A program made the translations under genes and the position numbers. The notes under the pieces were generated by a model. The model saw nothing but the letters and a program-made list of their open reading frames with translations, was not told where the DNA came from and ran no database searches. This document shows positions 1-11,454 of a stretch of 11,454 nucleotides of DNA, one piece after another (within the stretch, counting starts at the first letter, position 1; the number at the start of each line of letters is the position of its first letter). The stretch is from IMG/VR virus record IMGVR_UViG_2585427747_000005; one strand, given 5' to 3'. The stretch is from a virus. Its lineage: Duplodnaviria > Heunggongvirae > Uroviricota > Caudoviricetes.

Positions 1-1218
1 ATGAACAAACTGAGCGATACCTTGCTAAGGAAACTTCATGGTAAGCCAGCGGAGAAAAACACGTTTTATAGTGATGGCGGAAACCTGAGCGTGAAATATT
101 TAACATCAGGGAAATTGACCTGGTATTTCACATACAGGGCCGGAACGGGAAGGGAGACACGACCCGAACGCATTAAGCTGGGAAGTTATCCTGATCTGAG
201 CCTGAAAGCAGCCAGGGAAAAAGCCGCACAGTGTCGCACATGGCTGGCTGAGGGGAAAAATCCACGTCATGAGATGAATTACACCGTACAGGAAGCGTTA
301 AAGCCCGTAACGGTTGGCGATGCGCTCACCTACTGGCTTGAGTATTACGTAAAGGAAAACCGCGTGGATTATATCGCCCTGAAAAGGCGACTTAATAATC
401 ACGTAATACAGCAGATTGGTGCTATGCCGCTGGATAAATGCGAGCTACGGCACTGGCTGGCCTGTTTTGACCAGGTGGCAAAGCGAACGCCTGTTACTGC
501 CGGATTCGTGCTACAGGCGTGCAAACAGGCGCTTAAGTTCTGCCGTAGGCGGCGCTATGCAATCAGCAACGTTCTGGACGATCTGAACGTTGCGGACGTT
601 GGGAAAAAACCGGATATAAGCGAACGTGTCTTAAGTAACAAAGAACTTGGCGAATTATTGCAGGCACTGGACAAAAAAATATTCTCCCCTTACTACGTCG
701 CGTTAATCCGCCTCCTGATTGTCTTCGGAGCCAGAACGGTAGAACTGAGGTTATCGGAGATCGGGGAGTGGGATTTTACGGAAATGCTATGGACCGTTCC
801 GAAGGAGCACAGCAAAACGAAGGTCGCAATATTCCGGCCCATACCGGAAGCGATCCTGCCGTTCGTCACGCAGCTGGTGGAGCAGAACAGGCACACGGGC
901 TTATTGCTGGGGGAAGTGAAACAGGAGGCCAGCGTATCGCAGTATGGAAGATTAGCGCACTGGAGGCTTAATCACCCTCACTGGTCACTGCATGACATCC
1001 GGCGCACCTTTACAACCATGCTGAACGATTTAGGCGTTGATCCGCATGTCGTGGAGCAGCTTACAGGCCACCAGATGCCAGGAATGCAGCGAGTTTATAA
1101 TCATTCCCGTTATCTGGATGCGAAACGCAATGCGCTGGATATGTGGACGGAGCGGTTAGGGATACTGGCGGGAAAACATGAAAACGTAACCACGCTACCC
1201 GTAGCCAGAAGAAAATAA
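1..1218 (+). CDS. int: Tyrosine site-specific integrase, P4/CP4-57 family
   Basis: 405-aa ORF starting with ATG at 1; N-terminal arm-binding-type region (SDGGNLSVKY..WYFTYR); C-terminal catalytic motifs HDIRRT and VYNHSRY (HxxR and the catalytic Tyr). Confidence 0.9.
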   Translation: MNKLSDTLLRKLHGKPAEKNTFYSDGGNLSVKYLTSGKLTWYFTYRAGTGRETRPERIKLGSYPDLSLKAAREKAAQCRTWLAEGKNPRHEMNYTVQEALKPVTVGDALTYWLEYYVKENRVDYIALKRRLNNHVIQQIGAMPLDKCELRHWLACFDQVAKRTPVTAGFVLQACKQALKFCRRRRYAISNVLDDLNVADVGKKPDISERVLSNKELGELLQALDKKIFSPYYVALIRLLIVFGARTVELRLSEIGEWDFTEMLWTVPKEHSKTKVAIFRPIPEAILPFVTQLVEQNRHTGLLLGEVKQEASVSQYGRLAHWRLNHPHWSLHDIRRTFTTMLNDLGVDPHVVEQLTGHQMPGMQRVYNHSRYLDAKRNALDMWTERLGILAGKHENVTTLPVARRK

Positions 1219-1235
1219 TTTTTTTCGTGTTTTTT

Positions 1236-1251
1236 CAGTATGCGCATACTG
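1236..1251. promoter_or_regulatory. Perfect 16-bp palindrome CAGTATGCGCATACTG just downstream of the int stop
   Basis: Read directly; no flanking U-tract, so more likely a protein-binding site than an intrinsic terminator. Confidence 0.35.
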
Positions 1252-1273
1252 GATATGCGAACAGATACAACGT

Positions 1274-1313
1274 GCAACAATGAGCAACAATGTGGAACAA
1301 CTACGAACAAGAG
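1274..1313. repeat. Four tandem helically phased 10-bp repeats (GCAACAATGA, GCAACAATGT, GGAACAACTA, CGAACAAGAG)
   Basis: Exact 10-bp periodicity at 1274, 1284, 1294 and 1304, in the int-alpA intergenic region. Confidence 0.45.
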
Positions 1314-1583
1314 GCGAAAAAGCGTACGGATTTATAAGTAGCTGATTTTTAATGTGTTACTGGTTTTTTGTACACTAGCGAATCACTCTTTAAAGAGCGA
1401 GAAAAAAGGCATGGAACAATATTTTATGCCTTTGTATTAACATGAATTTAAAAGATTTTATTCTTACTGTTTCATTTTCTGTAAATCATACATCCTCAGT
1501 ATTTGCCATTCATCACTCTAGCGGGAACAATACGACACAATAAGACACCTGATGACTCTTTAAGAAACGAAAGGGGGGCAATA

Positions 1584-1772
1584 GTGTTAAGCACTGATCG
1601 GTTTATACGTGAAAAAGAATGCGAAAAACTAACCGGCCTTAGCCGTACGTGTCGCTACCGCCTGGAAAAGGCCGGACAATTCCCATCACGTCGTAAACTT
1701 GGCGGTCGTTCCGTTGGATGGTCTTTATCCGAGGTTCTGGCCTGGAAGGATAGCTGCAAGGCAGTTCATTAA
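1584..1772 (+). CDS. alpA: AlpA-family (Xis-like) transcriptional regulator / recombination directionality factor
   Basis: GTG start at 1584 preceded by a strong Shine-Dalgarno (AAAGGGGGG, 1571-1578); HTH segment LTGLSRTCRYRLEKAGQFP and KLGGRSVGW typical of the AlpA family. The track ORF starts at a TTG at 1503, which is unlikely. Confidence 0.8.
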   Translation: MLSTDRFIREKECEKLTGLSRTCRYRLEKAGQFPSRRKLGGRSVGWSLSEVLAWKDSCKAVH

Positions 1773-1918
1773 TCACGCTGGCGGCACGCAGCCGCCACAC
1801 ATCAATCATCTGAACACAGAGCTATAACCATGAAGATTGAATATACGCCAGAACGTGGGCGGGGATTCGTTCGCCCTGGTGAAACTGAAAAACAACAAAA
1901 TTGGGGTTTTTCAGGTAT

Positions 1919-1948
1919 AAAAAAAGCGGCCCCGAAATGGAGCCGCCT
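1919..1948 (-). terminator. Rho-independent terminator for the leftward small-gene operon
   Basis: On the minus strand GGCGGCUCC-AUUUC-GGGGCCGC forms an 8-bp stem with a 5-nt loop, followed by a 7-U run. Confidence 0.6.
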
Positions 1949-2041
1949 TTCTGAACAGATAACCCGCTGCGCCGTTTGTGTGTGTGATCCCAAACATAAG
2001 CACGGGGATGATAGCCGTTATCAGGCTGGTGGGCAATGCAA

Positions 2042-2230
2042 TCAGTCTGGTTCAGTTCGTTGCCATACCTGCAATGAGCGCTTTTCCCTGTACTCTTTAA
2101 GGAATTGCTCAAGGGCAAAAGCACATGGCGCGAATCTTTCTGATTCATGCTCTATCTTTCTGCGCCGTCTTTTCCGTGCCGGTGATAATGTTTTGGTCAA
2201 TTCTTTATCGGTCATTGTGTTGTCCTGCAT
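2042..2230 (-). CDS. Small basic hypothetical protein (RKRRRRK tract)
   Basis: 62-aa ORF. The likelier start is the internal ATG at 2215, which has an AGGA Shine-Dalgarno; it lies 42 nt downstream of the RHH-like gene and upstream of the minus-strand terminator. Confidence 0.45.
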   Translation of the reverse strand: MQDNTMTDKELTKTLSPARKRRRRKIEHESERFAPCAFALEQFLKEYREKRSLQVWQRTEPD

Positions 2231-2272
2231 AGCAATGCGCCGTAATACCTTACACCACGGCGCTGATGGTGA

Positions 2273-2452
2273 TTACTCTGGTTCTTTGGCCTTGCGCCGC
2301 TGGCGATATTCAACTTCTCGTTTTAATGCCGCAGTAACAAATTGCCCCGTACTTTCGCCAGGCATTTTTACCGCCTCAACATTGTTCATAACTTCATGCG
2401 GAACCCTTGCCGCAACGGTTTGTGATTTTGCGTTTACCGCTTTTGTCGCCAT
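2273..2452 (-). CDS. Ribbon-helix-helix (Arc/CopG-like) DNA-binding protein, candidate repressor
   Basis: 59-aa ORF (MATKAVNAKSQTVAARVPHEVMNNVEAVKMPGESTGQFVTAALKREVEYRQRRKAKEPE), below the track cutoff; GAGGGG Shine-Dalgarno 8 nt before the ATG at 2452; strand-helix-helix pattern; adjacent to the operator triplet. Confidence 0.55.
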   Translation of the reverse strand: MATKAVNAKSQTVAARVPHEVMNNVEAVKMPGESTGQFVTAALKREVEYRQRRKAKEPE

Positions 2453-2502
2453 GTGGTGTACCCCTCATAAAAAACAAATGCAGTATGCAGGAAAAAAAAT
2501 AA

Positions 2503-2554
2503 GTGTTCAACACTTGACGTGTTTAACACCTGGGTTTAAATTGGTGTTCAACAC
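2503..2554. promoter_or_regulatory. Three copies of the 11-bp palindromic operator GTGTT-N-AACAC overlapping divergent promoter elements
   Basis: GTGTTCAACAC at 2503-2513, GTGTTTAACAC at 2519-2529, GTGTTCAACAC at 2544-2554; a TTGACG -35-like hexamer at 2514-2519 sits between the first two. Confidence 0.55.
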
Positions 2555-2651
2555 CTTGTTGGCGCAAGGTGCAGAAACGACGAAACCCGGCAGTGCGCTA
2601 ACACTAACCGGGCTTCTAACCACCAACGATAGCGAAAGTATCGAGGTAGCT

Positions 2652-2855
2652 ATGAGAAATCATACCACACACCCGCAAGGGCGGGACTCGCACGACCTGA
2701 ATAAATACATCTGGCGTTTTATCGCCCTGAGCACGGCACAACCGCGCGTGATTACCATCGAGGCCACCAGCGAACAGGAAGCGCGTCAGCAATCTCCGGC
2801 TGGCTGCGTGATGGTATTCGCTGCCCGTATTCGCCAGGGGTCACATCATGCGTAA
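2652..2855 (+). CDS. Icd-like / P4 Kil-region-like small protein
   Basis: 67 aa, GAGGT Shine-Dalgarno; motif YIWRF...ATSEQEARQQ...VFAARIRQG matches my recollection of the host cell division inhibitor Icd-like family. Confidence 0.55.
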   Translation: MRNHTTHPQGRDSHDLNKYIWRFIALSTAQPRVITIEATSEQEARQQSPAGCVMVFAARIRQGSHHA

Positions 2856-3141
2856 AAACCGCTTGCAAAAAATTATCACGGGGCTGTATGCTTCCCCCGT
2901 CGCCCACATGGCGACCGGGTTTGACAGCCTGAATACATCTGGCGGACAGCCGCCCACATCCGATAAGCGGTTTTTTTGTGTCCGTAAACCTACCCATACC
3001 CGCATTATGGCGGGGCGTAACGGGGGAGCCTTTGTGCTCGCTGGTTTCCAGATGACCAGTCTGTCAACCCTGTTACGTCTCGCCACCATGTTTGACAGCG
3101 TAGTAGCGAGACTCCTTAAAATTCATCTGGGAGCCTTTCAC

Positions 3142-3309
3142 ATGGCTGTATCCGCACGCCCTTATTTTGTCTGGCGCTTTATGCAGTGCCTGACAGACAG
3201 CATTGCAATATTCACCGTTACCGCTGCCACTGAGCGCGAAGCACGTGCACAGCTGCCGCACGCACATCTGATTTTTGTCGCCCGTATTCGTCAGGGGGTA
3301 GGCTTATGA
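3142..3309 (+). CDS. Icd-like paralog (second copy)
   Basis: 55 aa from the ATG at 3142 (GGAG Shine-Dalgarno); YFVWRF...ATEREARAQ...FVARIRQG parallels the first copy. A longer in-frame ORF starts at 2848 but its N-terminal 98 aa look non-protein-like. Confidence 0.5.
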   Translation: MAVSARPYFVWRFMQCLTDSIAIFTVTAATEREARAQLPHAHLIFVARIRQGVGL

Positions 3310-3539
3310 GTCAGGAAATCACACTACAACAGGCAGCAGAACGCGCCCACCAAATCGAAGTTATTTGCGCACTGGCAGAGGATTACCCTGGCATGATGAC
3401 CGACAGCGAATCAGGGGCAATCATCGGCTTACTTAAACGCCTTAGCGGTGAGGTCTGCGTATTCCTGAGCGATGAACAGGAAAGAAGAACGCTTATTTCT
3501 AACGAAAAAAAATGCGGAGGGGTACACCATGTGCAATAA
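3306..3539 (+). CDS. Hypothetical small protein
   Basis: 77-aa ORF; ATG overlaps the upstream stop (ATGA), suggesting translational coupling; no recognisable motif. Confidence 0.45.
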   Translation: MSQEITLQQAAERAHQIEVICALAEDYPGMMTDSESGAIIGLLKRLSGEVCVFLSDEQERRTLISNEKKCGGVHHVQ

Positions 3540-3750
3540 CATCCGTCCGGACGCAGCAGCCGCCGCGCTCACTACGCTGATGCACGCGCTTATCGATATT
3601 GAATGCACTGCAGAGCTTGCGCAGGGAGAAGAACAGAAAGACCGGACACAGTTCGCCCTGGAATGTATCCGATACATCGCAACGCGGTCGCTGAATGAAG
3701 CTAAAAATATTCTTGTTGCTGATTGTGAAAATGGGGGGGGTTATGCGTGA
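3529..3750 (+). CDS. Hypothetical small protein
   Basis: 73 aa from the ATG at 3529 with a GGAGGGG Shine-Dalgarno (the track ORF begins at 3472); no recognisable motif. Confidence 0.4.
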   Translation: MCNNIRPDAAAAALTTLMHALIDIECTAELAQGEEQKDRTQFALECIRYIATRSLNEAKNILVADCENGGGYA

Positions 3751-3976
3751 TGATCGTTTTAATTCCCTGAAACAGGAATTTTCCGGCGTTCCTGATGATG
3801 CGGCTGATGCGCTTTCGTCAATGCCAGAACTTATTAGAGCGGCTTTTTTCTTACTTTCCACGAGAGAATATAAATCAACGGGGCTTGATGTACTGAATAT
3901 CGCCGCCGATTATGCGGAATATGTGGCAGAGGCGCGTTATAGAAGAAAATTTCCTGAGGATGTAAGCCATGCGTGA
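3743..3976 (+). CDS. Hypothetical small acidic protein
   Basis: 77 aa from the ATG at 3743 after a G-rich Shine-Dalgarno; start embedded in ATGCGTGA overlapping the upstream stop. Confidence 0.45.
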   Translation: MRDDRFNSLKQEFSGVPDDAADALSSMPELIRAAFFLLSTREYKSTGLDVLNIAADYAEYVAEARYRRKFPEDVSHA

Positions 3977-4202
3977 TATTTACCACGAAACAATAGACCG
4001 CGCATTTCTTGCACTTTCTCACAGTGAAAACATGCTGGAAATATTGCGCATATGGCTTGAAACACTTGGCGACAATGAACGCGACAAACAAAAATCAAGA
4101 ATTGCCACGGCATTAATAACGCTTCTTGAGCCTGTAATAATGGAACTGCAAGAAATAGATCTATTGCACGACAGATATAAAGAACAGCACACCGGAGAAT
4201 AA
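3969..4202 (+). CDS. Hypothetical small protein
   Basis: 77-aa ORF; ATGCGTGA start/stop overlap with the upstream gene; helical-looking sequence. Confidence 0.5.
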   Translation: MRDIYHETIDRAFLALSHSENMLEILRIWLETLGDNERDKQKSRIATALITLLEPVIMELQEIDLLHDRYKEQHTGE

Positions 4203-4207
4203 AAATA

Positions 4208-4507
4208 ATGAAACTTAAATATTCTGGCTTAACTGCCAGTGGCAACACTCACCCTAAATTTACGCGCGGCGATATTTACCGCGACCAGTACGGCGGCACG
4301 GTAATGATTAAGGGCGTGGAAGAACGGCGCGTAACCTACCGCCGTGAAGGTTACGAATATGATTGCGTGATGCCTGTTTATCAGTTCCGGCGTGATTTTT
4401 CTCTGGTACAGACCGCGCCGCATAACGTGTCCACCAGCAACGCCAGGGCACGGGCAAACATCCAGAAGCTGAAAACCATGATTAACGGATTCAGGGGTAA
4501 AAAATGA
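4208..4507 (+). CDS. Hypothetical protein
   Basis: 99-aa ORF, GGAGA Shine-Dalgarno; stop overlaps the start of the replication gene (ATGA). Confidence 0.5.
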   Translation: MKLKYSGLTASGNTHPKFTRGDIYRDQYGGTVMIKGVEERRVTYRREGYEYDCVMPVYQFRRDFSLVQTAPHNVSTSNARARANIQKLKTMINGFRGKK

Positions 4508-6258
4508 AACTGGCACCGAACGTAAAACAGCAGTCACGCGGCATAAAACACAAAGAAACAGAAGTCATTATTTTTGCGGGTAGTGATGCCTGGTCACACG
4601 CAAAACAATGGCAGGAACATGACGCGCGTATGGCCGGAGATAATGAGCCTCCTGTGTGGCTTGGGGAGCAGCAGTTATCCGAACTGGATAAGCTGCAAAT
4701 TGTGCCGGAAGGCAGAAAATCCGTGCGCATATTCAGGGCCGGATATCTTGCGCCAGTAATGATAAAGGCGATTGGTCAGAAGCTGGCGGCGGCAGGCGTA
4801 CAGGATGCAAATTTTTACCCTGATGGTATGCACGGTCAGAAGGTGGAGAACTGGCGCGAATATCTGGCCCGTGAGCGCCAGAATCTTTCTGATGGTCTGG
4901 TCATTGAGCTTCCGGTAAAGCAAAAGGCGCAACTTTCGCAGATGGCGGACAGTGAGCGCGCGCAGCTGCTTGCCGATCGCTTTGATGGCGTTTGCGTACA
5001 TCCTGAAAGTGAAATCGTTCACGTATGGCGCGGCGGGGGATGGTGTCCGGTCAGCACAATGGAACTTAGCCGCGAAATGGTGGCGATCTATTCAGAGCAC
5101 AGGGCCACTTTCAGCAAGCGCGTAATCAATAACGCCGTGGAAGCGTTAAAAGTTATTGCCGAACCAATGGGCGAGCCGTCCGGCGATTTGTTGCCGTTCG
5201 CCAATGGTGCGCTTGACCTGAAAACGGGGGAATTTTCCCCGCACACGCCGGAGAACTGGATCACCACGCACAACGGCATTGAGTACACGCCACCAGCACC
5301 AGGGGAGAACATCCGCGATAACGCGCCAAACTTTCATAAATGGCTTGAGCACGCAGCCGGAAAAGACCCGCGCAAGATGATGCGTATATGTGCCGCGCTG
5401 TACATGATTATGGCGAACCGGTACGACTGGCAGATGTTTATTGAGGCCACCGGAGACGGCGGGAGCGGTAAAAGTACATTCACACACATAGCCAGCCTTC
5501 TGGCAGGGAAACAGAACACGGTAAGCGCTGAAATGACATCGCTTGATGATGCTGGTGGACGTGCGCAGGTTGTCGGGAGTCGTCTTATCGTCCTGGCTGA
5601 CCAGCCGAAATATACAGGCGAAGGAACGGGCATCAAGAAAATCACGGGCGGTGACCCCGTGGAAATTAACCCGAAATACGAAAAGCGTTTCACGGCGGTA
5701 ATCAGGGCGGTGGTGCTGGCGACCAACAATAACCCGATGATATTCACCGAACGGGCCGGAGGTGTGGCACGTCGTCGCGTGATTTTCCGTTTCGACAATA
5801 TCGTCAGTGAGGCCGAAAAAGACAGGGAGCTACCGGAAAAGATCGCGGCTGAAATCCCTGTCATTATCCGCCGATTGCTGGCGAACTTTACCGACCCTGA
5901 GAAGGCACGGGCTTTACTACTGGAACAGCGTGACGGTGATGAAGCTCTGGCAATAAAGCAACAGACGGATCCGGTTATTGAGTTTTGCCAGTTCCTGAAT
6001 TTTCTGGAGGAAGCGCGCGGCCTGATGATGGGGGGCGGTGGCGATTCAGTGAAGTACACGACCAGGAACAGCCTTTACCGCGTCTATCTGGCGTTTATGG
6101 CATACGCAGGCAGGAGCAAACCGCTAAACGTAAATGACTTTGGCAAGGCTATGAAGCCAGCCGCGAAAGTTTACGGACATGAATATATTACGCGGAAAGT
6201 TAAGGGAGTAACGCAGACTAACGCAATAACAACAGACGATTGCGACGCGTTTTTATAA
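4504..6258 (+). CDS. Replication initiator: P4-alpha-family primase C-terminal domain / SF3-type NTPase
   Basis: 584 aa; Walker A GDGGSGKST, Walker B-like RLIVLADQ, D5_N-like segment LPFANGALDLKTGEF; no obvious TOPRIM primase motif seen in the N-terminal third. Confidence 0.85.
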   Translation: MKLAPNVKQQSRGIKHKETEVIIFAGSDAWSHAKQWQEHDARMAGDNEPPVWLGEQQLSELDKLQIVPEGRKSVRIFRAGYLAPVMIKAIGQKLAAAGVQDANFYPDGMHGQKVENWREYLARERQNLSDGLVIELPVKQKAQLSQMADSERAQLLADRFDGVCVHPESEIVHVWRGGGWCPVSTMELSREMVAIYSEHRATFSKRVINNAVEALKVIAEPMGEPSGDLLPFANGALDLKTGEFSPHTPENWITTHNGIEYTPPAPGENIRDNAPNFHKWLEHAAGKDPRKMMRICAALYMIMANRYDWQMFIEATGDGGSGKSTFTHIASLLAGKQNTVSAEMTSLDDAGGRAQVVGSRLIVLADQPKYTGEGTGIKKITGGDPVEINPKYEKRFTAVIRAVVLATNNNPMIFTERAGGVARRRVIFRFDNIVSEAEKDRELPEKIAAEIPVIIRRLLANFTDPEKARALLLEQRDGDEALAIKQQTDPVIEFCQFLNFLEEARGLMMGGGGDSVKYTTRNSLYRVYLAFMAYAGRSKPLNVNDFGKAMKPAAKVYGHEYITRKVKGVTQTNAITTDDCDAFL

Positions 6259-6270
6259 TTTTTTGCAATG

Positions 6271-6498
6271 GCTGTCTACCCTGTCTACCTGAGTAAAGAA
6301 AAATACATTTAATTCAGTATATTAACTTAGGTAGGCAGCCTTTTTTCACTGTCTACCTACTATCTACCCTCTCTACCTGATTTTACCTGAATCAGACAGG
6401 GAGGTAGATACGGGGTAGATAGTGGATAAAAGCACTCTACCCCGCTGAAAGCCGCGCCATTACTGGCATGAGAGCCAGTAAGGTAGATAAGGTAGACA
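6271..6498. repeat. Origin of replication: iteron array (TGTCTACC and variants, both orientations)
   Basis: TGTCTACC at 6273, 6282 and 6350; ATCTACC at 6362; CTCTACC at 6371 and 6434; inverted GGTAGATA/GGTAGACA at 6403, 6414, 6482 and 6491; immediately downstream of the replication gene. Confidence 0.7.
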
Positions 6499-6546
6499 AG
6501 GGGAGGCACAACTCAAAACTTTTTAAACGAGGGGGTAAAAATAAAA

Positions 6547-6804
6547 ATGCGCACATCAGGAAAACTTAATAATCAGAAGAAGCAGCATAACCGCGCCATT
6601 GACCTTACAGAGCACTGGCTGAGAGTGGCGATAAAAATCATCGACCGCAACACGGGGGAAGGATACGCGAAAGCACATCCCGACCTGATAAGCGCATTCA
6701 TGACCACGGCGGCGGCAAACTTTGCCACGCTGACAGAACGGGAGATTGCCGAAGCGGAACAGGTAACAACCATCAACGTTAAAACCGGAGAGGTGGAATC
6801 ATGA
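6547..6804 (+). CDS. Hypothetical protein
   Basis: 85-aa ORF with a GAGGGGG Shine-Dalgarno; stop overlaps the SSB start (ATGA). Confidence 0.5.
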   Translation: MRTSGKLNNQKKQHNRAIDLTEHWLRVAIKIIDRNTGEGYAKAHPDLISAFMTTAAANFATLTEREIAEAEQVTTINVKTGEVES

Positions 6805-7223
6805 CAGCACAGATAGCAGCTTACGGGCGGCTGGTGGACGACCCGCAGGTAAAACAGACCAGCAAGGGCACACCAATGACGCTGGCACGTATGGCGGTCC
6901 CCCTTCCGTGCAGCCAGGCAGATGACGGAACGGCGACGATGTGGTTATCCGTCCTGGCATTTGGCAGACAGGCCGAAGCACTGGAAAGGCACCGCAAGGG
7001 TGAACTCCTGAGCGTGGCGGGTAACATGCAGATCAGCCAGTGGACTGGGCAGAACGGAGAAACGCGGCAGGGCTGGCAGGTTATCGCAGACAGTGTAATC
7101 AGTGCGCGAACGGCGCGACTGGGCGGCAAAAAAGGTCAACAGGGCCAGGCTACTGACGCGCTGAACAGGGCAAAACAACAGGCGGGGAATGATGATCCGT
7201 ACGGGGATAACATACCGTTTTAA
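6801..7223 (+). CDS. ssb: Single-stranded DNA-binding protein (SSB-like)
   Basis: 140 aa; OB-fold-like conserved positions (W..V.AFG..AE, RKG, W....G..R) and an acidic C-terminal tip DDPYGDNIPF resembling the E. coli SSB D-IPF tail. Confidence 0.75.
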   Translation: MTAQIAAYGRLVDDPQVKQTSKGTPMTLARMAVPLPCSQADDGTATMWLSVLAFGRQAEALERHRKGELLSVAGNMQISQWTGQNGETRQGWQVIADSVISARTARLGGKKGQQGQATDALNRAKQQAGNDDPYGDNIPF

Positions 7224-7239
7224 GCGACGAGTGACAGAA

Positions 7240-7261
7240 GCCGGAGCAATCCGGCTTTTTT
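7240..7261 (+). terminator. Rho-independent terminator after ssb
   Basis: GCCGGA-gcaa-TCCGGC stem-loop followed by 6 T. Confidence 0.7.
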
Positions 7262-7325
7262 ACGGGGCCTCCTGGCGGGGTGGGCCTGAACACGGGGCGG
7301 GAGGCGCGGAAAAAAGCGCATTTTT
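7262..7325 (+). other. Degenerate cos-like repeat (diverged copy of the cosQ/cosN segment)
   Basis: ACGGGGCCTCCTGGCGGGGTGGGCCTGAACACGGGGCGGGAGGCGCGG aligns by eye with 9702-9755, but the cosN core is altered. Confidence 0.4.
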
Positions 7326-7441
7326 GTGATTTTATCGTCATCATCATCATGAGCGTAATTTATTGTTTTTAATTGTTTTGATGCAAAAAAGATGATGGTT
7401 ATGGTTAATTTTTGTTCGACATCTTTGCAGGCAGATAAAAA

Positions 7442-7478
7442 AGCCCGATAAGGTCAGAGGTGGCTTATCGGGCTTTTG
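7442..7478. terminator. 11-bp-stem hairpin flanked by A and T runs (possible bidirectional terminator)
   Basis: AGCCCGATAAG-gtcagaggtgg-CTTATCGGGCT then TTTT; A-run upstream. Confidence 0.4.
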
Positions 7479-7554
7479 CATATGAGGCTTTTTGGTGCAC
7501 TGACACACATGATCGGGATAATCATTTCATAATTTGCAACACAACTCAATATCA

Positions 7555-7603
7555 TTGCACAAAATGCAATCATGATTATAATCAGAGCTGGATGAACATC
7601 CAG
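7555..7603 (+). promoter_or_regulatory. Sigma70-like promoter for the head module, with overlapping palindromes
   Basis: -35 TTGCAC (7555-7560), 16-nt spacer, -10 TATAAT (7577-7582); ATTGCA-N5-TGCAAT (7554-7570) overlaps the -35; CTGGATG-aa-CATCCAG (7588-7603) sits at the predicted transcription start. Confidence 0.4.
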
Positions 7604-7638
7604 TTATGATTTTTTAAGTCGAAGAGGAATTTCTTACT

Positions 7639-7845
7639 ATGGCTGAAGAGAAAAAAGGCGGTGTTTCGGTGTACATAAGCCCCGAAATCGTGGAGGTGCT
7701 CAAGCAGCGCCACAAAAAAAACTATGAGGCTGGCGTGGCGGCTGGACTGGATCCGCTGATGACGCCGGAGCCGTCGATAGGTTCACTTGTACGCTCTTAT
7801 TTACTTGCGGCGCTTGGGATGCATAAAAATTATGGGGGTGAATAA
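7639..7845 (+). CDS. Hypothetical small protein upstream of the capsid gene
   Basis: 68-aa ORF; stop overlaps the capsid start (TAATG); possible strand-helix start (VSVYISPEIVEVLKQ). Confidence 0.5.
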   Translation: MAEEKKGGVSVYISPEIVEVLKQRHKKNYEAGVAAGLDPLMTPEPSIGSLVRSYLLAALGMHKNYGGE

Positions 7846-8900
7846 TGGCAGGCAAAGCAACGGCACTTAACACTCACCAGCTTTTTGCGTACCTGAATCG
7901 CGGGGATATTGCGGAATTTAAATTTAGTCCGCTGTTTACCACGCTGTTTTTCCCGAAAGTAGCGACATTCAACACCCAAAACATCATGCTGGATAACCTG
8001 GACACCGAAGAAGTCACTATGTCAGCGTTTTGCTCGCCTATGGTTGGTAGCCAGGTACAGCGCGATAAAGGGTACGAAACCAGCACGATTAAACCTGGCT
8101 ACATGAAGCCAAAGCACGAAATCGATCCAACAAAAACCATCATGCGCATGGCTGGAGAAGATCCGGCACAGCTTAACGACCCAACCTATCGCCGTATGCG
8201 CCTGATTACTGGCAACATGCGCCGCCAGGTAAACGCTATTAAAGCGCGTGTTGAATGGCTGGCGGTAAATGCGGTAACGACCGGAAAAAACATCATTGAG
8301 GGCGAAGGCATAGAACGCTATGAAATCGACTGGAAGATGCCGGAAAACAACATCATAGAGCAGGCCAAAGGCCGTAAATGGTCCGAGCAGGACAAAGAAA
8401 CCCACGATCCAATCTATGATATCGAGCTTTATGCGGATCAGGGCAATTGCCCCGCAAACGTCATGATTATGGGCGCTGAGGTATGGCGCACGTTACGCAG
8501 CTTTAAAAAATTCCGCGAACTGTACGATCTTTCCCGTGGTTCAGAATCCGCCGCAGAACTGGCCTGTAAAAACCTGGGCGAAGTGGTGAGCTTTAAAGGC
8601 TATCTGGGCGATATTGCCCTTATCGTCTATTCCGGCAAATACGCCGACAGCGACGGCACCGAAAAACATTTCCTTGAGCCTGATTTGCTGGTCTTGGGCA
8701 ACACCAACAATAAAGGGCTGGTTGCTTATGGTGCGATTATGGATCAGGAAGCGGTAAGAACGGGCGCAACGCAAAACATGTACTACCCGAAAAACTGGAT
8801 TGAGGACGGCGATCCGGCGATTGAGTACGTGCAGACGCACAGCGCACCGCAGCCGGTGCCGGCAGACATTCGCAAATTTGTTACCGTCAAAATTGGTTAA
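7845..8900 (+). CDS. Major capsid protein, lambda gpE family
   Basis: 351 aa; FKFSPLF..LFF, PGYMKPKHE, EDPAQLNDPTYRRMR, YPKNWIEDGDPAIEY..SAP match remembered lambda gpE segments (FKFDPLF..LFF, PGYVKPKHE, EDPQNLADPAYRRRR, YPKNWVTTGDPAREF..SAP). Confidence 0.9.
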   Translation: MAGKATALNTHQLFAYLNRGDIAEFKFSPLFTTLFFPKVATFNTQNIMLDNLDTEEVTMSAFCSPMVGSQVQRDKGYETSTIKPGYMKPKHEIDPTKTIMRMAGEDPAQLNDPTYRRMRLITGNMRRQVNAIKARVEWLAVNAVTTGKNIIEGEGIERYEIDWKMPENNIIEQAKGRKWSEQDKETHDPIYDIELYADQGNCPANVMIMGAEVWRTLRSFKKFRELYDLSRGSESAAELACKNLGEVVSFKGYLGDIALIVYSGKYADSDGTEKHFLEPDLLVLGNTNNKGLVAYGAIMDQEAVRTGATQNMYYPKNWIEDGDPAIEYVQTHSAPQPVPADIRKFVTVKIG

Positions 8901-8911
8901 CGGGGGATTCT

Positions 8912-9247
8912 ATGAACACTCCATACATTGAGTTATTTGCAGGCAGTCAGCAGGTATCCACGACGCTGGTACATTTTGCCGCTGATGCTGGCGTCATTCA
9001 GGAATTTACCCCGCTGATGCTGGCGGACAATGGCGAGTTTAAGCCGTGGGATGGTCAGGCGTCCGGAAAGGCTGTTTATCTGACTTCGTACCCCGTGGAC
9101 ACGTCAAAGCAGAAATCAGCACAGTGCTACAAGACGGGGATCTTTAATATCGCCGCCGTGAACTGGCCCGAGAGCGTCGACACCGATGCGAAAAAATGCG
9201 CCGCCTTTGCGGGTTCTGGCGTATCCGTTCAGCCGCTGGCCCGATAA
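8912..9247 (+). CDS. Head decoration protein, lambda gpD family
   Basis: 111 aa; TPLMLADNG..WDGQASGKAV...YKTGIFN..WPE...KKCAAFAGSGVSV parallels lambda gpD TPLMLDTSS..WDGTTDGAAV...YKSGTFR..WPE...KKRTAFAGTAISIV. Confidence 0.85.
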   Translation: MNTPYIELFAGSQQVSTTLVHFAADAGVIQEFTPLMLADNGEFKPWDGQASGKAVYLTSYPVDTSKQKSAQCYKTGIFNIAAVNWPESVDTDAKKCAAFAGSGVSVQPLAR

Positions 9248-9259
9248 GCAGGGGGAACG

Positions 9260-9673
9260 ATGGCAACGAATGAAAGCATCATGACGCTACCGCTGGCGAG
9301 TAAATTTAAAGCCGAAGCGCGGGCAATGGCTGACAGAGGTTTATCAACCTACGAGGCCGTATATCAACTCAACAAACTGGAAGAGCAGGACAAGCCGCGC
9401 GCTGATGCGATTATGGCGCTTCATGAGCATAACGACTATCAGCCGCTGTTACGTGCAATGGCAAACGTGCCTTGTATCGATGTTGGTACGGCTAAAAGCA
9501 TCCTTAGCATGACCATAGAGCAGGAACGCCAGAAGGTTGCGCCGGAGCTTACCGCAGCCTTTGAAAACTTTATGGACATGCACAGCCCGCAAGCCGTTTC
9601 AGCTGGCATGGCATACGACGGCAGAAACCCGGGCGATGATGGCGACATCGAGCGCATACTGAAAACCATCTGA
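9260..9673 (+). CDS. Hypothetical protein, last gene of the head-module operon
   Basis: 137-aa ORF with an AGGGGG Shine-Dalgarno; acidic and helical-looking; no confident homolog recognised. Confidence 0.55.
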   Translation: MATNESIMTLPLASKFKAEARAMADRGLSTYEAVYQLNKLEEQDKPRADAIMALHEHNDYQPLLRAMANVPCIDVGTAKSILSMTIEQERQKVAPELTAAFENFMDMHSPQAVSAGMAYDGRNPGDDGDIERILKTI

Positions 9674-9679
9674 GACAAG

Positions 9680-9702
9680 GCCGGAGAAATCCGGCTTTTT
9701 TT
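9680..9702 (+). terminator. Rho-independent terminator
   Basis: GCCGGA-gaaa-TCCGGC followed by 7 T; near-identical to the hairpin at 7240-7255. Confidence 0.7.
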
Positions 9703-9770
9703 ACGGGTCCTTTCCGGCATATGGACCCGTTACGGGGCGGCGACCTCGCGGGTTTTCGCTATTTATGACG
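9703..9770 (+). other. cos: Lambda-type cos site (cosQ-like segment plus cosN GGGCGGCGACCT at 9735-9746)
   Basis: ACGGGTCCTTTCCGG...CCGTTACG|GGGCGGCGACCT|CGCGGGTTTTCGCTATTTATGA matches remembered lambda cos flanks, diverging only in the cosQ-cosN spacer. Confidence 0.8.
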
Positions 9771-9835
9771 TTTTTCCGTGAAGGTGACACCACCACCACT
9801 TGATTAATATTTAACCATGCAGTTAAGGTAACATT

Positions 9836-10276
9836 ATGATTGATAAAGCTTGTTTTGTAAGTCAGCAGGAAATAGCTGAACATTTCAAGGTTAACAGAAC
9901 CACTATTCGCGCATGGACCAAACAGGGGATGCCGTATCTTAATGCGGATCGCGGAAAGTCTGGCGGTTATCACATCGGGCATACATTGCTTTGGTCTTCA
10001 GGTAAAAGCCGTCTTGAGGCCATCAGATATCACGTAGAAACCAGTGCGCTGGAAAAAATTATGTTTGCCAGGCTGCTTTCATCTGAGCGTGACGAGTACT
10101 CCAGTGAAGAAACAGAACATAGATTTGATGAAGGTTTACAGATTTACGGCTACTCACCGGAAGAAGTGAGCAAAGCGCGAAATAAAATGGCCGGCTTTCT
10201 GGCTGGGTGGCGTCATGCCGTAAGCGTTCGCCGTGCCAGCATGGAACAATCAGTCGTTACAGAACAGCAAAGTTAA
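9836..10276 (+). CDS. Terminase small subunit homolog (lambda Nu1-like wHTH); Rpp-like packaging-redirection candidate
   Basis: 146 aa; VSQQEIAEHFKVNRTTIRAWTKQGMPYL parallels lambda Nu1 KKQLADIFGASIRTIQNWQEQGMPVL; no large terminase gene in the window. Confidence 0.8.
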   Translation: MIDKACFVSQQEIAEHFKVNRTTIRAWTKQGMPYLNADRGKSGGYHIGHTLLWSSGKSRLEAIRYHVETSALEKIMFARLLSSERDEYSSEETEHRFDEGLQIYGYSPEEVSKARNKMAGFLAGWRHAVSVRRASMEQSVVTEQQS

Positions 10277-10306
10277 AAATCACTTTCTGTTACGCCATCA
10301 AATACG

Positions 10307-10460
10307 CAATACAACAACCACGTATTTTTTTAAAACTATTTGATTCAATTAGCATTTTTTTATTTTTAGCATCAAAAAAACACTATCAGGTTGTTGTATT
10401 GCTCTTTATTTTTACTTAGTTATCAAATGGATATGACAAACAATTAAACAACAACCTCCC
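10307..10460. repeat. cosB-like array: three ACAACAACC/GGTTGTTGT sites in an AT-rich segment
   Basis: CAATACAACAACC (10307-10319) and its exact inverted copy GGTTGTTGTATTG (10391-10403); third ACAACAACC at 10449-10457; lies between the terS-like stop and the inverted cosN. Confidence 0.45.
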
Positions 10461-10469
10461 TCTAAAAAA

Positions 10470-10537
10470 GCTCATAAATAGCGAAAAACCGCGAGGTCGC
10501 CGCCCCGTAACGGGCCATAATTCCAGGAAGGACCCGA
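10470..10537 (-). other. cos: Second cos copy in inverted orientation (cosN GGGCGGCGACCT on the minus strand, 10494-10505)
   Basis: Reverse complement reads CGGGTCCTTCCTGG...CCGTTACG|GGGCGGCGACCT|CGCGGTTTTTCGCTATTTATGAG, an imperfect inverted repeat of 9703-9770. Confidence 0.7.
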
Positions 10538-10569
10538 CGACACCAGACTATCAGAGCGATGGGGGCACA

Positions 10570-10851
10570 ATGACAGAAGCCGAACTACTGGGATTAATCC
10601 GCCGCGTTACCGGAATCAGCCAGCAGCATGACGAACAGGCCACGCAGCCGGACAGCGTGACCGCCGAAAATTACGCGCGTGTGGTTGCTGAGGTGATGCG
10701 CCGTGATGGTATCCAGCTTAATGATGTGGATATGCGCAACATACGGATCCGCGTTCTTGAAATGCTGGCCTACAATCGCCGCGTGGCACTGTATCGGGAA
10801 ACGGAGAAAATTACGTACCACTGGAAGAAGCCGGAGCGGTTACGGCGTTAA
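10570..10851 (+). CDS. Hypothetical protein
   Basis: 93-aa ORF, G-rich Shine-Dalgarno; no recognisable motif. Confidence 0.5.
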   Translation: MTEAELLGLIRRVTGISQQHDEQATQPDSVTAENYARVVAEVMRRDGIQLNDVDMRNIRIRVLEMLAYNRRVALYRETEKITYHWKKPERLRR

Positions 10852-10867
10852 CGAGTAGCGACATACC

Positions 10868-10902
10868 GTGACGGAGAGTGACAACCAGTGACACGCCGTG
10901 AC
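10868..10902. repeat. Four GTGAC motifs at exact 10-bp spacing
   Basis: GTGAC at 10868, 10878, 10888 and 10898 (cGTGACg, aGTGACa, aGTGACa, cGTGACa). Confidence 0.5.
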
Positions 10903-11221
10903 AAAAGACGGTTTAACCGTTAATTAAAAATTGACGGGATTTTATGCTTTCCGGACGACGTGACCAACGTCATTTTTTAGCGAAAAGTTCTGATTAAGGT
11001 CATTGTCTGAATGGTCATAATGACCACTCCTACAAAACAGGTAAAGCCCACCAGCCTGATTAACAGTTAACCGGAAAAAAAATCCGGTAGCCCCGTTATG
11101 GGGATCCCCATATCAACATTAACGCCCCTCATGAATTAGCGCGCTTCCCCCTGGAAAGATGACCCGCCTGTATATTTCTTGTGTCTATTTGTTCCACGTT
11201 GTTTCATACAGTGCACCGAAC

Positions 11222-11243
11222 GGTGTAGTCACTGGTGTAGTCA
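11222..11243. repeat. Tandem 10-bp direct repeat GGTGTAGTCA x2 near the right junction
   Basis: GGTGTAGTCA at 11222-11231 and 11234-11243; adjacent palindromes CACCG-aa-CGGTG (11213-11224) and TGGGGATCCCCA (11099-11110). Confidence 0.4.
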
Positions 11244-11307
11244 TTTTGCGATTTATGGCACTTTTTGTAGTGCAAATCATTTAATTAAATCAATGCGTTA
11301 AGTGAAA

Positions 11308-11454
11308 TTAGTTATATATAACAGCAATAAATAATGCGAGAATAAACGGCACGATGATCTCGGCGGCAAAACGGATACCGCAGAGAATAATGACCAGCAT
11401 TCCCAACATAATGACGATTTTTAGGCCATTGAGCGTGATGATCGGCTTTGCCAT
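11308..11454 (-). pseudogene. tqsA: 5' fragment of an AI-2E family transporter gene (tqsA/ydgG-like), interrupted after about 46 codons
   Basis: Minus-strand translation [45 protein letters not shown] matches my recollection of the E. coli TqsA N-terminus, then diverges (IYN, stop at 11308-11310). Confidence 0.55.

Follow-up and report, generated by a model that had tools for sequence, protein, structure and literature searches.

Recombination directionality factors (RDFs) are known to bind direct repeats spaced about one turn of the helix apart, often with a second site at a promoter, as described for Apl (PMC7498355) and for Vis and RdfS (PMC11963761; PMC7286903). P2 Cox recognizes at least six boxes, one every 10–11 bp (PMC3936717). 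In P4, excision requires Vis, which is also a repressor of Pint (PMC7286903, citing Cali 2004 and Piazzolla 2006). In Gram-negative phage-inducible chromosomal islands (PICIs), the master switch is AlpA, and it has been studied by experiment in EcCICFT073. There, AlpA activates a PalpA–lacZ fusion without any phage, a helper phage induces alpA independently of the SOS response, by an inducer reported as unknown, and Pint–lacZ is unchanged by AlpA (PMC6092414). In the PICMIs of Vibrio, which are minimalist PICI-type satellites, transcription is not altered by AlpA (PMC10803314). In Shewanella CP4So, an alpA promoter is bound and repressed by H-NS (PMC5148205). Below, we describe a phased repeat array between int and alpA of one such island, its relatives elsewhere in the element, and the proteins that might bind it.

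The DNA analysed here (the window) is a stretch of 11,454 nucleotides. Its late module and gene order agree with those of EcCICFT073, its AlpA is 94% identical to EcCICFT073 AlpA, and its int–alpA region is 99.7% identical to that of strain FORC_069, where the region belongs to a capsid-forming PICI (cf-PICI) in tqsA. Judged by these agreements in gene order, late module, AlpA and the FORC_069 match, the window is a complete PICI of the well-studied EcCICFT073 family, from E. coli and inserted in tqsA, with the left junction absent. The start of int, as annotated in relatives, falls 12 nt upstream of the window. A D5_N primase gene and an SSB gene are encoded, the late module includes a capsid-E-like gene, and a variable zone holds a YlcI/YnfO-like gene along with a C4-type antisense RNA. 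A stretch of 701 bases around the int–alpA spacer is present in 788 of 5426 complete E. coli genomes (about one in seven), O157:H7 included. The features discussed below are collected in Table 1.

Table 1. Features of the window, with positions counted from its first nucleotide.
Feature	Position	Strand	Remarks
Integrase gene (int); tyrosine integrase, P4-type, with arm-binding domain	1..1218	+	Pfam Arm-DNA-bind_3 1e-18, Phage_integrase 1e-15; RefSeq annotation of relatives
Perfect 16-bp palindrome CAGTATGCGCATACTG	1236..1251	.	Confined to one lineage
Distal phased array; five 10-bp units AGATACAACG, TGCAACAATG, AGCAACAATG, TGGAACAACT, ACGAACAAGA	1263..1312	+	Proposed AlpA operator
ACTCTTTAA motif, copy 1	1385..1397	.	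Within the 12-bp palindrome CTCTTTAAAGAG; weakly conserved
Intrinsic-terminator-like hairpin	1405..1438	+	A-tract, 12-bp stem, 5-nt loop, T-rich tail; conserved
Predicted alpA sigma-70 promoter	1503..1531	+	−35 TTGCCA 1503–1508, 17-bp spacer, −10 AACAAT 1526–1531; promoter scan
Proximal phased units GGGAACAATA, CGACACAATA, AGACACCTGA	1523..1552	+	Overlap the −10 hexamer and transcript start; Tandem Repeats Finder period 10 at 1527–1548
ACTCTTTAA motif, copy 2	1555..1563	+	alpA leader, 10 nt upstream of Shine-Dalgarno GGGGGG (1573–1578)
alpA; GTG start, 62 aa	1584..1772	+	Pfam Phage_AlpA (PF05930) 5e-17
attR-arm array; units TGAAACAACG, TGGAACAAAT, AGACACAAGA	11177..11206	-	Same motif and period as the distal array, opposite orientation
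Tandem 12-mer doublet GGTGTAGTCACT GGTGTAGTCATT	11222..11245	+	Putative integrase arm-type sites
N-terminus of tqsA	11308–11454	-	Right end of the window
Presumed crossover region, right island–tqsA junction	11311..11327	.	ATAACAGCA common to the left junction; compared with FORC_069 junctions

The preliminary description of this DNA had reported four (G/C)NAACAA units at exact 10-bp spacing behind int, and all four are present as claimed (GCAACAA at 1274, GCAACAA at 1284, GGAACAA at 1294 and CGAACAA at 1304). A fifth unit in the same phase, GATACAA at 1264, had been overlooked; ACAA thus recurs five times in phase between 1267 and 1310, and the array has the consensus TGGAACAACG with an exact 10-bp period. 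Tandem Repeats Finder also gives a period of 10 here, and an independent repeat search groups the units as one family. At least four copies of ACAA in exact 10-bp phase were seen in none of 5000 Markov-1 random windows. When any 4-mer was allowed at periods of 9–12, no run in 300 random windows exceeded four units, a length reached once, compared with the five observed.

Five or six phased units occur in every one of 55 distinct int–alpA spacers, drawn from E. coli genomes and IMG/VR contigs and belonging to islands whose AlpA is at least 87% identical; the units lie at −295 to −348 from the alpA start. Conservation across these spacers is 93% for the ACAA cores against 74% for the bases between cores. 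Seven E. coli islands that are 78–99% identical in this region have invariant cores and varying intervening bases, and the two most divergent of the seven (one of them of the EcCICFT073 type) have six units and lack the 16-bp palindrome. Because the cores are kept in all 55 spacers while the bases between them drift, and because the palindrome is dispensable, the array is, on this comparative evidence, a genuine and selected cis-element of the alpA control region, to which one lineage has added the palindrome. An interpretation of the units as replication-origin iterons was rejected, the array being situated between int and alpA and not beside a replication initiator gene. Repeats of 9–11 bp, distinct from the array, are found at 6272–6501, directly 3′ of the primase gene. 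A small open reading frame of 33 codons (1241–1342) runs across the array, and its counterpart in the CFT073-type spacer is interrupted after the fourth codon; a coding interpretation fails because a 10-bp period cannot be coding.

The two palindromes of the preliminary description are also where it had placed them, the perfect 16-bp CAGTATGCGCATACTG at 1236–1251 and the 12-bp CTCTTTAAAGAG at 1386–1397. By chance, a 16-bp palindrome appears in 18% of random 11.4-kb windows and in 0.9% of shuffled 365-bp spacers (P 0.009). It is present in 42 of 62 distinct related loci and missing in all 20 loci of the EcCICFT073 lineage, where an extra array unit takes its place; it is limited to spacers with a five-unit array, the single exception being locus L055, in which a six-unit span is combined with the palindrome. 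The 12-bp palindrome is not above chance (3.3 expected per window; P 0.12 within the spacer), and its half-sites change in concert in some relatives, from CTC/GAG to CGC/GCG. As far as these comparisons go, both palindromes are outside the conserved core.

It had further been noted that the half-site CAGTATGC recurs beside an operator region downstream, which was taken as a hint that one regulator touches both loci. The recurrence is real, although its position is 2481–2488 and not 2483–2490, a slip of 2 bp; another copy is found at 9654–9661, inside a late gene, and two copies besides the palindrome against 0.38 expected is a marginal excess. The proposed common regulator of 1236 and 2481 is not supported: the downstream CAGTATGC is present in only 7 of the 42 palindrome loci (62 loci; Fisher P 0.085). 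The GTGTTYAACAC operator module is found in precisely these seven, and the other 35 have the palindrome without a downstream CAGTATGC. Since it occurs in those seven loci only, the downstream half-site travels with the operator module, and we prefer to regard the shared 8-mer as a component of the module or a coincidence. Thus, of the cis-element originally envisaged, the selected array stands, with AlpA as its most plausible binder for reasons set out below, and the connection of palindrome to operator does not.

Downstream of the array, there is good comparative evidence for the alpA promoter at 1503–1531: the pattern TTGCCA-17-(A/C)ACAAT is invariant in the 55 distinct spacers, while the 17-bp spacer itself comprises three unrelated sequence types. 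Transcription would be expected to begin near 1538. The proximal phased units, which the preliminary description did not mention, have scores of 9.5, 4.0 and −3.0 and form a weaker copy of the array motif family; in EcCICFT073, GACACAAT/GACACAAC units occupy the proximal position and the periodic run is stronger than in the window. The distal array lies some 196–208 bp upstream of the −35 hexamer (196, 197, 199, 200 or 208), with the terminator between them, and this distance is not helically phase-locked. Between array and terminator, neither a promoter scan nor inspection by eye gave any additional promoter, on either strand, that was convincing or conserved. In the alpA leader, the second copy of ACTCTTTAA (a motif with three copies in the window against 0.03 expected) is kept in all 55 spacers, a few having A-to-G at the eighth base, and it is able to pair with the Shine-Dalgarno sequence.

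For the hairpin at 1405–1438, RNAalifold gives 12 pairs with one compensatory change (A–U to G–C) and several changes from G–U to A–U; a simple terminator scan does not flag it. The hairpin probably ends int transcripts, near 1438 by prediction, and insulates alpA. A conserved terminator downstream of the array is also what one would want if the array acted as RNA. The 16-bp palindrome could give a stem-loop (about 1226–1260) directly after the int stop codon, and it lengthens into a longer stem in the RNA fold; array and stem-loop would then belong to an int 3′ untranslated region of about 220 nt, reaching to the terminator and serving int mRNA stability or a 3′-derived sRNA. We regard this as very improbable. 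The z-score of the fold is only −1.85 (1219–1445), no Rfam match was found in 1219–1583, the array is predicted to be mostly unpaired and an exact 10-nt period is without known RNA meaning; furthermore, the motif occurs in the opposite orientation in attachment arms that are untranscribed or differently transcribed.

The base composition of the spacer, 35% G+C against 49% for the whole window, together with the binding and repression of an alpA promoter by H-NS in Shewanella CP4So (PMC5148205), would fit a purely structural role. The array might in that case provide curvature through phased A-runs, or nucleate H-NS, Fis or IHF so as to silence alpA, with no island-specific binder. Several properties make this improbable. 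The predicted curvature, calculated with approximate wedge parameters, is unremarkable (within the window, 95th percentile for the distal array and 76th for the attR array), and the units hold A2 runs only, where phased A-tracts of at least four bases would be expected. The C and G conserved at fixed positions of TGGAACAACG would be needless for a curvature signal, and the IHF consensus is absent from the spacer. It should be noted that silencing by H-NS and binding by AlpA are compatible and not mutually exclusive.

A position weight matrix made from the units finds only one further strong array in the window, at 11177–11206, about 110 bp inside the right junction; its score is 30.7 against a null 95th percentile of 12.7. 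Arrays in the attachment arms, the most telling evidence on the nature of the repeats, had escaped the preliminary description. The left arm can be followed in relatives: in FORC_069 it contains four units in the attR-arm orientation, then GGTGTAGTCACT twice, then the int start, and in the locus L007 the attL arm has an array at 12800–12833 beside a doublet at 12843–12866. All four sites (attL arm, distal, proximal and attR arm) recur in CFT073, and the attR array is found in FORC_069 also, so that both attachment arms carry 10-bp units beside tandem 12-mers in three islands, namely the window, CFT073 and FORC_069. The left arm is conserved among islands at four different chromosomal insertion sites, and the cf-PICI has a fifth array, upstream of its capsid operon.

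Two versions of the tandem 12-mers, GTAGTCACT and GTAGTTAAT, are encountered, and each island uses one version in both arms. Their CAC/TAA variants track the allele of the integrase N-domain (P 5e-10), with 14 of 18 class-fixed differences in residues 1–57. This co-variation with the arm-binding domain, the annotated arm repeats of P4 and the layout of the doubled motif in PMC10111431 together indicate that the doublets are probably integrase arm-type sites. The ACAA arrays, in contrast, show no difference between two Int classes with 13 substitutions in residues 12–57, and their constancy calls for another conserved binder; AlpA is the sole small DNA-binding protein that every one of these islands encodes. 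It has to be considered, nevertheless, whether the integrase N-terminal domain uses the units as additional arm-type sites, with an added role in regulating alpA or the 3′ end of int. The integrase does have an arm-binding domain, tandem arm-type sites at about 10-bp spacing are possible, P4 Int represses its own promoter (PMC7286903), and the arrays adjoin accepted arm-type positions. However, it is the tandem 12-mers that co-vary with the arm-binding domain, the ACAA units being identical across 13 substitutions there, and the annotated arm repeats of P4 are doublets. No doublet adjoins the distal array, which is 1.3 kb away from the core; arm-type sites would be located within the attP arms, and this array is internal, flanked by island genes and separated from the left junction by about 1.3 kb. 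We consider an integrase function of the units to be quite unlikely.

AlpA is predicted to be a winged-helix regulator and RDF with an excisionase-like fold. It is 45% identical to P4 Vis, and its model (pLDDT 86) most resembles the GIsul2 excisionase (TM 0.83–0.90), followed by RdfS, Pukovnik Xis, TorI and BldC. BldC and the excisionases, matched by the model, bind direct repeats head to tail. All islands with the array have nearly identical AlpA. In the next AlpA clade (64–72% identity) the order is int, an extra open reading frame and alpA, without the array, and a terminator hairpin with CGAAC twice stands directly before alpA. The search for distant AlpA proteins covered 10 loci from genome contigs and 80 from viral contigs; a protein homologue search gave only 19 close relatives. 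The AlpA antiterminator of P. aeruginosa (PMC9371919) was considered as a model and rejected, as it is a larger protein (eight helices, with residues beyond 140) that uses a single 6-bp site between −35 and −10.

An operator of the RDF type can be expected to have at least three repeats in the same orientation with about 10–11 bp between starts, in an element that encodes a small winged-helix RDF, and to have its motif repeated in the attachment arms, adjoining integrase arm sites. The distal array has such repeats, AlpA appears to be such a protein, and the arms contain the motif beside the 12-mer doublets. Since the same repeats flank both attachment sites, AlpA landing sites are the most likely explanation of the array, and we think it on balance probable that the distal array is a set of helically phased AlpA binding sites that forms an upstream operator for alpA. 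The motif would be used at four places: in the attL arm, in the attR arm, at the distal site behind int and, more weakly, over the alpA promoter. In the arms, multimers of AlpA adjoining the integrase doublets would bring the DNA into a form suited to excision, much like lambda Xis next to P2. Initial expression of alpA would be triggered by the helper phage; AlpA would then occupy the five or six distal units with high affinity and cooperatively, and the promoter-proximal ones more loosely, and this loading would remodel the AT-rich spacer and raise alpA transcription, giving the positive feedback measured for EcCICFT073. The terminator hairpin between array and promoter would meanwhile shut constitutive int transcription out of alpA.

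We infer from sequence comparison both that AlpA is the binder and what the sign and mechanism of its effect on the promoter may be. A simple contact-activation model does not fit, because some 200 bp and a terminator separate array and promoter, and the distance is not helically fixed. The proximal units overlap the −10 hexamer, from which repression would be predicted, contrary to the reported activation. A counter-silencing mode for AlpA at the spacer is plausible by analogy, given that H-NS represses an alpA promoter in Shewanella (PMC5148205). Two observations count against AlpA acting through an operator of this kind: Pint–lacZ is unaffected by AlpA although the fragment probably holds the attL array, and AlpA has no transcriptional effect in the Vibrio PICMIs (PMC10803314).

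The published reporter work bears on where the control elements are located. By the published primers, the PalpA fragment corresponds to 5128–5583 of the locus L020 (1379127–1379582 in CFT073; about 1190–1640 in the window). It starts 33 nt ahead of the int stop and extends into alpA as far as codon 19, with the distal and proximal arrays inside; the helper-responsive reporter pJP1290 begins at the same primer and the distal array is therefore included. The cis-elements for the response to AlpA and to the helper thus lie within the int–alpA spacer region. In the searchable literature we found no definition of an AlpA binding site or of a helper-responsive element, no report of AlpA binding to the repeats, and no finer mapping of the PalpA fragment.

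Alternatively, the array might be the receptor for a helper-phage protein, an excisionase or Cox-like RDF that switches on alpA, with AlpA sharing the sites or binding elsewhere. The analogy is with P2 Cox, which binds phased cox-boxes upstream of P4 PLL (the vis promoter) and derepresses P4; upstream of vis, P4 has three repeats of 10 bp that fit the cox-box consensus TTAAAG/CNCA (PMC3936717). Helper induction of alpA that is SOS-independent, with the inducer reported as unknown (PMC6092414), and the inclusion of the distal array in the helper-responsive pJP1290 are consistent with such a receptor. Cross-talk between an AlpA-family excisionase and a helper Xis is documented (PMC11773190), and islands of the EcCIEDL933 and EcCICFT073 types have different helpers and a different spacer. 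However, the motif itself is unchanged among islands with different helpers, so the array alone cannot set helper specificity. Moreover, the presence of the motif in the attachment arms of the island speaks for an RDF that the island itself encodes, its units match neither the cox-boxes (TTAAAG/CNCA) nor the sites of lambda Xis, and AlpA alone activates the fragment with no phage present. We judge a helper receptor to be unlikely. The same doubt attaches to the fuller scheme that the analogy suggests, in which distal array and palindrome together would be the long-sought cis-element by which helpers activate Gram-negative PICIs: an excisionase-like helper protein would nucleate on the phased units and open the alpA promoter, AlpA taking over the same sites afterwards for feedback and excision. 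If it were true, this would be the PICI counterpart of P2 Cox at P4 PLL, and the palindrome or the number of units would tune helper recognition.

To return to AlpA as the binder, the prediction is that a single protein couples excision, at attL and attR, to the alpA feedback loop. The comparison yields a mutable 10-bp motif at four sites, set apart from the integrase arm-type sites, by which the mechanism of induction could be tested. The motif may also serve as a sequence signature for the annotation of PICI attachment arms and control regions.

Elements of this kind are well known; this instance of the array and the four-site pattern in a PICI were not found in the literature searched. One close likeness is to P2 Cox (at P2 Pe–Pc, P2 attP and P4 PLL) and to Apl of phage 186 (at pR–pL and att), which use at least five to six short direct repeats with 10–11 bp between starts. 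Both are small winged-helix RDFs that form filaments, and each has arrays both in the attachment site and at a promoter, by which excision is coupled to transcription (PMC3936717, PMC7498355), and the cox array at P4 PLL is upstream of vis, the alpA homologue. The island differs in its motif (TGGAACAACG in place of TTAAAG/CNCA) and in that AlpA is no sequence homologue of Cox or Apl. It also has arrays in both attachment arms, and a distal array about 200 bp from the promoter and behind a terminator, and in the island binding is predicted from the sequence.

In P4 itself, the order of core, phased array (CGGA three times at 10 bp), arm doublet and int start is the same as in the island; CGGA motifs are found in the vis leader, and the annotated arm repeats are tandem 12-mers in the same positions. 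Vis is both an excisionase and a regulator of Pint, PLL and Psid. P4 differs in that int and vis are far apart and divergent, whereas in the island alpA follows int with an extra array between them, and in that the island AlpA is reported to activate its own promoter while Vis is reported to repress PLL (Polo 1996). Lambda resembles the island in that the Xis sites X1–X1.5–X2 are RDF sites at 10-bp intervals that abut the integrase arm site P2, and in the winged-helix fold class. In contrast, the Xis sites are in one arm only, with none at a promoter, and AlpA and Xis are without sequence similarity.

The doubled TGTATTGC of helper-embedded PICIs, which has been proposed to bind either the arm domains of Int or AlpA (PMC10111431), is a co-oriented tandem 12-mer doublet in each arm, about 80 and 130 bp from the core, and the GGTGTAGTCACT doublets of the island have the same layout. 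In that study the doublet is called unique to helper-embedded PICIs, and phased arrays of the ACAA type are not described (PMC10111431). In our comparison, by contrast, the co-variation with the arm-binding domain assigns the island doublets to Int, and the phased arrays would be a separate element beside them.

The leader of alpA contains one of three copies of ACTCTTTAA that occur in the window, all on one strand, where 0.03 would be expected. The copy at 1555 is kept in all 55 related int-alpA spacers (from islands whose AlpA is at least 87% identical), with an A-to-G change at its eighth base in a few of them. It can pair with the Shine-Dalgarno sequence of alpA, a hint of translational control. 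The third copy, together with a GGGCAA-type look-alike of a ribosome-binding site, precedes a small ORF (2125-2232) that overlaps another on the minus strand (2042-2230).

Features accompanying the phased ACAA array
Feature	Location	Strand	Remarks
ACTCTTTAA	1385, 1555, 2092	+	three copies
35-codon ORF	2125-2232	+	strongly hydrophobic (MARIFLIHALSFCAVFSVPVIMFWSILYRSLCCPA); 3' of third ACTCTTTAA copy
C4 antisense RNA and a1/b1 target	2886-2935 and 3003-3090	+	Rfam
Short tandem repeats CTGTCTACC, ACTATCTACCT, TAAGGTAGA	6272-6501		directly downstream of primase gene
GTGAC, four units	10868-10902	+	exact 10-bp spacing; TRF period 10
Perfect 16-bp palindrome TATGGGGATCCCCATA	11097-11112		right arm; second such in window
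Tandem 12-mer doublets	11222-11245; L007 12843-12866; L020 attL and attR		both attachment arms
IHF-consensus match, one	11288-11300		right arm; Int doublet on one side, junction on other
12-bp palindrome GTTATATATAAC	11311-11322		right arm; presumed crossover region
TTGT array, three to four units	L007 20811-20848		capsid-forming PICI, FORC_069
Positions are those of the window unless a locus is named; L007, capsid-forming PICI of FORC_069; L020, CFT073 island.

In the FORC_069 island, the TTGT array directly follows a terminator and lies ~210 bp upstream of the capsid operon, a position that suggests direct control of the packaging genes by AlpA. The window has no counterpart of this array at 7224-7640. 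Islands with a more distant AlpA (64-72% identity; L009-L015 and L090-L100), from Kosakonia, Enterobacter, Phytobacter, Erwinia, Hafnia and other hosts, have an extra ORF and then alpA, with a terminator-like hairpin 10 nt or less upstream of alpA, the loop of which carries two CGAAC units at 10-bp spacing. Their left arm, as read in L009-L015, retains TTGTTCA units and a GTGTAGTCAGTG doublet.

The GTGAC array, directly 3' of the last late ORF, is phased like the ACAA array but differs in motif; it could be a packaging site or a protein-binding site of another kind. The repeats that follow the primase gene are probably origin iterons, and probably also the 'first' array implied when the preliminary description called the int-alpA array a second one. 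The variable zone is the seat of an immunity RNA system of the P1/P4 type, its C4 antisense RNA (72.6 bits) and a1/b1 target (46.8 bits) both scoring above the Rfam gathering score; a sub-threshold isrK match overlaps it.

The doublets of the attachment arms exist in two versions, GTAGTCACT or GTAGTTAAT, which co-vary with the arm-binding domain of the integrase: 14 of the 18 fixed differences fall within residues 1-57. The integrases concerned are 88-100% identical, yet they occur at four different chromosomal sites (the roxA side, tqsA, caiT and yifB). The left arm of the FORC_069 island (12828-12855, TTTGTGCAACGATCGGTGTAGTCACT) resembles the P' arm of lambda (L101, 330-350, TTTGTTGCAACGAACAGGTCACTAT), and the likeness takes in AGTCACT, the core of the lambda arm-type sites; judged from this resemblance, the two may share an arm architecture of common ancestry.

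Follow-up and report, generated by a model that had tools for sequence, protein, structure and literature searches.

A candidate RHH repressor operon nested antisense in an eta-like open frame of an EcCICFT073-type phage satellite of Escherichia coli

Background

Gram-negative PICIs mobilise genes for virulence and defence, and work is under way to engineer them as delivery vehicles. The window analysed here (the whole stretch of 11,454 nucleotides) is such an island, with a layout nearly identical to that of EcCICFT073, and it carries a leftward two-gene cassette that encodes a 59-aa RHH protein and a small basic protein (ORF2). What does this cassette do? The control of Gram-negative PICIs has so far been described as activator-only: AlpA is the activator, no global repressor is known, and the existence of a repressor was called "unclear" (PMC6092414). 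Our best explanation, which we regard as moderately probable when all its parts are taken together, is that the cassette serves a PICI of the EcCICFT073 type, a phage-satellite island of E. coli, as its leftward regulatory operon; the binding and repression by the RHH protein, the promoters and the transcripts are all predicted. Gram-negative PICIs are widespread, with DNA matching the cassette in 1,689 of the 5,426 complete E. coli genomes.

Results and discussion

The cassette and its terminator

A reading of this DNA from its letters alone (hereafter the sequence-only reading) had proposed a leftward two-gene cassette with its own terminator, convergent with alpA, and all three elements are found where it had placed them (Table 1). 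Its claim that a strong terminator follows the small ORF is borne out by folding of the minus strand (-23.7 kcal/mol, z -4.1; none of 200 shuffled sequences was equally stable), which forms an 8-bp GC-rich core stem with one G-U pair, or 14 bp counting the A-U/G-U extension, followed by U7. The plus strand of the same site folds weakly (-15.8 kcal/mol, z -1.8), and an A-tract upstream of the terminator makes it weakly bidirectional. A simple terminator scan did not include the site at 1919-1946 among its listed terminators. The gap between the RHH gene and ORF2 is 42-57 nt and the genes are not coupled. In sister islands, genes for Ant, BRO-N and Rha lie between alpA and the cassette.

Table 1. 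Features of the cassette locus and its surroundings (positions refer to the window)
Feature	Position	Strand	Details
alpA (AlpA/Vis family)	1584-1772	+	PF05930 E 1.5e-16; PGAP annotation; convergent with cassette
Eta-like long open frame	1773-2855	+	First ATG 1830 (341 aa); begins right after the in-frame alpA stop (1770-1772), ends as icd-like #1
Intrinsic terminator of leftward operon	1919-1946	-	GC-rich stem, 5-nt loop, U7 tract 1925-1919
ORF2, 57 aa	2042-2215	-	Start ATG 2215-2213 (second Met); Shine-Dalgarno AGGA 2223-2226
ORF2, longer form, 62 aa	2042-2230	-	Alternative upstream ATG at 2230
RHH protein, YlcI/YnfO family, 59 aa	2273-2452	-	Putative allele-specific repressor; Shine-Dalgarno GAGGGG 2461-2466, minus strand
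Predicted P_L	2482-2510	-	-35 TTGAAC 2510-2505, 17-nt spacer, -10 CATACT 2487-2482
Operator O1 (putative), GTGTTCAACAC	2503-2513		Palindrome; overlaps P_L -35, abuts P_R -35
Predicted P_R	2514-2542	+	-35 TTGACG, 17-nt spacer, -10 TAAATT; 9/12 matches, consensus scan
Operator O2 (putative), GTGTTTAACAC	2519-2529		Inside P_R spacer
Operator O3 (putative), GTGTTCAACAC	2544-2554		Over predicted P_R start site
icd-like/P4 Kil-like gene #1, 67 aa	2652-2855	+	RBS GAGG 2643-2646; NF033153 E 1.9e-18; phrog_1743, phrog_6196
Second tandem eta/kil-like unit	2848-3309		Carries C4 module

The first gene encodes a YlcI/YnfO-type RHH protein

The 59-aa RHH ORF was confirmed by a homology search, in which it matched phrog_949 (E 8.6e-22) and the NCBIfam family NF041551 (YlcI/YnfO; E 2.1e-16; score 59.7 bits, cutoff 30; alignment over model positions 1-42 of 42). 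Judged by this score, which exceeds the curated cutoff, the protein is a member of the YlcI/YnfO family (NF041551; DUF3950), and PGAP gives the same annotation in an identical E. coli locus. The protein has the beta-alpha-alpha fold of ~45 residues, and its structure model matches known RHH structures, including the antitoxins TacA, ParD, CopA_SO and VapB; in the monomer model the beta-strand is not formed. Helices A and B are joined by the G-x-S/T/N turn, here G32-E33-S34, which shows no variation among 31 homologues drawn from 8 genera. Sequence-profile comparison with curated RHH families gave no significant match: the Pfam search returned no RHH family, hhalign placed the strand and helix A of P22 Arc in register but with P 0.0087 and a probability of 4.6%, and the best Foldseek hit of the model (E 5.8) was not significant. 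A search of PDB sequences yielded nothing meaningful, and tblastn against 50,697 phage records gave one weak match only. One RHH allele matches Pfam DUF3950.

The RHH protein is hypervariable between islands, in its N-terminal DNA-reading part, and in the 59-aa allele helix B is followed by only ~9 residues, which are basic. Non-homologous Arc-like RHH proteins (matching phrog_228 and HicB/Arc) are found in the same position, with palindromes of their own. Islands of Salmonella, Klebsiella, Xenorhabdus and Pectobacterium preserve the position itself: the RHH gene converges on alpA and points away from the icd-like/primase operon. In the Salmonella, Xenorhabdus and Pectobacterium islands this gene, with the same basic tail, stands alone without ORF2, and in the Klebsiella island it is paired with a gene unrelated to ORF2. 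Our literature search on YlcI, YnfO, DUF3950 and RHH repressors in PICIs found nothing relevant.

Putative operators co-vary with the RHH allele

Upstream of the RHH gene the window contains three exact or near-exact copies of an operator within 52 bp; counting both strands, there are 7 matches to it against 0.41 expected, and none of 200 shuffles reached 7. The copies lie on two predicted back-to-back promoters. P_R was found by the consensus scan and would transcribe icd-like #1 together with the replication operon that lies downstream. P_L, absent from the list of that scan, was read directly off the sequence (8/12 consensus matches); most other alleles have TATACT as its -10, followed directly by the first operator copy. 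On the P_R side, an operator copy directly follows TTGAC in nearly all alleles.

Each RHH allele is accompanied by its own 11-bp repeat of the form GTG-N5-CAC (or palindromic), present in 2-3 copies over the divergent promoters, where the copies occupy the -35, the spacer and the start site; Arc-like alleles have the palindromes GGTGGTCACC or GGTAATTACC. For 18 clusters of the RHH N-terminal domain, the best repeated 11-mer averages 2.28 copies in its own intergenic region and 0.036 in the others. A single icd-like type accompanies at least 8 distinct operator motifs, a single ORF2 sequence accompanies at least 10, and one motif occurs with two icd-like types. Because icd-like types and ORF2 each combine with many motifs, only the RHH protein tracks the operators, and we rejected the possibility that these are sites of the icd-like protein or of ORF2, neither of which co-varies with them. 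Since the RHH N-terminal domain is the only partner with which the repeats co-vary, we read the protein as a putative repressor, specific to its allele, that would bind the repeats and act on both the rightward icd-like/replication promoter and its own. Allele-specific repeated sites beside the gene indirectly favour a predicted RHH dimer whose antiparallel beta-ribbon would contact repeated DNA. The arrangement, in which a candidate repressor gene and the replication operon diverge from a region that holds the putative operators, is that of a PICI master repressor. The sequence-only reading had compared the gene pair to a repressor plus co-factor: the first half gains support from the co-variation with cognate repeats on divergent promoters, and for the co-factor half the evidence points neither way.

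Two alleles with an identical beta-strand (KSQQLNARF) have different operator cores, so operator specificity does not come from the beta-strand alone and a simple beta-strand recognition code is ruled out. A further operator-like site at the start of alpA (1584-1594, one mismatch) is probably due to chance; it encodes the AlpA N-terminus, which is conserved in islands with other RHH alleles.

The cassette lies antisense in an eta-like frame

On the plus strand, a long open frame runs antisense through the terminator, ORF2, the RHH gene and both promoters. The sequence-only reading had dismissed its 341-aa ORF as an artefact, which is correct inasmuch as no amino-acid-level constraint was found outside the last 67 codons and frame-breaking indels are present. 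Codon periodicity is absent from 1830-2041 (substitutions by codon position 27/23/29) and from 2453-2651 (40/26/39), and the only constrained part is the terminal icd-like #1 (73/52/173). What the dismissal misses is that the frame is depleted of stops and has the anatomy of P4 eta/kil. In the parts outside the minus-strand genes, stops by frame number 10/68/53, with strong depletion in the eta-like frame, and in the 200 nt left of ORF2 they number 4/41/36. The frame is open in 12 of the 20 RHH-allele clusters of E. coli; it is closed in the other 8, and also in the Salmonella, Klebsiella and Xenorhabdus islands. Over RHH and ORF2 taken by themselves, chance would suffice to keep it open (P 0.43 and 0.78, by synonymous recoding). 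The stop depletion and the 12 open clusters argue for a frame kept open by selection.

The control region of satellite P4 has the order PLL - vis - eta[kil] - seqA/CI RNA - epsilon - alpha. In both elements an AlpA/Vis-family gene lies upstream, and a long ORF begins at or inside the alpA/vis end, spans the proximal promoter (here P_R) and ends as a 65-67-aa Kil/Icd-like gene; in P4 this is a 214-codon ORF (8812-8168), which overlaps the end of vis and ends in the 65-aa Kil. The terminal genes are homologous: P4 Kil (E 2.2e-21) and both icd-like genes of the window (#1, E 1.3e-22; #2, E 2.7e-10) match phrog_1743, with direct BLASTP to P4 Kil giving E 0.08 only. Further shared features are the overlap of the stop of the long ORF with the start of the next gene by 8 nt, the C4/CI RNA with a1b1/seqA targets, and the primase operon downstream. 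The two elements differ in that P4, in the region examined, has no leftward gene, protein repressor or protein operators annotated inside eta and its immunity is RNA-only, whereas in the window the first eta-like unit holds the antisense RHH-ORF2 operon and the operator-covered promoters, and the C4 module lies in the second unit. According to the summary in PMC10111431 of the work of Forti et al. (1999), translation of P4 eta prevents Rho-dependent termination of transcription from the distal promoter. The 341-aa ORF, which is not a conserved protein and yet not a plain artefact, resembles P4 eta, a translated read-through ORF.

A possible switch

We propose that the RHH protein would bind its cognate 11-bp operators, repress P_R and with it the icd/kil-like gene, then the C4 RNA module and the primase operon, and autoregulate its own promoter P_L. 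Such repression would keep the integrated island quiet, and each allele would give its island a private "immunity" specificity. ORF2 would share the repressor's transcript and would for that reason be produced while the island is quiescent. Induction would bypass the repressor without inactivating the RHH protein: helper-triggered AlpA would activate PalpA, and transcripts would then read rightward across the cassette. The stop-free eta-like frame, if translated on these read-through transcripts, would shield them from Rho-dependent termination in the manner of P4 eta, and the rightward read-through, convergent with and antisense to the repressor operon, should shut the latter down. Activation of PalpA by helper-triggered AlpA was shown for EcCICFT073 (PMC6092414). 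In the same work an "ORF3" fusion downstream of alpA was AlpA-dependent, which implies plus-strand read-through, and AlpA overexpression alone induced EcCICFT073, so that the RHH repressor would not be the sole gate (PMC6092414).

The RHH protein may thus be the repressor thought to be missing from Gram-negative satellites. A more sweeping version, which we offer tentatively and regard as rather doubtful, holds that YlcI/YnfO RHH proteins are the master repressors of Gram-negative PICIs, forming a heteroimmune panel of alleles with private operators, and that their operon lies antisense within an eta-like ORF kept stop-free purely for translation, as part of a head-on bistable switch. In this contest, AlpA-driven, translation-protected read-through would silence the repressor operon; as long as the island stays quiescent, the repressor operon with its terminator would oppose rightward read-through; and the switch would be made of fully overlapping sense and antisense genes. 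If the RHH protein is such a repressor, its hypervariable alleles and their matching operators would constitute the missing negative arm of PICI control, would account for the coexistence of several related islands in one cell without cross-talk, and would supply small repressor/operator pairs that are orthogonal to one another. Antisense nesting in a stop-free, sequence-unconstrained ORF would be a clean natural case for translation acting purely as anti-termination, as well as one for regulation by convergent transcription.

ORF2 and the alternative explanations

ORF2 had been described as a lysine/arginine-rich small ORF of 57-62 aa behind the RHH gene, and its presence is confirmed: the homology search matched it to phrog_21027 (E 1.6e-15), and the substitutions in its conserved core of 21 aa are of the coding type. 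It is a real gene with a narrow distribution. We found 36 homologues, in E. coli/Shigella, and 58 protein variants in ~300 fetched loci; PGAP leaves ORF2 unannotated in the identical locus, and in three further E. coli islands it does annotate homologues, which it calls hypothetical proteins. A profile HMM search of 1.84 billion representatives gave 9 matches only, one of them a spurious eukaryotic repeat protein, and revealed no distant relatives hinting at function; tblastn against 50,697 phage records gave no match. In the structure model, a disordered N-terminal tail rich in Arg and Lys precedes a single amphipathic helix. Because it is absent from the Salmonella, Xenorhabdus and Pectobacterium islands and replaced by an unrelated gene in the Klebsiella slot, ORF2 would seem to be an accessory passenger, carried in a second-gene slot of variable content, and not a toxin. 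It is most likely a small adaptor or nucleic-acid-binding protein that acts on a host, helper-phage or island target, a role that is a guess.

Could ORF2 instead be a dedicated partner in the switch and no passenger at all, for instance a co-repressor on the RHH tail, an antagonist of AlpA, or an Arg-rich RNA-binder on leader hairpins? Its tight linkage to and common orientation with the repressor, in DNA matched in nearly a third of the E. coli genomes counted above, would fit this, as would the very high conservation of its core across islands with differing integrases and replicases, the Arg-rich N-terminal tail of most variants, and a 75-aa gene in the same slot of a second module that shares the motif FALExFL (P 0.001). 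We nevertheless consider such a role unlikely: the islands of other genera lack ORF2 and keep the RHH gene, operators and icd-like gene, one clade has a non-basic N-terminus, one homologue has its basic cluster at the C-terminus, and ORF2 does not co-vary with the RHH allele.

It is distinctly unlikely, in our estimate, that the RHH protein merely autoregulates a small accessory operon without control over the life cycle of the island, the operators on the P_R side being incidental to the back-to-back promoters. Autoregulation is the default behaviour of RHH proteins, and the sufficiency of AlpA for induction of EcCICFT073 (PMC6092414) agrees with it; against it, two of the three operators are in the spacer and on the start site of P_R and not of P_L, and the adjoining of TTGAC and operator recurs in nearly every allele.

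That ORF2 is not a gene, its frame being open by chance and its conservation stemming from a cis-acting site or from the eta-like ORF on the plus strand, strikes us as highly improbable. The third codon positions of both frames coincide, so periodicity alone cannot separate them, and for this reason the antisense frame is open over ORF2 in 73 of 74 variants, as expected per synonymous recoding. The discriminating substitutions over the whole ORF are balanced (44 vs 37), its C-terminal third has no periodicity (62/58/64), and PGAP skips it in the identical locus. The test separated the strands only once it was restricted to the conserved core, where substitutions by codon position are 22/17/64: there, 15 changes are silent on the minus frame only versus 4 on the plus frame only, and the mean BLOSUM of the replacements is +0.47 for the minus frame versus -0.76 for the plus frame. 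The plus frame, moreover, has no amino-acid constraint on either side of ORF2; the second Met is the conserved start, with an upstream CAGG Shine-Dalgarno motif conserved in all variants; the protein family is a mosaic in which indels have lengths divisible by three; and a PHROG family for ORF2 exists.

The least probable reading is a type II toxin-antitoxin pair, the antitoxin-first layout also raised by the sequence-only reading, with the RHH protein as antitoxin and autorepressor and ORF2 as a small basic toxin that stabilises the island: as that reading itself had noted, the second protein belongs to no recognised toxin family (no toxin or defence family matched in Pfam, NCBIfam or PADLOC, the last of which found nothing, and PDB sequences gave nothing meaningful), its modelled tail and single helix are unlike known type II toxins, the stretch after RHH helix B is too short to hold a toxin-binding domain, a single ORF2 sequence is found alongside many RHH alleles, the non-homologous Arc-like ones among them, the RHH protein lacks this partner in three genera and has another in Klebsiella, and the two genes are spaced apart and uncoupled.

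Relation to known systems

In P22 immI (Mnt/Arc, ant, sar RNA), small RHH repressors act on operators that overlap closely spaced opposed promoters, and the predicted layout of the window resembles this. The P1 immI region (c4 - icd - ant) is similar in that a C4 antisense RNA and an icd gene adjoin antirepressor/Bro genes. Unlike in P22 and P1, the RHH protein of most alleles is of the YlcI/YnfO type, the operon to be controlled comprises the icd-like and replication genes and not ant, and the element is a satellite.

With the Stl/Rpr repressors of SaPIs and other Gram-positive PICIs the locus shares a leftward repressor gene, divergent from a rightward excision/replication operon, with the control region in between (PMC6092414), and the RHH protein would fill the role called "unclear" for Gram-negative PICIs. 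However, the candidate repressor here is an RHH protein of 59 aa where theirs are large HTH proteins, it shares no transcript with int and alpA, and instead of anti-repression by a helper protein, which nothing indicates for RHH, a bypass by AlpA-driven read-through would operate.

E. coli K-12 YlcI (DLP12) and YnfO (Qin), with DUF3950, share the family NF041551 with the RHH protein of the window but are uncharacterised genes of defective lambdoid prophages in another context, and the literature searched reports no function for them. The RHH antitoxins TacA, ParD, CopA_SO and VapB are similar in the fold of the first product and in gene order; the window differs from them in having no recognisable toxin or toxin-binding extension, and its second gene is dispensable across genera. 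The locus also holds a lesson for annotation, as PGAP calls plus-strand pseudogene fragments here and usually misses ORF2.

The RHH gene and its candidate operators

The leftward cassette of the window opens with a 59-aa RHH gene, which the sequence-only reading had picked out together with a small downstream ORF and a strong minus-strand terminator; all three were recovered, both ORFs with database matches (see table). By sequence profile the product is linked only weakly to classical RHH families. The fold evidence is consistent with RHH identity: its two helices lie where expected, and the G-E-S turn is invariant among 31 homologues from eight genera; K9, S10 and R16 are invariant in the YlcI-type proteins. 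Among loci with an identical second gene (ORF2), the first gene differs widely, being one of several short YlcI-type alleles, a YlcI-type allele of ~101 aa with an inserted helical segment, or a non-homologous Arc-like RHH protein of 57-63 aa. The DNA block shared between islands (~2024 to 2312) comprises ORF2 and the last ~13 RHH codons, and the RHH N-terminal domain is swapped wholesale between islands together with the adjoining ~250 bp.

Features of the leftward cassette and of the plus-strand units around it (window coordinates)
Feature	Position	Strand	Evidence
Terminator	1919-1946	-	GC-rich hairpin then U7; -23.7 kcal/mol, z -4.1, more stable than all shuffles
ORF2	2042-2230	-	phrog_21027 E 1.6e-15
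RHH ORF, 59 aa	2273-2452	-	NCBIfam YlcI/YnfO 59.7 bits (cutoff 30), E 2.1e-16; phrog_949 E 8.6e-22
P_L (putative promoter)	-35 TTGAAC in first palindrome copy; -10 CATACT 2487-2482	-	read by eye from sequence
Candidate operators	2503-2513, 2519-2529, 2544-2554		palindrome GTGTTYAACAC
P_R (predicted promoter, sigma-70-like)	TTGACG 2514-2519, 17 nt, TAAATT 2537-2542	+	promoter scan
icd-like #1	2652-2855	+	phrog_1743
Eta/kil-like unit 1	1773-2855		
Eta/kil-like unit 2	2848-3309	+	
C4 antisense RNA and its a1/b1 target element	2886-2935 and 3003-3090	+	C4 RNA 72.6 bits, E 5.8e-13; a1/b1 46.8 bits

Three copies of a palindrome bracket the predicted P_R in the intergenic region (7 matches observed on both strands vs 0.41 expected; none of 200 shuffles reached 7). 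All other RHH alleles have the same architecture, each with a repeat of its own, such as GTGGCTGACAC, GTGCGATTCAC, GTGTAAGACAC, GTGAATACCAC or TGTGCGCACA, and GGTGGTCACC or GGTAATTACC with Arc-like alleles. For 18 allele clusters, whose representatives are only partly independent, the best repeated 11-mer occurs in 2.28 copies in its own region, a count that cannot fall below 1 because the motif was picked from that region, vs 0.036 in the others. At least eight operator motifs were found with one icd-like type, at least ten with one ORF2, and two icd-like types with one operator motif. Since adjacent genes do not follow the repeats and the RHH N-terminal domain is the only coding sequence that co-varies with them, we infer that the RHH protein binds the repeats, represses P_R and regulates its own synthesis. 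The outer GTG...CAC bases are common to YlcI-type sites; two alleles with the same beta-strand sequence differ in the central bases, so specificity is not set by the beta-strand alone.

A palindrome copy with one mismatch (GTGTTAAGCAC) at 1584-1594 overlaps the annotated GTG start of alpA; as an operator it is probably a chance match, since islands that carry other RHH alleles use this sequence, too, to encode the AlpA N-terminus. Elsewhere, the minus strand of 2579-2651 gives a full-length, sub-threshold Rfam match to SymR (33.3 bits, E 0.0035) and a predicted fold of -35.1 kcal/mol (z -4.9). From an extended -10 (TGGTATGAT, the reverse complement of 2659-2667) this RNA would begin at ~2651 and be antisense to both the RBS and the 5' leader of icd-like #1; a GC hairpin at ~2582-2616 keeps its pairing, with differing sequences, in other alleles. 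A cis-antisense RNA is one possible reading of the element, a leader structure another.

The second gene

Minus-strand genes and the 341-aa plus-strand ORF that covers them share third codon positions, so that periodicity and open frames cannot separate the strands. The frame antisense to ORF2 is open in 73 of 74 ORF2 variants, as expected by chance under synonymous recoding (P about 0.6-0.8). The comparison set of about 300 loci, with 58 ORF2 protein variants, was collected via ORF2 homology and thus over-represents E. coli islands having ORF2. The family is mosaic, with a variable, usually Arg/Lys-rich N-terminus, a near-invariant 21-aa core (EHESERFAPCAF[AVI]LE[QK]FLKEY) and interchangeable C-terminal tails. 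Core substitutions fall 22/17/64 by codon position; 15 changes are silent only on the minus frame vs 4 only on the plus frame, and mean BLOSUM scores show replacements to be conservative when read on the minus frame (+0.47) and not on the plus frame (-0.76). Because these substitutions favour the minus frame and no coding signature of the plus frame was found on either side of ORF2, ORF2 is, judged by its pattern of change, a real minus-strand gene. Its distribution is narrow: 36 homologues in E. coli/Shigella, and only nine matches when 1.84 billion representative proteins were searched with its profile. Nearly all homologues start at the second Met (ATG 2215-2213 in the window), giving 57 aa; AGGA precedes this ATG, and a CAGG motif is kept in every variant. 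The AlphaFold model predicts a disordered tail (residues 1-28) followed by one confident helix. PGAP leaves ORF2 unannotated here, yet annotates homologues in other islands.

In islands of Salmonella, Klebsiella, Xenorhabdus and Pectobacterium, RHH homologues have the same placement: they converge on alpA on one side, and on the other they diverge from an icd-like gene, behind which come DUF4222 and primase genes. No second ORF comparable to ORF2 follows RHH in the Salmonella, Xenorhabdus and Pectobacterium islands, which have non-coding sequence instead (with a terminator-like hairpin in Xenorhabdus), and the Klebsiella island L304 carries in this slot an unrelated 84-aa gene (4192-4446), without family match, that overlaps the RHH stop codon (GTGATG). 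The island of E. coli O111:H8 strain 8234 (L091) has two regulatory modules in tandem at 2932-4740, the first with an ORF2-like gene, an Arc-like RHH gene, palindromes and a hairpin, the second with a 75-aa ORF, a long YlcI-type RHH gene, operators and an icd-like gene; the 75-aa ORF, in the second-gene slot, shares with ORF2 only an FALExFL motif, and both modules are spanned by a single open plus-strand frame of 602 codons. Because RHH is kept across genera and the second gene is absent or unrelated, RHH is, on this comparison of islands, the conserved core and the second position a variable slot. The sequence-only reading had left a repressor and an antitoxin-first toxin-antitoxin layout side by side. 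The covariation of operators with RHH argues for the repressor; a toxin-antitoxin pair is unlikely because of the variable second slot, the very short RHH tail and the lack of a toxin-family match for ORF2, on which our homology searches agree with the earlier reading. In the sister islands L086, L087, L090 and L308, the interval from alpA to the cassette holds antA/AntB, BRO-N and Rha genes on the plus strand, and in CFT073 a BRO-N-like remnant persists at the N-terminal end of a 428-codon open frame.

The plus-strand frame

The 341-aa ORF had been taken for an artefact, which holds for its protein upstream of the last 67 codons and apparently not for its frame. The last 67 codons of the ORF are icd-like #1, with substitutions of 73/52/173 by codon position. 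Upstream, no periodicity was found (27/23/29 in 1830-2041, 40/26/39 in 2453-2651), and indels of 1, 2, 10 and 28 nt occur outside icd-like #1; by these signs that part is not a conserved protein. The frame itself, however, appears to be open far above chance (moderate confidence). The alpA stop (TAA, 1770-1772) is in frame with it, and, as no stop occurs before the ATG at 1830, alpA and the open frame are contiguous; in 12 of 20 RHH-allele clusters it stays open through the entire cassette to the icd-like stop. Where minus-strand genes are absent, stop triplets by frame number 10/68/53 (intergenic) and 4/41/36 (left flank), counts that are not fully independent since some sequence is homologous between clusters. 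In islands of Salmonella, Klebsiella and Xenorhabdus the frame does not stay open, so the feature is lineage-specific.

In P4, vis (an AlpA homologue) overlaps at its end with a 214-codon ORF that runs across an internal promoter, seqA and the CI/C4 RNA and terminates as the 65-aa Kil, as the window's long frame does as icd-like #1; phrog_1743 is common to P4 Kil and both icd-like genes of the window. According to PMC10111431, citing Forti et al., translating P4 eta protects transcripts of the distal promoter against Rho-dependent termination. With moderate confidence, this analogy suggests a P4 eta/kil anatomy. Two units of this kind follow one another in the window: the first contains the antisense RHH-ORF2 operon, and the long ORF of the second overlaps the first ORF's stop by 8 nt, ends in a second icd-like domain and contains a C4 antisense RNA and its a1/b1 target element. 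This RNA immunity module, of the same type as P4 CI and P1 immI, lies in tandem with the putatively RHH-controlled unit. PGAP annotates 1830-2855 and the comparison loci L001 and L003 inconsistently: on the plus strand it calls pseudogene fragments ('Icd-like' and 'BRO-N') as well as an Icd-like CDS of 134 aa whose start precedes its own promoter. In PHROG the Icd/Kil family bears the label 'transcriptional repressor', which seems to go back to an old P4 'cI' ORF annotation.

A model of control

Beyond the covariation of operators and RHH, the steps of the following model are ones that we infer. In the integrated state, P_L would produce RHH and ORF2, and RHH on the three operators would keep P_R down and restrain its own synthesis, with the downstream C4 RNA module as a second lock. 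A helper phage triggers alpA (PMC6092414). AlpA-activated transcripts would go rightward from PalpA, past the weak face of the bidirectional terminator (its site is weak on the plus strand), and cross the cassette during translation of the eta-like frame, reaching the icd-like, C4 and replication genes without need of P_R. The AlpA dependence of an EcCICFT073 reporter fused to 'ORF3' downstream of alpA (PMC6092414) is consistent with such read-through. The same transcripts would be antisense to the repressor operon and collide with it.

RHH repressors with operator repeats are of a well-known kind; new here are this RHH member with its panel of alleles, its position in the control of phage-inducible chromosomal islands (PICIs) and the way it is nested within an eta-like frame. 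AlpA has been described as an activator, and the global repressor of Gram-negative PICIs as unclear (PMC6092414); a 'Bro zone' that holds eta-like genes together with immunity RNAs has also been reported (PMC10111431). The literature searched, beyond which other work may exist, is silent on the leftward RHH gene, on its operators and on ORF2, and yielded nothing relevant on YlcI, YnfO, DUF3950 or RHH with PICIs.

The island and its distribution

The 11.4-kb window is an E. coli PICI integrated at tqsA, with the gene order of EcCICFT073 (int, alpA, cassette region, icd-like genes, DUF4222, primase, ssb, capsid-like and decoration genes). Its region 1400-3400 is 99.9% identical to islands of many E. 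coli chromosomes, and DNA matching 1900-2470 is present in 1,689 of 5,426 complete E. coli genomes, in up to six copies per genome. The N-terminus of TqsA (AI-2 transporter) is encoded at the right edge (11308-11454, minus strand), and tqsA of the matching chromosome consists of two pseudogene fragments split by the island. Between primase and the next gene (6272-6500) lie several direct and inverted copies of CTGTCTACC-type iterons, with a 39-nt imperfect inverted repeat among them and spurious Rfam miRNA matches on both strands; this region is probably the island's replication origin.

Follow-up and report, generated by a model that had tools for sequence, protein, structure and literature searches.

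The divergent-promoter repressor/operator switch is textbook biology, as the immI region of phage P22 (Mnt/Arc; promoters Pant and Pmnt) illustrates: a small ribbon-helix-helix (RHH) repressor gene lies divergent from the controlled promoter, and short symmetric operators cover promoter hexamers and start site. In P1/P7 immI (c4, icd, ant), the elements a1/b1, C4 RNA and a2/b2 follow one another, with b2 overlapping the ribosome-binding site of icd, and the P1 promoter is under a protein repressor, C1, that acts at Op51. SymR of Escherichia coli, an RNA of ~80 nt, overlaps symE on the other strand, opposite its start codon and 5' untranslated region. In the immunity region of the satellite phage P4 (vis, eta/kil, PLE, CI RNA), a long frame comes after the alpA homolog vis; a promoter inside this frame gives rise to a short nested product, and an RNA of the C4/CI family lies downstream. 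PLE, located inside eta, is described as constitutive, with no protein repressor known (PMC10111431); full-length Eta comes only from the upstream promoter, by way of vis, and translation prevents termination (PMC10111431, Mageeney et al.).

Among the phage-inducible chromosomal islands (PICIs), the Stl/Rpr master repressors of Gram-positive PICIs (SaPIs) are encoded divergent from the replication/packaging operon and near int; they constitute a highly diversified family (PMC6092414), and derepression by helper-protein binding has been demonstrated for Stl. Gram-negative PICIs differ in that they also need AlpA (PMC6092414). For the Gram-negative EcCICFT073, helper-phage induction and packaging were shown experimentally, alpA is induced by helper phages, and AlpA is required for induction, which its over-expression alone brings about; the authors who described the element called the existence of a repressor in Gram-negative PICIs "unclear" (PMC6092414).

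The window, meaning here the whole 11,454-bp stretch of DNA that was analysed, can be set beside each of these systems. It resembles P22 immI in the divergent gene of a small, predicted RHH repressor and in short symmetric sites over promoter hexamers and start site, but it has three separate 11-bp sites instead of one 17- or 21-bp operator, an operon of Icd-like proteins, C4 RNA and primase instead of an antirepressor, and a repressor gene nested antisense in a longer frame, with no significant family-level sequence match. The P4 design recurs as an alpA/vis homolog, a long frame with internal promoter, a short nested product and a downstream C4-family RNA; here, however, the internal promoter bears three operators and an antisense repressor gene. 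As in P1, a1/b1, C4 and a2/b2 stand in this order, b2 overlaps an Icd-like ribosome-binding site, and the promoter is predicted to be under a protein repressor. The repressor would be a 59-aa RHH protein encoded beside the promoter, not C1; ant is missing, and ahead of C4 there are one more Icd-like gene and an antisense RNA. The position of the repressor gene relative to operon and int is that of Stl, whereas the fold is unrelated.

Results

The element and its genes

Collinear with EcCICFT073, the window is a satellite of 11 kb, and the stretches on either side of its repressor gene and operators are 96-100% identical to CFT073. Its genes come in the order int, alpA, a pair of small leftward genes, a rightward operon (two Icd-like genes matching NF033153, a DUF4222 gene, a primase gene and an SSB gene) and late-type genes for capsid-like, decoration-like and terminase-small-subunit-like proteins. 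On gene order, size, collinearity and insertion in a chromosomal gene, the window is classed as a Gram-negative PICI of the EcCICFT073 type; an identical element interrupts tqsA in strain elppa4. Gram-negative PICIs are common: of 5426 complete E. coli genomes, 1669 contain part of the region and 440 the exact operator type. The genes relevant to the switch are as follows.

1503-1772, plus strand: alpA, encoding an AlpA-family regulator (PF05930, E 1.5e-16), upstream of the long frame
1830-2855, plus strand: long open frame resembling P4 eta, 341 codons, beginning 58 nt past alpA
2042-2230, minus strand: orf62, a small gene co-directional with ylcI and downstream of it, in E. coli lineages only
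2273-2452, minus strand: ylcI, encoding a 59-aa YlcI/YnfO-family protein, predicted to be an Arc-like RHH repressor; Shine-Dalgarno GAGGGG is the reverse complement of 2461-2466
2652-2855, plus strand: Icd-like gene 1, 67 aa (NF033153, E 1.4e-19), first gene of the operon predicted to be controlled

An earlier note on this DNA had described three palindromes set between a leftward RHH-like gene and a rightward Icd-like operon. Both flanking genes, the 59-aa gene and the Icd-like gene starting at 2652, were confirmed. The stretch between them, however, is more than intergenic: it lies within the conserved long frame 1830-2855, which runs antisense to orf62 and ylcI, crosses the operators and joins Icd-like gene 1 (ATG 2652) without a change of frame. 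From the ylcI stop to the Icd-like ATG, the in-phase frame is free of stops in 20 of 27 loci, whereas the two other phases are so in 0 and 2, and total stops in that span number 50 in phase against 238 and 202. The ~190-nt promoter region taken alone is open in 20/27 loci, where shuffles lead one to expect 0.5. The equivalent frame in EcCICFT073 has 428 aa. Through a CATG overlap at 2450-2453, wobble positions are common to both strands. The nested eta/kil layout of P4 (a frame after the alpA/vis homolog, an internal promoter, an in-frame short product) was found here, with Icd-like gene 1 corresponding to the short form, kil. In PGAP annotation, the start of Icd-like gene 1 is placed further back, at 2451, and 1830-2277 is labelled a pseudogene; these calls are flagged as a systematic mis-annotation of the region.

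Operators and promoters

The palindrome GTGTT-N-AACAC (GTGTTNAACAC) has three exact copies in the window, all of them inside 52 bp. In dinucleotide-preserving shuffles of the window (n = 200), the mean was 0.02 exact palindromes per shuffled window, and three copies were reached in 0/200. The three 11-bp palindromes of the earlier note, at 2503, 2519 and 2544, are thus well beyond this expectation. A consensus promoter scan returned a single rightward sigma-70-type promoter, PR, which counts as an internal promoter since the "intergenic" region is inside the long frame; it corresponds to PLE of P4. Given the positions of the PR hexamers, O1 adjoins the -35, O2 falls in the spacer and O3 on the expected start.

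2514-2542, plus strand: PR, TTGACG (2514-2519), 17 nt, TAAATT (2537-2542), score 9/12
2482-2510, minus strand: PL, candidate promoter of the repressor gene, TTGAAC, 17 nt, CATACT, a weak match; the hexamers are the reverse complement of 2505-2510 (inside O1) and 2482-2487
2503-2513: O1, GTGTTCAACAC, includes the leftward -35 TTGAAC
2519-2529: O2, GTGTTTAACAC, begins on the final base of the rightward -35 and occupies the first 10-11 nt of the spacer
2544-2554: O3, GTGTTCAACAC, begins 2 nt past the rightward -10 and spans the predicted start site

Transcription is predicted to begin near 2549 from PR and near 2475 from PL. Operator start-to-start distances are 16 bp, then 25 bp. Longer symmetry surrounds two of the sites, O1 being a 15-bp palindrome (AAGTGTTCAACACTT) and O3 one of 13 bp (GGTGTTCAACACC). 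A one-mismatch sequence at 1584, within alpA, was set aside as a fourth operator, for it is at chance level (0.41 expected). The earlier note had the palindromes overlap promoters in both directions. This holds for the rightward promoter; the leftward one is weaker than implied, with PL at 8/12 below the scan threshold and only O1 overlapping a leftward hexamer in the window.

The promoter elements recur among relatives. TTGAnn is found 61-65 nt from the repressor ATG in 29/30 loci, followed by TAnnnT at a spacing of 17 nt in 19/28 distinct relatives and of 18 nt in 7 more (26/28 together), the PR hexamers being kept while the spacer sequence changes. In 19/29 distinct relatives, a leftward TATACT stands at a distance of precisely 30 nt from the ATG of the repressor gene, and this conserved -10 position supports PL as a candidate.

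Could the repeats instead be coding by-products of the long frame, RNA elements, or replication or recombination sites? The region is indeed maintained as an open reading frame, and a hairpin overlaps O3. The codon phase of the long frame, however, differs for each of the three copies. Copies are alike within a locus and unlike from one locus to another, while their placement with respect to the promoter hexamers is constant. The iterons of the element (TCTACC) are located elsewhere, at 6272-6500, away from the operators. Among the alternatives considered, this is the one to which we give the least credence.

Co-variation of sites and recognition strand

The comparison comprised 30 loci: 24 species-representative genomes, the window, and five other strains of E. 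coli, CFT073 among them. Some dozen genera of enterobacteria were sampled, including Edwardsiella, Pectobacterium, Kosakonia, Yokenella, Serratia, Xenorhabdus, Proteus and Klebsiella. Each locus has its own 11-bp site, in 2-4 copies at fixed offsets from the repressor ATG. A site ~22 nt from the ATG begins within the leftward -10 and spans the leftward start; an O2-type site is 67 nt from the ylcI ATG, in the rightward spacer, in 29/30 loci; and an O3-type site is at 89-92 nt, on the rightward start, 22-25 nt past O2 in 28/30 loci. Between loci, the 11-bp site changes along with residues 11-15 of the protein (QTVAA in the window), the predicted DNA-reading strand, there being 17 recognition strings and 17 O2 sites over the 30 loci.

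Residues 11-15 QT(V/I/L)AA: site GTGTTnAACAC
Residues 11-15 (K/R)KLEA: site GTGGCTGACAC
Residues 11-15 KRFDV: site GTGTCCGACAC
Residues 11-15 Q(S/A)LK(S/A): site GTGGGCCACAC
Residues 11-15 QK(L/V/I)Q(A/T): site (G/C)TGGAnTCCA(C/G)
Residues 11-15 QKMSA: site CTGGGTGCCAG
101-aa protein forms: sites GTGTAAG.., GTGTGTTTCA or TGTGATTCAG

Mismatches between O2 and O3 number 1.0 inside a locus and 4.2 when loci are compared. The distance between operators rises with that between recognition strands (Mantel r = 0.58, reached in 0/5000 permutations), the permutation figures being descriptive and overstating independence because the loci share ancestry. Partial correlation with operator distance, each part of the protein being controlled for the other, is 0.40 for the recognition strand and 0.22 for the rest of the protein. 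EcCICFT073 itself has the module in the same layout, with strand QALKAR, GTGGGCCACAC twice and GTGGGGGACAG. Co-variation alone leaves the coding strand of the binder ambiguous, because the long frame reads the hypervariable segment on the opposite strand.

Relatives of the same class but with diverged flanks retain GTGTTCAACAC (L005, 68% protein identity; L006, 60%); O1 is kept in L004, L006 and L037 and degenerate in L005. In the GTGTT class of E. coli and Edwardsiella, the leftward-start site is lost and there is an extra O1 on the leftward -35, both sites being present in L005 and L006. The autoregulatory site of this class appears to have shifted from the leftward start to the leftward -35, a feature missed in the earlier note.

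Identity between the window and CFT073 is 100% at 2031-2230, falls to ~50-60% at 2281-2560, and is again 96-98% at 2615-2815; the same pattern was obtained for the window compared to L003. What varies coincides exactly with the coding region of the repressor and the operators. Repressor gene and operators (~2280-2580) are shown by this comparison as a hypervariable cassette between near-identical flanks, comparable to lambdoid immunity regions, and such a pattern is a classic mark of immunity regions that are exchanged.

According to one alternative, ylcI is irrelevant and the palindromes are bound by AlpA, an Icd-like protein, a helper-phage repressor or a host protein. AlpA is, after all, a DNA-binding regulator needed for induction (PMC6092414), and Icd-like proteins carry the PHROGs label 'transcriptional repressor', which appears to trace to a historical P4 'cI gene product' ORF. 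Yet one and the same AlpA accession is encoded in L003 and L038, whose operator sites differ. Hardly any difference was seen in Icd-like protein 1 among the window, L002, L003 and L036, again with differing sites; AlpA and the Icd-like protein are therefore excluded as specificity determinants. A host or helper factor could not explain ~17 locus-specific sites that track the adjacent gene. We regard this alternative as very unlikely. The earlier note had proposed the adjacent RHH-like protein as binder at a divergent-promoter switch, and the tracking of the sites by residues 11-15 across 30 loci supports it: the palindromes are very probably bound by the adjacent Arc-like protein.

A further alternative has ylcI and orf62 as a toxin-antitoxin-like or addiction pair, whose palindromes only autoregulate the pair. 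Evidence from orf62 speaks against it. The gene is identical in the window, L002, L003, L038 and L040, has a diverged in-frame variant in L035, and is absent from most other genera with the full module; its product matches phrog_21027 (unknown function) and no toxin family in Pfam, NCBIfam or PHROGs. Moreover, two of the three sites are on the rightward promoter, not on that of the repressor gene. The pair, considered highly improbable, was rejected on the lineage restriction of orf62.

The YlcI/YnfO-family protein

The window protein belongs to the YlcI/YnfO family, the curated NCBIfam model NF041551 scoring 59.7 bits (cut-off 30; E 2.1e-16). Pfam DUF3950, a related family, is not reached by it and is reached by the satellite-borne L031 and L036 and by E. 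coli K-12 YlcI; the PHROGs entry, phrog_949, is listed as of unknown function. A full-text literature search returned no functional study of the family. The YlcI of K-12 prophage DLP12 is a weak pairwise match (E 0.019) and has another context, beside cos and nohD.

No curated Pfam RHH family was matched at E < 0.01 by the window protein or by 30 family members, the best sub-threshold matches being to the RHH-type families CB_ParB_C and PSK_trans_fac (E 0.03-0.15). Sequence-profile search from two alignments gave no RHH chain in the PDB, and a Foldseek structure search of the PDB with the AF2 monomer was likewise without significant match; in the predicted monomer (pLDDT 80), the placement of both helices would suit an RHH. 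Alignment of the family profile to P22 Arc by hhalign yields the RHH register (E 3.2e-4, probability 38.6%; Arc query sequence confirmed against PDB entry 1arq), Arc aligning in register across R-x-P-x-E and G-x-S. R16, P18, E20, G32 and S34 are equivalent to R13, P15, E17, G30 and S32 of Arc. Within the family, R16 and G32 are invariant, and P18, H19 and the turn G32-E33-S34 are found in nearly all members. The RHH sequence signature, in which an alternating strand closes with R-x-P-x-E and helix B is capped by a G-x-S/T/N turn, is present. In the Arc-operator complex, bases are read by Q9, N11 and R13; their counterparts in the window protein are positions 12, 14 and 16. From these features, we infer that the 59-aa protein is an Arc/Mnt-like RHH repressor.

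RNA layers

The right part of the interval treated in the earlier note (~2572-2652) encodes a conserved antisense RNA that had been missed there, and an immunity RNA layer of the P1 type, likewise overlooked, lies further downstream.

~2572-2652, minus strand: SymR-like RNA, cis-antisense to Icd-like gene 1 and facing its Shine-Dalgarno and start codon
2886-3153, plus strand: P1 immI-type RNA immunity layer, with a1/b1 at 2920-2942, C4 RNA at 3003-3090 and a2/b2 at 3091-3130

The helices of the antisense RNA pair 2646-2650 with 2619-2624 and 2639-2643 with 2627-2631, and a terminator hairpin (2582-2616) is followed by a U-rich tail (2571-2581). Transcription from an extended -10, TGGTATGAT, which is 2659-2667 in reverse complement, would begin at the Icd-like ATG, near 2652. 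Rfam symR (RF01809) aligns full-length to the minus strand in the window, L009, L011 and L013 at 32-46 bits, not reaching the gathering threshold of 61 (window 33.3; maximum 45.6, in L011), and the overlapped gene is Icd-like, not symE. The alifold consensus of the minus strand has -30.8 kcal/mol with many G-U pairs, and 97.5% of cells are paired in the minus-strand fold, with compensatory change in 16 of 24 pairs; 0/500 shuffles reach 97.5%, and slid controls give 29-51%. Folding of the leader as a plus-strand structure is weak (-6.5 kcal/mol, C-A mismatches) and was rejected in favour of the minus-strand RNA. Covariation and pairing support the antisense RNA as a real conserved structure, which would be SymR-like without Rfam membership.

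The immI-type layer scores 72.6 bits with Rfam C4 (GA 45) and 46.8 bits with c4-a1b1 (GA 46.7), the models being RF01695 and RF03163. Complementary 8-mers at 3048 and 3059 have their targets at 2920, 2936, 3091 and 3124, and b2 of a2/b2 overlaps the Shine-Dalgarno of Icd-like gene 2 (ATG 3142). The 5' leader was rejected as a C4 target, RNAduplex energies equalling those of shuffles and the longest complementary word having 6 nt.

Discussion

Based on the collective evidence, we consider it probable that a YlcI-like RHH repressor, acting at GTGTT operators in a nested cassette and joined by two RNA layers, governs this EcCICFT073-type PICI; the proposal derives from comparative sequence analysis throughout. 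RHH dimers would bind each GTGTT-N-AACAC through the N-terminal β-strand, with residues 12 and 14 reading the inner bases and the invariant R16 reading the outer GTG/CAC. As the geometry suggests, occupancy of O2 and O3 would keep RNA polymerase off PR, and Icd-like gene 1, C4 RNA, Icd-like gene 2 and primase would be switched off. Because it adjoins the rightward -35 and overlaps the leftward -35, O1 is proposed to provide negative autoregulation, for which most relatives would use the site on the leftward start instead. Escape might proceed by helper-induced, AlpA-dependent transcription from upstream, translated through the cassette; such read-through would bypass the operators and collide with transcription of the repressor gene. 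The earlier note had suggested AlpA or a helper-encoded protein as a possible induction trigger. Two further layers would work at ribosome-binding sites, the SymR-like RNA at that of Icd-like gene 1 and C4 RNA at that of Icd-like gene 2.

Alternatively, the RHH protein may bind the sites without being the maintenance repressor of the island; it might only adjust expression once induction has occurred, in the manner of Cro or Arc, or activate one of the promoters. The closest sequence analogue, P22 Arc, is an early lytic-phase regulator, and immunity could already come from the two RNA layers. Since over-expression of AlpA alone induces EcCICFT073 (PMC6092414), any repressor is not dominant over AlpA. 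Yet ylcI is transcribed away from the early operon, like cI and mnt, and not within it; the sites on PR spacer and start are in repressing positions; and most relatives have a site on the repressor's own start, indicating autoregulated expression in steady state. The modulator function is judged unlikely, and a maintenance repressor is the reading we prefer.

A wider interpretation, which we offer tentatively and with more doubt than assurance, has the YlcI/YnfO proteins as master repressors of Gram-negative PICIs. On this view, at least 17 types of satellite, each heteroimmune to the others, would have arisen through changes of 2-5 residues in the strand together with matching changes in the inner five bases of GTG-N5-CAC operators. 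As the cassette is antisense in the eta-like frame and shares wobble positions with it, AlpA-driven read-through would both translate over the operators and silence the repressor, giving a convergent-transcription toggle with no anti-repressor drive.

Lastly, our study has importance in proposing a function for an uncharacterised family (YlcI/YnfO, DUF3950, phrog_949). We found no description of the YlcI/operator module in the open-access literature. A YlcI homolog is not detectable in P4, and a repressor/operator cassette on a PLE-like promoter is thus new compared to P4. New as well is the nesting of the cassette antisense in an eta-like frame, together with two RNA layers. The ~17 natural pairs of repressor and 11-bp operator could inform a recognition code for RHH proteins or act as orthogonal parts. 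Gram-negative PICIs mobilise virulence and defence genes, and the YlcI/YnfO family, hitherto uncharacterised and here seen with ~17 matched specificities, supplies a candidate for their repressor. As EcCICFT073 carries the module, the question of a Gram-negative PICI repressor is directly testable in an established model.

Antisense RNAs of the Icd-like operon

The start of Icd-like gene 1, the first gene behind the operator-bearing rightward promoter, is faced on the opposite strand by a conserved SymR-like cis-antisense RNA (2572-2652, minus strand) that covers both the ribosome-binding site and the start codon. The RNA folds into a pair of 5' helices plus a terminator hairpin that runs into a U-rich tail, and covariation gives its structure strong support, on the minus strand only. 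Further downstream, the stretch at 2886-3153 (plus strand) has the layout of P1 immI, comprising a1/b1 targets, a C4 antisense RNA and a2/b2 targets, the last of which overlap the Shine-Dalgarno sequence ahead of Icd-like gene 2 (ATG at 3142).

2659-2667, minus-strand RNA: promoter of the SymR-like antisense RNA
3003-3090, plus strand: C4 antisense RNA

Open frames and RNA motifs around the predicted repressor gene

The following frames lie across or beside ylcI, the gene of the predicted Arc-like repressor.

1830-2855, plus strand: open frame of 341 codons, antisense to ylcI, spanning the operators and entering Icd-like gene 1 in frame
2042-2230, minus strand: orf62, gene of a small basic protein, downstream of ylcI

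The long frame stays open in 20 of the 27 related loci, and its nesting resembles that of eta/kil in satellite phage P4. PGAP annotation renders it as a pseudogene (1830-2277) together with an over-extended Icd-like coding sequence from 2451. Directly 3' of the alpA stop codon there is a GC-rich hairpin (GGCGGC-ACGCA-GCCGCC, 1784-1800), kept in the model PICI EcCICFT073 and followed by no T-run, which, placed between alpA and the long frame, could act in regulation or in processing. Between int and alpA, four related loci (L005, L007, L009 and L020) have above-threshold matches to the Rfam int-alpA RNA motif (RF02996); for the window, Rfam reported no match to it at E <= 1. As to orf62, which matches phrog_21027, a PHROG of unknown function, E. 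coli PICIs keep the gene, L035 having a diverged form that is still in frame, and most other genera lack it.

Putative replication origin

At 6272-6500, directly after the primase gene, TCTACC/GGTAGA iteron arrays in both orientations surround an AT-rich stretch, and this region is probably the satellite's replication origin. The same arrays account for spurious Rfam mir-3927 matches on two strands at 6337-6434.

Variants and relatives of the predicted repressor

Four E. coli loci encode a longer form of the repressor, with a 42-residue insertion ahead of the conserved C-terminal tail.

About 2574-2879 of each locus (L002, L003, L035, L038): 101-aa repressor gene

Its sites are asymmetric half-sites in inverted pairs spaced 22-25 bp, and this may point to a tetramerising form comparable to Mnt. 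YlcI, the namesake of the family, is encoded at the right end of the lambdoid prophage DLP12 in E. coli K-12 (L041, 6252-6446), divergently to both cos and nohD, a context unlike that of the satellites. A tblastn search with the window repressor matched only one of 50,697 phage records, LR881103.1 (vB_KppS-Ant), described as an 'induced prophage'. Given its size of 16.5 kb, LR881103.1, though deposited as a phage, is probably a capsid-forming PICI.

Follow-up and report, generated by a model that had tools for sequence, protein, structure and literature searches.

In phage P1, the C4 RNA is processed from an operon transcript by RNase P and represses in trans, and in P4-type immunity, premature Rho-dependent termination controls the replication (primase) operon of the satellite. 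P4 carries seqA, the cI RNA (seqB), seqC, and the nested genes eta and kil, all upstream of its alpha primase operon. In that phage, eta begins upstream of the constitutive promoter and Kil is a truncated eta (PMC10111431, citing Forti et al. 1999); according to the same paper, full-length eta is translated only from the upstream late promoter, its translation blocks termination, and seqA is a reported target of CI. The C4 RNA family was defined in 2010, together with the motif of its targets (PMC2864571), the immI differences between the heteroimmune phages P1 and P7 are classical (PMC6906374), and C4 and isrK matches inside the Eta-like genes of Gram-negative phage-inducible chromosomal islands (PICIs) have already been published (PMC10111431).

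Here, we have analyzed a stretch of viral DNA of 11,454 nucleotides (the window, meaning the whole stretch at its full length) that is identical to chromosomal DNA in several E. coli strains. In E. coli SW4848, it is an island of ~11 kb with its insertion site at tqsA. The left part of the island and the features under study are listed in Table 1; 3' of the second Icd-like gene (icd2) follow small hypothetical ORFs, a DUF4222 protein, a DUF5906 primase (4504-6258), and an SSB, and the island further carries genes for a major capsid protein and a head decoration protein. Gram-negative PICIs have the same layout in PMC10111431, and the island appears to be a phage satellite of the Gram-negative PICI-like type residing in tqsA. 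Our explanation, which we hold to be about 85% probable, is that the 290-bp segment between the two Icd-like genes is a satellite immunity module of the family to which P1 immI (c4-icd) and P4 (seqA-cI-seqC-eta/kil) belong. Judged from its sequence, the segment is a clear but ordinary member of this C4/CI immunity family.

Table 1. Coordinates of the features of the island and of the putative immunity module within the window.
Feature	Position	Strand	Basis or remark
Integrase	1-1218		island gene order
AlpA-type regulator	1584-1772		Pfam Phage_AlpA
"icd-like" pseudogene, truncated	1830-2278		
YlcI/YnfO gene	2273-2452	minus	
Two "Icd-like" CDSs	2652-2855 and 2848-3309		
Upstream promoter-like site (TTGACG, 17 nt, TAAATT)	2514-2542	+	consensus scan
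icd1, Icd-like gene, 67 aa	2652-2855	+	NF033153, 69.8 bits, aa 19-62
Eta-like long ORF, 153 codons (probable)	2848-3309	+	runs through a1b1, C4, and a2b2; Icd domain at its end
Candidate constitutive promoter in long ORF (TTGCAA, 18 nt, TATGCT)	2863-2868 and 2887-2892	+	read by eye
c4-a1b1 motif, upstream copy of C4 targets	2886-2935	+	RF03163
IsrK/seqA-like leader	2899-2977	+	a1b1; GGCGGacagCCGCC hairpin 2941-2954; GCGG+T7 2967-2977
Hairpin 1 of a1b1 motif	2899-2915	+	
a1 (TTGACAG)	2921-2927	+	maps to P1 annotated a1
b1 (CATCTGG)	2936-2942	+	maps to P1 annotated b1; covaries with b'
C4/CI-type antisense RNA gene	3003-3090	+	RF01695, fold
Mature C4, ~79 nt (predicted)	~3009-3087	+	ends mapped from P1 c4 annotation
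b' (CCAGATGA), loop of C4 hairpin 2	3048-3055	+	
a' (CTGTCAA), single-stranded segment of C4	3061-3067	+	
a2 (TTGACAG)	3092-3098	+	maps to P1 annotation
b2 (TCATCTGG)	3123-3130	+	maps to P1 annotation
icd2, Kil-like nested gene, 55 aa	3142-3309	+	NF033153, 53.8 bits

The evidence begins with the RNA itself. The C4 antisense RNA model (RF01695) matches the plus strand over its full length (model positions 1-87) at 72.6 bits against a threshold of 45, with E=5.8e-13. Folding, a check that the original prediction had proposed, gives a minimum-free-energy structure identical to that of the model at -47 kcal/mol (z=-6.5), in which two hairpins and a single-stranded 3' segment are both enclosed by a long closing stem. 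Upstream, the c4-a1b1 motif (RF03163) is recognized at 46.8 bits, 0.1 bit above its threshold of 46.7, with E=2e-9. At the DNA level, ~190 nt (2911-3100) align by blastn with P1 c4 at 78% identity (E=1e-30), with P7 at 76%, and with D6 at 80%. On each of these four measures (the C4 match, the a1b1 match, the fold, and the P1 alignment), the repeat and RNA signal is far beyond chance.

The RNA and its neighborhood are mutually complementary in the way known from the P1 module. The TTGACAG of both a1 and a2 is the complement of the CTGTCAA of a', and b1 and b2 are complementary to the loop sequence b'. The downstream b2 overlaps the Shine-Dalgarno sequence of icd2 (GGGAG, 3129-3133), so that a' and b' face an a2/b2 pair of which b2 lies over the icd ribosome-binding site. 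The gene 3' of these targets is a homolog of icd: its ATG aligns with the start of P1 icd, and its product, Icd2, shares 50% identity with P1 Icd (E=1e-12). The original prediction of a P4 CI-like RNA switch is borne out insofar as the segment encodes a true homolog of the CI family, which passes the Rfam C4 threshold and can be aligned with P1 c4 and the annotated a1, b1, a2, and b2 base for base; its placement of the RNA gene between kil and the downstream genes is to be corrected, as in P4 and in the window the RNA gene lies upstream of kil/icd. The P1 module also includes the antirepressor genes ant1/ant2, whose translation is coupled to that of icd, and no antirepressor gene is found 3' of icd2; the P1 output (ant) is therefore absent, and we infer the regulated target here.

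The repeats that first drew attention to this segment find their place in the same scheme. All are present, at offsets of 0-3 bases from where they had been placed: AATACATCTGGCG is repeated exactly at 2704-2716 and 2932-2944, the adjoining CCTGAATA at 2696-2703 and 2928-2935, and GTTTGACAGC at 2919-2928 and 3090-3099, while 3043-3070 is approximately the reverse complement of 2916-2942. The last of these relations is that of a'/b' to the a1/b1 sites. The GGCGGacagCCGCC hairpin is also confirmed, and the run of seven T is there, at 2971-2977 and not at 2974-2980. The alignment with P1 identifies the repeats as the sites called a and b in P1 nomenclature. Likewise, the two flanking frames are both Icd-like, as had been said: both match NF033153, their products (of icd1 and icd2) are 42% identical, and a Pfam search returned no match for any Icd frame.

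The same repeats could be thought of as debris of a third, frameshifted Icd gene, an outcome that the original prediction named as one that would refute it. Codons 15-22 of icd1 do share a 13-nt exact match and the 8-nt CCTGAATA with the b1 region (CCTGAATA...CATCTGGCG), and CTG AAT stands in the same frame in both copies, followed by a 4-nt gap. However, the idea is unneeded because P1 and P7 possess the same a1b1 element with no icd upstream of it; the icd1 copy is the conserved coding sequence for NKYIWRF, unchanged where the b variant differs or C4 is missing, and no further Icd domain is detectable in 2856-3141. We consider such an origin very improbable.

Whether the sites belong together can be read from their variation among relatives. 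A search of genome contigs for the primase yielded only three loci (in Shigella, Serratia, and Morganella), which were too few, so E. coli relatives were taken from a DNA similarity search instead; the comparison set consists of ten E. coli chromosomal relatives with 77-92% identity, together with P1 and P7. Pairing was measured as the longest Watson-Crick complement in a matrix of cognate and non-cognate combinations, and column-wise counts of b'-b2 pairs were set aside because indels in the loop shift the register. Among 13 sequences, the b' loop occurs in nine different versions, and in each of them b1, b', and b2 change together, which is the outcome of the covariance check that had been proposed for homologous islands. 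The cognate Watson-Crick run between b' and b2 is 7-9 nt, as against 6 nt at most (mean 3.6) for non-cognate combinations, and that between b' and b1 is 7-8 nt, as against 5 nt at most. The a site is more uniform, with two variants, TTGACAG (P1-like) and TTAGCAG (P7-like); a1, a', and a2 match one another in 13/13 sequences, and a' and a2 are paired in all 13, with two compensatory positions. The four helices of C4 are 100% paired in every one of the 13, three of the four with compensatory changes. The joint change of b1, b', and b2 points to pairing that is under selection, and the diversity of variants in which pairing is kept argues for selection that is ongoing.

Within this diversity, the a site of the window is of the P1 type, and its b site (CATCTGG) is unlike those of P1 and P7. 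A search of phages and plasmids for the exact a'+b' specificity of the window returned no phage record and a single plasmid record, and there is thus no sign of cross-talk with P1-like plasmids. CATCTGG occurs once more inside icd1 (2708-2714), and we asked whether this copy might be a third target for C4. It codes for NKYIWRF, is invariant also in relatives with other b variants or with no C4, and shows no covariation; because it stays the same where the b variants change, it does not behave as a co-evolving target, and such a role is possible at best.

The segment is at the same time part of a long open reading frame. RefSeq annotates 2848-3309 as a single 153-aa CDS (WP_032346737), of which only residues 107-149 match NF033153, a 48-residue Icd-like domain, and the first 98 residues match no protein family in profile searches including Pfam. 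Its ATG overlaps the stop of icd1 (ATGCGTAA), with equivalent overlaps in relatives (ATGTGTAA and ATGGATAA), and the stop of icd2 in turn overlaps the ATG of the next ORF (3306, ATGA), a frame (3306-3539) for which profile searches including Pfam returned no family match. The C-terminal Icd codons CAGGGG stand ~7 nt before the next ATG in both cases, at 2848 and at 3306. We compared 18 C4 modules, 16 of them from satellites, including P4, a Morganella island, and the extra upstream modules of three E. coli relatives (L007, L010, and L016). All 16 satellite modules have an open ORF that spans C4 and runs into the Icd/Kil domain; in P1 and P7, this frame is closed. The phase of the ORF relative to C4 is identical in 14 of the 16, P4 sharing the phase of the window; in the second modules of L007 and L016, the frame is shifted by a -1 indel upstream of the RNA and brought back by a +1 indel in the b' loop. 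The CI RNA of P4 scores 74.9 bits on the C4 model and falls within what was formerly the 137-aa "cI" ORF, whose C-terminal 65 residues correspond to Kil (NF033153, 76 bits).

Given the eta/kil precedent of P4 and the conservation of the ORF and its overlaps, we read 2848-3309 as Eta-like and 3142-3309 as a nested Kil/Icd gene, and the 153-codon ORF is probably real, although its conservation could stem in part from the common ancestry of closely related E. coli copies. The original prediction had taken translation of 2848-3309 as one protein to refute an RNA. The two do not exclude each other, as the long ORF and the RNA gene share the same DNA, like eta/kil in P4 (PMC10111431). The converse view, that the region is merely the 5' part of a gene for a 153-aa Icd-like protein and that the repeats have no RNA function, would fit the open frame, its annotation as one CDS, and its maintenance in relatives. 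That view leaves the first 98 codons with no family match, and it is contradicted by the homology of this DNA with P1 c4, which has a closed frame and an RNA as its annotated product, and by the joint covariation of all three b sites (b1, b', and b2) and the preservation of the stems, which are signatures of RNA. We find it extremely improbable. The RefSeq label for the stretch is "Icd-like protein" of 153 aa, with no RNA gene, and the likely silencing element is therefore invisible in the annotation.

Transcription of the module would start within this long ORF. The candidate internal promoter, TTGCAA-18-TATGCT, aligns with the annotated P1c4 (former P51b) promoter of P1, comparable hexamers occupy the same place in three other sequence types (four with the window), and the C4 precursor is predicted to start near 2899. 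Its hexamers agree with the consensus at 8/12 positions and fall below the cut-off of a consensus scan; a scan for promoters and terminators found no site within 2856-3141 and no canonical intrinsic terminator. A second, upstream site (2514-2542) was detected by the consensus scan among three GTGTTyAACAC palindromes (2503-2513, 2519-2529, and 2544-2554). In relatives, the -35 hexamer of this site is conserved while the operators are variant-specific, and the site probably drives icd1 and the long read-through transcript.

The leader that follows the internal promoter resembles IsrK of Salmonella Gifsy-1. The isrK model (RF01394) covers it at full length at 35.2 bits, below the threshold of 50, in an alignment that begins at 2899, ~7 nt past the predicted -10 hexamer, and ends at the U run; the seqA region of P4 (60.8 bits) and the first module of L007 (63.7 bits) pass the threshold. 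The leader could accordingly be IsrK-like in function too, a short terminated RNA that activates translation of the read-through mRNA in trans, by the mechanism described in PMC4825925, in place of a target at which C4 promotes termination. The full-length alignment and its limits agree with such a role; the subthreshold score, the covariation of b1 and a1 with the b' and a' of C4, as expected of a C4 target, and the fact that P4 seqA, which scores well on the isrK model, is reported as a CI target in PMC10111431 all weigh against it, and we think it rather unlikely. As a C4 target, the leader may instead be a place where transcription stops early: when a1 and b1 are blocked in folding calculations, it refolds into an AGCCGC/GCGGUU hairpin next to the U7 run, which hints at C4-dependent termination at this candidate stop.

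The gene upstream of the module, icd1, belongs to a separate ylcI-leader-icd cassette, and relatives display three arrangements of such units: (i) two complete C4-icd modules in tandem (L007, L010, and L016), the first module of L016 having quite different a and b sequences; (ii) the ylcI-leader-icd1 cassette followed by one C4-icd2 module, as in the window, L008, and L009; and (iii) the ylcI-icd cassette with no C4 module (L018-L023). The pair in the window thus represents two different regulatory cassettes in series, each of which ends in an Icd-like CDS that overlaps the start of the following ORF. The ORF at 1830-2855 (341 aa) was considered as a second Eta-like gene and rejected, its frame not being kept open in L008 or L009.

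These arrangements also bear on whether the module is still in use. It could be an intact-looking relic from which C4 is perhaps made and controls nothing important, control having passed, for example, to the ylcI-operator cassette and AlpA; many relatives do have the ylcI-icd cassette only, with no C4 module, the icd2 of L010 carries an internal deletion, and no ant gene lies downstream in the window. On the other hand, all elements of the window are intact and its sites complementary to one another, 33 E. coli records contain the segment with at least 99% identity, and the diverse variants in which pairing is maintained argue for ongoing selection, so that we regard a relic as distinctly unlikely.

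Outside the repeat segment, the minus strand from 2651 to 2579, antisense to the icd1 leader and its Shine-Dalgarno sequence, presents a conserved SymR-like RNA candidate. The SymR model (RF01809) matches it at full length with 33.3 bits, and with 45.6 bits in a Serratia satellite (L003), where the same element lies opposite the start of a Kil-like gene; the threshold is 61, and the relation to SymR appears to be one of resemblance only. The fold is marked on the minus strand (z=-4.9) as against the plus strand (z=-0.5). Both hairpins persist in ten instances of the element; they show compensatory changes, and many of their G-U pairs would be A-C mismatches on the opposite strand. A minus-strand -10 box (TATGAT, TATAAT, or TACACT) lies within the first icd codons in 10/10 instances and is kept where the protein differs; in the window it is TATGAT, at 2659-2664. 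In the SymR RNA of K-12, the 5' end likewise covers the start codon, and the linker and the loop GUGUUGGCGCAC are shared with the candidate. The icd1 leader is present in 1520 of 5426 complete E. coli genomes, and the leader of the cassette is found in Serratia as well.

We tentatively suggest, while thinking it somewhat less than an even chance, that the tandem icd genes may be controlled by two antisense RNAs: icd2 by C4, whose b site would act as a hypervariable "barcode", the b' loop and a-site variants reassorting freely among satellites and P1-like phages, and icd1 by a so far undescribed SymR-like cis-antisense RNA (2651 to ~2579, minus strand) of the ylcI-operator-icd cassette. If true, the ylcI-operator-icd cassette would be akin to a type I toxin-antitoxin module with a cell-division inhibitor at its core.

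For the C4 module, expression, processing, termination, and a switch between two promoters can be proposed by analogy with P1 and P4. In the quiescent state, a weak constitutive promoter inside the long ORF would give a precursor that contains a1b1, C4, a2b2, and icd2. C4 would be excised from it and accumulate, and its b' loop and single-stranded a' would pair with b2 and a2 on transcripts of the same kind. Because b2 covers the ribosome-binding site of icd2, icd2 would remain untranslated, and since untranslated RNA would be terminated, the downstream replication and capsid genes would be off. Pairing of C4 with a1 and b1 probably favors an early stop at the U7 run of the leader. In the induced state, taken from P4, transcripts from the upstream site or from further up would be translated through icd1, and ribosomes would enter the 153-codon Eta-like ORF via the start/stop overlap and cover a1b1, C4, and a2b2; translation across the module would thereby make the long transcript insensitive to C4. 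The quiescent half of this scheme is grounded in homology with P1 and P4 and in covariation, and the induced half in the P4 precedent and the conservation of the ORF. One DNA segment would thus hold a regulatory RNA and its targets together with an ORF that, when translated, would override the RNA, and its relatives show immunity specificity diversifying by coordinated change at three short sites.

Compared with the immI region of P1, the window has the same order of elements (a1, b1, C4 with a' and b', a2, b2, icd), the same position of b2 over the icd ribosome-binding site, the same icd start, and an identical a variant (TTGACAG/CTGTCAA). It differs from P1 and P7 in its b sequence, which is CATCTGG/CCAGATG as against GTTAGTG in P1 and GATTGTG in P7; in the frame through the RNA gene, open here and closed there; in the second icd directly upstream, where P1 and P7 have none; and in what follows icd2, namely small ORFs and a primase operon in place of ant genes. 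We saw no C1 operator in the window, another difference from P1.

The likeness to P4 lies in the C4-family RNA, in a long ORF of the same phase that crosses the RNA gene and ends in an Icd-like Kil domain, in the start/stop overlap by which this ORF is joined to the gene upstream, and in the position of the module ahead of satellite replication genes. The candidate promoter within the long ORF may be a further likeness. A blastn search with the window segment did not find P4, which is linked to it via Rfam and the phase of the ORF. The primase of the window is of the DUF5906 type and not P4 alpha, and the long ORF is coupled upstream to another icd, whereas its partner in P4 is a homolog of alpA/vis. 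As for Gifsy-1 IsrK, the leader fits the whole model, with two hairpins and then a hairpin and U run, but remains below the family threshold and bears sites that covary with a C4 RNA, which form no part of the described IsrK mechanism.

The Gram-negative and helper-embedded PICIs, as presented in the accessible text of PMC10111431, share with the window the series of int, alpA, an Icd/Eta-like regulatory zone, primase/SSB, and late genes, as well as both Rfam matches within the Eta-like gene; the covariation by variant, the tandem-module variants, and the ylcI-icd cassette that we found here were not seen in that text. The established picture of P1 and P4 is unchanged by this locus. Since the RNA family, the immI differences, and the C4 and isrK matches in PICIs have already been published, the locus joins a known family, to which it brings a b specificity of its own.

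RefSeq presents the region of the antisense RNA gene C4 solely as part of an 'Icd-like' CDS, at 2848-3309 in the window and in the equivalent records, and no RNA feature is annotated there in any of these. The equivalent of this reading frame is labelled a 'frameshifted' pseudogene in the related loci L007 and L016. L010 carries an internal deletion in icd2, the Icd/Kil-like gene nested in the frame. These same three relatives hold two complete C4-icd immunity modules in series, and in L016 the a and b sequences of module 1 are unlike those of module 2. Where these relatives have their first module, the window instead carries a truncated 'icd-like' pseudogene together with the ylcI cassette.

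Within the window, the upstream C4-target element a1b1 is flanked on both sides by a perfect 11-nt inverted repeat (AAAAACCGCTT / AAGCGGTTTTT), which is found in window-type relatives and absent from the L010/L016 and L011 types. Only transcripts begun upstream of the internal promoter, a candidate lying ahead of C4, contain the left arm, which could therefore alter what happens at the putative U7 stop site.

The ylcI cassette is itself recurrent: in it, minus-strand ylcI/ynfO is joined by ~200 bp of promoter region to an Icd/Kil-like gene. Its -35 element (TTGA..) is invariant. The operator-like repeated sequence differs, each variant having its own: GTGTTCAACAC, present three times, in the window, GGTGAAATACAC in L009, and GGTGACTTGCAC in L008. 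This pattern suggests YlcI-type repressors whose specificities match the repeats. The leader of icd1, the Icd-like gene of the window cassette, was detected in 1520 of 5426 complete E. coli genomes.

A 341-codon ORF opens just past alpA and reads antisense across ylcI and the promoter region before ending in the icd1 frame. In the Serratia satellite locus L003, an ORF of 337 codons starts similarly (MKI...) but is not in frame with the kil-like gene there. Since the open frame is not conserved in L008 or L009, the window ORF may be fortuitous.

Elsewhere on the island, CTGTCTACC-like repeats cluster in both orientations directly downstream of the primase gene, where they give spurious miRNA-model matches on both strands. 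The cluster most probably represents an iteron-type origin of replication for the island.

Coordinates of the features discussed (window positions unless a locus is named)
Feature	Locus	Position	Strand
Cassette ylcI/ynfO-icd	window	2273-2660	
Cassette ylcI/ynfO-icd	L008, L009, L018-L023, L003		
Truncated 'icd-like' pseudogene	window	1830-2278	
341-codon ORF	window	1830-2855	+
337-codon ORF	L003	3815-4828	+
First C4-icd module	L007	1166-1253	
First C4-icd module	L010	1163-1250	
First C4-icd module	L016	1142-1229	
Second C4-icd modules	L007, L010, L016	near 1622-1731	
Inverted repeat, left arm	window	2854-2864	
Inverted repeat, right arm	window	2965-2975	
SymR-like candidate	window	2579-2651	minus
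TATGAT, promoter-like, of the SymR-like candidate	window	2659-2664	minus
symR model match	L003	4390-4461	
Repeat cluster	window	6272-6500	both orientations

Facing the icd1 leader and its Shine-Dalgarno sequence is a candidate SymR-like cis-antisense RNA, whose fold is strand-specific (z=-4.9 on the minus strand versus -0.5 on the other). In 10 instances of the element, two hairpins with minus-strand G-U pairs are kept and the -10 box falls within the first icd codons. The candidate matches the Rfam symR model over its full length at a sub-threshold 33.3 bits, the Serratia element reaches 45.6 bits, and K-12 SymR and the window candidate have sequence in common.

Follow-up and report, generated by a model that had tools for sequence, protein, structure and literature searches.

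Genes and RNA features of the early operon

The window, the whole 11,454-nucleotide stretch analysed here, is an 11.4-kb island that splits tqsA and carries int, alpA, a primase gene with iterons 3' of pri, SSB and gpE/gpD-like genes. It has the int - alpA - pri/rep - ori layout, the size (~10-15 kb) and the own att site of Gram-negative PICIs, and tail and lysis genes are absent, as is also demanded of these elements. Nucleotide identity to EcCICFT073 is 95% over positions 3274-7105 and 94% over 7437-10272. On sequence, the element is an EcCICFT073-type PICI, a close relative of the Gram-negative prototype, and not a P4. The DNA is matched in 1363 of 5426 complete E. coli genomes. Except for the replication origin, which is given no strand, the genes, RNA features and tracts located below are on the plus strand.

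The c1489-c1493 region of EcCICFT073 (Fillol-Salom et al. 2018, PMC6092414) holds the same five small ORFs in identical order, and both islands encode alpA, primase, SSB, gpE-like capsid and gpD-like decoration genes (c1499/c1500). They differ in integration site (tqsA in the window, upstream of phoQ in EcCICFT073), in the allele of the third ORF (77 versus 73 aa), and in a 433-bp cassette (2841-3273) that only the window has. The alpA gene (1584-1772; Pfam Phage_AlpA, E=1.5e-16; also a PGAP CDS) encodes an HTH protein of the AlpA family that activates the PICI operon. In EcCICFT073, genes are switched on by AlpA, which is itself induced by the helpers lambda and phi80, and with these two helpers EcCICFT073 has been shown to be induced and transferred at high frequency (PMC6092414). 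The EcCICFT073 literature that we examined does not discuss the five ORFs, and the CFT073 and Sakai locus tags gave nothing relevant either.

The five ORFs (O1-O5; 77, 73, 77, 77 and 99 aa) fill positions 3306-4507. A chain of five ORFs of 73-99 aa between Icd-like genes and the replication gene was originally predicted from the DNA, and annotation, selection and contig copies all bear it out. NCBI PGAP calls the same five CDS in a 100%-identical genome, a G-rich Shine-Dalgarno (SD) motif precedes every start by 6-14 nt, and the exact proteins each occur on 766 to at least 1000 contigs. In-frame dN/dS is 0.28-0.49, against 0.8-1.6 in both shifted frames; the values of 0.4-0.5 for O2-O4 are fairly relaxed. 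O1-O5 are genuine protein genes under purifying selection.

Most of the junctions are stop/start overlaps. The leader meets O1 in an ATGA (3306-3309), O1 and O2 share the 11 nt ATGTGCAATAA (3529-3539), O2/O3 and O3/O4 both share ATGCGTGA (3743-3750 and 3969-3976), and O5 meets the primase gene in a second ATGA (4504-4507). The overlap chain first described is correct for the ATGA and for both copies of ATGCGTGA, and the O1/O2 overlap, which had not been listed, can be added to it, but it is interrupted between O4 and O5, where there is a 5-nt spacer, TAAAAATAATG.

The 433-bp cassette upstream of the chain encodes a C4/CI-type antisense (immunity) RNA at 3003-3090, a full-length match to Rfam RF01695 (72.6 bits versus a gathering score of 45, E=5.8e-13) close to the 74.9 scored by P4's own CI RNA. 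Its a1/b1-type upstream targets lie at 2886-2935 (RF03163, E=2e-9), with a score of 46.8 bits that barely passes the gathering score of 46.7. A predicted downstream target (3123-3135) covers the SD of the leader (GGGAG) and is complementary in silico to the C4 loop at 3043-3055, with 11 Watson-Crick pairs over 13 nt, a value equalled in 29 of 2000 shuffles (1.5%). P4 also has an analogous C4 target that covers a ribosome binding site (RBS). The leader is a 55-aa Icd-like ORF (3145-3309, ATG at 3145), which PGAP annotates as a 153-aa ORF (2848-3309) with an NCBIfam NF033153 (phage_ICD_like) match at residues 107-149 (E=2.4e-13). Proteins that appeared in a cluster listing as Icd-O1 fusions are a clustering artefact and are really this 153-aa ORF. 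Twelve other islands that were examined lack the C4 cassette, and only ~122 of 5426 genomes have it; C4 gating would characterise this variant and not the module generally.

Downstream of the chain, positions 4504-6258 encode the replication primase/helicase (D5_N, DUF5906 and Pox_D5; Pfam, NCBIfam TIGR01613), whose C-terminal part is P4-alpha-like (phmmer E=2e-108 against P4 alpha). A repeat search located a probable replication origin at 6272-6500, with at least 12 TGTCTACC/GGTAGACA iterons in both orientations. PICI origins sit directly 3' of the replication gene (PMC6092414).

The window is collinear with the P4 left operon (vis - CI RNA/'cI' ORF - epsilon - orf151 - orf106 - alpha). Both have an AlpA/Vis-type HTH protein, a C4-family RNA nested in an ORF whose C-terminus is Icd-like, a C4 target over the SD of an ORF beginning ATGGCT, and a small-ORF chain with 8-nt stop-start overlaps, followed by an alpha-type primase. 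Their morphogenesis genes differ (gpE/gpD-like capsid in the window, sid/psu/delta in P4). The positional analogy with P4 in the original prediction holds up well: a C4/CI-type RNA and an Icd-like leader are directly upstream of O1, as they are ahead of epsilon, and O1-O4 occupy an epsilon-like position, as the first genes past the immunity RNA and Icd-like ORF, before the primase, with overlapping stops and starts. None of O1-O5 matches the epsilon family (PF25738 'Derepression'; phrog_10016) at E<=0.1, whereas P4 epsilon itself matches at E=4e-50. Searches of O1-O5 against P4 epsilon, orf151 and orf106 by phmmer, hmmsearch and hhalign gave no match apart from one weak signal, between O5 and the N-terminus of orf151 (hhalign P=0.004, 46 columns). 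O2-family members led an initial phmmer ranking against epsilon (E ~0.02, in an 80-sequence database), but homology to epsilon was rejected (family HMMs <=0.7 bits, hhalign <=0.5%), as was orf106 homology of O1-O5, which neither family HMM nor hhalign supported.

Similar arrangements occur in P1/P7 immI (c4 RNA - icd - ant) and in Salmonella Gifsy-1 (IsrK-orf45-anrP). In both, the transcript also yields a small RNA that regulates how a short leader (icd or orf45) is translated, and this leader is AUGA-coupled to the payload, as predicted for the window; IsrK-orf45-anrP is a precedent for this design (PMC4825925). The payload is an Ant/KilA-type antirepressor in P1 and Gifsy-1 versus five small ORFs and a primase in the window, and the Gifsy-1 RNA differs in sign, as IsrK activates and C4 represses.

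Cassette variation and a hypervariable poly-G tract

We compared the array across 95 related loci and scored cassette presence in 13 curated islands; a contig query with the O5 protein alone returned 2 loci only, because it reaches close relatives alone. Lack of conservation in related islands had been named as grounds for refuting the original prediction. The ORFs are conserved, with junctions that are stereotyped across the 95 loci. The islands run from an Icd-like leader through shuffled cassettes, O4 and O5 to a replication gene of one of four unrelated types (D5_N/DUF5906 primase, P4-type primase, DUF927 or RepA helicase), and O5 is 69-100% identical throughout. The order is fixed, with O1 (optional) and other cassettes first, then O2 - O3 - O4 - O5 - Rep. 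The cassettes occur independently of one another and in differing combinations, from 1 to 5 per island. The first 4-11 nt of each cassette bring the stop codon of the preceding gene, and the ATGnnTAA/TGA overlaps are cassette-specific and independent of the upstream gene. ATGA joins O5 to Rep in 95/95 loci and Icd to O1 in 24/24, and the 5-nt gap between O4 and O5 is kept in 91/93. Cassette content showed no co-variation with replicase, capsid or alpA type among related islands; the array assorts freely and therefore gives no hint of a target through co-variation. The alternative cassettes (f5, f6 and distant O4 types), scanned with Pfam and PHROG, matched unknown-function PHROGs only.

The proteins encoded by O1-O4 are acidic (pI 4.6-5.0), in contrast to the basic O5 (pI 10.2), and their families are restricted to E. 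coli and Shigella, O1 alone having relatives (38-41% identity) in temperate phages. No relatives of O2-O4 were found in 50,697 phage records. Pairwise BLASTP and family-versus-family hhalign (<=1%) revealed no mutual homology among O1-O4, and on these grounds an origin by tandem duplication was rejected.

O1 (3306-3539, pI 5.0; phrog_1478, E=3e-28) is an optional cassette, present in 6 of 13 curated islands and in exact sequence on at least 1000 contigs. In Fels-1 and in temperate phages of Klebsiella, its homologues adjoin the repressor gene in the early-left operon. The O1 family is thus common to these islands and to lambdoid early-left (PL-type) moron-like ORFs such as Fels-1 STM0898.6n. 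The Fels-1-type operon resembles the window in that the O1 relative is one of several small ORFs that overlap in series, there following the repressor gene, and O1 is the only ORF that the lambdoid early-left operons and the window have in common. An A8 tract near the O1 C-terminus (3505-3512) has a run length of 8 in 22 cases and 7 in 2, and the A7 variants fuse O1 to O2, as in the fusion protein P0284.

O2 (3529-3750, start ATG at 3529, 73 aa, pI 4.6) and O3 (3743-3976, 77 aa, pI 4.8) are always adjacent and in that order across islands. O2, the N-terminal partner, corresponds to phrog_5146 and the N-half of phrog_2512 (94 relatives, dN/dS 0.49), and O3, the C-terminal partner, to the C-half of phrog_2512 and to phrog_24341 (122 relatives, dN/dS 0.38); all of these relatives are from E. 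coli or Shigella. The state of the pair is set by a hypervariable poly-G tract at 3733-3740, G8 in the window, that doubles as the SD of O3. Its length varies from G7 to G11 among loci with identical 40-nt flanks, and control homopolymers are almost invariant, with homopolymer sequencing error being possible in individual assemblies. The two ORFs are fused at G7 and G10, split at G8 and G11, and split with a 28-nt overlap at G9. G7 produces fused proteins of 154 and 144 aa, found on at least 1000 and on 566 contigs, respectively, and O3 is intact in all three states. O2 and O3 read as halves of one unit, split or fused by poly-G length. The tract has the sequence hallmarks of a contingency locus: a homopolymer of at least 7 residues whose length varies among alleles that are identical elsewhere, shifting the reading frame.

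O4 (3969-4202, 77 aa, net charge -7; phrog_2196, E=8e-42) is the constant neighbour of O5, directly upstream of the DUF4222 gene in 93-94 of 95 loci, and in 1.84 billion proteins its family is limited to 9 cluster representatives.

Of the remote-homology and structure checks that were originally proposed, the first identified O5 by its DUF4222 match; O1-O4 remained without a functional match, and structure prediction was uninformative. PADLOC defence models gave 0 matches for O1-O5, and PDB sequence searches with O1, O4 and O5 returned nothing credible. AlphaFold2 models were of low confidence, both for O5 (single sequence, pLDDT 58) and for the natural O2-O3 fusion P0100 (60-sequence alignment, pLDDT 56), and Foldseek found no PDB match to either at E<0.8. 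The low-confidence O2-O3 model is all-helical in secondary structure.

O5 and the RgdR family

O5 (4208-4507, 99 aa) matches Pfam PF13973 (DUF4222) along the entire profile (positions 1-53 of 53, residues 16-68; 85.7 bits versus a cut-off of 27, E=1.6e-24). It has the RGD motif at R20-G21-D22, although only G-D is invariant in the wider DUF4222 family, and it is 95% identical to CFT073 C1493 and 80% identical to the annotated EHEC RgdR. The five substitutions relative to C1493 all fall within residues 13-27. The seat directly upstream of the replication gene is shared with CFT073 and with locus L004, where the gene is annotated as rgdR, and is kept in 95/95 loci. By profile, motif and position, O5 is a member of the RgdR/DUF4222 small prophage regulators. 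The original statement that the functions of the five ORFs are not known consequently stands for O1-O4 but not for O5, since both C1493 and RgdR have been studied experimentally.

Flockhart et al. 2012 (PMC3378721) described RgdR (ECs1581), from EHEC O-island 51 / CP-933C, together with C1493, its orthologue in UPEC. RgdR is a protein of ~99 aa with a conserved core at residues 20-68 and a functionally important RGD at residues 20-22, and O5 resembles it and C1493 in length, DUF4222 domain, RGD position and seat ahead of the island replication gene. Both RgdR and C1493 activate LEE1 and type III secretion, and both lower motility; non-specific DNA binding was seen for RgdR (PMC3378721). The combined effects of raised LEE1 expression, reduced motility and raised Congo-red binding resemble loss of H-NS silencing, an inference of our own. 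RgdR acts on LEE in EHEC, and the host of the island in the window need not have LEE. Even when no helper induces the island, loss of rgdR produces a phenotype (PMC3378721); in O-island 51, at least, the operon is therefore not completely silent.

Possible roles of the chained genes

The EcCICFT073-type satellite and the RgdR family were already known; the C4 RNA in such an island and the poly-G split/fusion toggle are new. How might these parts work together? We consider it reasonably probable that O1-O5 are cassettes of an AlpA-activated PICI early operon running from leader to Rep, with a C4-gated translational relay, a regulator in O5 and protein binders in O1-O4. In the quiescent island, the C4 RNA would mask the RBS of the leader, and the untranslated transcript would be terminated or left untranslated, as in P1 immI and P4 immunity, keeping O1-O5 and the primase low. 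On induction of AlpA by a helper phage, transcription would rise, and ribosomes on the leader would re-initiate through the stop-start overlaps, so that O1, O2, O3, O4, O5 and the primase would be delivered together. O5 would then act as a DNA-binding regulator, on the model of its orthologues. O1-O4 are small, acidic and probably helical, without DNA-binding or enzymatic signatures; judging from composition and secondary structure, they would most likely be helical protein-binding adaptors for host or helper proteins, and O4 may be a partner of O5.

A more ambitious joint reading, which we advance tentatively and think unlikely, sees recombination-ready cassettes that each bring the stop of their upstream neighbour, and a poly-G tract that is a true phase-variable or slippage switch by which a single island population produces O2-O3 as two chains, fused or as a tail variant. 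O2-O3 and/or O1 would target the helper or the host, for instance by antagonising a repressor or a defence system, and would be set free only once the C4 gate opens; RgdR and O4 would be a nucleoid-remodelling pair of the satellite itself.

The original prediction offered the ORFs as candidates for helper derepression, interference or anti-defence. On this account, at least one of O1-O4 would be an antirepressor or derepression factor like P4 epsilon, P1 Ant or Gifsy-1 AnrP that disables the repressor of the helper prophage, or else an interference or anti-defence protein. For O1-O4 such roles are conjectures, derepression being suggested by position only, and we think them unlikely. In 3/3 characterised systems (P4 epsilon; P1 ant, PMC8201110; anrP, PMC4825925), the gene coupled to a C4/IsrK-type RNA and an Icd-like/orf45 leader is an antirepressor, and the same RNA and leader are directly upstream of O1 in the window. 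The proximity of O1 relatives to the repressor gene in true temperate phages points the same way, as do the small size and acidity that are typical of protein-binding inhibitors and the arms-race-like variability of the cassettes. However, O1-O4 have no homology to epsilon, to Ant/KilA/Bro or to any PADLOC model, and related islands have separate Bro-N or AntA/AntB antirepressor genes between alpA and ylcI. Furthermore, in published PICI biology the helper induces the island and not the reverse (PMC6092414), and cassette content does not track capsid (helper) type.

A possible but doubtful alternative has O4 and O5, and perhaps O2-O3, assisting the replication protein, whether by remodelling or marking the origin, by loading the primase/helicase or controlling it, or by bringing in replication factors of the host; RgdR would then be a DNA-binding replication cofactor whose influence on LEE and motility is secondary. 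The invariant ATGA coupling of O5 to the replication gene, the near-constant placement of O4 before O5, the DNA binding of RgdR, the iteron-rich origin downstream of the primase, and the weak likeness of O5 to the N-terminus of orf151, which is in the equivalent place upstream of alpha, are all consistent with such a role. Against this, O5 keeps its identity across four unrelated replicases, which argues against a replicase- or origin-specific partner, and RgdR has trans effects on chromosomal promoters. Only pri and int are reported as needed for EcCICFT073 replication, other genes being unnamed (PMC6092414).

Could translation itself be the only purpose of O1-O4? Their translation would carry ribosomes from the leader to O5 and the primase and prevent Rho polarity, and the products would have little or no function. 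Cassette content is indeed less strictly conserved than junction grammar, anything from 1 to 5 cassettes makes a working island, O1-O4 are lineage-restricted ORFans with relaxed dN/dS, the frame at the O2/O3 junction is free to change, and the IsrK-orf45-anrP leader varies in amino acids while being conserved in nucleotides (PMC4825925). This account is improbable: every family has a clearly lower dN/dS in frame than out of frame, O3 survives every poly-G state and the O2-O3 order is invariant, O1 is retained at 38-41% amino-acid identity in unrelated phage genomes, and ~900 nt are more than a pure relay would call for. Finally, successive ORFs step +1 in frame and fusion variants (O1-O2, O2-O3, O3-O4) exist, but the notion that O1-O5 arose by chance, or are frameshifted pieces of a single larger gene in decay, is effectively refuted by an own SD and ATG for each ORF, purifying selection in every annotated frame, thousands of identical copies, independent and variously recombined cassettes, and families without detectable mutual similarity.

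Roughly one in four complete E. coli genomes carries the module, among them Nissle 1917, ATCC 25922, CFT073 and O157:H7. The C4 RNA, which a minority of the islands possess, shows that immunity modules of the P4 type circulate among PICIs. Through RgdR, a phage satellite is already connected with type III secretion, motility and the colonisation of ruminants. As an invariant replicase-coupled gene with an acidic neighbour, O4, this 'virulence regulator' may be recast as a core gene of the satellite life cycle. The stop/start relay, the C4 RNA gate and the poly-G split/fusion switch are testable handles, and O1-O4 are inexpensive candidates for helper- and host-manipulation screens. Should the joint reading of cassettes, poly-G switch and C4 gate be true, Gram-negative PICIs would have a counterpart of P4 epsilon with a built-in mechanism of variation.

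Five chained small ORFs in an EcCICFT073-like island

Five consecutive small ORFs are encoded on the + strand between an Icd-like leader and the replication gene: O1 (3306-3539, 77 aa), O2 (3529-3750, 73 aa, ATG at 3529), O3 (3743-3976, 77 aa), O4 (3969-4202, 77 aa) and O5 (4208-4507, 99 aa). The chain named in the original prediction was recovered in the window, and exactly these CDS are annotated by the NCBI pipeline in a 100%-identical chromosome. The Icd-like ORF meets O1 at ATGA, O1 and O2 share an 11-nt overlap (ATGTGCAATAA), and O5 meets the 584-aa primase at ATGA. The anticipated stop/start overlaps hold for ATGA and for ATGCGTGA, which forms both the O2/O3 and O3/O4 junctions, but O4 and O5 are separated by a 5-nt spacer. 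G-rich Shine-Dalgarno motifs occur at all five starts.

O1-O5 are real genes. The region is matched in 1363 of 5426 complete E. coli genomes (364 at ≥80% of its length), and the exact proteins occur in 766 to at least 1000 contigs apiece. Nei-Gojobori dN/dS values, calculated from phylogenetically non-independent pairs, are 0.29 (O1, 3 informative pairs only), 0.49 (O2), 0.38 (O3), 0.43 (O4) and 0.28 (O5) in the annotated frames, vs 0.8-1.6 in the two shifted frames.

At 11.4 kb, the window is an island whose insertion splits tqsA. Besides integrase and alpA genes and Icd-like ORFs, it carries genes for a primase of the D5_N/DUF5906 type that is related to P4 alpha (E=2e-108), for an SSB, for a capsid protein like lambda gpE and for a gpD-like decoration protein. 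Iterons (TGTCTACC/GGTAGACA, both orientations) are present in at least 12 copies directly 3′ of the primase gene (6272-6500) and are probably the replication origin. The island carries the same five ORFs as EcCICFT073, the prototype Gram-negative phage-inducible chromosomal island (PICI), with 95% identity over 3274-7105 and 94% over 7437-10272. In EcCICFT073, AlpA activates the island genes, alpA is induced by the helper phages lambda and phi80, and replication requires pri and int (PMC6092414). Our literature search on EcCICFT073 found no discussion of O1-O5. The stretch is the orthologue of this unstudied EcCICFT073 stretch, and includes an RgdR-family member.

The interruption of tqsA (ydgG) concerns the two ends of the window (1-1218 and 11308-11454): the 5′ end of the gene is at the right edge, on the - strand, and in the matching chromosome its remainder is found past the integrase. 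Related islands that share this small-ORF module occupy at least five further sites: near roxA, at tRNA-Pro beside yejM, near cspD/yljB, near rcnR and within a phage portal gene. The product of 9836-10276, 3′ of the capsid and decoration genes, is 146 aa long and has a helix-turn-helix at its N-terminus (weak Pfam HTH hits; PADLOC mad1 E=7e-5, confined to the HTH); it might act in packaging redirection (Rpp-like) or in regulation.

A probable RNA gate at the leader and the comparison with P4

Rfam models identify a full-length C4 antisense RNA at 3003-3090 (+; 72.6 bits vs a gathering score of 45) and its a1/b1 targets at 2886-2935 (+; 46.8 vs 46.7 bits), both within an annotated 153-aa ‘Icd-like’ ORF. 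That annotation is probably an artefact, and the real Icd-like ORF is likely the 55-aa leader that begins with ATG 3145 and whose end forms the ATGA overlap with O1. The C4 loop (3043-3055) has 13-nt complementarity to 3123-3135, the GGGAG Shine-Dalgarno of ATG 3145, a kind of match reached in 1.5% of shuffles. The P4 CI RNA is arranged likewise, its site covering the AGGAGG of an ORF with the same ATGGCT start, and P4 immunity works by the same mechanism as P1/P7 immI. In P1/P7 immI, the RNA blocks leader translation and downstream expression is turned off (Citron and Schuster 1990; Riedel et al. 1993; via PMC8201110). Gifsy-1 IsrK-orf45-anrP is a tested case in which an sRNA controls a leader ORF with AUGA coupling (PMC4825925). 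Given the predicted loop pairing and these related systems, the O1-O5-primase chain would most likely be gated by the C4 RNA at the leader’s ribosome-binding site. Absent from EcCICFT073, the inserted 433-bp C4 segment (2841-3273) was not found in 12 other islands, and 122 of 5426 E. coli genomes carry it at ≥80% of its length.

Upstream, within 1830-2452, a degraded Icd-like pseudogene (+) overlaps a YlcI/YnfO-family gene (2273-2452, -); in almost every related island this divergent pair is found again, placed between alpA and the Icd-like leader. Rfam also gives a sub-threshold match to the SymR antitoxin RNA (2579-2651, -; 33.3 bits vs a gathering score of 61), which lies antisense just upstream of a 67-aa Icd-like ORF (2652-2855) and is conserved in sister island L006 (3731-3803). 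The match may mark a further antisense regulator or be due to chance.

The segment alpA - C4/Icd-like - O1 to O5 - primase is collinear with the P4 left operon (vis - CI RNA/‘cI’ ORF - epsilon - orf151 - orf106 - alpha, joined by 8-nt overlaps), so the predicted equivalence of position to the P4 helper-derepression protein epsilon is sound as an analogy of layout. It does not extend to homology: epsilon belongs to PF25738, and a Pfam search placed none of O1-O5 in that family. Family HMMs and hhalign gave no signal relating O1-O5 to epsilon or orf106. The sole hint is a weak alignment of O5 with the orf151 N-terminus (hhalign P=0.004, 46 columns, probability 8%), the first 52 residues of P4 ORF151 (L016 7440-7895) matching the DUF4222 core of O5; the Pfam DUF4222 model did not detect ORF151 at E≤1. 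The alignment may reflect remote homology linking P4 and PICI left operons.

Cassette order and the O2/O3 joint

We scored 95 loci with family HMMs, drawn from 13 curated E. coli islands, IMG/VR and species-representative genomes and biased to close relatives. Their common order is Icd-like leader - (f6) - (O1) - (f5) - O2 - (f5) - O3 - O4 - O5 - Rep, where O1 and the alternative cassettes f5 and f6 are optional. Conservation in related islands, on which the original prediction depended, is evident: O5 is present and ATGA-coupled to the replication gene in 95/95 loci, and an O4-family gene precedes it in ~94 of 95 (a distant ECs1580-type member included). Four unrelated Rep types follow O5: a D5_N/DUF5906 primase, a P4-type primase, a DUF927 protein and a RepA helicase. 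Each cassette type has a fixed start motif enclosing the stop codon of the upstream gene, whatever that gene (ATG(TGC/CAC)AATAA for O2, ATGCGTGA for O3, and ATGCATAA or ATGATTAA for f5), and translational coupling therefore survives shuffling. Replicase type, alpA allele and capsid type (gpE-like, HK97-like or ClpP-capsid fusion) vary independently of cassette content.

O2-type and O3-type domains are invariably adjacent, O2 first, and in many islands form a single 144-154-aa ORF (phrog_2512); exact fused proteins occur in at least 1000 and 566 contigs. O2 and O3 make up one unit, and what varies is its joint, a poly-G tract (3733-3740, +) that doubles as the O3 Shine-Dalgarno motif. At G8, as in the window, O2 and O3 are separate ORFs overlapping at ATGCGTGA; G7 or G10 fuses them in frame, and G9 gives two ORFs with a 28-nt overlap and an altered O2 tail. 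The tract ranges from G7 to G11 among loci sharing identical 40-nt flanks, and other homopolymers of these loci are nearly invariant. Homopolymer lengths in single records may be assembly errors, but the split and fused states are not artefacts because both are too common. Near the end of O1, an A8 run (3505-3512, +) is A7 in 2 of 26 loci, producing an O1-O2 fusion via an alternative upstream O2 frame (3472-3750); this fusion protein, P0284, has 47 member sequences.

Possible functions of O1-O5

All five ORFs were predicted to be of unknown function, which stands for O1-O4, whose PHROG matches are to families of that kind, and not for O5. The latter matches Pfam DUF4222 (85.7 bits), whose sole characterised member is RgdR (ECs1581, EHEC O-island 51). 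O5 is basic (pI 10.2), 95% identical to its CFT073 counterpart C1493 and 80% to annotated RgdR, and retains the RGD motif (residues 20-22). Flockhart et al. (PMC3378721) found both RgdR and C1493 to be activators of LEE1 and type III secretion and repressors of motility, with residue 20 important for this activity; in EMSA, RgdR bound DNA with no sequence specificity, and OI-51 deletion reduced sheep colonisation. The phenotypes reported for RgdR (LEE1 and Congo-red binding up, motility down) would fit a loss of H-NS silencing. A low-confidence AF2 model suggests that O5 has a small beta domain (~residues 23-62) and, after it, a basic helix at the C-terminus.

O1-O4 are all acidic (pI 4.6-5.0), had no Pfam, NCBIfam, PADLOC or PDB sequence match, and showed no detectable relationship to one another. 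A search of 5.8 billion clusters returned 94 O2 and 122 O3 relatives, all from E. coli/Shigella, and an exhaustive HMMER search of 1.84 billion proteins returned only 9 cluster representatives for O4. O1 alone reaches true phages: Salmonella phage Fels-1 and temperate phages of Klebsiella encode relatives (38-41% identical) in their early-left operons, just downstream of the repressor gene. The AF2 model of the natural O2-O3 fusion is all-helical with low confidence (pLDDT 56), and fold searches with it found nothing.

Most likely, O1-O4 are protein-binding early factors delivered by translational relay. Helper derepression by these proteins is unlikely, and stays alive as an analogy because an antirepressor is the coupled payload in the three characterised systems with a C4/IsrK-type RNA and leader. 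However, some related islands have recognisable Bro-N or AntA/B genes elsewhere, and in published PICI biology it is the helper that induces the island. These genes, of the Bro-N or AntA/AntB antirepressor families, lie between alpA and ylcI in sister islands L013 (2298-2876) and L014 (2286-3088); thus, recognisable antirepressors exist in the island family, outside the small-ORF array. An accessory role in replication is similarly doubtful, and that the ORFs serve purely as a relay is improbable indeed.

The five-ORF stretch is a real and widespread, but largely known, feature. To this the analysis adds a cassette grammar, a core of O4, O5 and the replicase that does not vary, a poly-G tract that switches O2/O3 between split and fused forms and, in this variant, a putative P4-type C4 RNA gate.

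What the first reader, a model, noticed from the sequence alone, without database searches (positions are those of the whole stretch)
4504..5400. Replication protein seems to lack a recognisable primase catalytic domain
The C-terminal two thirds carry D5_N-like and Walker A/B motifs, but I could not spot TOPRIM or AEP-type primase motifs in the first roughly 290 residues. If so, priming may depend on the host, and the N-terminal region could be an origin-binding or helper-interaction domain.
Basis: inference. Interest (0 to 1): 0.3.

Follow-up and report, generated by a model that had tools for sequence, protein, structure and literature searches.

The report
PICI replication helicase without a primase domain
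The "DNA primase" of this E. coli phage satellite is really an origin-binding helicase whose expected primase domain has been replaced by a small, uncharacterised 130-residue domain, so how the satellite primes its DNA synthesis is still open.

Summary
The core observation holds. The 584-aa protein (4504-6258) has no TOPRIM, zinc-ribbon or AEP primase domain by Pfam, NCBIfam, PDB profile search, hhalign or Foldseek. The same Pfam scan finds Zn_Ribbon_Prim and Toprim_3 in the positive control, phage P4 alpha.

D5_N covers aa 153-282, so the unassigned part is only aa 1-130, followed by a disordered linker.

Residues 141-573 are 40% identical to P4 alpha residues 324-756 (D5_N, SF3 ATPase, origin-binding winged helix). 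P4's 323-aa primase module is replaced by an orphan alpha/beta domain, modelled at pLDDT 90, with no Cys and only one invariant acidic residue.

This domain is rare overall (79 of 1.84 billion representatives; named members are Enterobacterales or Mannheimia). Similar DNA occurs in about 32% of complete E. coli genomes. It is fused to four different helicase types.

Origin specificity follows the C-terminal winged helix and the iterons at 6273-6498, not the N-domain.

The protein is 581/584 identical to EcCICFT073 Pri-Rep. Published work shows that protein plus its ori replicates a plasmid in helper-free E. coli.

Best reading: a self-loading initiator-helicase that depends on host priming, with the N-domain as a likely non-catalytic adaptor. 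That mechanism is inferred, not shown.

The parts
4504..6258 (+). pri-rep gene: 584-aa P4-alpha-type initiator/SF3 helicase, annotated 'DNA primase family protein'
   Evidence: ORF. 581/584 identical to EcCICFT073 Pri-Rep. aa 141-573 are 40% identical to P4 alpha aa 324-756, E 2e-111. Foldseek of the full-length model finds SaPI5 PriRep5 7OLA (E 5e-10), MPXV E5, vaccinia D5, NrS-1 and ASFV PrimPol.
4504..4893 (+). Orphan N-terminal alpha/beta domain (aa 1-130), occupying the position where P4 alpha has its Zn-ribbon/TOPRIM primase
   Evidence: No Pfam, NCBIfam, PADLOC or PDB-sequence hit. AF2 pLDDT 90.2 with strand-helix alternation b21-25 / a29-44 / b51-53 / b73-78 / a84-96 / b101-105 / a118-129. 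Foldseek PDB best E 0.08. BFVD best hit is a 112-aa uncharacterised protein, E 1e-3. hhalign against the P4-type primase profile gives probability 2%. Invariant residues are E20 I23 A25 G26 A29 P50 L53 L58 G80. No Cys.
4894..4947 (+). Flexible linker (aa 131-148) and domain-swap junction
   Evidence: pLDDT 34-41 in both models. Identity to the O157:H7 DUF927-type protein is high up to about aa 140 and absent afterwards. The alignment with P4 alpha begins at aa 141.
4960..5349 (+). D5_N domain (aa 153-282)
   Evidence: Pfam PF08706, E 4e-15.
5449..5787 (+). SF3 ATPase core: Walker A 5452-5478, Walker B 5581-5604, arginine-finger segment GGVARRRVIF 5758-5787
   Evidence: Pfam DUF5906 aa 316-417. 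Motif positions. Aligned to 7OLA and P4 alpha.
5962..6231 (+). C-terminal winged-helix origin-binding domain (aa 487-576)
   Evidence: Pfam Pox_D5. PDB 1ka8, the P4 origin-binding domain: phmmer E 1e-6; Foldseek TMt 0.85, rmsd 1.8 A, 29% identity.
6273..6498 (.). Replication origin: 9 iterons TVTCTACC (5 direct at 6273-6377, 4 inverted at 6403-6498), with an AT-rich stretch at about 6293-6330 after the first two
   Evidence: 9 matches, all inside this span, against 0.4 expected; 0 of 200 shuffles reach 9. Sequence and repeats. The intergenic region is 98% identical to the one downstream of EcCICFT073 pri. Same layout as published PICI origins (PMC6092414).
4208..4507 (+). DUF4222 gene, overlapping the pri start by ATGA; a conserved upstream neighbour
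   Evidence: Pfam DUF4222, E 2e-24. Found directly upstream of D5-, DUF927- and RepA-type pri genes. 80% identical in the O157:H7 element.
6801..7223 (+). Satellite-encoded SSB with an acidic ...DNIPF tail, in the replication module
   Evidence: Translation; RefSeq annotation.

Best explanation
The gene encodes the Pri-Rep protein of an EcCICFT073-type Gram-negative PICI (a phage satellite).

Proposed mechanism:
1. It is a self-loading replication initiator and SF3 hexameric helicase of the P4-alpha/D5 type.
2. Its C-terminal winged helix binds the TVTCTACC iterons just downstream of the gene. The D5_N and AAA+ core then assemble and unwind the origin.
3. It is not a primase. The Zn-ribbon/TOPRIM module of P4 alpha has been replaced, at a flexible linker, by a 130-residue non-catalytic alpha/beta domain.
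4. Primers are therefore most likely made by a host enzyme. This could be DnaG, recruited directly or after host DnaB is loaded on the unwound origin. RNA polymerase is another possibility.
5. The N-domain is a portable adaptor that connects whichever helicase it is fused to with a host (or satellite) replication partner.

Status of each step. Shown: the domain architecture, the absence of primase signatures, the modular swapping, and origin specificity residing in the C-terminus. From the literature: the replicon works without a helper phage. Inferred: host priming and the adaptor role.
For: 1. The helicase/origin-binding part is 40% identical to P4 alpha, and the N-terminal parts are unrelated. 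P4 alpha's primase domains are readily detected by the same Pfam scan.

2. No primase signature is found by any method tried. The N-domain has no Cys. Across 26 sequences as low as 30% identical to the query, its only invariant acidic residue is E20. The P4-type primase alignment keeps E214, D260, D262 and D290 invariant.

3. The same N-domain is fused to D5_N/DUF5906, DUF927, AAA_25 (RepA-like) and VapE ATPases. One DUF927 protein shares aa 1-140 at about 93% identity and nothing beyond that point.

4. The family is small: 79 of 1.84 billion representatives. The named members looked up are from Escherichia, Shigella, Citrobacter, Klebsiella, Salmonella, Serratia and Mannheimia. This fits a host-specific protein-protein interface.

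5. Iterons and winged helix co-vary independently of the N-domain. P4 and vB_KppS-Ant share TGTTCACC iterons and a 51%-identical winged helix, but their N-termini are unrelated. The window and Ant share the N-domain (43% identity) but have different iterons.

6. The protein is 99% identical to EcCICFT073 Pri-Rep and its ori region is 98% identical. pri-ori drives plasmid replication in helper-free DH5alpha (PMC6092414).

7. None of the ten other small ORFs of the island that were scanned shows a primase.

8. Bebel et al. 2023 (PMC10061031) already note that D5_N/Primase_Cterm helicases are mis-annotated as primases.
Against: No experiment shows that this protein lacks primase activity.

The N-domain sits exactly where primase domains sit in related proteins. 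That would also fit a new kind of primase.

Weak hints of a TOPRIM relationship exist:
- phrog_1139 matches aa 43-125 at E 1e-4, in the same profile zone that P4 alpha's N-terminal primase region matches.
- Five TOPRIM/DnaG-annotated proteins appear among the top 50 BFVD hits, with probability 0.2-0.7.
- The strand-helix order is the same as in TOPRIM.

No partner protein has been identified, so the adaptor role is pure inference.

E. coli DnaG normally needs DnaB. How it would work with an SF3, DUF927 or VapE helicase is unknown.
Confidence: 0.6

Rival explanations
1. The N-domain is itself a primase, either a very divergent, minimal TOPRIM derivative or a new fold. On this reading Pri-Rep is a true primase-helicase like P4 alpha.
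For: It occupies the position of the TOPRIM or AEP primase in P4 alpha, SaPI5 PriRep5, D5/E5 and pRN1 ORF904 (PMC2777425). Its strand-helix order matches TOPRIM. There are weak phrog_1139 and BFVD TOPRIM-annotated hits. pri-ori is self-sufficient in a helper-free host (PMC6092414). E20 is invariant, and D28 and E115 are mostly conserved.
Against: At 130 residues it is much smaller than the roughly 300-residue N-terminal primase region of P4 alpha. It has no Zn-binding Cys. There is no E...DxD cluster: the invariant positions in the loops right after the first and third long strands are Ala-Gly (A25-G26, A79-G80). hhalign against P4-type primases gives probability 0.6-2%. No TOPRIM or AEP structure appears among the 50 best Foldseek PDB hits, and the best E is 0.08. 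The conserved residues are mostly hydrophobic or small, as in a structural or binding domain.
Confidence: 0.1
2. The N-domain is not connected with priming. It has a regulatory or interference role, for example binding a helper-phage or host replication protein, or the product of the coupled DUF4222 gene. Priming comes from the host restart machinery (PriA/PriC loading DnaB, then DnaG) or from DnaG bound to SSB on the unwound origin.
For: PICIs interfere with their helper phages (PMC6092414). The DUF4222 gene is conserved and translationally coupled directly upstream, whatever the helicase type. The domain hangs on a disordered linker. An SSB gene is kept in the replication module.
Against: The domain is always fused to the replicative helicase rather than encoded as a free protein. 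The short free-standing hits inspected are fragments or in-frame deletion remnants. It takes the place of a primase domain on an otherwise P4-alpha-like scaffold with the same iterons, which suggests functional substitution.
Confidence: 0.22
3. The N-domain is an origin-binding or origin-melting domain.
For: The protein is an initiator. Some SF3 initiators carry an N-terminal origin-binding domain (papillomavirus E1, SV40 LTag; established knowledge).
Against: A P4-type origin-binding winged helix is present at the C-terminus. N-domains that are 37-44% identical accompany three different iterons: TVTCTACC, TGTTCACC and TGAACCAAC. P4 uses TGTTCACC without this domain.
Confidence: 0.04

Closest known systems
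EcCICFT073 Pri-Rep (E. coli CFT073, WP_000761835.1; Fillol-Salom et al. 2018, PMC6092414)
   Same: 581/584 identical, and the ori region is 98% identical. The island has the same gene order: int, AlpA-like HTH, Icd-like, DUF4222, pri, SSB, lambda-E-type capsid, decoration protein. Published work shows it is needed for PICI replication and normal transfer, and that with its ori it maintains a plasmid without a helper phage.
   Different: The integration site differs: tqsA here, between roxA and phoQ in CFT073. The CFT073 copy has an extra PerC gene. In the passages of the published work that I read, the protein is treated as a 'primase homolog/replication initiator' and its N-terminal domain is not discussed.
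Phage P4 alpha protein (primase-helicase-origin binding; PDB 1ka8 for the winged helix)
   Same: D5_N, SF3 ATPase and C-terminal winged helix are 40% identical over 434 residues. Both use 8-bp iterons of related form (TGTTCACC in P4, TVTCTACC here), and the double-arginine finger is shared.
   Different: P4 alpha has a 323-aa N-terminal Zn-ribbon plus TOPRIM (EGYATA) primase. Here that module is replaced by an unrelated 130-aa domain lacking the catalytic residues.
SaPI Rep / SaPI5 PriRep5 (7OLA) and SCCmec Cch2 self-loading helicases
   Same: SF3 initiator-helicase with a C-terminal winged helix, and with iterons just downstream of the gene (PMC9371898). Best structural match.
   Different: SaPI5 carries a fused putative primase, and SaPI1 has a separate pri gene. 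SCC elements encode separate CcPol-MP or PolA-SSB primases (PMC10061031). No primase partner is encoded in this island.
TOPRIM domain (DnaG-type primases, RecR, OLD, topoisomerases)
   Same: Similar size and the same alternating order of four strands and three helices. The conserved loops lie right after the first and third long strands.
   Different: The Glu and DxD acidic residues are absent, with Ala-Gly in their place. There is no significant sequence, profile or Foldseek-PDB similarity.

Membership tests
DnaG/TOPRIM-type primase (as in P4 alpha, T7 gp4) | Zinc-ribbon (CxxC...CxxC) template-recognition domain | tested here: not met
   No Cys in aa 1-130. No Zn_Ribbon_Prim hit. P4 alpha scores E 2e-18 in the same test.
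DnaG/TOPRIM-type primase (as in P4 alpha, T7 gp4) | TOPRIM catalytic motifs: conserved Glu (EGYATA) and DxD | tested here: not met
   No Toprim Pfam hit in the query or in 26 family members. Family invariants are E20, A25-G26 and A79-G80, with no acidic pair. The P4-type alignment keeps E214, D260, D262 and D290 invariant. hhalign probability is 2%.
DnaG/TOPRIM-type primase (as in P4 alpha, T7 gp4) | TOPRIM fold (four-stranded parallel sheet, Rossmann-like) | tested here: inconclusive
   The secondary-structure order is compatible. Foldseek PDB shows only generic alpha/beta hits with E>=0.08. BFVD gives weak hits to TOPRIM-annotated proteins (probability 0.2-0.7). phrog_1139 matches at E 1e-4.
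Archaeo-eukaryotic primase / Prim-Pol | AEP catalytic domain (RRM-like palm with its conserved acidic and His motifs) | tested here: not met
   No Prim-Pol or AEP Pfam or NCBIfam hit. No AEP structure in the Foldseek hit list for the N-domain model. For the full-length model, the best-ranked matches are chains of about 350-460 residues of AEP-helicase proteins (7OLA, E5, D5), consistent with alignment to the helicase part.
P4-alpha/D5-type SF3 initiator-helicase (COG3378, TIGR01613 'primase_Cterm') | D5_N domain followed by an SF3 AAA+ core with Walker A, Walker B and arginine finger | tested here: met
   Pfam D5_N and DUF5906. TIGR01613 at 109.1 bits against a cutoff of 108.7. Motifs located. 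40% identity to P4 alpha.
P4-alpha/D5-type SF3 initiator-helicase (COG3378, TIGR01613 'primase_Cterm') | C-terminal winged-helix origin-binding domain and cognate iterons next to the gene | tested here: met
   PDB 1ka8 by sequence and by structure, TM 0.85. 9 iterons against 0.4 expected, all directly downstream.
Gram-negative PICI Pri-Rep (EcCICFT073 type) | Sequence identity and PICI gene context (int, alpA, pri, ori, unidirectional genes) | tested here: met
   99% identity. Context.
Gram-negative PICI Pri-Rep (EcCICFT073 type) | Drives ori-dependent replication | not testable with these tools
   Shown experimentally for the 99%-identical CFT073 protein (PMC6092414).

The most novel reading that the evidence does not exclude
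The 130-residue N-domain is a new, minimal kind of primase. It would be unrelated, or only remotely related, to TOPRIM and AEP, and able to serve four different helicase families in Enterobacterales and Pasteurellaceae satellites. A less radical version, which I put at about 0.3, is that it is the first portable module that recruits the host primase DnaG to foreign, non-DnaB helicases.
Probability: 0.08. Interest if true: 0.85.

Novelty: new variant of a known kind. Interest (0 to 1): 0.45.

Why it matters
Gram-negative PICIs are widespread. DNA similar to this N-domain region is found in about 32% of complete E. coli genomes. Their 'pri' gene is treated in the literature as the replication primase.

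If the protein has no primase, two things follow. First, the way these satellites prime DNA synthesis is unknown. Second, the small shuffled N-domain is the obvious candidate for the link to the host replisome.

Identifying its partner would explain how SF3, DUF927, RepA-like and VapE helicases can all work in the same host. It might also reveal a new way of recruiting bacterial primase.

There is a practical point too. It flags a systematic mis-annotation ('DNA primase family protein') affecting thousands of records.

Tried and rejected
1. Degenerate-TOPRIM hypothesis ('VIIFAGSDAW' read as EGxxD with E changed to A). I tested it with a P4-type primase alignment built from 14 phage and satellite sequences. 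hhalign gave probability 0.6% and 2%. Not supported, though not excluded.

2. Ferredoxin-like or Cas2-like fold. The top PDB profile hit was Cas2 at E 0.2. This is insignificant, and the strand-helix pattern fits a Rossmann-like fold better.

3. N-domain::SSB and N-domain::PerC proteins as natural fusions that might hint at function. Their sequences show in-frame deletions that start in the middle of the OB fold. They are remnants of decayed islands, not real architectures.

4. A separate primase elsewhere in the island. Ten small ORFs were scanned with Pfam and PHROGs and none was found.

5. A defence-system role. PADLOC gives no hit for the N-domain.

6. The full-length homologue search returned only proteins at 99% identity or more among those listed, so it was of no use for diversity. 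The profile search added no distant relatives.

8. The full-length AF2 model is poor in the ATPase core (pLDDT about 30 at aa 335-423) because the alignment was shallow. I used it only for domain boundaries and for the winged-helix and D5-type matches.
Full report
**What is there**

The window is an 11.4-kb island inserted in E. coli tqsA. Its gene order is integrase, AlpA-like HTH, Icd-like genes, several small ORFs, DUF4222, a 584-aa 'DNA primase family protein' (4504-6258), a small ORF, SSB, a lambda-E-type major capsid protein, a head-decoration protein and three more small ORFs.

The same architecture occurs in E. coli CFT073 between roxA and phoQ. That element is EcCICFT073, the prototype Gram-negative phage-inducible chromosomal island (PICI), described as carrying a capsid gene (c1499) and a decoration gene (c1500) (PMC6092414). 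The window's protein is 581/584 identical to the CFT073 protein, and the 288-bp intergenic region after the gene is 98% identical.

**Checking the observation**

- Pfam finds D5_N (aa 153-282), DUF5906 (the SF3 ATPase, aa 316-417) and Pox_D5 (aa 487-575). Nothing is found in aa 1-150, even at E<=1.
- NCBIfam finds only TIGR01613 'primase_Cterm' at aa 229-495. This model covers the helicase part and is the source of the 'primase' name.
- As a positive control, the same Pfam scan of P4 alpha finds Zn_Ribbon_Prim (aa 30-66) and Toprim_3 (aa 210-299).
- BLASTP aligns aa 141-573 of the window protein with aa 324-756 of P4 alpha at 40% identity (E 2e-111). The N-terminal parts do not align.

Its limits are not. 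D5_N lies within the 'first 290 residues', and the truly unassigned part is aa 1-130 plus a linker.

**The N-terminal domain**

*Distribution.*
- An exhaustive phmmer search of 1.84 billion representative proteins finds only 79 relatives.
- The named clusters I looked up come from Escherichia, Shigella, Citrobacter, Klebsiella, Salmonella, Serratia and Mannheimia.
- Within E. coli the coding sequence is common: blastn hits occur in 1729 of 5426 complete genomes, and 917 genomes have a hit covering at least 80% of the region.

*Fusion partners.* The full-length relatives carry the domain in front of four different ATPase modules: D5_N/DUF5906/Pox_D5, DUF927, AAA_25 (RepA-like) and VapE. An O157:H7 capsid-forming PICI encodes a DUF927 protein whose first ~140 residues are about 93% identical to the window protein. 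After that point the similarity stops.

*Structure.* AlphaFold2 with a 45-sequence alignment gives a confident model (pLDDT 90.2, pTM 0.84). Strands and helices alternate: b21-25, a29-44, b51-53, b73-78, a84-96, b101-105, a118-129. A disordered linker follows. The full-length model shows the same picture.

*Comparison with known folds and families.*
- Foldseek against the PDB gives only generic alpha/beta hits (best E 0.08, TM<=0.36). No TOPRIM or AEP structure is among the 50 best.
- Against BFVD the best hit is a 112-aa uncharacterised phage protein (E 1e-3, TM 0.53/0.69). Weak hits follow, five of them TOPRIM/DnaG-annotated.
- A family profile finds nothing in PDB sequences.
- 26 members give no consistent Pfam hit.
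- Profile-profile comparison with a 14-sequence P4-type Zn-ribbon/TOPRIM alignment gives probability 0.6-2%.

*Conserved residues.*
- The invariant residues are E20, I23, A25, G26, A29, P50, L53, L58 and G80.
- There is no cysteine.
- The P4-type primases keep E214, G215, D260, D262 and D290 invariant.
- The only statistical hint of a TOPRIM link is a PHROG match. phrog_1139 aligns aa 43-125 to profile positions 169-273 at E 1e-4, inside the zone (positions 28-278) that P4 alpha's N-terminal primase region matches.

I therefore treat the domain as an orphan Rossmann-like module. It may be a catalytically dead TOPRIM descendant, but that is unproven.

**Where the origin is bound**

The C-terminal ~90 residues match the P4 origin-binding winged helix, PDB 1ka8. 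The sequence match is E 1e-6. The structural match has TM 0.85 and rmsd 1.8 A.

Directly downstream lie nine TVTCTACC iterons, five in direct orientation and four inverted. Only 0.4 are expected by chance, and no other copy occurs in the window. An AT-rich stretch at about 6293-6330 follows the first two iterons. Iterons pointing in opposite directions next to an AT-rich region are what has been published for PICI and SaPI origins (PMC6092414; PMC9371898).

Comparison across relatives separates the two ends of the protein:
- P4 and the capsid-forming PICI vB_KppS-Ant share the iteron TGTTCACC and a winged helix that is 51% identical. Their N-termini are unrelated.
- The window protein and the Ant protein share the N-domain at 43% identity. 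They have different iterons and only a 35%-identical winged helix.
- A DUF927-type relative uses TGAACCAAC.

Origin specificity is therefore C-terminal.

**How it most likely works**

The protein is a self-loading initiator-helicase of the P4-alpha/D5/SaPI-Rep kind. The best structural matches are SaPI5 PriRep5 (7OLA), MPXV E5, vaccinia D5, the NrS-1 helicase and ASFV PrimPol.

In those relatives an AEP or TOPRIM primase sits N-terminal to the helicase. Here it is replaced.

Fillol-Salom et al. showed that EcCICFT073 pri plus ori maintains a temperature-sensitive plasmid in non-lysogenic DH5alpha. They also showed that AlpA-induced replication in a non-lysogen needs pri (PMC6092414). No helper primase is therefore needed. 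None of the ten other small ORFs of the island that I scanned shows a primase.

Two possibilities remain: host priming or a cryptic activity in the protein. I favour host priming for three reasons. The N-domain is small, has no zinc site and has no acidic cluster. Its conserved residues are mostly hydrophobic or small. Its narrow host range and its free exchange between helicase families fit a host-specific docking module.

That it replaces a primase on the same scaffold suggests the partner is part of the priming apparatus, with DnaG the obvious candidate. This step is inference only.

The rival readings are:
- a new or very divergent primase;
- a regulatory or interference role unrelated to priming, perhaps together with the DUF4222 gene that is always coupled upstream;
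- origin binding.

**Relation to what is known**

[quoted passage not shown] The general point is therefore known. The protein itself is a studied one.

What I did not find described is the N-terminal domain of the Gram-negative PICI Pri-Rep proteins: its replacement of the P4 primase module, and its shuffling among four helicase families. This statement rests on Pfam, NCBIfam, PHROGs (phrog_2850, 'unknown function') and the papers I read.

I rate the finding as a new variant of a known kind, of moderate interest.

Noticed in passing
window 2886-2935 and 3003-3090 (+): Rfam finds a C4 antisense RNA (72.6 bits) and its a1/b1 target (46.8 bits) inside the ORFs annotated 'Icd-like'. This is a P1/P7-type (and P4 CI-like) RNA immunity module in the PICI early region.
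   Followed up: partly
window 1-1218 and 11311-11454; L001: The island is an EcCICFT073-type PICI but is inserted in tqsA; both halves of the gene are annotated as partial. In CFT073 and in O157:H7 Wll001 the related islands lie next to roxA. The integrase module was therefore exchanged while the replication module was kept.
   Followed up: partly
window 4208-4507; L100 5705-6004; L099 40946-41245: A DUF4222 gene overlaps the pri start codon (ATGA). It is conserved directly upstream of D5-, DUF927- and RepA-type pri genes that carry the N-domain. It could be a functional partner of that domain. A DUF4222 gene also occurs in a CFT073 lambdoid prophage (L097 10192-10431).
   Followed up: partly
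proteins P0032, P0036, P0282, P0049 (other E. coli genomes): These ORFs join the N-domain to the C-terminal half of the satellite SSB, or to PerC. They are in-frame deletion remnants of decayed PICIs, and databases annotate them as 'SSB' or 'PerC family regulator'.
   Followed up: yes
L002 (LR881103, 'Escherichia phage vB_KppS-Ant') 9781-10015: This 16.5-kb 'phage' record has the gene content of a capsid-forming PICI. Its origin uses the P4 type-1 iteron TGTTCACC, and its winged helix is 51% identical to that of P4 alpha. Its N-terminus, however, is the orphan domain rather than a primase.
   Followed up: yes
window 9260-9673 and 9836-10276 (+): The 137-aa ORF belongs to phrog_1999 and weakly matches the C-terminal end of head-maturation proteases (phrog_53). 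The 146-aa ORF has an N-terminal HTH resembling small-terminase subunits (phrog_57). They may be capsid-assembly and packaging factors of the satellite.
   Followed up: no
window 10857-10902 (+): Three closely spaced direct repeats of the form AGYGACA...GTGAC lie just after the last ORF, near the right end of the island. They could be a packaging or attachment-related site.
   Followed up: no
window 1830-2855 (+): The 341-aa ORF listed mechanically here is probably not a gene. RefSeq annotates this region as an icd-like pseudogene, a YlcI/YnfO gene on the minus strand (2273-2452) and a shorter Icd-like gene (2451-2855).
   Followed up: no

Follow-up and report, generated by a model that had tools for sequence, protein, structure and literature searches.

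The repeat cluster 3′ of rep in an EcCICFT073-type Escherichia coli island: a described class of replication origin and its likeness to the ori of satellite phage P4

In phage-inducible chromosomal islands (PICIs) from Gram-negative bacteria the replication origin is described as directly following the initiator gene on its 3′ side and as having two sets of iterons that flank an A+T-rich region (Fillol-Salom 2018, ISME J, PMC6092414). In the same paper rep and the putative ori of EcCICFT073 were cloned in a temperature-sensitive plasmid, an arabinose promoter driving rep. According to its text the rep-ori plasmid gave colonies at the restrictive temperature and a rep-mutant plasmid none; a figure legend gives p < 0.0001 for pri-ori against pri-delta-ori and for pri-ori against delta-pri-ori. 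Two functional cos sites are also reported for EcCICFT073. The origin of the SaPIs is similarly placed, immediately downstream of rep. Its short iterons number six to twelve, its centre is A+T-rich, and each side carries two or more iterons, running in opposite directions. The C-terminal winged helix of SaPI Rep binds these iterons and the protein is described as a self-loading 3′-5′ SF3 helicase (PMC9371898).

Satellite phage P4 needs two cis-acting elements, ori and crr, 4.5 kb apart. Its alpha protein reportedly binds the type-1 iterons that both contain. In the P4 record (NC_001609) the octamer TGTTCACC is annotated as ‘ori type 1 repeat’ within ori (9310-9413) and crr (4291-4590), which is the sequence the earlier note on this DNA had given for P4. 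Alpha is 4.3 kb downstream of the ori, which also carries type-2 repeats; crr is directly 3′ of alpha, preceded by a rho-independent terminator, and is a tandem duplication of 120 bp, 60 bp apart.

We compare with these systems a cluster of short repeats in an 11,454-base stretch of DNA (the window). The window is an E. coli PICI of the EcCICFT073 type. It has the constellation of such islands, namely an integrase gene (1-1218), an AlpA-type regulator (AlpA-like gene, 1503-1772), unidirectional genes, helper cos sites and a length of about 11 kb; neither tail nor lysis genes were found in the island. All the main genes are on the + strand. Icd-like genes and small open reading frames occupy the interval between the AlpA-like gene and a DUF4222 gene (4208-4507), which is followed by rep (4504-6258, encoding 584 amino acids) and then by the repeat region. 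The next genes (6547-7223, in the same orientation as rep) encode an 85-residue protein of unknown function (phrog_1231) and then a single-stranded DNA-binding protein (SSB), downstream of which come homologues of a major capsid protein and a head decoration protein and a small-terminase-like reading frame, again on the + strand. Two exact lambda-type cosN sites, at 9735-9746 and 10494-10505, are placed 3.2-4 kb from the repeats. In E. coli SW4848 the identical sequence forms an island of approximately 11.3 kb that splits tqsA, the two halves of which bound it. The origin sequence is present in 565 of 5,426 complete E. coli genomes, on the chromosome in all 565 and on plasmids in none, and the copies fall into two main identity classes, at least 95% and 60-80%. 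A nucleotide search of a phage collection gave no match.

The EcCICFT073 prototype was located in the CFT073 chromosome. Its Pri-Rep shares 581 of 584 residues with the window Rep (99.5%), the region between rep and the next gene is 98% identical to window positions 6240-6560, and most of a whole-island alignment runs at approximately 94-95% identity. The two islands have in common an origin directly 3′ of pri-rep, two iteron sets around an A+T-rich stretch, the series DUF4222 gene, rep, small reading frame, ssb, capsid and decoration homologues, and two cosN sites. They differ in insertion site, the window island being inside tqsA (SW4848) while EcCICFT073 adjoins phoQ (CFT073), and in a PerC gene that follows ssb in CFT073 and is absent from the window. 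There are three amino-acid differences in Rep and about eight base differences in the origin. One of these falls in the core of the third iteron, where the window has G and EcCICFT073 has A, so that EcCICFT073 carries an exact GGTAGA. In addition, the deletion primer EcoCFT073-pri-4c listed in the supplement of the EcCICFT073 paper is the reverse complement of ...CTGTCTACCCTGTCTACCTGAGTAAAG... and covers iterons 1 and 2. Given this near-identity and the published plasmid maintenance, the repeat cluster is already known: it has been described and functionally tested as the origin of the EcCICFT073 PICI. Position 3′ of pri-rep, flanking iteron sets and homology to a described member all place it among the Gram-negative PICI origins. 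The earlier note had proposed an iteron origin directly 3′ of a replication NTPase, in an island otherwise PICI-like. The iteron origin is supported by the D5_N/DUF5906/Pox_D5 helicase gene, the identity to EcCICFT073 and the plasmid maintenance. The cloning experiment suggested there has in effect been done, since the published plasmids used a 98%-identical allele (PMC6092414).

Rep, termed Pri-Rep in the PICI literature, contains the Pfam domains D5_N (residues 153-282), DUF5906 (316-417) and Pox_D5 (487-575). The predicted architecture is an N-terminal Toprim-like domain, in which no conserved Toprim catalytic residues were found, then D5_N, an SF3 helicase (DUF5906) and a C-terminal Pox_D5/winged-helix domain. 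Residues 141-573 align with residues 324-756 of P4 alpha at 40% identity over 434 residues (E = 2e-111). The N-terminal primase part of alpha, 320 residues, has no sequence match in Rep. Residues 488-576, encoded at 5965-6231 on the + strand, match the origin-binding domain of P4 alpha (PDB code 1KA8, phmmer E = 1.1e-6), and we presume that this winged-helix domain binds the origin. The helicase core also matches PriRep5 of SaPI5 (PDB code 7OLA, E = 5e-15).

The hexamer TCTACC occurs 11 times in the window, both strands considered, against an expected mean of 2.5, and none of 200 dinucleotide-preserving shuffles reached 11. Ten of the copies lie between 6275 and 6496; the single copy elsewhere in the window is at 738. 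Using the 9-mer CTRTCTACC and allowing one mismatch there are 10 copies in 6272-6499. The cluster so defined holds ten exact hexamers and two one-mismatch copies, in both orientations, or, when repeats are taken as 8-mers with one-mismatch cores included, eleven good copies and one degenerate copy. It starts 14 bases past the TAA stop codon of rep (6256-6258), spans 228 bases and stops 48 bases short of the following start codon, the ATG at 6547. The earlier note had reported at least ten copies of a 7-8-bp motif, in direct and inverted orientation, within about 230 bp of the stop codon. These counts agree with it, and the motif can be refined to an invariant core, TCTACC, carrying 5′, in the window, TG or TA as a subfamily-specific extension.

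Iterons 1 and 2 (6273-6289, starting at 6273 and 6282) read TGTCTACC c TGTCTACC and are direct repeats with a spacing of 9 bases. They form the left flank of an A+T-rich stretch (6290-6329, 82% A+T), on the other side of which iterons 3-11 are found. Iteron 3 (TGCCTACC, 6330-6337) is inverted, on the - strand, with one mismatch in the core. Iterons 4, 5 and 6 are direct: TGTCTACC starting at 6350, TATCTACC at 6361 and TCTCTACC at 6370, with spacings of 11 and 9, the three spanning 6350-6377 and being followed on the same strand by the degenerate copy ATTTTACC (6380-6387). Iterons 7 and 8 (6403-6421, starting at 6403 and 6414) are inverted, with TATCTACC appearing twice at a spacing of 11. Iteron 9 (ACTCTACC, 6434-6441) is a lone direct copy. 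Iterons 10 and 11, TATCTACC and TGTCTACC on the - strand (6482-6498, starting at 6482 and 6491, spacing 9), mark the right end of the origin and together with iterons 1 and 2 create an 18-base inverted repeat that is 89% complementary. Layouts are compared below by the offsets of hexamer cores, counted from the first iteron along the reading direction of the initiator gene, > marking direct and < inverted copies. In this notation the window reads >0 >9 <55 >77 >88 >97 <128 <139 >161 <207 <216, omitting the one-mismatch copy at >107.

Conservation was assessed in an alignment of the window with six diverged E. coli versions, whose Reps are 81-98% identical. Invariant columns make up 70% of the hexamer cores in these seven origins and 24% of the remainder of 6272-6499 (Fisher p = 2e-10). 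The greater invariance of the cores indicates that the repeats are under selection and are not a chance cluster. The cores of iterons 1 and 2 are invariant in all seven, as is that of iteron 7 (6403-6408), whilst the core of iteron 8 (6414-6419) is identical in six of the seven. The A+T-rich gap is present in all the relatives, always between iterons 2 and 3, with its composition kept and its sequence variable. By analogy with P4 alpha and SaPI Rep this stretch is presumed to be the DNA-unwinding element.

Two further conserved segments are not iterons. The block CCGCTGAAAGCCGCGCCATTACTGG (6442-6466) includes CTGAAAGCCGCGCCATTACTG, which is close to invariant across the E. coli variants, and a similar sequence is present in L087, an element with another type of iteron. 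The block gave no Rfam family at threshold and no promoter match, and the origin model does not account for its strong conservation. The second segment, AAAACTTTTTAAACGAGGGGGTAAAAATAAAA (6514-6546, + strand), is the leader and ribosome-binding region directly before the ATG at 6547. It is nearly invariant in the alignment and lies outside the iteron array.

Other signals in the region were also considered. An Rfam E-value scan of 6000-6800 for structured RNA gave only eukaryotic miRNA hairpin models below threshold, matches attributable to the inverted iterons, and a structured RNA was rejected. The folding of the region as single-stranded DNA (z = -5.6) has the same source. A hairpin at 6460-6481 (TTACTGGC/GCCAGTAA) keeps its stem in EcCICFT073 and does not in the relatives L003-L008. 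In the more distant relatives L073-L077 a different hairpin occupies this position. The sequence GTGGATAA at 6422-6429 resembles a DnaA box; it is not conserved in relatives and we regard it as a chance match. No sigma-70-like promoter or terminator consensus was found on the + strand of 6150-6650, and the single promoter match there, on the - strand, is within the number expected from shuffles.

The similarity of this array to the P4 ori is close. The six type-1 iterons of the P4 ori, core TTCACC, have the offsets >0 >10 <51 >75 >86 >96, and the first six window iterons match them in order and orientation, with offsets within 4 bases. The shared plan is two direct copies, an A+T-rich stretch in the same gap, one inverted copy and three direct copies. 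The repeats themselves are related, TGTTCACC and TGTCTACC having TGT..ACC in common and agreeing at six of eight positions, with the central dinucleotide swapped from TC to CT; TGTTCACC itself does not occur in the window repeat region. A looser likeness is evident to the 120-bp unit of crr, which has one inverted, three direct and two inverted type-1 iterons (<0 >16 >23 >34 <75 <84) and may be compared with window iterons 3-8 (<0 >22 >33 >42 <73 <84). The spacing here is approximate, with offsets that differ by up to 10 bases. In position the window array resembles crr, each being directly 3′ of its initiator gene.

There are also clear differences from P4. The window origin directly adjoins rep at its 3′ end and adds five iterons to the ori-like six, forming a single contiguous cluster where P4 has two separated elements. 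The tandem duplication of crr is not a feature described for the window, no terminator was seen ahead of the repeats, and the primase part of alpha is without counterpart in the window Rep. What is held in common is a helicase and C-terminal origin-binding domain homologous to those of alpha and the order, orientation and spacing of the ori iterons. The earlier note had tied this replicon to the P4 alpha lineage, and the 40% identity to alpha, the 1KA8 match and the collinear layout uphold that. A literature text search for TGTTCACC returned unrelated primer sequences only, and we found no paper stating either the collinear layout or a two-module array.

A further case is vB_KppS-Ant (LR881103, ‘Escherichia phage’), a 16.5-kb satellite-like element that encodes a capsid. 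Its origin is directly 3′ of a Rep of the 584-residue class, 41% identical to the window Rep, with an origin-binding domain 52% identical to that of P4. The eleven iterons (core TTCACC) are at >0 >10 <51 >74 >85 >93 <124 <136 >169 <211 <219, omitting a one-mismatch copy at <146, and are collinear with the window over the whole length, yet are written in the P4-type TGTTCACC. With P4-type iterons and a P4-like domain in a PICI layout, this element bridges the two systems. The lone iteron 9 has the same relative position in vB_KppS-Ant and in L012, L081, L084 and L090. The layout recurs with other repeat words next to Rep homologues of Serratia aquatilis (53% identical, TGTTCAC iterons) and Morganella morganii (52% identical, TGTTCAT iterons), and it adjoins Rep in elements with quite different packaging modules.

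The resemblance to the SaPI origin is one of organization. Both are downstream of rep with an A+T-rich centre and opposed iterons, and both are served by an SF3 helicase with a winged-helix C-terminus. However the SaPI iterons are penta- or hexanucleotides of unrelated sequence, detectable similarity between the Rep proteins is confined to the ATPase core, and the SaPIs have a Gram-positive host and a divergent operon organization. Plasmid-type iteron origins, such as those of RepA, pi and TrfA, are further removed, with tandem direct repeats of 17-22 bp, DnaA boxes and an initiator that is not a helicase, whereas the window has repeats of 8-9 bp in both orientations and an SF3 helicase as initiator.

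Does the iteron sequence follow the domain presumed to bind it? We compared 72 distinct pairs of Rep tail and origin, drawn from E. coli loci and 80 IMG/VR loci; IMG/VR has at least 556 relatives. Scanning genome contigs with a single protein had yielded three loci, far fewer than a scan of IMG/VR with an alignment. All 63 Reps with tails of the form QTN......F[L/I] have at least six copies of TCTACC directly downstream, even at 57-64% overall identity. None of the nine with P4-like DW[L/M]P tails has TCTACC iterons; four have TGTTCA-type and two GTATAC-type iterons, and three have no iterons within 330 bases. These counts are not independent events, since the loci are related and each holds domain and repeats in tight linkage, and linkage with shared descent, over the 30-300 bases that separate domain and repeats, could yield much of the co-variation without selection.

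A finer correspondence concerns the bases 5′ of the core. Reps of the F-G-KA type, that of the window included, have T at position -2 in 82-100% of sites, with L076/L077 as the exception, while F-S-KA Reps have C there in 83-93% of sites. The difference between glycine and serine just before the presumed recognition helix thus appears, on comparison of these sequences, to go with T or C at -2. That about ten copies change in concert is an argument for recognition of the flank by the protein. In the window subfamily the flank is T in 91% of sites at -2 and a purine (R) in 83% at -1, that is T[G/A]TCTACC, and as this flank goes with the type of Rep the 8-mer given in the earlier note is a fair description for that subfamily.

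We consider that 6272-6499 is very probably the Rep-dependent vegetative replication origin of this EcCICFT073-type PICI. The repeat anatomy and its conservation, the near-identity to EcCICFT073, the homology of Rep to alpha and to 1KA8 and the co-variation of iteron and domain were obtained here; the mechanism, modelled on P4 and the SaPIs, would run as follows. A helper phage would induce the island and Rep would be expressed from the unidirectional operon. The C-terminal winged-helix domain of Rep would bind the T(G/A)TCTACC iterons, of which opposed sets flank the 40-base A+T-rich stretch. Rep would then oligomerize on the iterons, melt the A+T-rich DNA at 6290-6329 and load itself as a 3′-5′ hexameric SF3 helicase with no separate loader. 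Host enzymes, including the host polymerase, would copy the excised circle, with the SSB encoded next to the origin probably coating the unwound strands. The maker of the primer would likewise be assigned by analogy with P4 alpha and SaPI Rep.

Is the whole cluster the origin, or only part of it? The left module (iterons 1-6 and the A+T-rich stretch, 6273-6377) might by itself be the origin that initiates replication, with the right module (iterons 7-11, 6403-6498) serving as a crr-like cis-acting enhancer or a copy-number (handcuffing) element. The P4 ori has exactly the pattern of the left module and nothing more, P4 requires crr besides, and the crr unit, itself 3′ of alpha, resembles window iterons 3-8. 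Moreover in L073, L076 and L087 the order is reversed, with approximately 90 bases between the right module and the left one after it, as expected of separable units, and in L082 the left module alone is present, immediately after rep. From the ori and crr likenesses, the swapped order and L082, the array behaves as two modules, one P4-ori-like and one crr-like. Against a division of labour, the published description, as far as its account of these origins goes, treats the whole cluster as one origin (PMC6092414), and the likeness to crr is looser than that to ori. This tentative proposal, which rests on comparison of layouts, strikes us as rather unlikely. It is compatible with everything seen and would refine the explanation of 6272-6499 as the origin without replacing it.

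Two other functions could be imagined for such repeats. They might be operators for a regulator, possibly Rep itself, of the genes from 6547 onward. The genes on either side of the cluster do have the same orientation, a conserved leader follows it and the next start codon is 48 bases away, and as there is no terminator-like site on the + strand after rep, transcription might read through into the array. However there is no sigma-70-like promoter on the + strand of 6150-6650, and eleven sites in both orientations over 228 bases with an A+T-rich core is the architecture of an origin. The same layout occurs at the P4 ori, which is experimentally defined and annotated as rep_origin, and according to the published figure legend the EcCICFT073 ori-mutant plasmid differs significantly from the intact one, with rep on an arabinose promoter, which points to a function in replication (PMC6092414). 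A role as operators instead of an origin is therefore very improbable. Regions such as cosB and pac, too, typically hold short protein-binding repeats, and helper-phage machinery packages the island, so one could ask whether the cluster is a cosB-like or pac-like site for packaging or terminase recognition. To this we give almost no credence: the two exact cosN sites 3.2-4 kb away match the two functional cos sites of EcCICFT073, the repeats co-vary with the C-terminal domain of Rep and not with any packaging gene, and the layout is found beside Rep in elements whose packaging modules differ widely.

The assignment of 6272-6499 as the Rep-dependent origin makes the feature itself ordinary, the origin of a much-studied satellite family, with a sequence that about a tenth of complete E. 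coli genomes carry, and it needs no new explanation. The additions made here are modest and consist of the homology to the P4 ori layout and the pattern in which iterons and domain are re-coded. On balance we favour the view that P4 and the Gram-negative PICIs have a homologous cis-acting origin as well as a homologous initiator gene, the comparison suggesting that the two replicons share ancestry down to the cis-acting site. If so, the PICI origin resembles a fusion of a P4-ori module with a crr-like one, and a common scaffold would have been re-coded several times, as TGTTCACC, TGTTCAC, TGTTCAT, T[G/A]TCTACC, C[N]TCTACC and possibly GTATAC, in parallel with changes to the winged-helix domain. 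The Gly/Ser position before the presumed recognition helix is a possible determinant of specificity. The layout rule can be used for annotating origins beside alpha/Rep-type helicases in satellites. If the cis-acting origin is homologous, E. coli PICIs would also be expected to fall into distinct groups of replication specificity, set by T-type or C-type flanks and by TCTACC or TTCACC cores, and whether satellites resident together activate one another's origins or leave them alone could depend on the group.

The order of the two iteron modules downstream of the initiator gene rep varies among the loci compared with the window. In the IMG/VR loci L073, L076 and L087 the modules are swapped; the right module adjoins rep and the left module, with its A+T-rich stretch, lies approximately 90 bases further on. 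A related locus, L082, carries the left module only downstream of rep. Variation is also seen within a module. In one E. coli subfamily (L005-L008) the pattern of one inverted and three direct iterons gives way to two inverted and two direct, the difference lying opposite window positions 6330-6357; compared with the window, the first direct iteron is gone and a second inverted iteron has been acquired. This change of pattern shows that iterons turn over inside a fixed scaffold.

The repeat sequence itself differs in L091 and L093, where Rep has the P4-like C-terminal tail of DW[L/M]P type. Here the repeats 3' of rep share a palindromic core, GTATAC, as in GGTATACA, and may represent an additional iteron word. 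Their arrangement is similar, with two copies, an A+T-rich stretch and then further copies. In L086, L089 and L092 no repeats are present within 330 bases downstream of rep and a terminator hairpin is found instead, a feature shared with the satellite phage P4, which has such a hairpin 3' of the gene for its initiator, alpha.

Within the origin a block that is not an iteron, CCGCTGAAAGCCGCGCCATTACTGG at 6442-6466, is near-invariant among the E. coli variants while its flanks are variable. A similar sequence, ctaaaagctgcgtcattactgg, occurs in L087, the iterons of which read TGTTCA, and at the equivalent position L073-L077 have a hairpin, ctgaaacccttg cgcca caagggattcag. The block could be a site for a host factor. 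We note that the 10 bases CCGCGCCATT occur as an exact direct repeat, at 6452-6461 in this block and at 6591-6600 within the next ORF; this may be due to chance.

Elsewhere in the window, the lambda cosN sequence GGGCGGCGACCT occurs twice in exact form, at 9735-9746 on the plus strand and 10494-10505 on the minus strand. The two copies are in opposite orientation, on either side of a small-terminase-like ORF (9836-10276), in agreement with the report of two cos sites in EcCICFT073. Positions 1830-2855 form an ORF of 341 amino acids, the C-terminus of which matches Icd-like/repressor PHROGs. This structure is at odds with the RefSeq annotation of the identical sequence from E. coli SW4848 (L001, 6432-7457), where an 'icd-like' pseudogene and a short Icd-like gene are annotated together with a YlcI/YnfO gene on the reverse strand.

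The N-terminal domain of Rep recurs, with 60-69% identity, at the start of three E. coli proteins (P0052, P0053 and P0057) in which PF13481 (AAA_25, a RepA-type helicase) replaces the SF3 helicase. Since it is paired with either helicase, this domain appears to be a shuffled module common to different types of PICI initiator.

Follow-up and report, generated by a model that had tools for sequence, protein, structure and literature searches.

The island and its hairpin-cos segments

The window, meaning the whole 11,454-nucleotide stretch of DNA analyzed here, is, judging from its sequence, an 11.3-kb phage-inducible chromosomal island (PICI) of the EcCICFT073 family inserted in tqsA. An identical locus in E. 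coli SW4848, likewise inserted in tqsA, is annotated as encoding an integrase, an AlpA-like HTH protein, Icd-like proteins, a DUF5906 primase, SSB, a major capsid protein, a head decoration protein, and several hypothetical proteins. Direct repeats of 23 bp, spaced 11,279 bp apart, are the likely att sites. The module order (int-alpA-primase/ori-morphogenesis/packaging), the length of ∼11 kb, the att repeats, and the lack of a full virion gene set are all characteristic of PICIs. EcCICFT073, the prototype Gram-negative PICI, was located at positions 17930 to 28900 of locus L009 and matches the window in gene order and sequence, with protein identities of 99% for the primase, 94% for the capsid protein, and 97% for Rpp. 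The configuration seen in the window is present in at least 160 complete E. coli genomes. Two further features of the island were observed. Iterated CTGTCTACC/GGTAGATA repeats (positions 6272 to 6492) lie directly 3′ of the primase gene, which is the position of the replication origin in PICIs. A C4 antisense RNA (Rfam RF01695, 72.6 bits; 2886 to 2935, plus strand) and its a1/b1 target (RF03163; 3003 to 3090, plus strand) are located upstream of the icd-like genes and form an immunity cassette in the style of P1, P7, and P4 inside a PICI.

The lambda-type head module occupies positions 7639 to 9673 on the plus strand. It begins with a 68-amino-acid (aa) open reading frame (ORF) at 7639 to 7845, followed by genes for an E-like major capsid protein (7845 to 8900; Pfam Phage_cap_E, E = 4e-50), a D-like decoration protein (8912 to 9247; Pfam HDPD, E = 6e-18), and a 137-aa Nu3/scaffold-like protein (9260 to 9673; PHROG match to the C-terminal, Nu3-like part of head-maturation proteases), all on the plus strand. 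According to the original prediction, these four genes are bracketed by direct copies of a segment in which a terminator hairpin and a T-run are followed by cos-like sequence, and reading the sequence bears this out: all three elements are present at 7240 to 7330 (copy A) and at 9680 to 9770 (copy B), one on each side of the 68-aa ORF and the capsid, decoration, and Nu3-like genes.

The first hairpin (7236 to 7261, plus strand) is the predicted intrinsic terminator of the primase-ssb operon. Its stem, AAGCCGGA/UCCGGCUU, is closed by a GCAA loop (GCCGGA-GCAA-TCCGGC, 7240 to 7255), and its T6 tail (7256 to 7261) leads straight into the cos segment. By sequence and fold (−15.4 kcal/mol, z = −4.75), this GC-rich stem-loop with its T6 tail, lying at the operon end 13 nt beyond the stop codon of ssb, has the makeup of a Rho-independent terminator. 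The terminator hairpin after the head module (9680 to 9702, plus strand) has the form GCCGGA-GAAA-TCCGGC (9680 to 9695) followed by T7 (9696 to 9702), folds with −14.6 kcal/mol (z = −4.2), and agrees with the first at 21 of 22 positions. Folding picked up both hairpins, neither of which was listed by a consensus terminator scan, and Rfam contained no RNA family matching the copy-A site. In a contig motif scan, more than 120 bacterial genomes from unrelated taxa (Bacteroidota, Bacillota, Pseudomonadota, and others) proved to contain the exact 22-nt terminator GCCGGAGNAATCCGGCTTTTTT; the scan yielded no further islands. Since only ∼0.3 matches are expected by chance, we regard it as a convergently favored terminator design with a GNRA loop; the hairpin motif is a generic terminator. 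A second strong hairpin, the inverted repeat AAAAAAGCCCGATAAGG...CTTATCGGGCTTTT at 7432 to 7484 (−25.6 kcal/mol, z = −4.6), encloses copy A together with the first terminator.

Copy B (9703 to 9835, plus strand) is a lambda-class PICI cos and corresponds to the published cos1. Its cosQ, GGGTCCT (9705 to 9711), and its cosN, ACG/GGGCGGCGACCT/CG (9732 to 9748; cohesive end GGGCGGCGACCT at 9735 to 9746), are those of lambda, and its cosB is PICI specific, with ACCACCACC at bp 55 to 63. The segment is identical to the site that precedes rpp in EcCICFT073 and agrees with the EcCICFT073-type PICI cos in every sequence criterion. The rpp gene (9836 to 10276, plus strand) encodes a 146-aa Nu1-like winged-HTH protein with a PHROG match to terminase small subunits and 30% identity to residues 3 to 55 of lambda Nu1. 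Its start lies exactly at bp 102 from the first base of the copy-B cohesive end, which is where the start of rpp has been placed (PMC9026076), and the layout of copy B is as described previously (PMC9026076, PMC6739421). The original prediction overlooked a third, inverted lambda-class copy (copy C; ∼10390 to 10545, minus strand), which faces copy B across rpp in the position of the published cos2. Copies B and C form an inverted repeat (86% over 72 nt; arms at 9704 to 9775 and 10465 to 10536). In copy C, cosQ is located at 10535 to 10529 and the cohesive end at 10505 to 10494; its cosB, of a class of its own, differs from that of CFT073 cos2 and is 74% identical to the cosB preceding rpp in island L019.

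In CFT073, one cos lies on the plus strand 104 bp before rpp and the other on the minus strand after rpp; they correspond to copies B and C, respectively. For EcCICFT073, two cos sites have been reported, both combining a lambda-like cosQ and cosN with a nonphage cosB; cos1 is required for transfer and is recognized by Rpp-TerS, deletion of cos2 raises lambda-mediated transfer, and the reason for having two sites was stated to be an open question (PMC6092414, PMC6739421). In CFT073, the stretch from ssb to the 68-aa ORF contains perC and then the same hairpin (GCCGGAGCAATCCGGCTTTTTT) and no cos. The second hairpin of the window is kept in EcCICFT073, and from this hairpin (position 7432) onward the two islands are nearly identical. 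Because the CFT073 hairpin runs straight into the second hairpin, copy A is an extra block of 170 bp between two terminators. It also follows that the head module of this island was not made by an event between copies A and B, as had been proposed, since EcCICFT073 carries the same module and hairpin without copy A; copy A was gained or lost independently of the module.

Copy A and the cos sites of S-class phages

The likeness between copies A and B exceeds chance (local score of 49 versus 14.2 ± 2.2 and a maximum of 26 in 1,000 shuffles). In the pairwise alignment, it extends past the hairpin to the T-run and cosQ, as predicted, but it is significant over 39 columns only. Once the hairpin is excluded, just the 9-mer ACGGGGCGG in cosN aligns, with a score no better than that of the shuffles, and the two cosB regions are ∼57% identical, the level of unrelated cos pairs.

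The relatives of copy A are found elsewhere. Nucleotide similarity to sequenced phages is confined to two stretches of the 3.5 kb between ssb and rpp: copy A, over 170 nt including cosB, resembles one group of phages, and cosQ-cosN of copy B, over 81 nt, resembles lambda-like phages. A BLAST search of 50,697 phage records with copy A returned identities of 87 to 90% over 169 nt (window positions 7258 to 7426; E ∼ 1e-56). The matched phages are all lambdoid: Stx2a- and Stx2d-converting phages, VT1-Sakai, 1720a-02, CP-1639, and mEp460. We refer to the cos type of VT1-Sakai/Sp15, several Stx2 phages, and mEp460 as S-class. A P2/P4-type cos had also been considered for copy A and was ruled out by these lambdoid matches. 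In VT1-Sakai, the homolog of copy A is situated between Rz and a gene for a 158-aa protein, followed by the large terminase gene, which is the position of cos. Scanning IMG/VR with the pattern CACGGGGCGGG-N2-8-GCGGAAAAA returned 120 loci, including ∼85 phage contigs and ∼25 islands of the same family as the window; in the phage contigs, the motif lies 160 to 240 bp upstream of terS and terL. The linear mEp460_4F5 record starts with CCACGGGGCGGG and ends with GGGTCCTCCCGGTGGGGTGGCCTG, so that its termini fall within the S-class site, with the break 5 nt from the nick predicted by analogy to lambda.

By phage homology, copy A is a complete S-class cos (cosQ-cosN-cosB; 7258 to 7430, plus strand). 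It comprises a cosQ-like GGGGCCT at 7264 to 7270, a cosN-like ACG/GGGCGGGAGGCG/CG at 7292 to 7308 with a predicted 12-nt end GGGCGGGAGGCG at 7295 to 7306, and a cosB from ∼7310 to 7430 that includes CGTCATCATCATCATG at 7336 to 7351, all on the plus strand; the phage homology ends at GTTCGACATCTTT|GCAGGC. Measured against lambda cosN, copy A agrees at 6/6 positions of the left half, at both CG flanks, and at 1/6 positions of the right half, versus 12/12 for copies B and C. The lambda-class cosQ, GGGTCCT located 30 bp upstream, is found in B and C; copy A has GGGGCCT at 31 bp. Copy A also departs from the EcCICFT073-type cos in having a phage-type cosB, in lying 2.4 kb from rpp, and in being absent from EcCICFT073. 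The original prediction interpreted it as a diverged lambda-like cos with an altered cosN core, a view that the extended match, cosB included, to the cos of another phage lineage contradicts. The core is normal for the S-class lineage: it is one substitution away from the phage core GGGCGGGCGGCG, within the natural variation of the class, in which core length among phages is 12 to 14 nt. The exact core GGGCGGGAGGCG was found in islands only and in none of the sampled phages.

The S-class large terminase has both GpA domains and is 24% identical to lambda gpA. The S-class TerS is a DUF1441 protein, for which protein comparison detected no similarity to Nu1 or Rpp. From these two properties, it appears that Rpp could not serve S-class helpers, and the phage-type cosB of copy A agrees with this. 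Clustering of 140 sites by the cosB part from +22 to +135 gave clusters that track the phage TerS groups one to one: cluster 6 corresponds to the Sakai-type TerS (93 to 100% identity to VT1-Sakai TerS), cluster 8 to the 67 to 77% group, cluster 9 to the 51 to 61% group, and cluster 7 to the 32 to 36% group. Copy A falls in cluster 6. The eight phage sites of this cluster share 149 invariant alignment columns, ∼138 of them within cos, and copy A departs from the phages at two of the latter; its other nine differences lie beyond the end of homology at GTTCGACATCTTT. Copy A therefore belongs to the S-class cos sites both on homology over cosQ, cosN, and cosB and on the retained phage-invariant positions. 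One of the two changes is T→G at position 7267 in cosQ, where sister islands L016 and L019 retain T. In lambda, cosQ is needed for termination, and the cosQ of copy A may accordingly be weakened by this change in an otherwise invariant heptamer.

Cos slots and alleles across related islands

Judged from these comparisons, the island holds its cos sites in fixed slots: slot A after ssb, slot B before rpp, and slot C, inverted, after rpp. Slot A contains a cluster-6 site in the window, L016, L019, and L117, a cluster-9 site in L032 and L059, a cluster-7 site in L014, L049, and L108, and a cluster-8 site in L031 and L095; in L051, L058, L122, L026, and L097, which were outside the clustered set, it has a cosB judged by eye to be of the cluster-8 type. 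Each of these four S-class cosB types is ∼88 to 90% identical to the corresponding phage class. The cosB of L032 belongs to cluster 9 and is unlike that of the window, yet it ends in the same right-hand junction (...GTTCGACACCTTTGCAGGCAGAT), which points to allele replacement in a fixed slot. The presence of four class-matched cosB types together with a conserved junction is difficult to account for unless a working site is selected for.

S-class sites also occur in the other slots. They occupy slot C in L113, L087, L099, and L021 and slot B in some islands, where they are followed by a gene for a DUF1441 TerS homolog or directly by a gene for a 93-aa protein. Islands of the same family without rpp (L028, L049, L100, L108, L123, and L014) were observed to encode a DUF1441 protein (e.g., L108, 10371 to 10856), whose identity is 46 to 48% to VT1-Sakai TerS and reaches 74% to TerS proteins of other S-class phages. 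Encoded directly after an S-class cos, this protein may correspond, in the S-class, to a satellite TerS or to Rpp. In L032 (13576 to 13700) and L059, the slot-B cos is a hybrid: its lambda-type hairpin and cosQ are identical to those of copy B, its cosN core (GGGCGGGAGCGGCG) is S-class, and its cosB resembles that of EcCICFT073 cos2. Such hybrids indicate that the subsites of cos recombine as separate modules.

Head modules flanked by cos sites recur in these islands, several of which carry two direct cos sites ∼2.54 kb apart around the module. In L051 and L108, both sites are S-class, and they enclose an ORF of 69 to 75 aa and a gene for a 629- to 637-aa ClpP-protease/capsid fusion that is 50 to 57% identical to the head protein of S-class phages. 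The cos-flanked head module is thus a recurrent design that accommodates two unrelated types of head genes. S-class phages use a ClpP-MCP fusion for the head, versus the lambda-type head genes of the window, and the E-like capsid gene was present in none of the S-class phage contigs examined. The original prediction also placed a module boundary at these cos positions, for which L028 provides direct evidence: it corresponds to L108 minus 2,536 bp containing the head module, and the alignments of the two islands overlap by 80 bp inside the cos repeat, where the junction lies. This deletion would result equally from homologous recombination and from cyclization after terminase has cut at two compatible cos sites.

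Several additional observations concern the genes and sites compared here. A small ORF of 68 to 75 aa is always found 5′ of the capsid gene in both head-module types (window, 7639 to 7845; L051, 6545 to 6772; L108, 7994 to 8203). The encoded sequences look ribbon-helix-helix-like (e.g., VSVYISPEIVEVLKQ), and homologs were found in island sequences only, with none among the phage genes compared. A possible tie between this ORF and copy A was dropped because EcCICFT073 has the ORF without copy A. The Rpp-binding element proposed in copy B (ACCACCACC, 9789 to 9797) resembles CACCATCACCACCAC, which is located at the same offset in the cluster-8 cosB (compared in slot A of L051, L031, and L095); the Sakai-type cosB has CATCATCATCAT there. 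Since all classes seem to use triplet-repeat R-like elements, the PICI cosB may not be unrelated to the phage cosB. When the cos-rpp region was compared with E. coli genomes by megablast, the matches were dominated by prophage cos sites.

Proposed packaging role of copy A and comparison with known systems

The explanation that we favor, with reasonable though far from complete confidence, is that copy A serves as an extra, helper-specific packaging site for S-class helpers and that the set of sites widens the helper range of the island. Under this explanation, the satellite has packaging sites matched to two unrelated terminases and is probably able to hijack helper phages of two kinds. With an S-class helper growing in the cell, the helper's own TerS would bind the phage-type cosB of copy A, its large terminase would nick cosN of copy A, and island concatemers would be packaged rightwards; Rpp would not be needed on this route. 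Approximately four 11.28-kb units (45.1 kb) would fill a 44- to 48-kb head, paralleling the published packaging of EcCICFT073 into phage-sized capsids. Helpers of the lambda/phi80/21 class would be captured via Rpp-TerS at copy B, the published route, and differences in specificity among the sites in slots A, B, and C would extend the range further. The same repeats double as crossover points for the exchange of head modules and cos alleles. Because the right halves of cosN differ, ends cut at A would fail to anneal to ends cut at B. Starting at copy B, a lambda terminase would meet copy A at 42.7 kb, before reaching the next copy B at 45.1 kb, and both lengths would be inside the lambda packaging range; the different core or the cosQ change may keep copy A invisible to it.

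Several points count against a packaging role. The T→G change at 7267 may weaken copy A. EcCICFT073 moves well without copy A, and the head genes of the island are lambda-type where S-class phages have ClpP-MCP. No second Sakai-type cos was found in six sampled genomes with this island type, so that a resident S-class helper is not evident there, and the confinement of the core GGGCGGGAGGCG to islands counts in the same direction.

Some of these points favor a neutral scar, in which copy A is a leftover, caught between two terminators, of recombination between an S-class phage (or an island that parasitizes S-class phages) and an island that parasitizes lambda. The family is highly mosaic, the window has a point change at an otherwise invariant cosQ position, EcCICFT073 is fully mobilizable without copy A (PMC6092414), and the lambda-class head module and rpp make the island look specialized for lambda-class helpers. 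We nevertheless consider a scar unlikely. Approximately 136 of the 138 phage-invariant positions are kept over 170 nt of noncoding DNA, the same slot elsewhere holds four intact-looking cosB classes, each near a living phage class and in one case reached by allele replacement, and the configuration is as widespread as noted above (at least 160 complete E. coli genomes).

We judge it improbable that copy A is mainly an interference decoy, which would soak up S-class terminase on the amplified island DNA and thereby block the packaging of S-class phages; this is the terminase titration of the original prediction, transferred to the terminase that suits the site. Island DNA replicating in many copies, each with a complete phage-type cosB, would be a competitor for TerS, interference of PICIs with helper packaging is known (PMC6739421), and a weakened cosQ, by permitting binding and initiation with poor termination, would be in keeping with a trap. 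Sister islands nevertheless have an intact cosQ, and binding and nicking of a site would lead to packaging of the island as well, which makes a decoy inseparable from the favored packaging role by sequence alone.

The paired hairpin-cos repeats could instead serve as portable homology, or as paired terminase cuts, for swapping head modules, with packaging from copy A being incidental. The clean removal of the head module inside the cos repeat in L028 relative to L108, the occupation of the same cos-flanked position by the lambda E/D/Nu3 module and the ClpP-MCP fusion module, and the existence of hybrid cos sites such as that in slot B of L032 (lambda-type cosQ, S-type cosN core) would all agree with such a use. 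Exchange of this kind does take place in relatives. The copies in the window are nevertheless of different classes and have 39 nt in common, making them poor substrates; exchange is a consequence of the repeats and not a selectable function; and the full phage-like cosB kept in each slot would be left unexplained. A primary role in cassette exchange is quite improbable. That copy A arose from the island's lambda-like cos by duplication and decay, through insertion or duplication of the head module between cos copies, is highly improbable, since the direct repeats around the module and the cos-by-cos deletion in relatives are outweighed by the contrast between the 39 nt and 9-mer shared with copy B and the 169-nt phage match that includes cosB, by an A-B cosB identity at the level of unrelated pairs, and by the same head module in EcCICFT073 without copy A.

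Returning to the favored packaging role, a broader view is conceivable that we hold only tentatively. Satellites may keep up to three cos slots that are reloaded from circulating helpers, with Rpp capturing the lambda Nu1/gpA class and copied cosQ-cosN-cosB sites the DUF1441/GpA class, and head modules may be cos-flanked cassettes that are gained or lost by cos-by-cos recombination or terminase cutting. If true, it would account for the presence of more than one cos in some PICIs, a question posed in the literature. Virulence and resistance genes travel with PICIs, as far as the host and helper range of the islands allows. The only mechanistic model for Gram-negative cos-PICIs, in which Rpp redirects lambda-class TerS to cos1, leaves extra cos sites and Rpp-incompatible helpers unexplained; an S-class cos in a defined slot would be a concrete and cheaply testable answer to both. 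Copy A further brings Stx-converting and O157 prophages into consideration as helpers of these islands. In the islands compared, cos sites serve as joints at which capsid modules recombine, which bears on how the satellite toolkit is assembled. Were copy A inert, the diverged repeat would still have a simple origin.

PICIs with more than one cos are known already, as are satellites that carry the cos of a helper. Our search of the literature for a third or an S-class cos in PICIs found only cos1 and cos2; a third, slot-bound site of a terminase class other than that of the island's Rpp system, the pattern of slots and alleles across islands, and the cos-by-cos deletion of a head module were likewise not found in the searchable literature. 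Among satellites, P4 carries the cos of its helper P2, so that a small replicon is packaged through the helper's cos, and in double-cos cosmids the DNA between two direct, compatible cos sites can be lost or packaged separately. Unlike P4, which has one cos of one class, the window has two direct sites with incompatible cohesive ends.

In lambda cos, bp 7 to 12 of cosN tolerate change, and the left half and cosQ are constrained (PMC4669245). Copy A resembles this site in its cosQ heptamer 30 to 31 bp upstream of the predicted nick, its ACG/GGGCGG left half, the CG flank after the 12-mer, a cosB immediately to the right of cosN, and the concentration of natural variation in bp 7 to 12. It differs from lambda cos at five of six right-half positions; the S-class core is 12 to 14 nt, its cosB is unrelated to the lambda R sites, and the cognate TerS is a DUF1441 protein, not Nu1.

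In the accounts cited in PMC6092414 and PMC5052747, SaPIbov5 and SaPIbov4 carry the helper's own cos and are packaged by an unmodified phage terminase, as would be the case for copy A, and for SaPIbov4, two putative cos sites have been reported. As described there, these islands differ from the window in being Gram-positive elements that use HNH-dependent cos phages and a single terminase class, with no combination of a mimicked site and an Rpp-redirected one. The closest counterpart is EcCICFT073 with cos1, cos2, and Rpp (PMC6092414, PMC6739421, PMC9026076), which belongs to the same island family, has the same gene order, and documents more than one cos per island; it transfers well (PMC6092414), and the island itself is without copy A. 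Set against that system, copy A adds a third site and does so in another slot, after ssb, where EcCICFT073 has perC; it is distinguished from the EcCICFT073 cos sites by another right half of cosN, by a phage-type cosB, and by its match to phages with a TerS unrelated to both Nu1 and Rpp.

Follow-up and report, generated by a model that had tools for sequence, protein, structure and literature searches.

A predicted LexA box and a candidate operator pair at the head-operon promoter of an EcCICFT073-type Gram-negative PICI

What signal turns on the head genes of a phage satellite: a product of its helper phage, or an event in the host cell? We consider this question for a window of 11,454 nucleotides (the whole stretch of DNA that was analysed), in which the original prediction placed a head-module promoter wrapped in two palindromes and proposed that the capsid genes stay repressed until a helper signal arrives. 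On balance we favour the view that a short head operon (7589 to ~9702) is driven by a regulated sigma-70 promoter at positions 7521-7615, with one layer of control that would involve LexA and another that would involve a pair of dyads. Judging from the sequence, it is probably the SOS response, and not a helper-phage protein, that turns the head genes on.

The island and its head operon

From its gene layout and the published description of such elements, the window of 11.4 kb can be identified as a phage satellite in a chromosome, a Gram-negative phage-inducible chromosomal island (PICI) of the EcCICFT073 type. It has the features of that type: int, alpA, pri-rep, a late region, cos and rpp, in a unidirectional, chromosomal arrangement of ~10-12 kb. 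The integrase gene (int, 1-1218) is followed by an AlpA-like ORF (~1585-1772, assigned by reading the sequence), a DUF4222 protein is encoded between this ORF and the D5-type primase (4504-6258), and the SSB gene lies at 6801-7223. In EcCICFT073 itself, the capsid homologue is c1499, the decoration homologue c1500 and rpp c1503, a published organisation with which that of the window agrees (PMC6092414, PMC6739421). Two stretches of CFT073 (within 1.395-1.493 Mb) contain only a lambdoid prophage and core genes, and the EcCICFT073 island was not found in them.

The upstream replication/ssb module is closed by an intrinsic terminator on the plus strand (7439-7478), whose RNA folds with a dG of -23.4 kcal/mol (z -5.5) and runs into a U-run; the homology shared by many related islands begins at this terminator. 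Further along the same strand, a Shine-Dalgarno region (AAGAGGAA, 7622-7629), the AGAGGA block of which is invariant across all lineages, precedes a small ORF of 68 aa (7639-7845, plus strand, phrog_3255), the first gene of the operon. Next on the plus strand come a homologue of the lambda E-type capsid protein (7845-8900; Pfam Phage_cap_E, 4e-50; PHROG matches), a lambda D-like decoration protein (8912-9247; Pfam HDPD, 6e-18; PHROG matches) and a further ORF, the fourth of the head operon (9260-9673). The operon ends at a second plus-strand intrinsic terminator, read from the sequence as GCCGGA-gaaa-TCCGGC followed by T7 (9680-9702). Since the two terminators bound this unit, the promoter serves a head operon of four genes; the lambda-cos-like site and the gene for the Rpp-like HTH protein (9836-10276) belong to a separate unit past the second terminator. 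An island located between roxA and phoQ in E. coli 2017C-4173W12 shares the late region at 100% identity and has a different left half, so these elements are mosaic.

Relatives of the promoter come from four sources: BLAST against E. coli genomes, homologues of the small ORF with their contigs, a pattern scan of viral contigs and a pattern scan of metagenomes. By BLAST the promoter is found in 601 of 5,426 complete E. coli genomes, including those of O157:H7 and ATCC 25922 (98% identical in the latter, L010). Most homologues are >90% identical overall, and both palindromes are conserved in 100+ related loci. Two promoter classes can be told apart by the -10 hexamer, which is an invariant TATAAT in class A and TAAAAT in class B; class A takes in Salmonella-type loci, in which the small protein shares only 51-56% identity with that of the window. 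Two further lineages are referred to as L120 and L123. In genome contigs, a scan with the back-translated capsid protein gives no confirmed relative, and a DNA-pattern scan gives chance matches in unrelated taxa only. An Rfam search of 7300-7900 returns nothing meaningful.

Where does transcription of the operon start? On the plus strand, the -35 hexamer TTGCAC (7555-7560) matches TTGACA at three of six positions (the TTG, which is conserved) and is separated by a 16-nt spacer from the -10 hexamer TATAAT (7577-7582), an exact consensus at six of six; the start of transcription is predicted at ~7589. The architecture TTGCnn-16 nt-TA(T/A)AAT is common to the E. coli, Salmonella-type and L120 lineages, and the hexamers, the spacer length and the conservation in orthologous regions are together those of a sigma-70 promoter. 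As had been claimed, this is a head-module promoter: the terminator at 7439-7478 precedes it, the small ORF and capsid genes follow, and every relative conserves its -10 and the TTGC of its -35. A consensus promoter scan does not call TTGCAC-16-TATAAT because the -35 has only three matches of six, under the threshold of the tool for that element. The alternative that the scan does call, TTCATA-18-TATCAT, is weaker, and its -10 is not conserved in relatives.

Several other signals were considered for the same region and set aside. A sigma-54 (-24/-12) promoter, judged by eye, would have TG in place of GG and a spacing 2 nt short. For lambda CII sites (TTGC-N6-TTGC) the repeat is off by one and inverted, and for lambda-type CI/Cro operators there is a likeness in the half-site (ATCAYYGCA) with the wrong spacing. 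Omega-repressor-like ATCAT/ATGAT heptads are not significantly enriched with respect to local composition (1734 of 20000 simulations).

Read directly, TATAAT, TTGCAC and both palindromes are present where the original prediction had located them, and an inverted-repeat tool recovers both palindromes as well. They are two different symmetric elements that overlap the promoter in repressor-like positions, and it also holds that they differ from the GTGTT-N-AACAC repeats of the window (2503-2554). Below, palindrome 1 is the element over the -35 and palindrome 2 the element at the predicted start.

A palindrome at the predicted start

The core of palindrome 2 is CTGGATGAACATCCAG, with CTGGATG (7588-7594), aa, and CATCCAG (7597-7603), at about -2 to +15 if +1 is ~7589. 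Around it we predict a LexA (SOS) box, AGCTGGATGAACATCCAGTT (7586-7605), with the 16-bp core CTG-N10-CAG at 7588-7603. The box begins 3 nt 3' of the conserved consensus -10 and spans about -3 to +17 relative to the start, itself a prediction. Genes under tight LexA control typically have boxes that overlap the start site (PMC8072944).

How good is this match? We score it by the heterology index (HI), using a matrix that was rebuilt from Table 4 of PMC3009722 (18 E. coli boxes) and is not the original Lewis 1994 matrix. With this 18-site matrix the 20-mer 7586-7605 has an HI of 8.7 (plus strand) or 8.1 (minus strand), and the leave-one-out HI of the 18 published boxes runs from 0.6 to 12.8 (ruvA 8.5, uvrB 9.1). 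The site in the window combines the CTG-N10-CAG core (within the 20-mer TACTG(TA)5CAGTA) with an HI in the range of LexA-binding boxes, and with its mid-range HI it would be a moderate operator. The SOS box of E. coli ruvAB (CGCTGGATATCTATCCAGCA, Table 4 of PMC3009722) resembles it in its HI (8.5, vs 8.1-8.7 here) and in its arms: those of palindrome 2 are identical to the arms of the ruvA box, CTGGAT-ATCT-ATCCAG, and 12 of the 16 core bases are equal. The two boxes differ in the centre (ATCT in ruvAB, GAAC here) and in the flanks, and the present one lies at the start point of a mobile-element promoter, inside a 32-bp palindrome. Colicin promoters have a second LexA box that overlaps the first; none was found here.

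Could such a match arise by chance? Markov-simulated DNA contains ~0.0007 sites of HI <= 8.7 per kb, and among random 7-2-7 palindromes the fraction that score so well is only 2e-4. Applied to 116.6 kb of real E. coli DNA, the matrix finds the umuD box (HI 0.3), a positive control, along with two unexplained sites of HI <= 8.7; for real DNA, a false-positive rate of 0.02 per kb may therefore be closer to the truth than one of 0.0007. Even at 0.02 per kb, a chance site within these 100 nt and exactly at the start point is unlikely. The other CTG-N10-CAG sites of the window score poorly, except those in the int-alpA spacer. Perfect palindromes of such a size are not rare, since the window has 13 with arms of at least 7 nt and spacers of at most 6 nt, vs 5.5 +/- 2.6 in Markov simulations; what stands above chance is the LexA score, the presence of a twin of palindrome 1, and the conservation in 100+ loci.

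The related loci tell us whether the box is kept. Class A always has it, with an HI of 5.2-9.2, the sole exception being one contig with a 1-nt insertion. Counted by distinct variants, a box in this HI range is kept in 57 of 66 from viral contigs and genomes, and in all class A variants from metagenomes. Its core takes six forms, CTGGAT[G/A][AA/TT][C/A]AT[C/A]CAG, the CTG and the CAG being present in all of them, and two of its recurrent substitutions, G7594A and C7600A, shift the core towards the LexA consensus. Between the window and the Salmonella-type loci, the best-conserved segment is the box core, with 15 of 16 positions identical. Identity is 83-84% over the promoter/operator block as a whole, 63-65% over the small ORF and 68-73% over the first part of the capsid gene, and the 3 nt that link the -10 to the box agree at none of their three positions. 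Among ~60 unrelated metagenomic chance matches to the promoter pattern, none has a downstream site that combines an HI < ~9 with the CTG/CAG core. As far as alignments can tell, this pattern of conservation is the mark that selection leaves on a protein-binding site of LexA specificity. The class B, L120 and L123 lineages are entirely without a LexA box, so LexA control is not essential to the head operon. With the match, its position and its conservation taken together, we lean towards palindrome 2 being a functional LexA box.

Palindrome 2 is part of a longer symmetric sequence (7580-7615, plus strand), with arms at 7580-7594 and 7597-7611 (13 of 15 positions paired) and a T-run at 7610-7615 that gives it the look of a terminator. 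One may ask whether palindrome 2 acts mainly as a structure, either as a hairpin that terminates read-through transcription or insulates the operon from it or as a 5' stem-loop of the mRNA, its likeness to a LexA box being secondary. A terminator scan does flag 7586-7605 followed by ATGATTTTTT, the RNA of 7572-7622 folds at -14.6 kcal/mol (z -3.9), and the commonest variant is a perfect 15+15 palindrome with a dG of -19.8 kcal/mol as RNA. The ATGATT outer arm and the T-run are conserved, in the Salmonella-type loci despite an indel, and there are possible compensatory pairs at 7585/7606 and 7586/7605 (G-C at 7585/7606 in relative L040, GGA/TCC in relative L030). However, the three recurrent substitutions of the inner stem (G7594A, C7597A and C7600A) each break the pairing of the hairpin and are not compensated. 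In RNA from the predicted +1 the left outer arm is missing and the fold is weak (-5.0 kcal/mol), so a terminator could act only on read-through RNA, and no promoter with a conserved -10 is found upstream of the hairpin at 7580-7615. The inner hairpin is 6 nt away from the U-run, the base of the stem is AU-rich and poor for termination, and a much stronger terminator already stands 100 nt upstream. Moreover, a hairpin of arbitrary sequence would fit the LexA matrix only ~2e-4 of the time, and a hairpin would in any case be compatible with LexA binding. We regard a mainly structural role as unlikely. LexA leaves the longer palindrome (7580-7611) and the T-run without explanation, and we treat these as a secondary layer that does not conflict with LexA binding. 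Antitermination of the lambda Q or AlpA type was also considered and rejected: the geometry does not suit it, as the sole terminator-like hairpin starts upstream of the predicted +1 and so is not wholly within the transcript.

If LexA binds here, how would the promoter work? In undamaged cells, a LexA dimer at 7586-7605 would block open-complex formation or promoter escape. In the SOS response, RecA*-stimulated cleavage of LexA would free the promoter without any helper product. The same SOS event induces lambdoid helper prophages, and expression of the head genes would coincide with helper induction while needing no helper. The expression of alpA in such islands is helper-dependent and not SOS-dependent, and uses a different promoter (PMC6092414, PMC11773190); the island would carry one helper-gated switch (alpA) and one SOS-gated head operon.

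An alternative, closer to the original prediction, is that both palindromes are operators for regulators of the island or the helper, the head genes being off until a helper product appears and the likeness to LexA sites being a coincidence. The repressor-like positions of the two elements suit this alternative, Gram-negative PICIs are induced via helper-dependent expression of alpA (PMC6092414), and a LexA site would be shorter than the extended palindrome. Against this, the LexA match is specific, with arms identical to those of ruvA, and improbable by chance, the variation among relatives obeys LexA rules, and elsewhere in the window there is neither a candidate protein nor a second copy of palindrome 2. 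A helper-gated head operon therefore seems to us quite improbable. Of the regulation proposed earlier we retain the repression, which the repressor-like elements suggest, and we revise the cue: as palindrome 2 fits a LexA box at the start, the signal is likely the host SOS response and not a helper product. The different regulator that had been implied is likewise kept in part, for palindrome 2 is best read as a LexA box while palindrome 1 and its twin still need another protein.

The dyad pair and its candidate binder

Palindrome 1 reads in the sequence as ATTGCA (7554-7559), N5 and TGCAAT (7565-7570), and the inverted-repeat tool extends its arms to 7551-7559 and 7565-7573 (8 of 9 positions paired). 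This putative proximal operator, ATCATTGCA-CAAAA-TGCAATCAT (7551-7573), has its core at 7555-7569 and its centre at ~-27; it extends over the -35 and most of the spacer, a placement like that of a repressor site. Its twin is a putative distal operator unit, ATCATTTCATAATTTGCAA (7521-7539), containing the dyad TTTCA-N5-TGCAA (7525-7539, centre ~-57), which matches TTGCA-N5-TGCAA with one mismatch. The two lie in a 19-nt direct repeat, 30 nt apart and 79% identical (ATCATTTCATAATTTGCAA at 7521-7539 vs ATCATTGCACAAAATGCAA at 7551-7569). In 69 distinct homologous sequences the distal unit, and with it the entire block 7521-7584, is nearly invariant. The block is kept in class B, and in the Salmonella-type loci too, save for a degenerate distal arm. 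The TTGC and AAAATGCAA are conserved in relatives that were found by BLAST or protein homology, independently of the search pattern.

The pair has a wider distribution than the LexA box. With a distance of 30-32 nt between the dyads, it is found upstream of small-ORF homologues in E. coli classes A and B, in L120 and in L123. In the Salmonella-type loci a scan that allows at most one mismatch recovers the proximal dyad only, the distal one being TTTCA-N5-TACAA. In all, the pair recurs upstream of the small-ORF family in five lineages. In L120 the two dyads are perfect, ATTGCA-CTTTA-TGCAAT and GTTGCA-TGTTA-TGCAAT, 32 nt apart and with differing central bases, and the -35/16 nt/-10 architecture follows downstream as in the window. 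L123 likewise has two dyads at a distance of 30 nt in front of its small-ORF homologue, and the genes further downstream are different. Because the dyads recur across lineages, even in the different context of L123, the small-ORF family is the only constant partner of the pair; this recurrence upstream of the same family points to an operator pair for a second regulator.

It might be objected that palindrome 1 has no regulator at all, its conservation being only that of a -35 element and of a promoter cassette with recent common ancestry. Its left arm is the -35, and the high overall identity of most homologues (>90%) would agree with this. The right arm, however, lies in the spacer and is invariant in the pattern-independent relatives, where the adjacent genes are only 61-74% identical, and a second copy is present 30-32 nt upstream in the five lineages, with L120 keeping perfect dyads around different central bases. 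We find it very hard to credit that conservation of this kind comes from the -35 and from ancestry alone.

Which protein, then, would bind the dyads? Our tentative candidate for a dyad-binding autoregulator is the RHH-like product of the first gene, the 68-aa protein. A second dimeric regulator would probably bind the two dyads cooperatively and repress. The N-terminus of the 68-aa protein, GGVSVYISPEIVEVLKQ, reads like an RHH beta-strand and first helix, and its segment PSIGxxVRSYLxAAL resembles the second RHH helix. Pfam RHH_1 and BrnA_antitoxin give sub-threshold E values of 0.12-0.15, in one homologue only. PDB profile searches with the 68-aa protein give no RHH match, and NCBIfam gives nothing. 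The AF2 monomer (pLDDT 70) has an extended N-terminus and helices at 15-34 and 47-59, and a Foldseek search with this model gives no match. The family is very narrow, with 16 representatives among 1.8 billion proteins, and tblastn of the small ORF against a phage collection gives no match. AlpA or a helper protein could also be the binder.

A precedent for such an arrangement is the immI region of P22, where Arc and Mnt provide RHH autoregulation of a phage operon. The likeness consists in a small first gene whose product has a beta-strand/helix N-terminus, in dyads over its own promoter, and in half-site centres ~10 bp apart. The differences are that the helix A and the A-B loop of the 68-aa candidate are longer than the canonical ones, and that there are two operators 30 nt apart here vs one.

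The binder could instead be a protein of the host, CytR, in which case the head genes would be tied to nucleoside/cAMP physiology and no island-encoded binder would be involved. CytR motifs are TGCAA-N2-3-TTGCA, TTGCAA or GTTGCATT octamers, inverted or direct, with flexible spacing that includes 10-13 nt (PMC3454398). The window has four CytR-type pentamers (7525, 7535, 7555 and 7565), TGCAAC-N13-ATTGCA (7535-7559) falls in the published long-spacer class, and variants of the promoter have an exact GTTGCATT on the lower strand. CytR operators are normally flanked by CRP sites, CytR alone binding weakly (PMC3454398), but there are no flanking CRP sites here: the best matches to TGTGA-N6-TCACA have 3 mismatches in 10 and are in non-conserved DNA. 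The orientation TTGCA...TGCAA with 5 nt between is everted with respect to the SELEX optimum, and the pair accompanies the small-ORF family even where the neighbouring genes differ (L123), which is better fitted by an element-encoded partner. We hold out little hope for CytR as the regulator.

Parallels and biological meaning

A satellite with LexA control of a late operon has been described before in another family. In the account of Ubeda 2007 that PMC5052747 gives, operon I of the SaPIs, a packaging and capsid-morphogenesis module, is LexA-controlled. The two systems are alike in being phage satellites with a late capsid-related operon downstream of the replication module, in the operon having its own promoter with a host LexA operator (predicted here), and in SOS-inducibility that is independent of the helper-dependent master switch (again a prediction here). 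They differ in several respects. The SaPI site has the Gram-positive LexA motif vs the gamma-proteobacterial CTG-N10-CAG here; the genes are cpmAB/terS/pti vs unrelated lambda E/D homologues; the master switch works by Stl repression vs AlpA activation; and the present island has an extra dual-dyad operator, with LexA control missing in some lineages.

Among the temperate elements of enterobacteria, tum of coliphage 186 is a LexA-gated switch. The dinI homologues of the Salmonella Gifsy prophages are also LexA-regulated, as PMC8072944 states in citing Lemire 2011. In these cases, as predicted here, expression from a mobile-element promoter is tied directly to the SOS response by a box for the LexA of the host. 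The difference lies in what is controlled: those boxes govern antirepressors or early genes that trigger induction, whereas the present one would govern satellite head-gene homologues and would not by itself induce the island. LexA-regulated promoters of mobile elements are thus already known as a kind, and the one described here would come with an additional operator pair.

In the Gram-negative PICI literature that we searched, regulation is known only at the alpA switch, with no mention of LexA control or of a late-region repressor; no paper there connects LexA with a late operon of these islands, though one may still exist. A more far-reaching reading is that the head operon is under two repressors, LexA and, on the dyad pair, an island-encoded RHH-like autorepressor (the 68-aa product). 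We offer this as a speculation, with the chances rather against it. If true, the 68-aa product would be the first repressor identified in islands thought to lack one, and two unrelated satellite families would have arrived convergently at LexA control, here and in SaPI operon I. A structural (hairpin) layer might come in addition from the 32-bp palindrome around the box.

The element is a common one, with related promoters in ~600 of 5,426 complete E. coli genomes. Its dyad pair defines a second candidate operator together with a candidate small regulator. If the LexA box works, there would be a concrete parallel with SaPI operon I, and DNA-damaging antibiotics would turn on the capsid-gene homologues of the satellite without a helper. 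EcCICFT073 can do without its capsid and decoration homologues in both transfer and interference (PMC6092414); with a working box, lexA alleles and box mutations would give a handle on the role that these dispensable proteins have.

LexA-like sites outside the head promoter

We consider sites that resemble a LexA box elsewhere in the window, in another island and in E. coli CFT073, and score them with the heterology index (HI). The intergenic region between int and alpA contains two such sites. One is TACTGGATATGCGAACAGAT at 1247-1266 (HI 11.6); the other lies on the minus strand at 1358-1377, reads TAGTGTACAAAAAACCAGTA (HI 7.4) and has GTG replacing CTG. Another island, L001 (the best overall match to the window), has a similar site, CAGTGTATAAAAAAACAGTA (HI 5.7), at 3425-3444 in its int-HTH spacer. 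According to published reporters, alpA is not SOS-dependent (PMC6092414, PMC11773190).

The E. coli CFT073 region (L119) also has a pair of sites that score as LexA boxes, the first in the minC-ycgJ intergenic region (20336-20355, HI 7.6) and the second within ycgM (22218-22237, HI 8.6). Both fall outside the known LexA regulon: either the matrix is giving false positives here, or these are LexA sites that have so far escaped recognition.

Other repeats in the window

Between int and alpA, at 1268-1312, there are short direct repeats (GCAACAATG, GCAACAATG, GGAACAAC and CGAACAAG) with a period of ~10-11 nt, which could be arm-type, AlpA or integrase binding sites. A different arrangement is found at 2503-2554, where GTGTT-N-AACAC occurs three times (as GTGTTCAACAC, GTGTTTAACAC and GTGTTCAACAC; 0.15 expected); these copies are the other operator set named in the original prediction.

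A cos-like site and the Rpp-like gene

Immediately 5' of the Rpp-like gene (9836-10276), the window contains GGGCGGCGACCT followed by CGCGGGTTTTCGCTATTTATGA (9735-9746, with flanks to ~9770), which matches the left cohesive end of phage lambda (the cosN region). A second copy of CGGGGCGGCGACCTCG, in inverted orientation, lies on the minus strand at 10492-10507, ~750 nt downstream of this cos-like site. The protein encoded by the Rpp-like gene has a weak match to a BldC-family HTH (NCBIfam, E 0.003) and a match to small terminase in PHROG. These matches agree with the published likeness of RppC to BldC/MerR (PMC6739421).

The head module and its neighbours

In many island variants (L004, L005, L006, L009 and L015-L018), a gene for a PerC-family regulator is located directly 5' of the terminator and head promoter; the window has no PerC-family gene at that place. 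For many E. coli islands, the homology to the window starts only at ~7437, the position of the terminator, and runs rightwards from there. L001, the best overall match, has a RepA-type helicase where the window has a D5-type primase. Taken together, this boundary and this replacement indicate that the head module, along with its terminator and promoter, behaves as an exchangeable cassette.

Follow-up and report, generated by a model that had tools for sequence, protein, structure and literature searches.

Why would a phage satellite that encodes no portal, protease or large terminase keep its own genes for a coat protein and a head decoration protein? The question is raised by the segment at positions 7639–9673 of an 11,454-nt stretch of DNA (this whole stretch is hereafter called the window), in which a first-pass annotation had recognized lambda gpE-like and gpD-like genes within an island. 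It had suggested that no known satellite pattern fits, and that the island builds, or helps to build, a smaller capsid. We found that the window is a complete phage satellite of ~11.5 kb, an EcCICFT073-type cos PICI of Gram-negative bacteria, inserted in tqsA. Taken whole, the best explanation is an EcCICFT073-type PICI with an accessory shell operon whose proteins, we infer, are still shell-competent; we put the probability of this reading at roughly 80%.

Identity and borders of the island

The borders of the island were examined in a genome that carries the window at 100% identity. Both flanks are chromosomal: on the left lie pntAB and the 3′ fragment of tqsA, on the right the 5′ fragment of this gene and mdtJI. 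Neither flank holds head genes, which removes the case, allowed for in the first-pass annotation, of a head module lying just outside the window. The att sites are marked by a 9-bp repeat, which is weak evidence by itself and coincides with the ends of both tqsA fragments. The unit measured from repeat to repeat is 11,513 bp. The island thus has the size (10–20 kb), the att repeats and the specific chromosomal site, here a split tqsA with a 9-bp core, by which PICIs are recognized. The layout is also classical for PICIs, with int leftmost, alpA and pri-rep next, and genes mainly in one direction (Table 1). RefSeq places the integrase start 12 nt before the first base of the window.

Pfam domains, repeats and cosN sequences bore out the other island genes that had been named earlier, namely integrase, AlpA, replication protein, iteron origin, SSB and cos. 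The iteron block comprises repeat families D1–D3 and inverted pairs I1–I11, and its position agrees with PICI origins as described (PMC6092414). It putatively acts as the replication origin. The replication block ends at a terminator-like hairpin, which is absent from the consensus scan output. The island's last gene, a conserved ORF of 93 aa, keeps its position in CFT073 and other islands.

Table 1. Features of the island, in window coordinates
Feature	Position	Strand	Evidence
Tyrosine integrase, P4-type, with arm-binding domain	1..1218	+	PF13356 1e-18, PF00589 1e-15
AlpA-family regulator	1584..1772	+	PF05930 5e-17
Primase/replicase (pri-rep), D5_N + DUF5906 + Pox_D5	4504..6258	+	Pfam; phrog_864 1e-174
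Putative replication origin, iterons (C/T)TGTCTACC in both orientations	6272..6500	.	directly 3′ of pri; repeat search
Single-strand DNA-binding protein (SSB)	6801..7223	+	PF00436 5e-15
Terminator-like hairpin and U-run ending the replication block	7236..7261	+	fold -15.4 kcal/mol, z -6.7
68-aa ORF opening the shell operon, c1498 counterpart	7639..7845	+	phrog_3255 9e-46
Lambda gpE-type (HK97-fold) major capsid protein homologue, satellite lineage, c1499 counterpart	7845..8900	+	PF03864 4e-50
gpD-type head decoration protein homologue, c1500 counterpart	8912..9247	+	PF02924 6e-18
137-aa helical protein, predicted to derive from gpC/Nu3 C-terminal scaffold repeats	9260..9673	+	BLASTP, PHROGs, hhalign
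Terminator-like hairpin and U-run ending the shell operon	9677..9703	+	fold -14.1 kcal/mol, z -5.0
cos site adjoining rppA, candidate cos1	9704..9775	+	exact lambda cosN at 9735-9746
RppA, redirecting-phage-packaging protein	9836..10276	+	98% identity to CFT073 144-aa protein; PDB 6HLK RppC 2e-31
Second cos, inverted orientation	10465..10536	-	exact 12-mer cosN 10494-10505, minus strand
93-aa conserved ORF, last gene of the island	10570..10851	+	phrog_1561 1e-57
Doubled motif, 23 bp, CGGTGTAGTCAC/TGGTGTAGTCA	11221..11243	+	repeat search
att core, right copy ATAACAGCA	11318..11326	+	junction with tqsA 5′ part

EcCICFT073, from E. coli CFT073, is the model cos PICI of Gram-negative bacteria; helper-induced excision, replication and high-frequency transfer have been shown for it (PMC6092414). 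Comparison of the sequences from the 68-aa ORF to the 93-aa ORF (c1498–c1504 in CFT073) revealed the same gene order and sizes, with protein identities of 94% for the capsid protein, 96% for the decoration protein, 96% for the 137-aa protein and 98% for Rpp. The inverted pair of cos sites and the int-alpA-pri-ori layout are likewise shared. The two islands differ in their insertion sites, EcCICFT073 lying beside phoQ and the present island in tqsA, and in a PerC-family gene that is found just upstream of the 68-aa ORF in EcCICFT073, whereas none is annotated there in the genome that carries the window.

Portal, protease and large terminase were absent from the window according to the ORF list and a Pfam scan of the 25 island ORFs, as the first-pass annotation had stated. 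More broadly, no ORF or domain for a portal, a maturation protease, head-tail connectors or TerL was detected in the window or its flanks, and the ORF list, Pfam and PHROGs gave no lysis genes, tail genes or complete head gene set in the island.

Packaging sites and RppA

The island carries the exact lambda cosN twice and encodes an Rpp protein instead of a terminase, as PICIs do. The two cos sites form inverted arms of 72 nt that are 86% complementary. The same inverted pair is also present in CFT073 and in the related island L003, and two cos sites have been described for EcCICFT073 (PMC6739421). The copy adjoining rppA is probably cos1.

The 146-aa ORF between the cos sites had been labeled a small terminase. 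We rejected this label in favor of RppA, given its 98% identity to the protein at the c1503 position of CFT073 and its match to PDB 6HLK. The EcCICFT073 protein c1503 is RppA, with 144 residues (PMC6739421); the C-terminal end of the protein encoded here differs slightly from it.

In EcCICFT073, RppA pairs with the helper TerS and retargets packaging to the cosB that the island carries (PMC6739421). The RppA of the present island would act in the same way, pairing with helper TerS and directing packaging to the island cosB. By itself, the island would be unable to form a head, and a lambda-like cos helper would supply portal, protease, terminase and tails; supply of head parts by the helper has been shown experimentally in the near-identical EcCICFT073 (PMC6092414, PMC6739421). 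That the island both is what we take it to be and is packaged by the EcCICFT073 route is, considered jointly, almost certain.

Coat and decoration genes of the shell operon

The shell operon consists of the 68-aa ORF, the gpE-type gene, the gpD-type gene and the 137-aa ORF, in this order, and is followed by cos, rppA, the inverted cos and the 93-aa ORF. It is bracketed by two terminator-like hairpins, the second of which is, like the first, absent from the consensus scan output.

Both shell proteins proved to be what the first-pass annotation had taken them for. The 351-aa product of the capsid ORF matches PF03864 (Phage_cap_E) across the whole profile, at 171 bits against a curated cut-off of 22.9. 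Its identity to lambda gpE is 43%; since the alignment spans the whole length and divergence is even, no domain has been lost. Among solved structures it matches the lambda gpE chain of cryo-EM entry 7VI9 (E 8e-84). It shares 94% identity with its CFT073 orthologue c1499, whose crystal structure is PDB 3BQW. Read from the solved relatives 3BQW and 7VI9, its predicted fold is the HK97/gpE fold. The 111-aa product of the following ORF matches PF02924 (HDPD) at 65.6 bits (cut-off 29.1) and the solved gpD/SHP structures 1TD0 (3e-13) and 1C5E (2e-9). Its identity to lambda gpD is 36% across 76 aa, with the N-terminal 30 residues unaligned, and to its CFT073 counterpart 96%. From these matches it is predicted to be a gpD-type decoration protein.

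The island proteins thus fall into the same families as the lambda head proteins, including the C-terminal scaffold repeats of gpC/Nu3, but they are distant from them in sequence. Gene order differs as well. Lambda has Nu3, D and E in succession, with D (5747-6079) ahead of E (6135-7160), whereas the island has E, D and the scaffold-like gene on one strand, with no protease domain, portal or terminase, so that the reversed E-before-D order noticed at first was correct.

A leader of the Q-type antitermination layout was considered upstream of the shell operon, where a TATAAT (7577-7582) is followed by a hairpin with a U-run (7580-7615). We make no claim for it because the predicted start falls inside the hairpin and the site is absent from the promoter scan.

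The 68-aa and 137-aa ORFs

The ORF that opens the shell operon keeps its place ahead of the capsid gene across E. coli islands; in Salmonella its conservation is looser. Pfam, PDB, NCBIfam and PADLOC returned no match for its product. The AF2 monomer consists of two helices only, and Foldseek found no relative of this model (best E 1.3). A sequence pattern had pointed to a ribbon-helix-helix DNA-binding protein, which we discarded in view of these searches and the two-helix model. Lambda gpW, which also has 68 aa, is unrelated.

The 137-aa ORF showed several similarities to scaffold proteins. BLASTP aligned it (E 3e-8) with residues 416-498 of a 501-aa S49 protease-scaffold protein from a lambda-like CFT073 prophage. 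It matched the C-terminus of phrog_53 (5e-8), and hhalign placed it with P0042, a head scaffolding or capsid assembly protein by PHROG class, at 96.5% probability (E 8e-10). The match to lambda Nu3 proper is weak. Because the all-helical AF2 model is of low confidence (pLDDT 61) and a Foldseek search of viral structures with it came back empty, the scaffold assignment was made from sequence alone, and by this criterion the ORF derives from the C-terminus of the gpC/Nu3 scaffold. The earlier statement that the island has no scaffold is for this reason only partly true. The accompanying idea that this ORF encodes an assembly factor is somewhat strengthened by the same homology. The name "phage head-tail connector protein", given by RefSeq to some variants, is unsupported by Pfam, PHROGs or NCBIfam, and we reject it. 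This third shell gene is not universal; in other lineages an AlpA-domain ORF takes its place, or it is gone.

Prevalence and selection

The shell block was found in 598 of 5,426 complete E. coli genomes, or about one in nine, among them O157:H7, O55:H7 and ATCC 25922. Nucleotide identity was 91-100% in all but one of these 598, and query coverage was at least 80% in 590. Among the matches listed, the full-coverage records all had annotated capsid and decoration genes. The block occupies at least three insertion sites, accompanied by differing rep and Rpp modules.

Both genes are under strong purifying selection and are clearly not decaying: with dS reaching 0.9, dN/dS came to 0.10-0.13 (capsid gene) and 0.08-0.12 (decoration gene). 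All seven loci read among relatives of 51-67% identity were PICI-like and had E before D, whereas the one phage relative read, at 37%, lay in a complete phage head module in which D precedes E. Capsid identity was 51-95% among the satellite relatives read and never exceeded 47% to phage records. The E-then-D pair is kept across E. coli, Salmonella and Serratia, and this gene order is the hallmark of a satellite-specific lineage in Enterobacterales. The prevalence, the dN/dS of ~0.1 and the E-before-D order in seven of seven satellite relatives are new here.

Genetics of the EcCICFT073 orthologues

The capsid gene (c1499) and head-decoration gene (c1500) of EcCICFT073 were described and deleted in 2018 (PMC6092414), and among 29 Gram-negative PICIs used as references, 21 carry a capsid gene (PMC10111431). 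Because the EcCICFT073 genes had been reported, the initial observation of coat and decoration genes, although right, is not new, and the contention that no known pattern fits gives way to that of a classical EcCICFT073-type PICI. The main content of the present analysis is accordingly a re-discovery of a published feature of this type of island.

Deletion of c1499 or c1500 left both resident-prophage transfer and lambda interference unchanged, and with lambda, phage 80 or CFT073 phage 4 as helper, an island carrying c1499::cat reached transfer titers of 10^3 to 10^6 per ml (PMC6092414). EcCICFT073 DNA packaged with lambda was all phage-sized (PMC6092414). When the post-ori genes were expressed singly, c1503 alone inhibited lambda, and its deletion restored plaquing nearly fully (PMC6739421). 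The EcCICFT073 shell genes are thus accessory, being dispensable for transfer and for lambda interference with the tested helpers. Since these orthologues are 94-96% identical to the proteins studied here, the results also tell against the proposal that the island builds, alone or jointly, a smaller capsid; an absence of effect on deletion is an outcome that the first-pass annotation had itself named as refuting it. Our literature search turned up neither proteomics nor EM of E. coli PICI particles, and no later work settling the function of c1499 or c1500.

What remains is a gap: a coat, decoration and scaffold-like block present in about a ninth of complete E. coli genomes and kept by strong purifying selection has no known phenotype. 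The question is now sharper, in that the third gene appears to be Nu3/gpC-derived, the E-before-D pair belongs to a satellite lineage and the genes are not decaying.

Possible roles of the shell operon

Strong purifying selection and the satellite-specific E-then-D pair in E. coli, Salmonella and Serratia led us to consider the shell proteins as still functional in a shell. Island coat subunits might enter or supplement proheads nucleated by the helper, with helpers or under conditions outside those tested. The coat would probably be chaperoned by the island's own scaffold-like 137-aa protein, and the cognate decoration trimer would cap it. As deletion and over-expression of the capsid and decoration genes in EcCICFT073 gave no phenotype, the argument for co-assembly is drawn entirely from conservation and from the roles of these folds in phages, and we propose co-assembly of island coat and decoration into helper proheads tentatively, at less than even odds. 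A further-reaching version, that the pair (with or without the scaffold-like gene) represents an old and assembly-competent satellite capsid lineage that forms mixed or satellite-only shells on helper portals with certain helpers or under certain conditions, is in our judgment rather improbable. If true, it would constitute a strategy intermediate between pure hijacking and the cf-PICIs, one missed by the experiments with lambda, phage 80 and CFT073 phage 4. A shell role, if shown, would be a new satellite use of capsid proteins, with relevance for PICI-based delivery particles.

The best surviving alternative is that the coat, decoration and small proteins of the island redirect assembly on helper portal and scaffold to a small capsid suited to ~11.5 kb. 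There are precedents in satellites that, like this island, have a coat homologue and no full head module: Ccm of SaPIbov5 yields small capsids (PMC6893505), and the capsid homologue of Pasteurella PmCI172 is associated with small heads with a Mu-like helper (PMC6092414). The island has coat, decoration and scaffold-like proteins, all under purifying selection, that could serve such a role. The parallel is limited, as Ccm has no sequence relationship to the island coat and offers an analogy only. Ccm gives small capsids and strong interference, whereas the EcCICFT073 orthologues gave neither with the helpers tested; PmCI172 lysates contain small heads, whereas EcCICFT073 packaging was phage-sized. 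With deletion of either gene also leaving transfer and interference as they were, and the c1499::cat island still moving with all three helpers, we consider size redirection unlikely.

Slightly less likely again is a function in interference or defence, in which altered coat, decoration or scaffold subunits would poison head formation in lambda-like competitors other than helpers. Interference with capsid assembly is common among satellites; a coat only 43-47% identical to phage gpE proteins could provide mismatched subunits, and the 137-aa protein could compete with scaffold for binding to the helper coat. A decoration protein, however, fits poorly as a poison, and PADLOC gave no match for the shell proteins and accessory ORFs scanned. 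Lambda interference also persisted without c1499 or c1500 and was traced among the cloned post-ori genes to RppA, whose removal nearly abolished it.

The coat gene has also been proposed to be a spare copy captured from helpers that replaces or backs up the helper capsid gene (PMC10111431), in which case it would have no special role in chromosomal islands. The related islands L012, L005 and L014 do lie in prophage late regions, and L012 splits the helper E gene. The present island, however, sits in tqsA, outside any prophage, and chromosomal islands too show purifying selection. The coat gene is always accompanied by a cognate decoration gene, the order of the two being unlike that in the phage modules read, and the coat lineage is old and satellite-specific by the identities given above, which argues against recent capture. 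We regard this explanation as improbable, more so than the two before it. The possibility that positions 7639-9673 are a piece of the head module of a conventional or decaying prophage is practically negligible: annotation pipelines and PHROGs do class the proteins as phage head, but core chromosomal genes lie on both sides of the split tqsA, the portal, protease, TerL and tail genes are lacking, head and tail genes are missing from the flanks as well, and the ORFs are intact, at dN/dS ~0.1, within a full PICI gene set.

Comparison with other satellites

An EcCICFT073-type PICI with an accessory shell operon is distinct from both satellite types with which the island had first been compared, and in this respect the earlier view was sustained. 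P4-like satellites share the integrase, AlpA and a D5_N-type primase with it, but they use Sid, Psu and Delta and a P2 helper, in contrast to the lambda-type cos helper and Rpp expected here; none of the 25 island ORFs had a Pfam match to Sid, Psu or Delta, a search that very divergent homologues could escape. The cf-PICIs (e.g., EcCIEDL933) form their own heads and encode their own portal, maturation protease, head-tail connectors, HNH, TerS and TerL, and none of these head and terminase genes occurs in the island, as judged from the window and its flanks.

The 23-bp doubled motif near the right end has its second copy 59 nt to the left of the window, and the two copies are probably integrase arm sites. 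A doubled DNA motif adjoining att is mentioned for helper-embedded PICIs (PMC10111431). These helper-embedded PICIs, of the 11capE type (L005, L012, L014; PMC10111431), have the coat-decoration pair and the island layout in common with the present island, but they sit in helper late genes, whereas it occupies a chromosomal gene.

Coat and decoration genes in a satellite island

By the six-frame ORF list of the window, the island runs almost entirely in one direction. The capsid ORF covered the entire Pfam Phage_cap_E profile (4e-50), aligned with lambda gpE colinearly from end to end at 43% identity with evenly spread divergence, and matched the gpE cryo-EM chain at 8e-84. The decoration ORF matched Pfam HDPD (6e-18), solved gpD/SHP structures, and gpD at 36% identity, with its N-terminal 30 residues unaligned with gpD. 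These HMM, BLAST, and solved-structure matches bear out the gpE-like and gpD-like identities proposed in the first-pass annotation, and the coordinates confirm the order E then D, the reverse of that in lambda. The crystal structure PDB 3BQW ("putative capsid protein of prophage") is that of a capsid orthologue, 94% identical to the window protein and identical to the CFT073 capsid at every aligned residue shown. A database relative, P0101, is a 463-aa predicted protein with PF03864 and PF02924 in one ORF on a single 3.2-kb contig, and may be a read-through or assembly artifact of adjoining E and D genes or a genuine fusion.

As the first-pass annotation had stated, no portal, protease, or large-terminase domain was found in any window ORF by Pfam and PHROG scans, nor any tail domain. 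In NZ_CP178659, a genome carrying the window at 100% identity, tqsA, which lies between pntAB (left) and mdtJI (right), is split by the island, and these flanks contain no phage genes beyond the island ends. The satellite reading was right, and a head module just outside the window was not found. The 9-bp repeat ATAACAGCA marks the ends of both tqsA fragments, at a spacing of 11,513 bp. Identical copies of a 23-bp doubled motif, CGGTGTAGTCAC/TGGTGTAGTCA, lie just inside both island ends and probably serve the integrase as arm-type sites. Helper-embedded PICIs have been noted to carry a "doubled DNA motif," which may be the same one (PMC10111431).

The accessory region 1830-3309, which varies among islands with a shared shell block, contains three Icd-like (cell-division inhibitor) ORFs according to RefSeq, one of them truncated, and, in the reverse direction, a YlcI/YnfO-family gene (2273-2452, RefSeq). 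None of these ORFs had a Pfam match.

Features of the island, with identities to the corresponding CFT073 proteins
Feature	Position	Strand	Match or remark
Integrase	1-1218		PF13356, PF00589
AlpA	1584-1772		PF05930, 5e-17
DUF4222 ORF	4208-4507		Preceded by several small ORFs
D5_N/DUF5906 primase	4504-6258		
Iterons	6272-6500		Immediately 3' of primase
SSB	6801-7223		
Block holding capsid/decoration genes	7639-10851		
Capsid (gpE-type)	7845-8900		94% identity
Decoration (gpD-type)	8912-9247		96% identity
137-aa ORF			96% identity
146-aa ORF			98% identity
Exact lambda cosN	9735-9746	+	
Exact lambda cosN, second	10494-10505	-	
cos arm	9704-9775	+	
cos arm	10465-10536	-	
Doubled motif, right	11221-11243		
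Doubled motif, left	59 nt left of window position 1		11941-11963 of L001 (window plus flanks)

Membership of the EcCICFT073 family

CFT073 has the same block with equal gene sizes (207, 1056, 336, 414, 435, and 282 bp). The CFT073 element is EcCICFT073, the model Gram-negative PICI, and the window island belongs to its family. The observation made in the first-pass annotation was correct, but the pattern, taken there as unprecedented, is not new: a "putative capsid protein (c1499)" and a "head decoration protein (c1500)" were described by Fillol-Salom et al. in 2018 (PMC6092414), and a later survey counted 21 reference Gram-negative PICIs out of 29 with a capsid gene, which it calls not needed for transfer (PMC10111431).

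The 146-aa ORF had been labeled a small terminase. That label was dropped in favor of RppA on the basis of its 98% identity to CFT073 RppA and its match to the RppC structure 6HLK (2e-31). Weak matches to HTH and phrog_57 indicate the helix-turn-helix of a TerS-type DNA-binding domain. RppA is the 144-residue product of c1503, and Rpp pairs with the helper TerS, redirecting packaging to the island cosB (PMC6739421). A cos is present, as listed in the first-pass annotation, but as two inverted sites, each with an exact lambda cosN; these flank rppA as 72-nt inverted arms that are 86% complementary. The same inverted pair occurs in CFT073 and one further island, and two sites, called cos1 and cos2, have been described for EcCICFT073 (PMC6739421).

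The shell block and its scaffold-like gene

Stable hairpins followed by U-runs were found downstream of SSB (7236-7261) and of the 137-aa ORF (9677-9703); a generic scan of the window reported neither. Since they bracket the four genes at 7639-9673, they suggest that these form their own transcription unit. The leader contains a weak -35 and a perfect TATAAT (7577-7582), which is overlapped by another stable hairpin with a U-run (-13 kcal/mol, 7580-7615); TTGCA/TGCAA palindromes lie at 7534-7569. Judging from sequence, 7577-7615 may be a regulatory site and the 68-aa protein a candidate regulator. The 68-aa ORF had no NCBIfam or PADLOC match, and PADLOC likewise gave no match for the other shell proteins.

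The 137-aa ORF aligned (E 3e-8) with residues 416-498 of the S49 protease-scaffold protein (501 aa) encoded by a lambda-like prophage of CFT073, and its match to the PHROG head-maturation-protease profile fell at the C-terminus of that profile. When the family profile was used in an exhaustive HMMER search, few relatives were found. Two of these, P0042 and P0044, scored strongly for this family and for "head scaffolding protein" and "capsid assembly protein" families. By hhalign, the family matched P0042 with 96.5% probability over 110 columns, including a repeated motif of Nu3-type scaffolds and a common FE.FM..HSP tail; the match to lambda Nu3 itself was weak. The AF2 model was helical with low confidence, and fold searches with the 68-aa and 137-aa models gave no match. 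We consider the 137-aa ORF to be scaffold-derived with moderate-to-high confidence, so the claim that the island has no scaffold was only partly right. The RefSeq name of some variants, "phage head-tail connector protein," is unsupported by these results; the sequence points to a gpC/Nu3 scaffold C-terminus. The third gene of the block differs by lineage: EcCICFT073-type islands and those at loci L009 and L010 have a scaffold-like gene (137 or 141 aa), L011-L014 have an ORF with an AlpA domain (114-145 aa), and the Salmonella locus L008 has none.

Distribution, selection, and lineage

The 2-kb block matched 598 of 5,426 complete E. coli genomes, 590 of them with at least 80% query coverage and all but one at 91-100% nucleotide identity. 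Hosts include O157:H7, O55:H7, and ATCC 25922. The block was found at tqsA, beside phoQ, and inside prophages. Some islands pair it with a primase and others with a RepA-type helicase, and the accompanying Rpp or Nu1-like genes differ. By the Nei-Gojobori method, comparing the window with two variants, dN/dS was 0.10-0.13 for the capsid, and 0.08-0.12 for the decoration gene, with dS up to 0.9; the 68-aa and 137-aa ORFs gave about 0.24. The shell genes are not decaying, and the coat, decoration, and scaffold-like genes are all under purifying selection.

The identity of protein relatives falls off gradually from 95% to about 50%; they occur in E. coli, Salmonella, Edwardsiella, Lelliottia, Serratia, Cedecea, and Scandinavium. 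All seven examined loci of relatives with 51-67% identity were PICI-like (int, usually AlpA, and a replication gene), each with the capsid gene directly followed by the decoration gene. A 37% relative in Pseudoalteromonas lies in a full phage head module, in the order TerL, gpW, portal, S49 protease, D, E. No deposited phage capsid more than 47% identical to the island capsid was found. Because of the graded relatives, their PICI-like contexts, and this lack of close phage capsids, the E-then-D pair seems to be a lineage specific to satellites and of long standing, not one captured recently.

Three ~20-kb records named "Escherichia phage vB_EcoM" (ON470596, ON470627, and ON470604) encode a gpE-type capsid 45% identical to that of the island, and may be partial phages or satellite-like elements. 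Relatives of the island also sit inside prophage late regions, at L005 (2777-13000), L012 (1919-12300), and L014 (3292-13000); these are published helper-embedded PICIs. In L012, the helper's own major capsid gene is split by an island bearing its own coat and decoration genes.

Possible roles of the shell genes

These results narrow an already known question, namely why such satellites retain coat and decoration genes and, in some cases, a scaffold-like one. EcCICFT073, near-identical to the window island, is induced by lambda-like cos helpers (PMC6092414); RppA turns the helper's terminase to the island cos, and the island is packaged into helper-type full-size heads (PMC6092414, PMC6739421). 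The first-pass annotation proposed that the island may build or co-assemble a capsid lattice from its own coat protein on helper portal and scaffold, possibly of reduced size. In the closest orthologue, this failed with three helpers the refutation test set in that annotation: induction and packaging with the helpers tested do not need the coat and decoration genes, deletion of c1499 or c1500 left transfer by resident prophages unchanged, and, with lambda, phage 80, or CFT073 phage 4 as helper, an island with c1499 replaced by cat reached transfer levels of 10^3 to 10^6 per ml (PMC6092414).

The coat protein is nevertheless full-length, with its own decoration protein alongside and, in this lineage, its own scaffold-like protein. 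Lambda gpD binds only the assembled, expanded gpE lattice. Because of these features and the purifying selection, the simplest reading, to which we give about one chance in three, is that the island coat protein would enter capsid lattices, mixed with or replacing helper subunits in proheads nucleated by the helper. Any benefit would then depend on conditions, and laboratory work using lambda, phage 80, or phage 4 would have missed it.

Redirection to a smaller capsid is less likely, as EcCICFT073 DNA packaged with lambda was all phage-sized (PMC6092414). Poisoning of competing phages by the shell proteins is likewise a less likely role: deletion of c1499 or c1500 did not restore lambda plaquing (PMC6092414), and when each gene downstream of ori was cloned, only c1503 inhibited lambda (2019 Mol Cell; PMC6739421). 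Retention of the coat gene as a "spare copy" of that of the helper is also less probable than lattice entry, and a prophage remnant is excluded.
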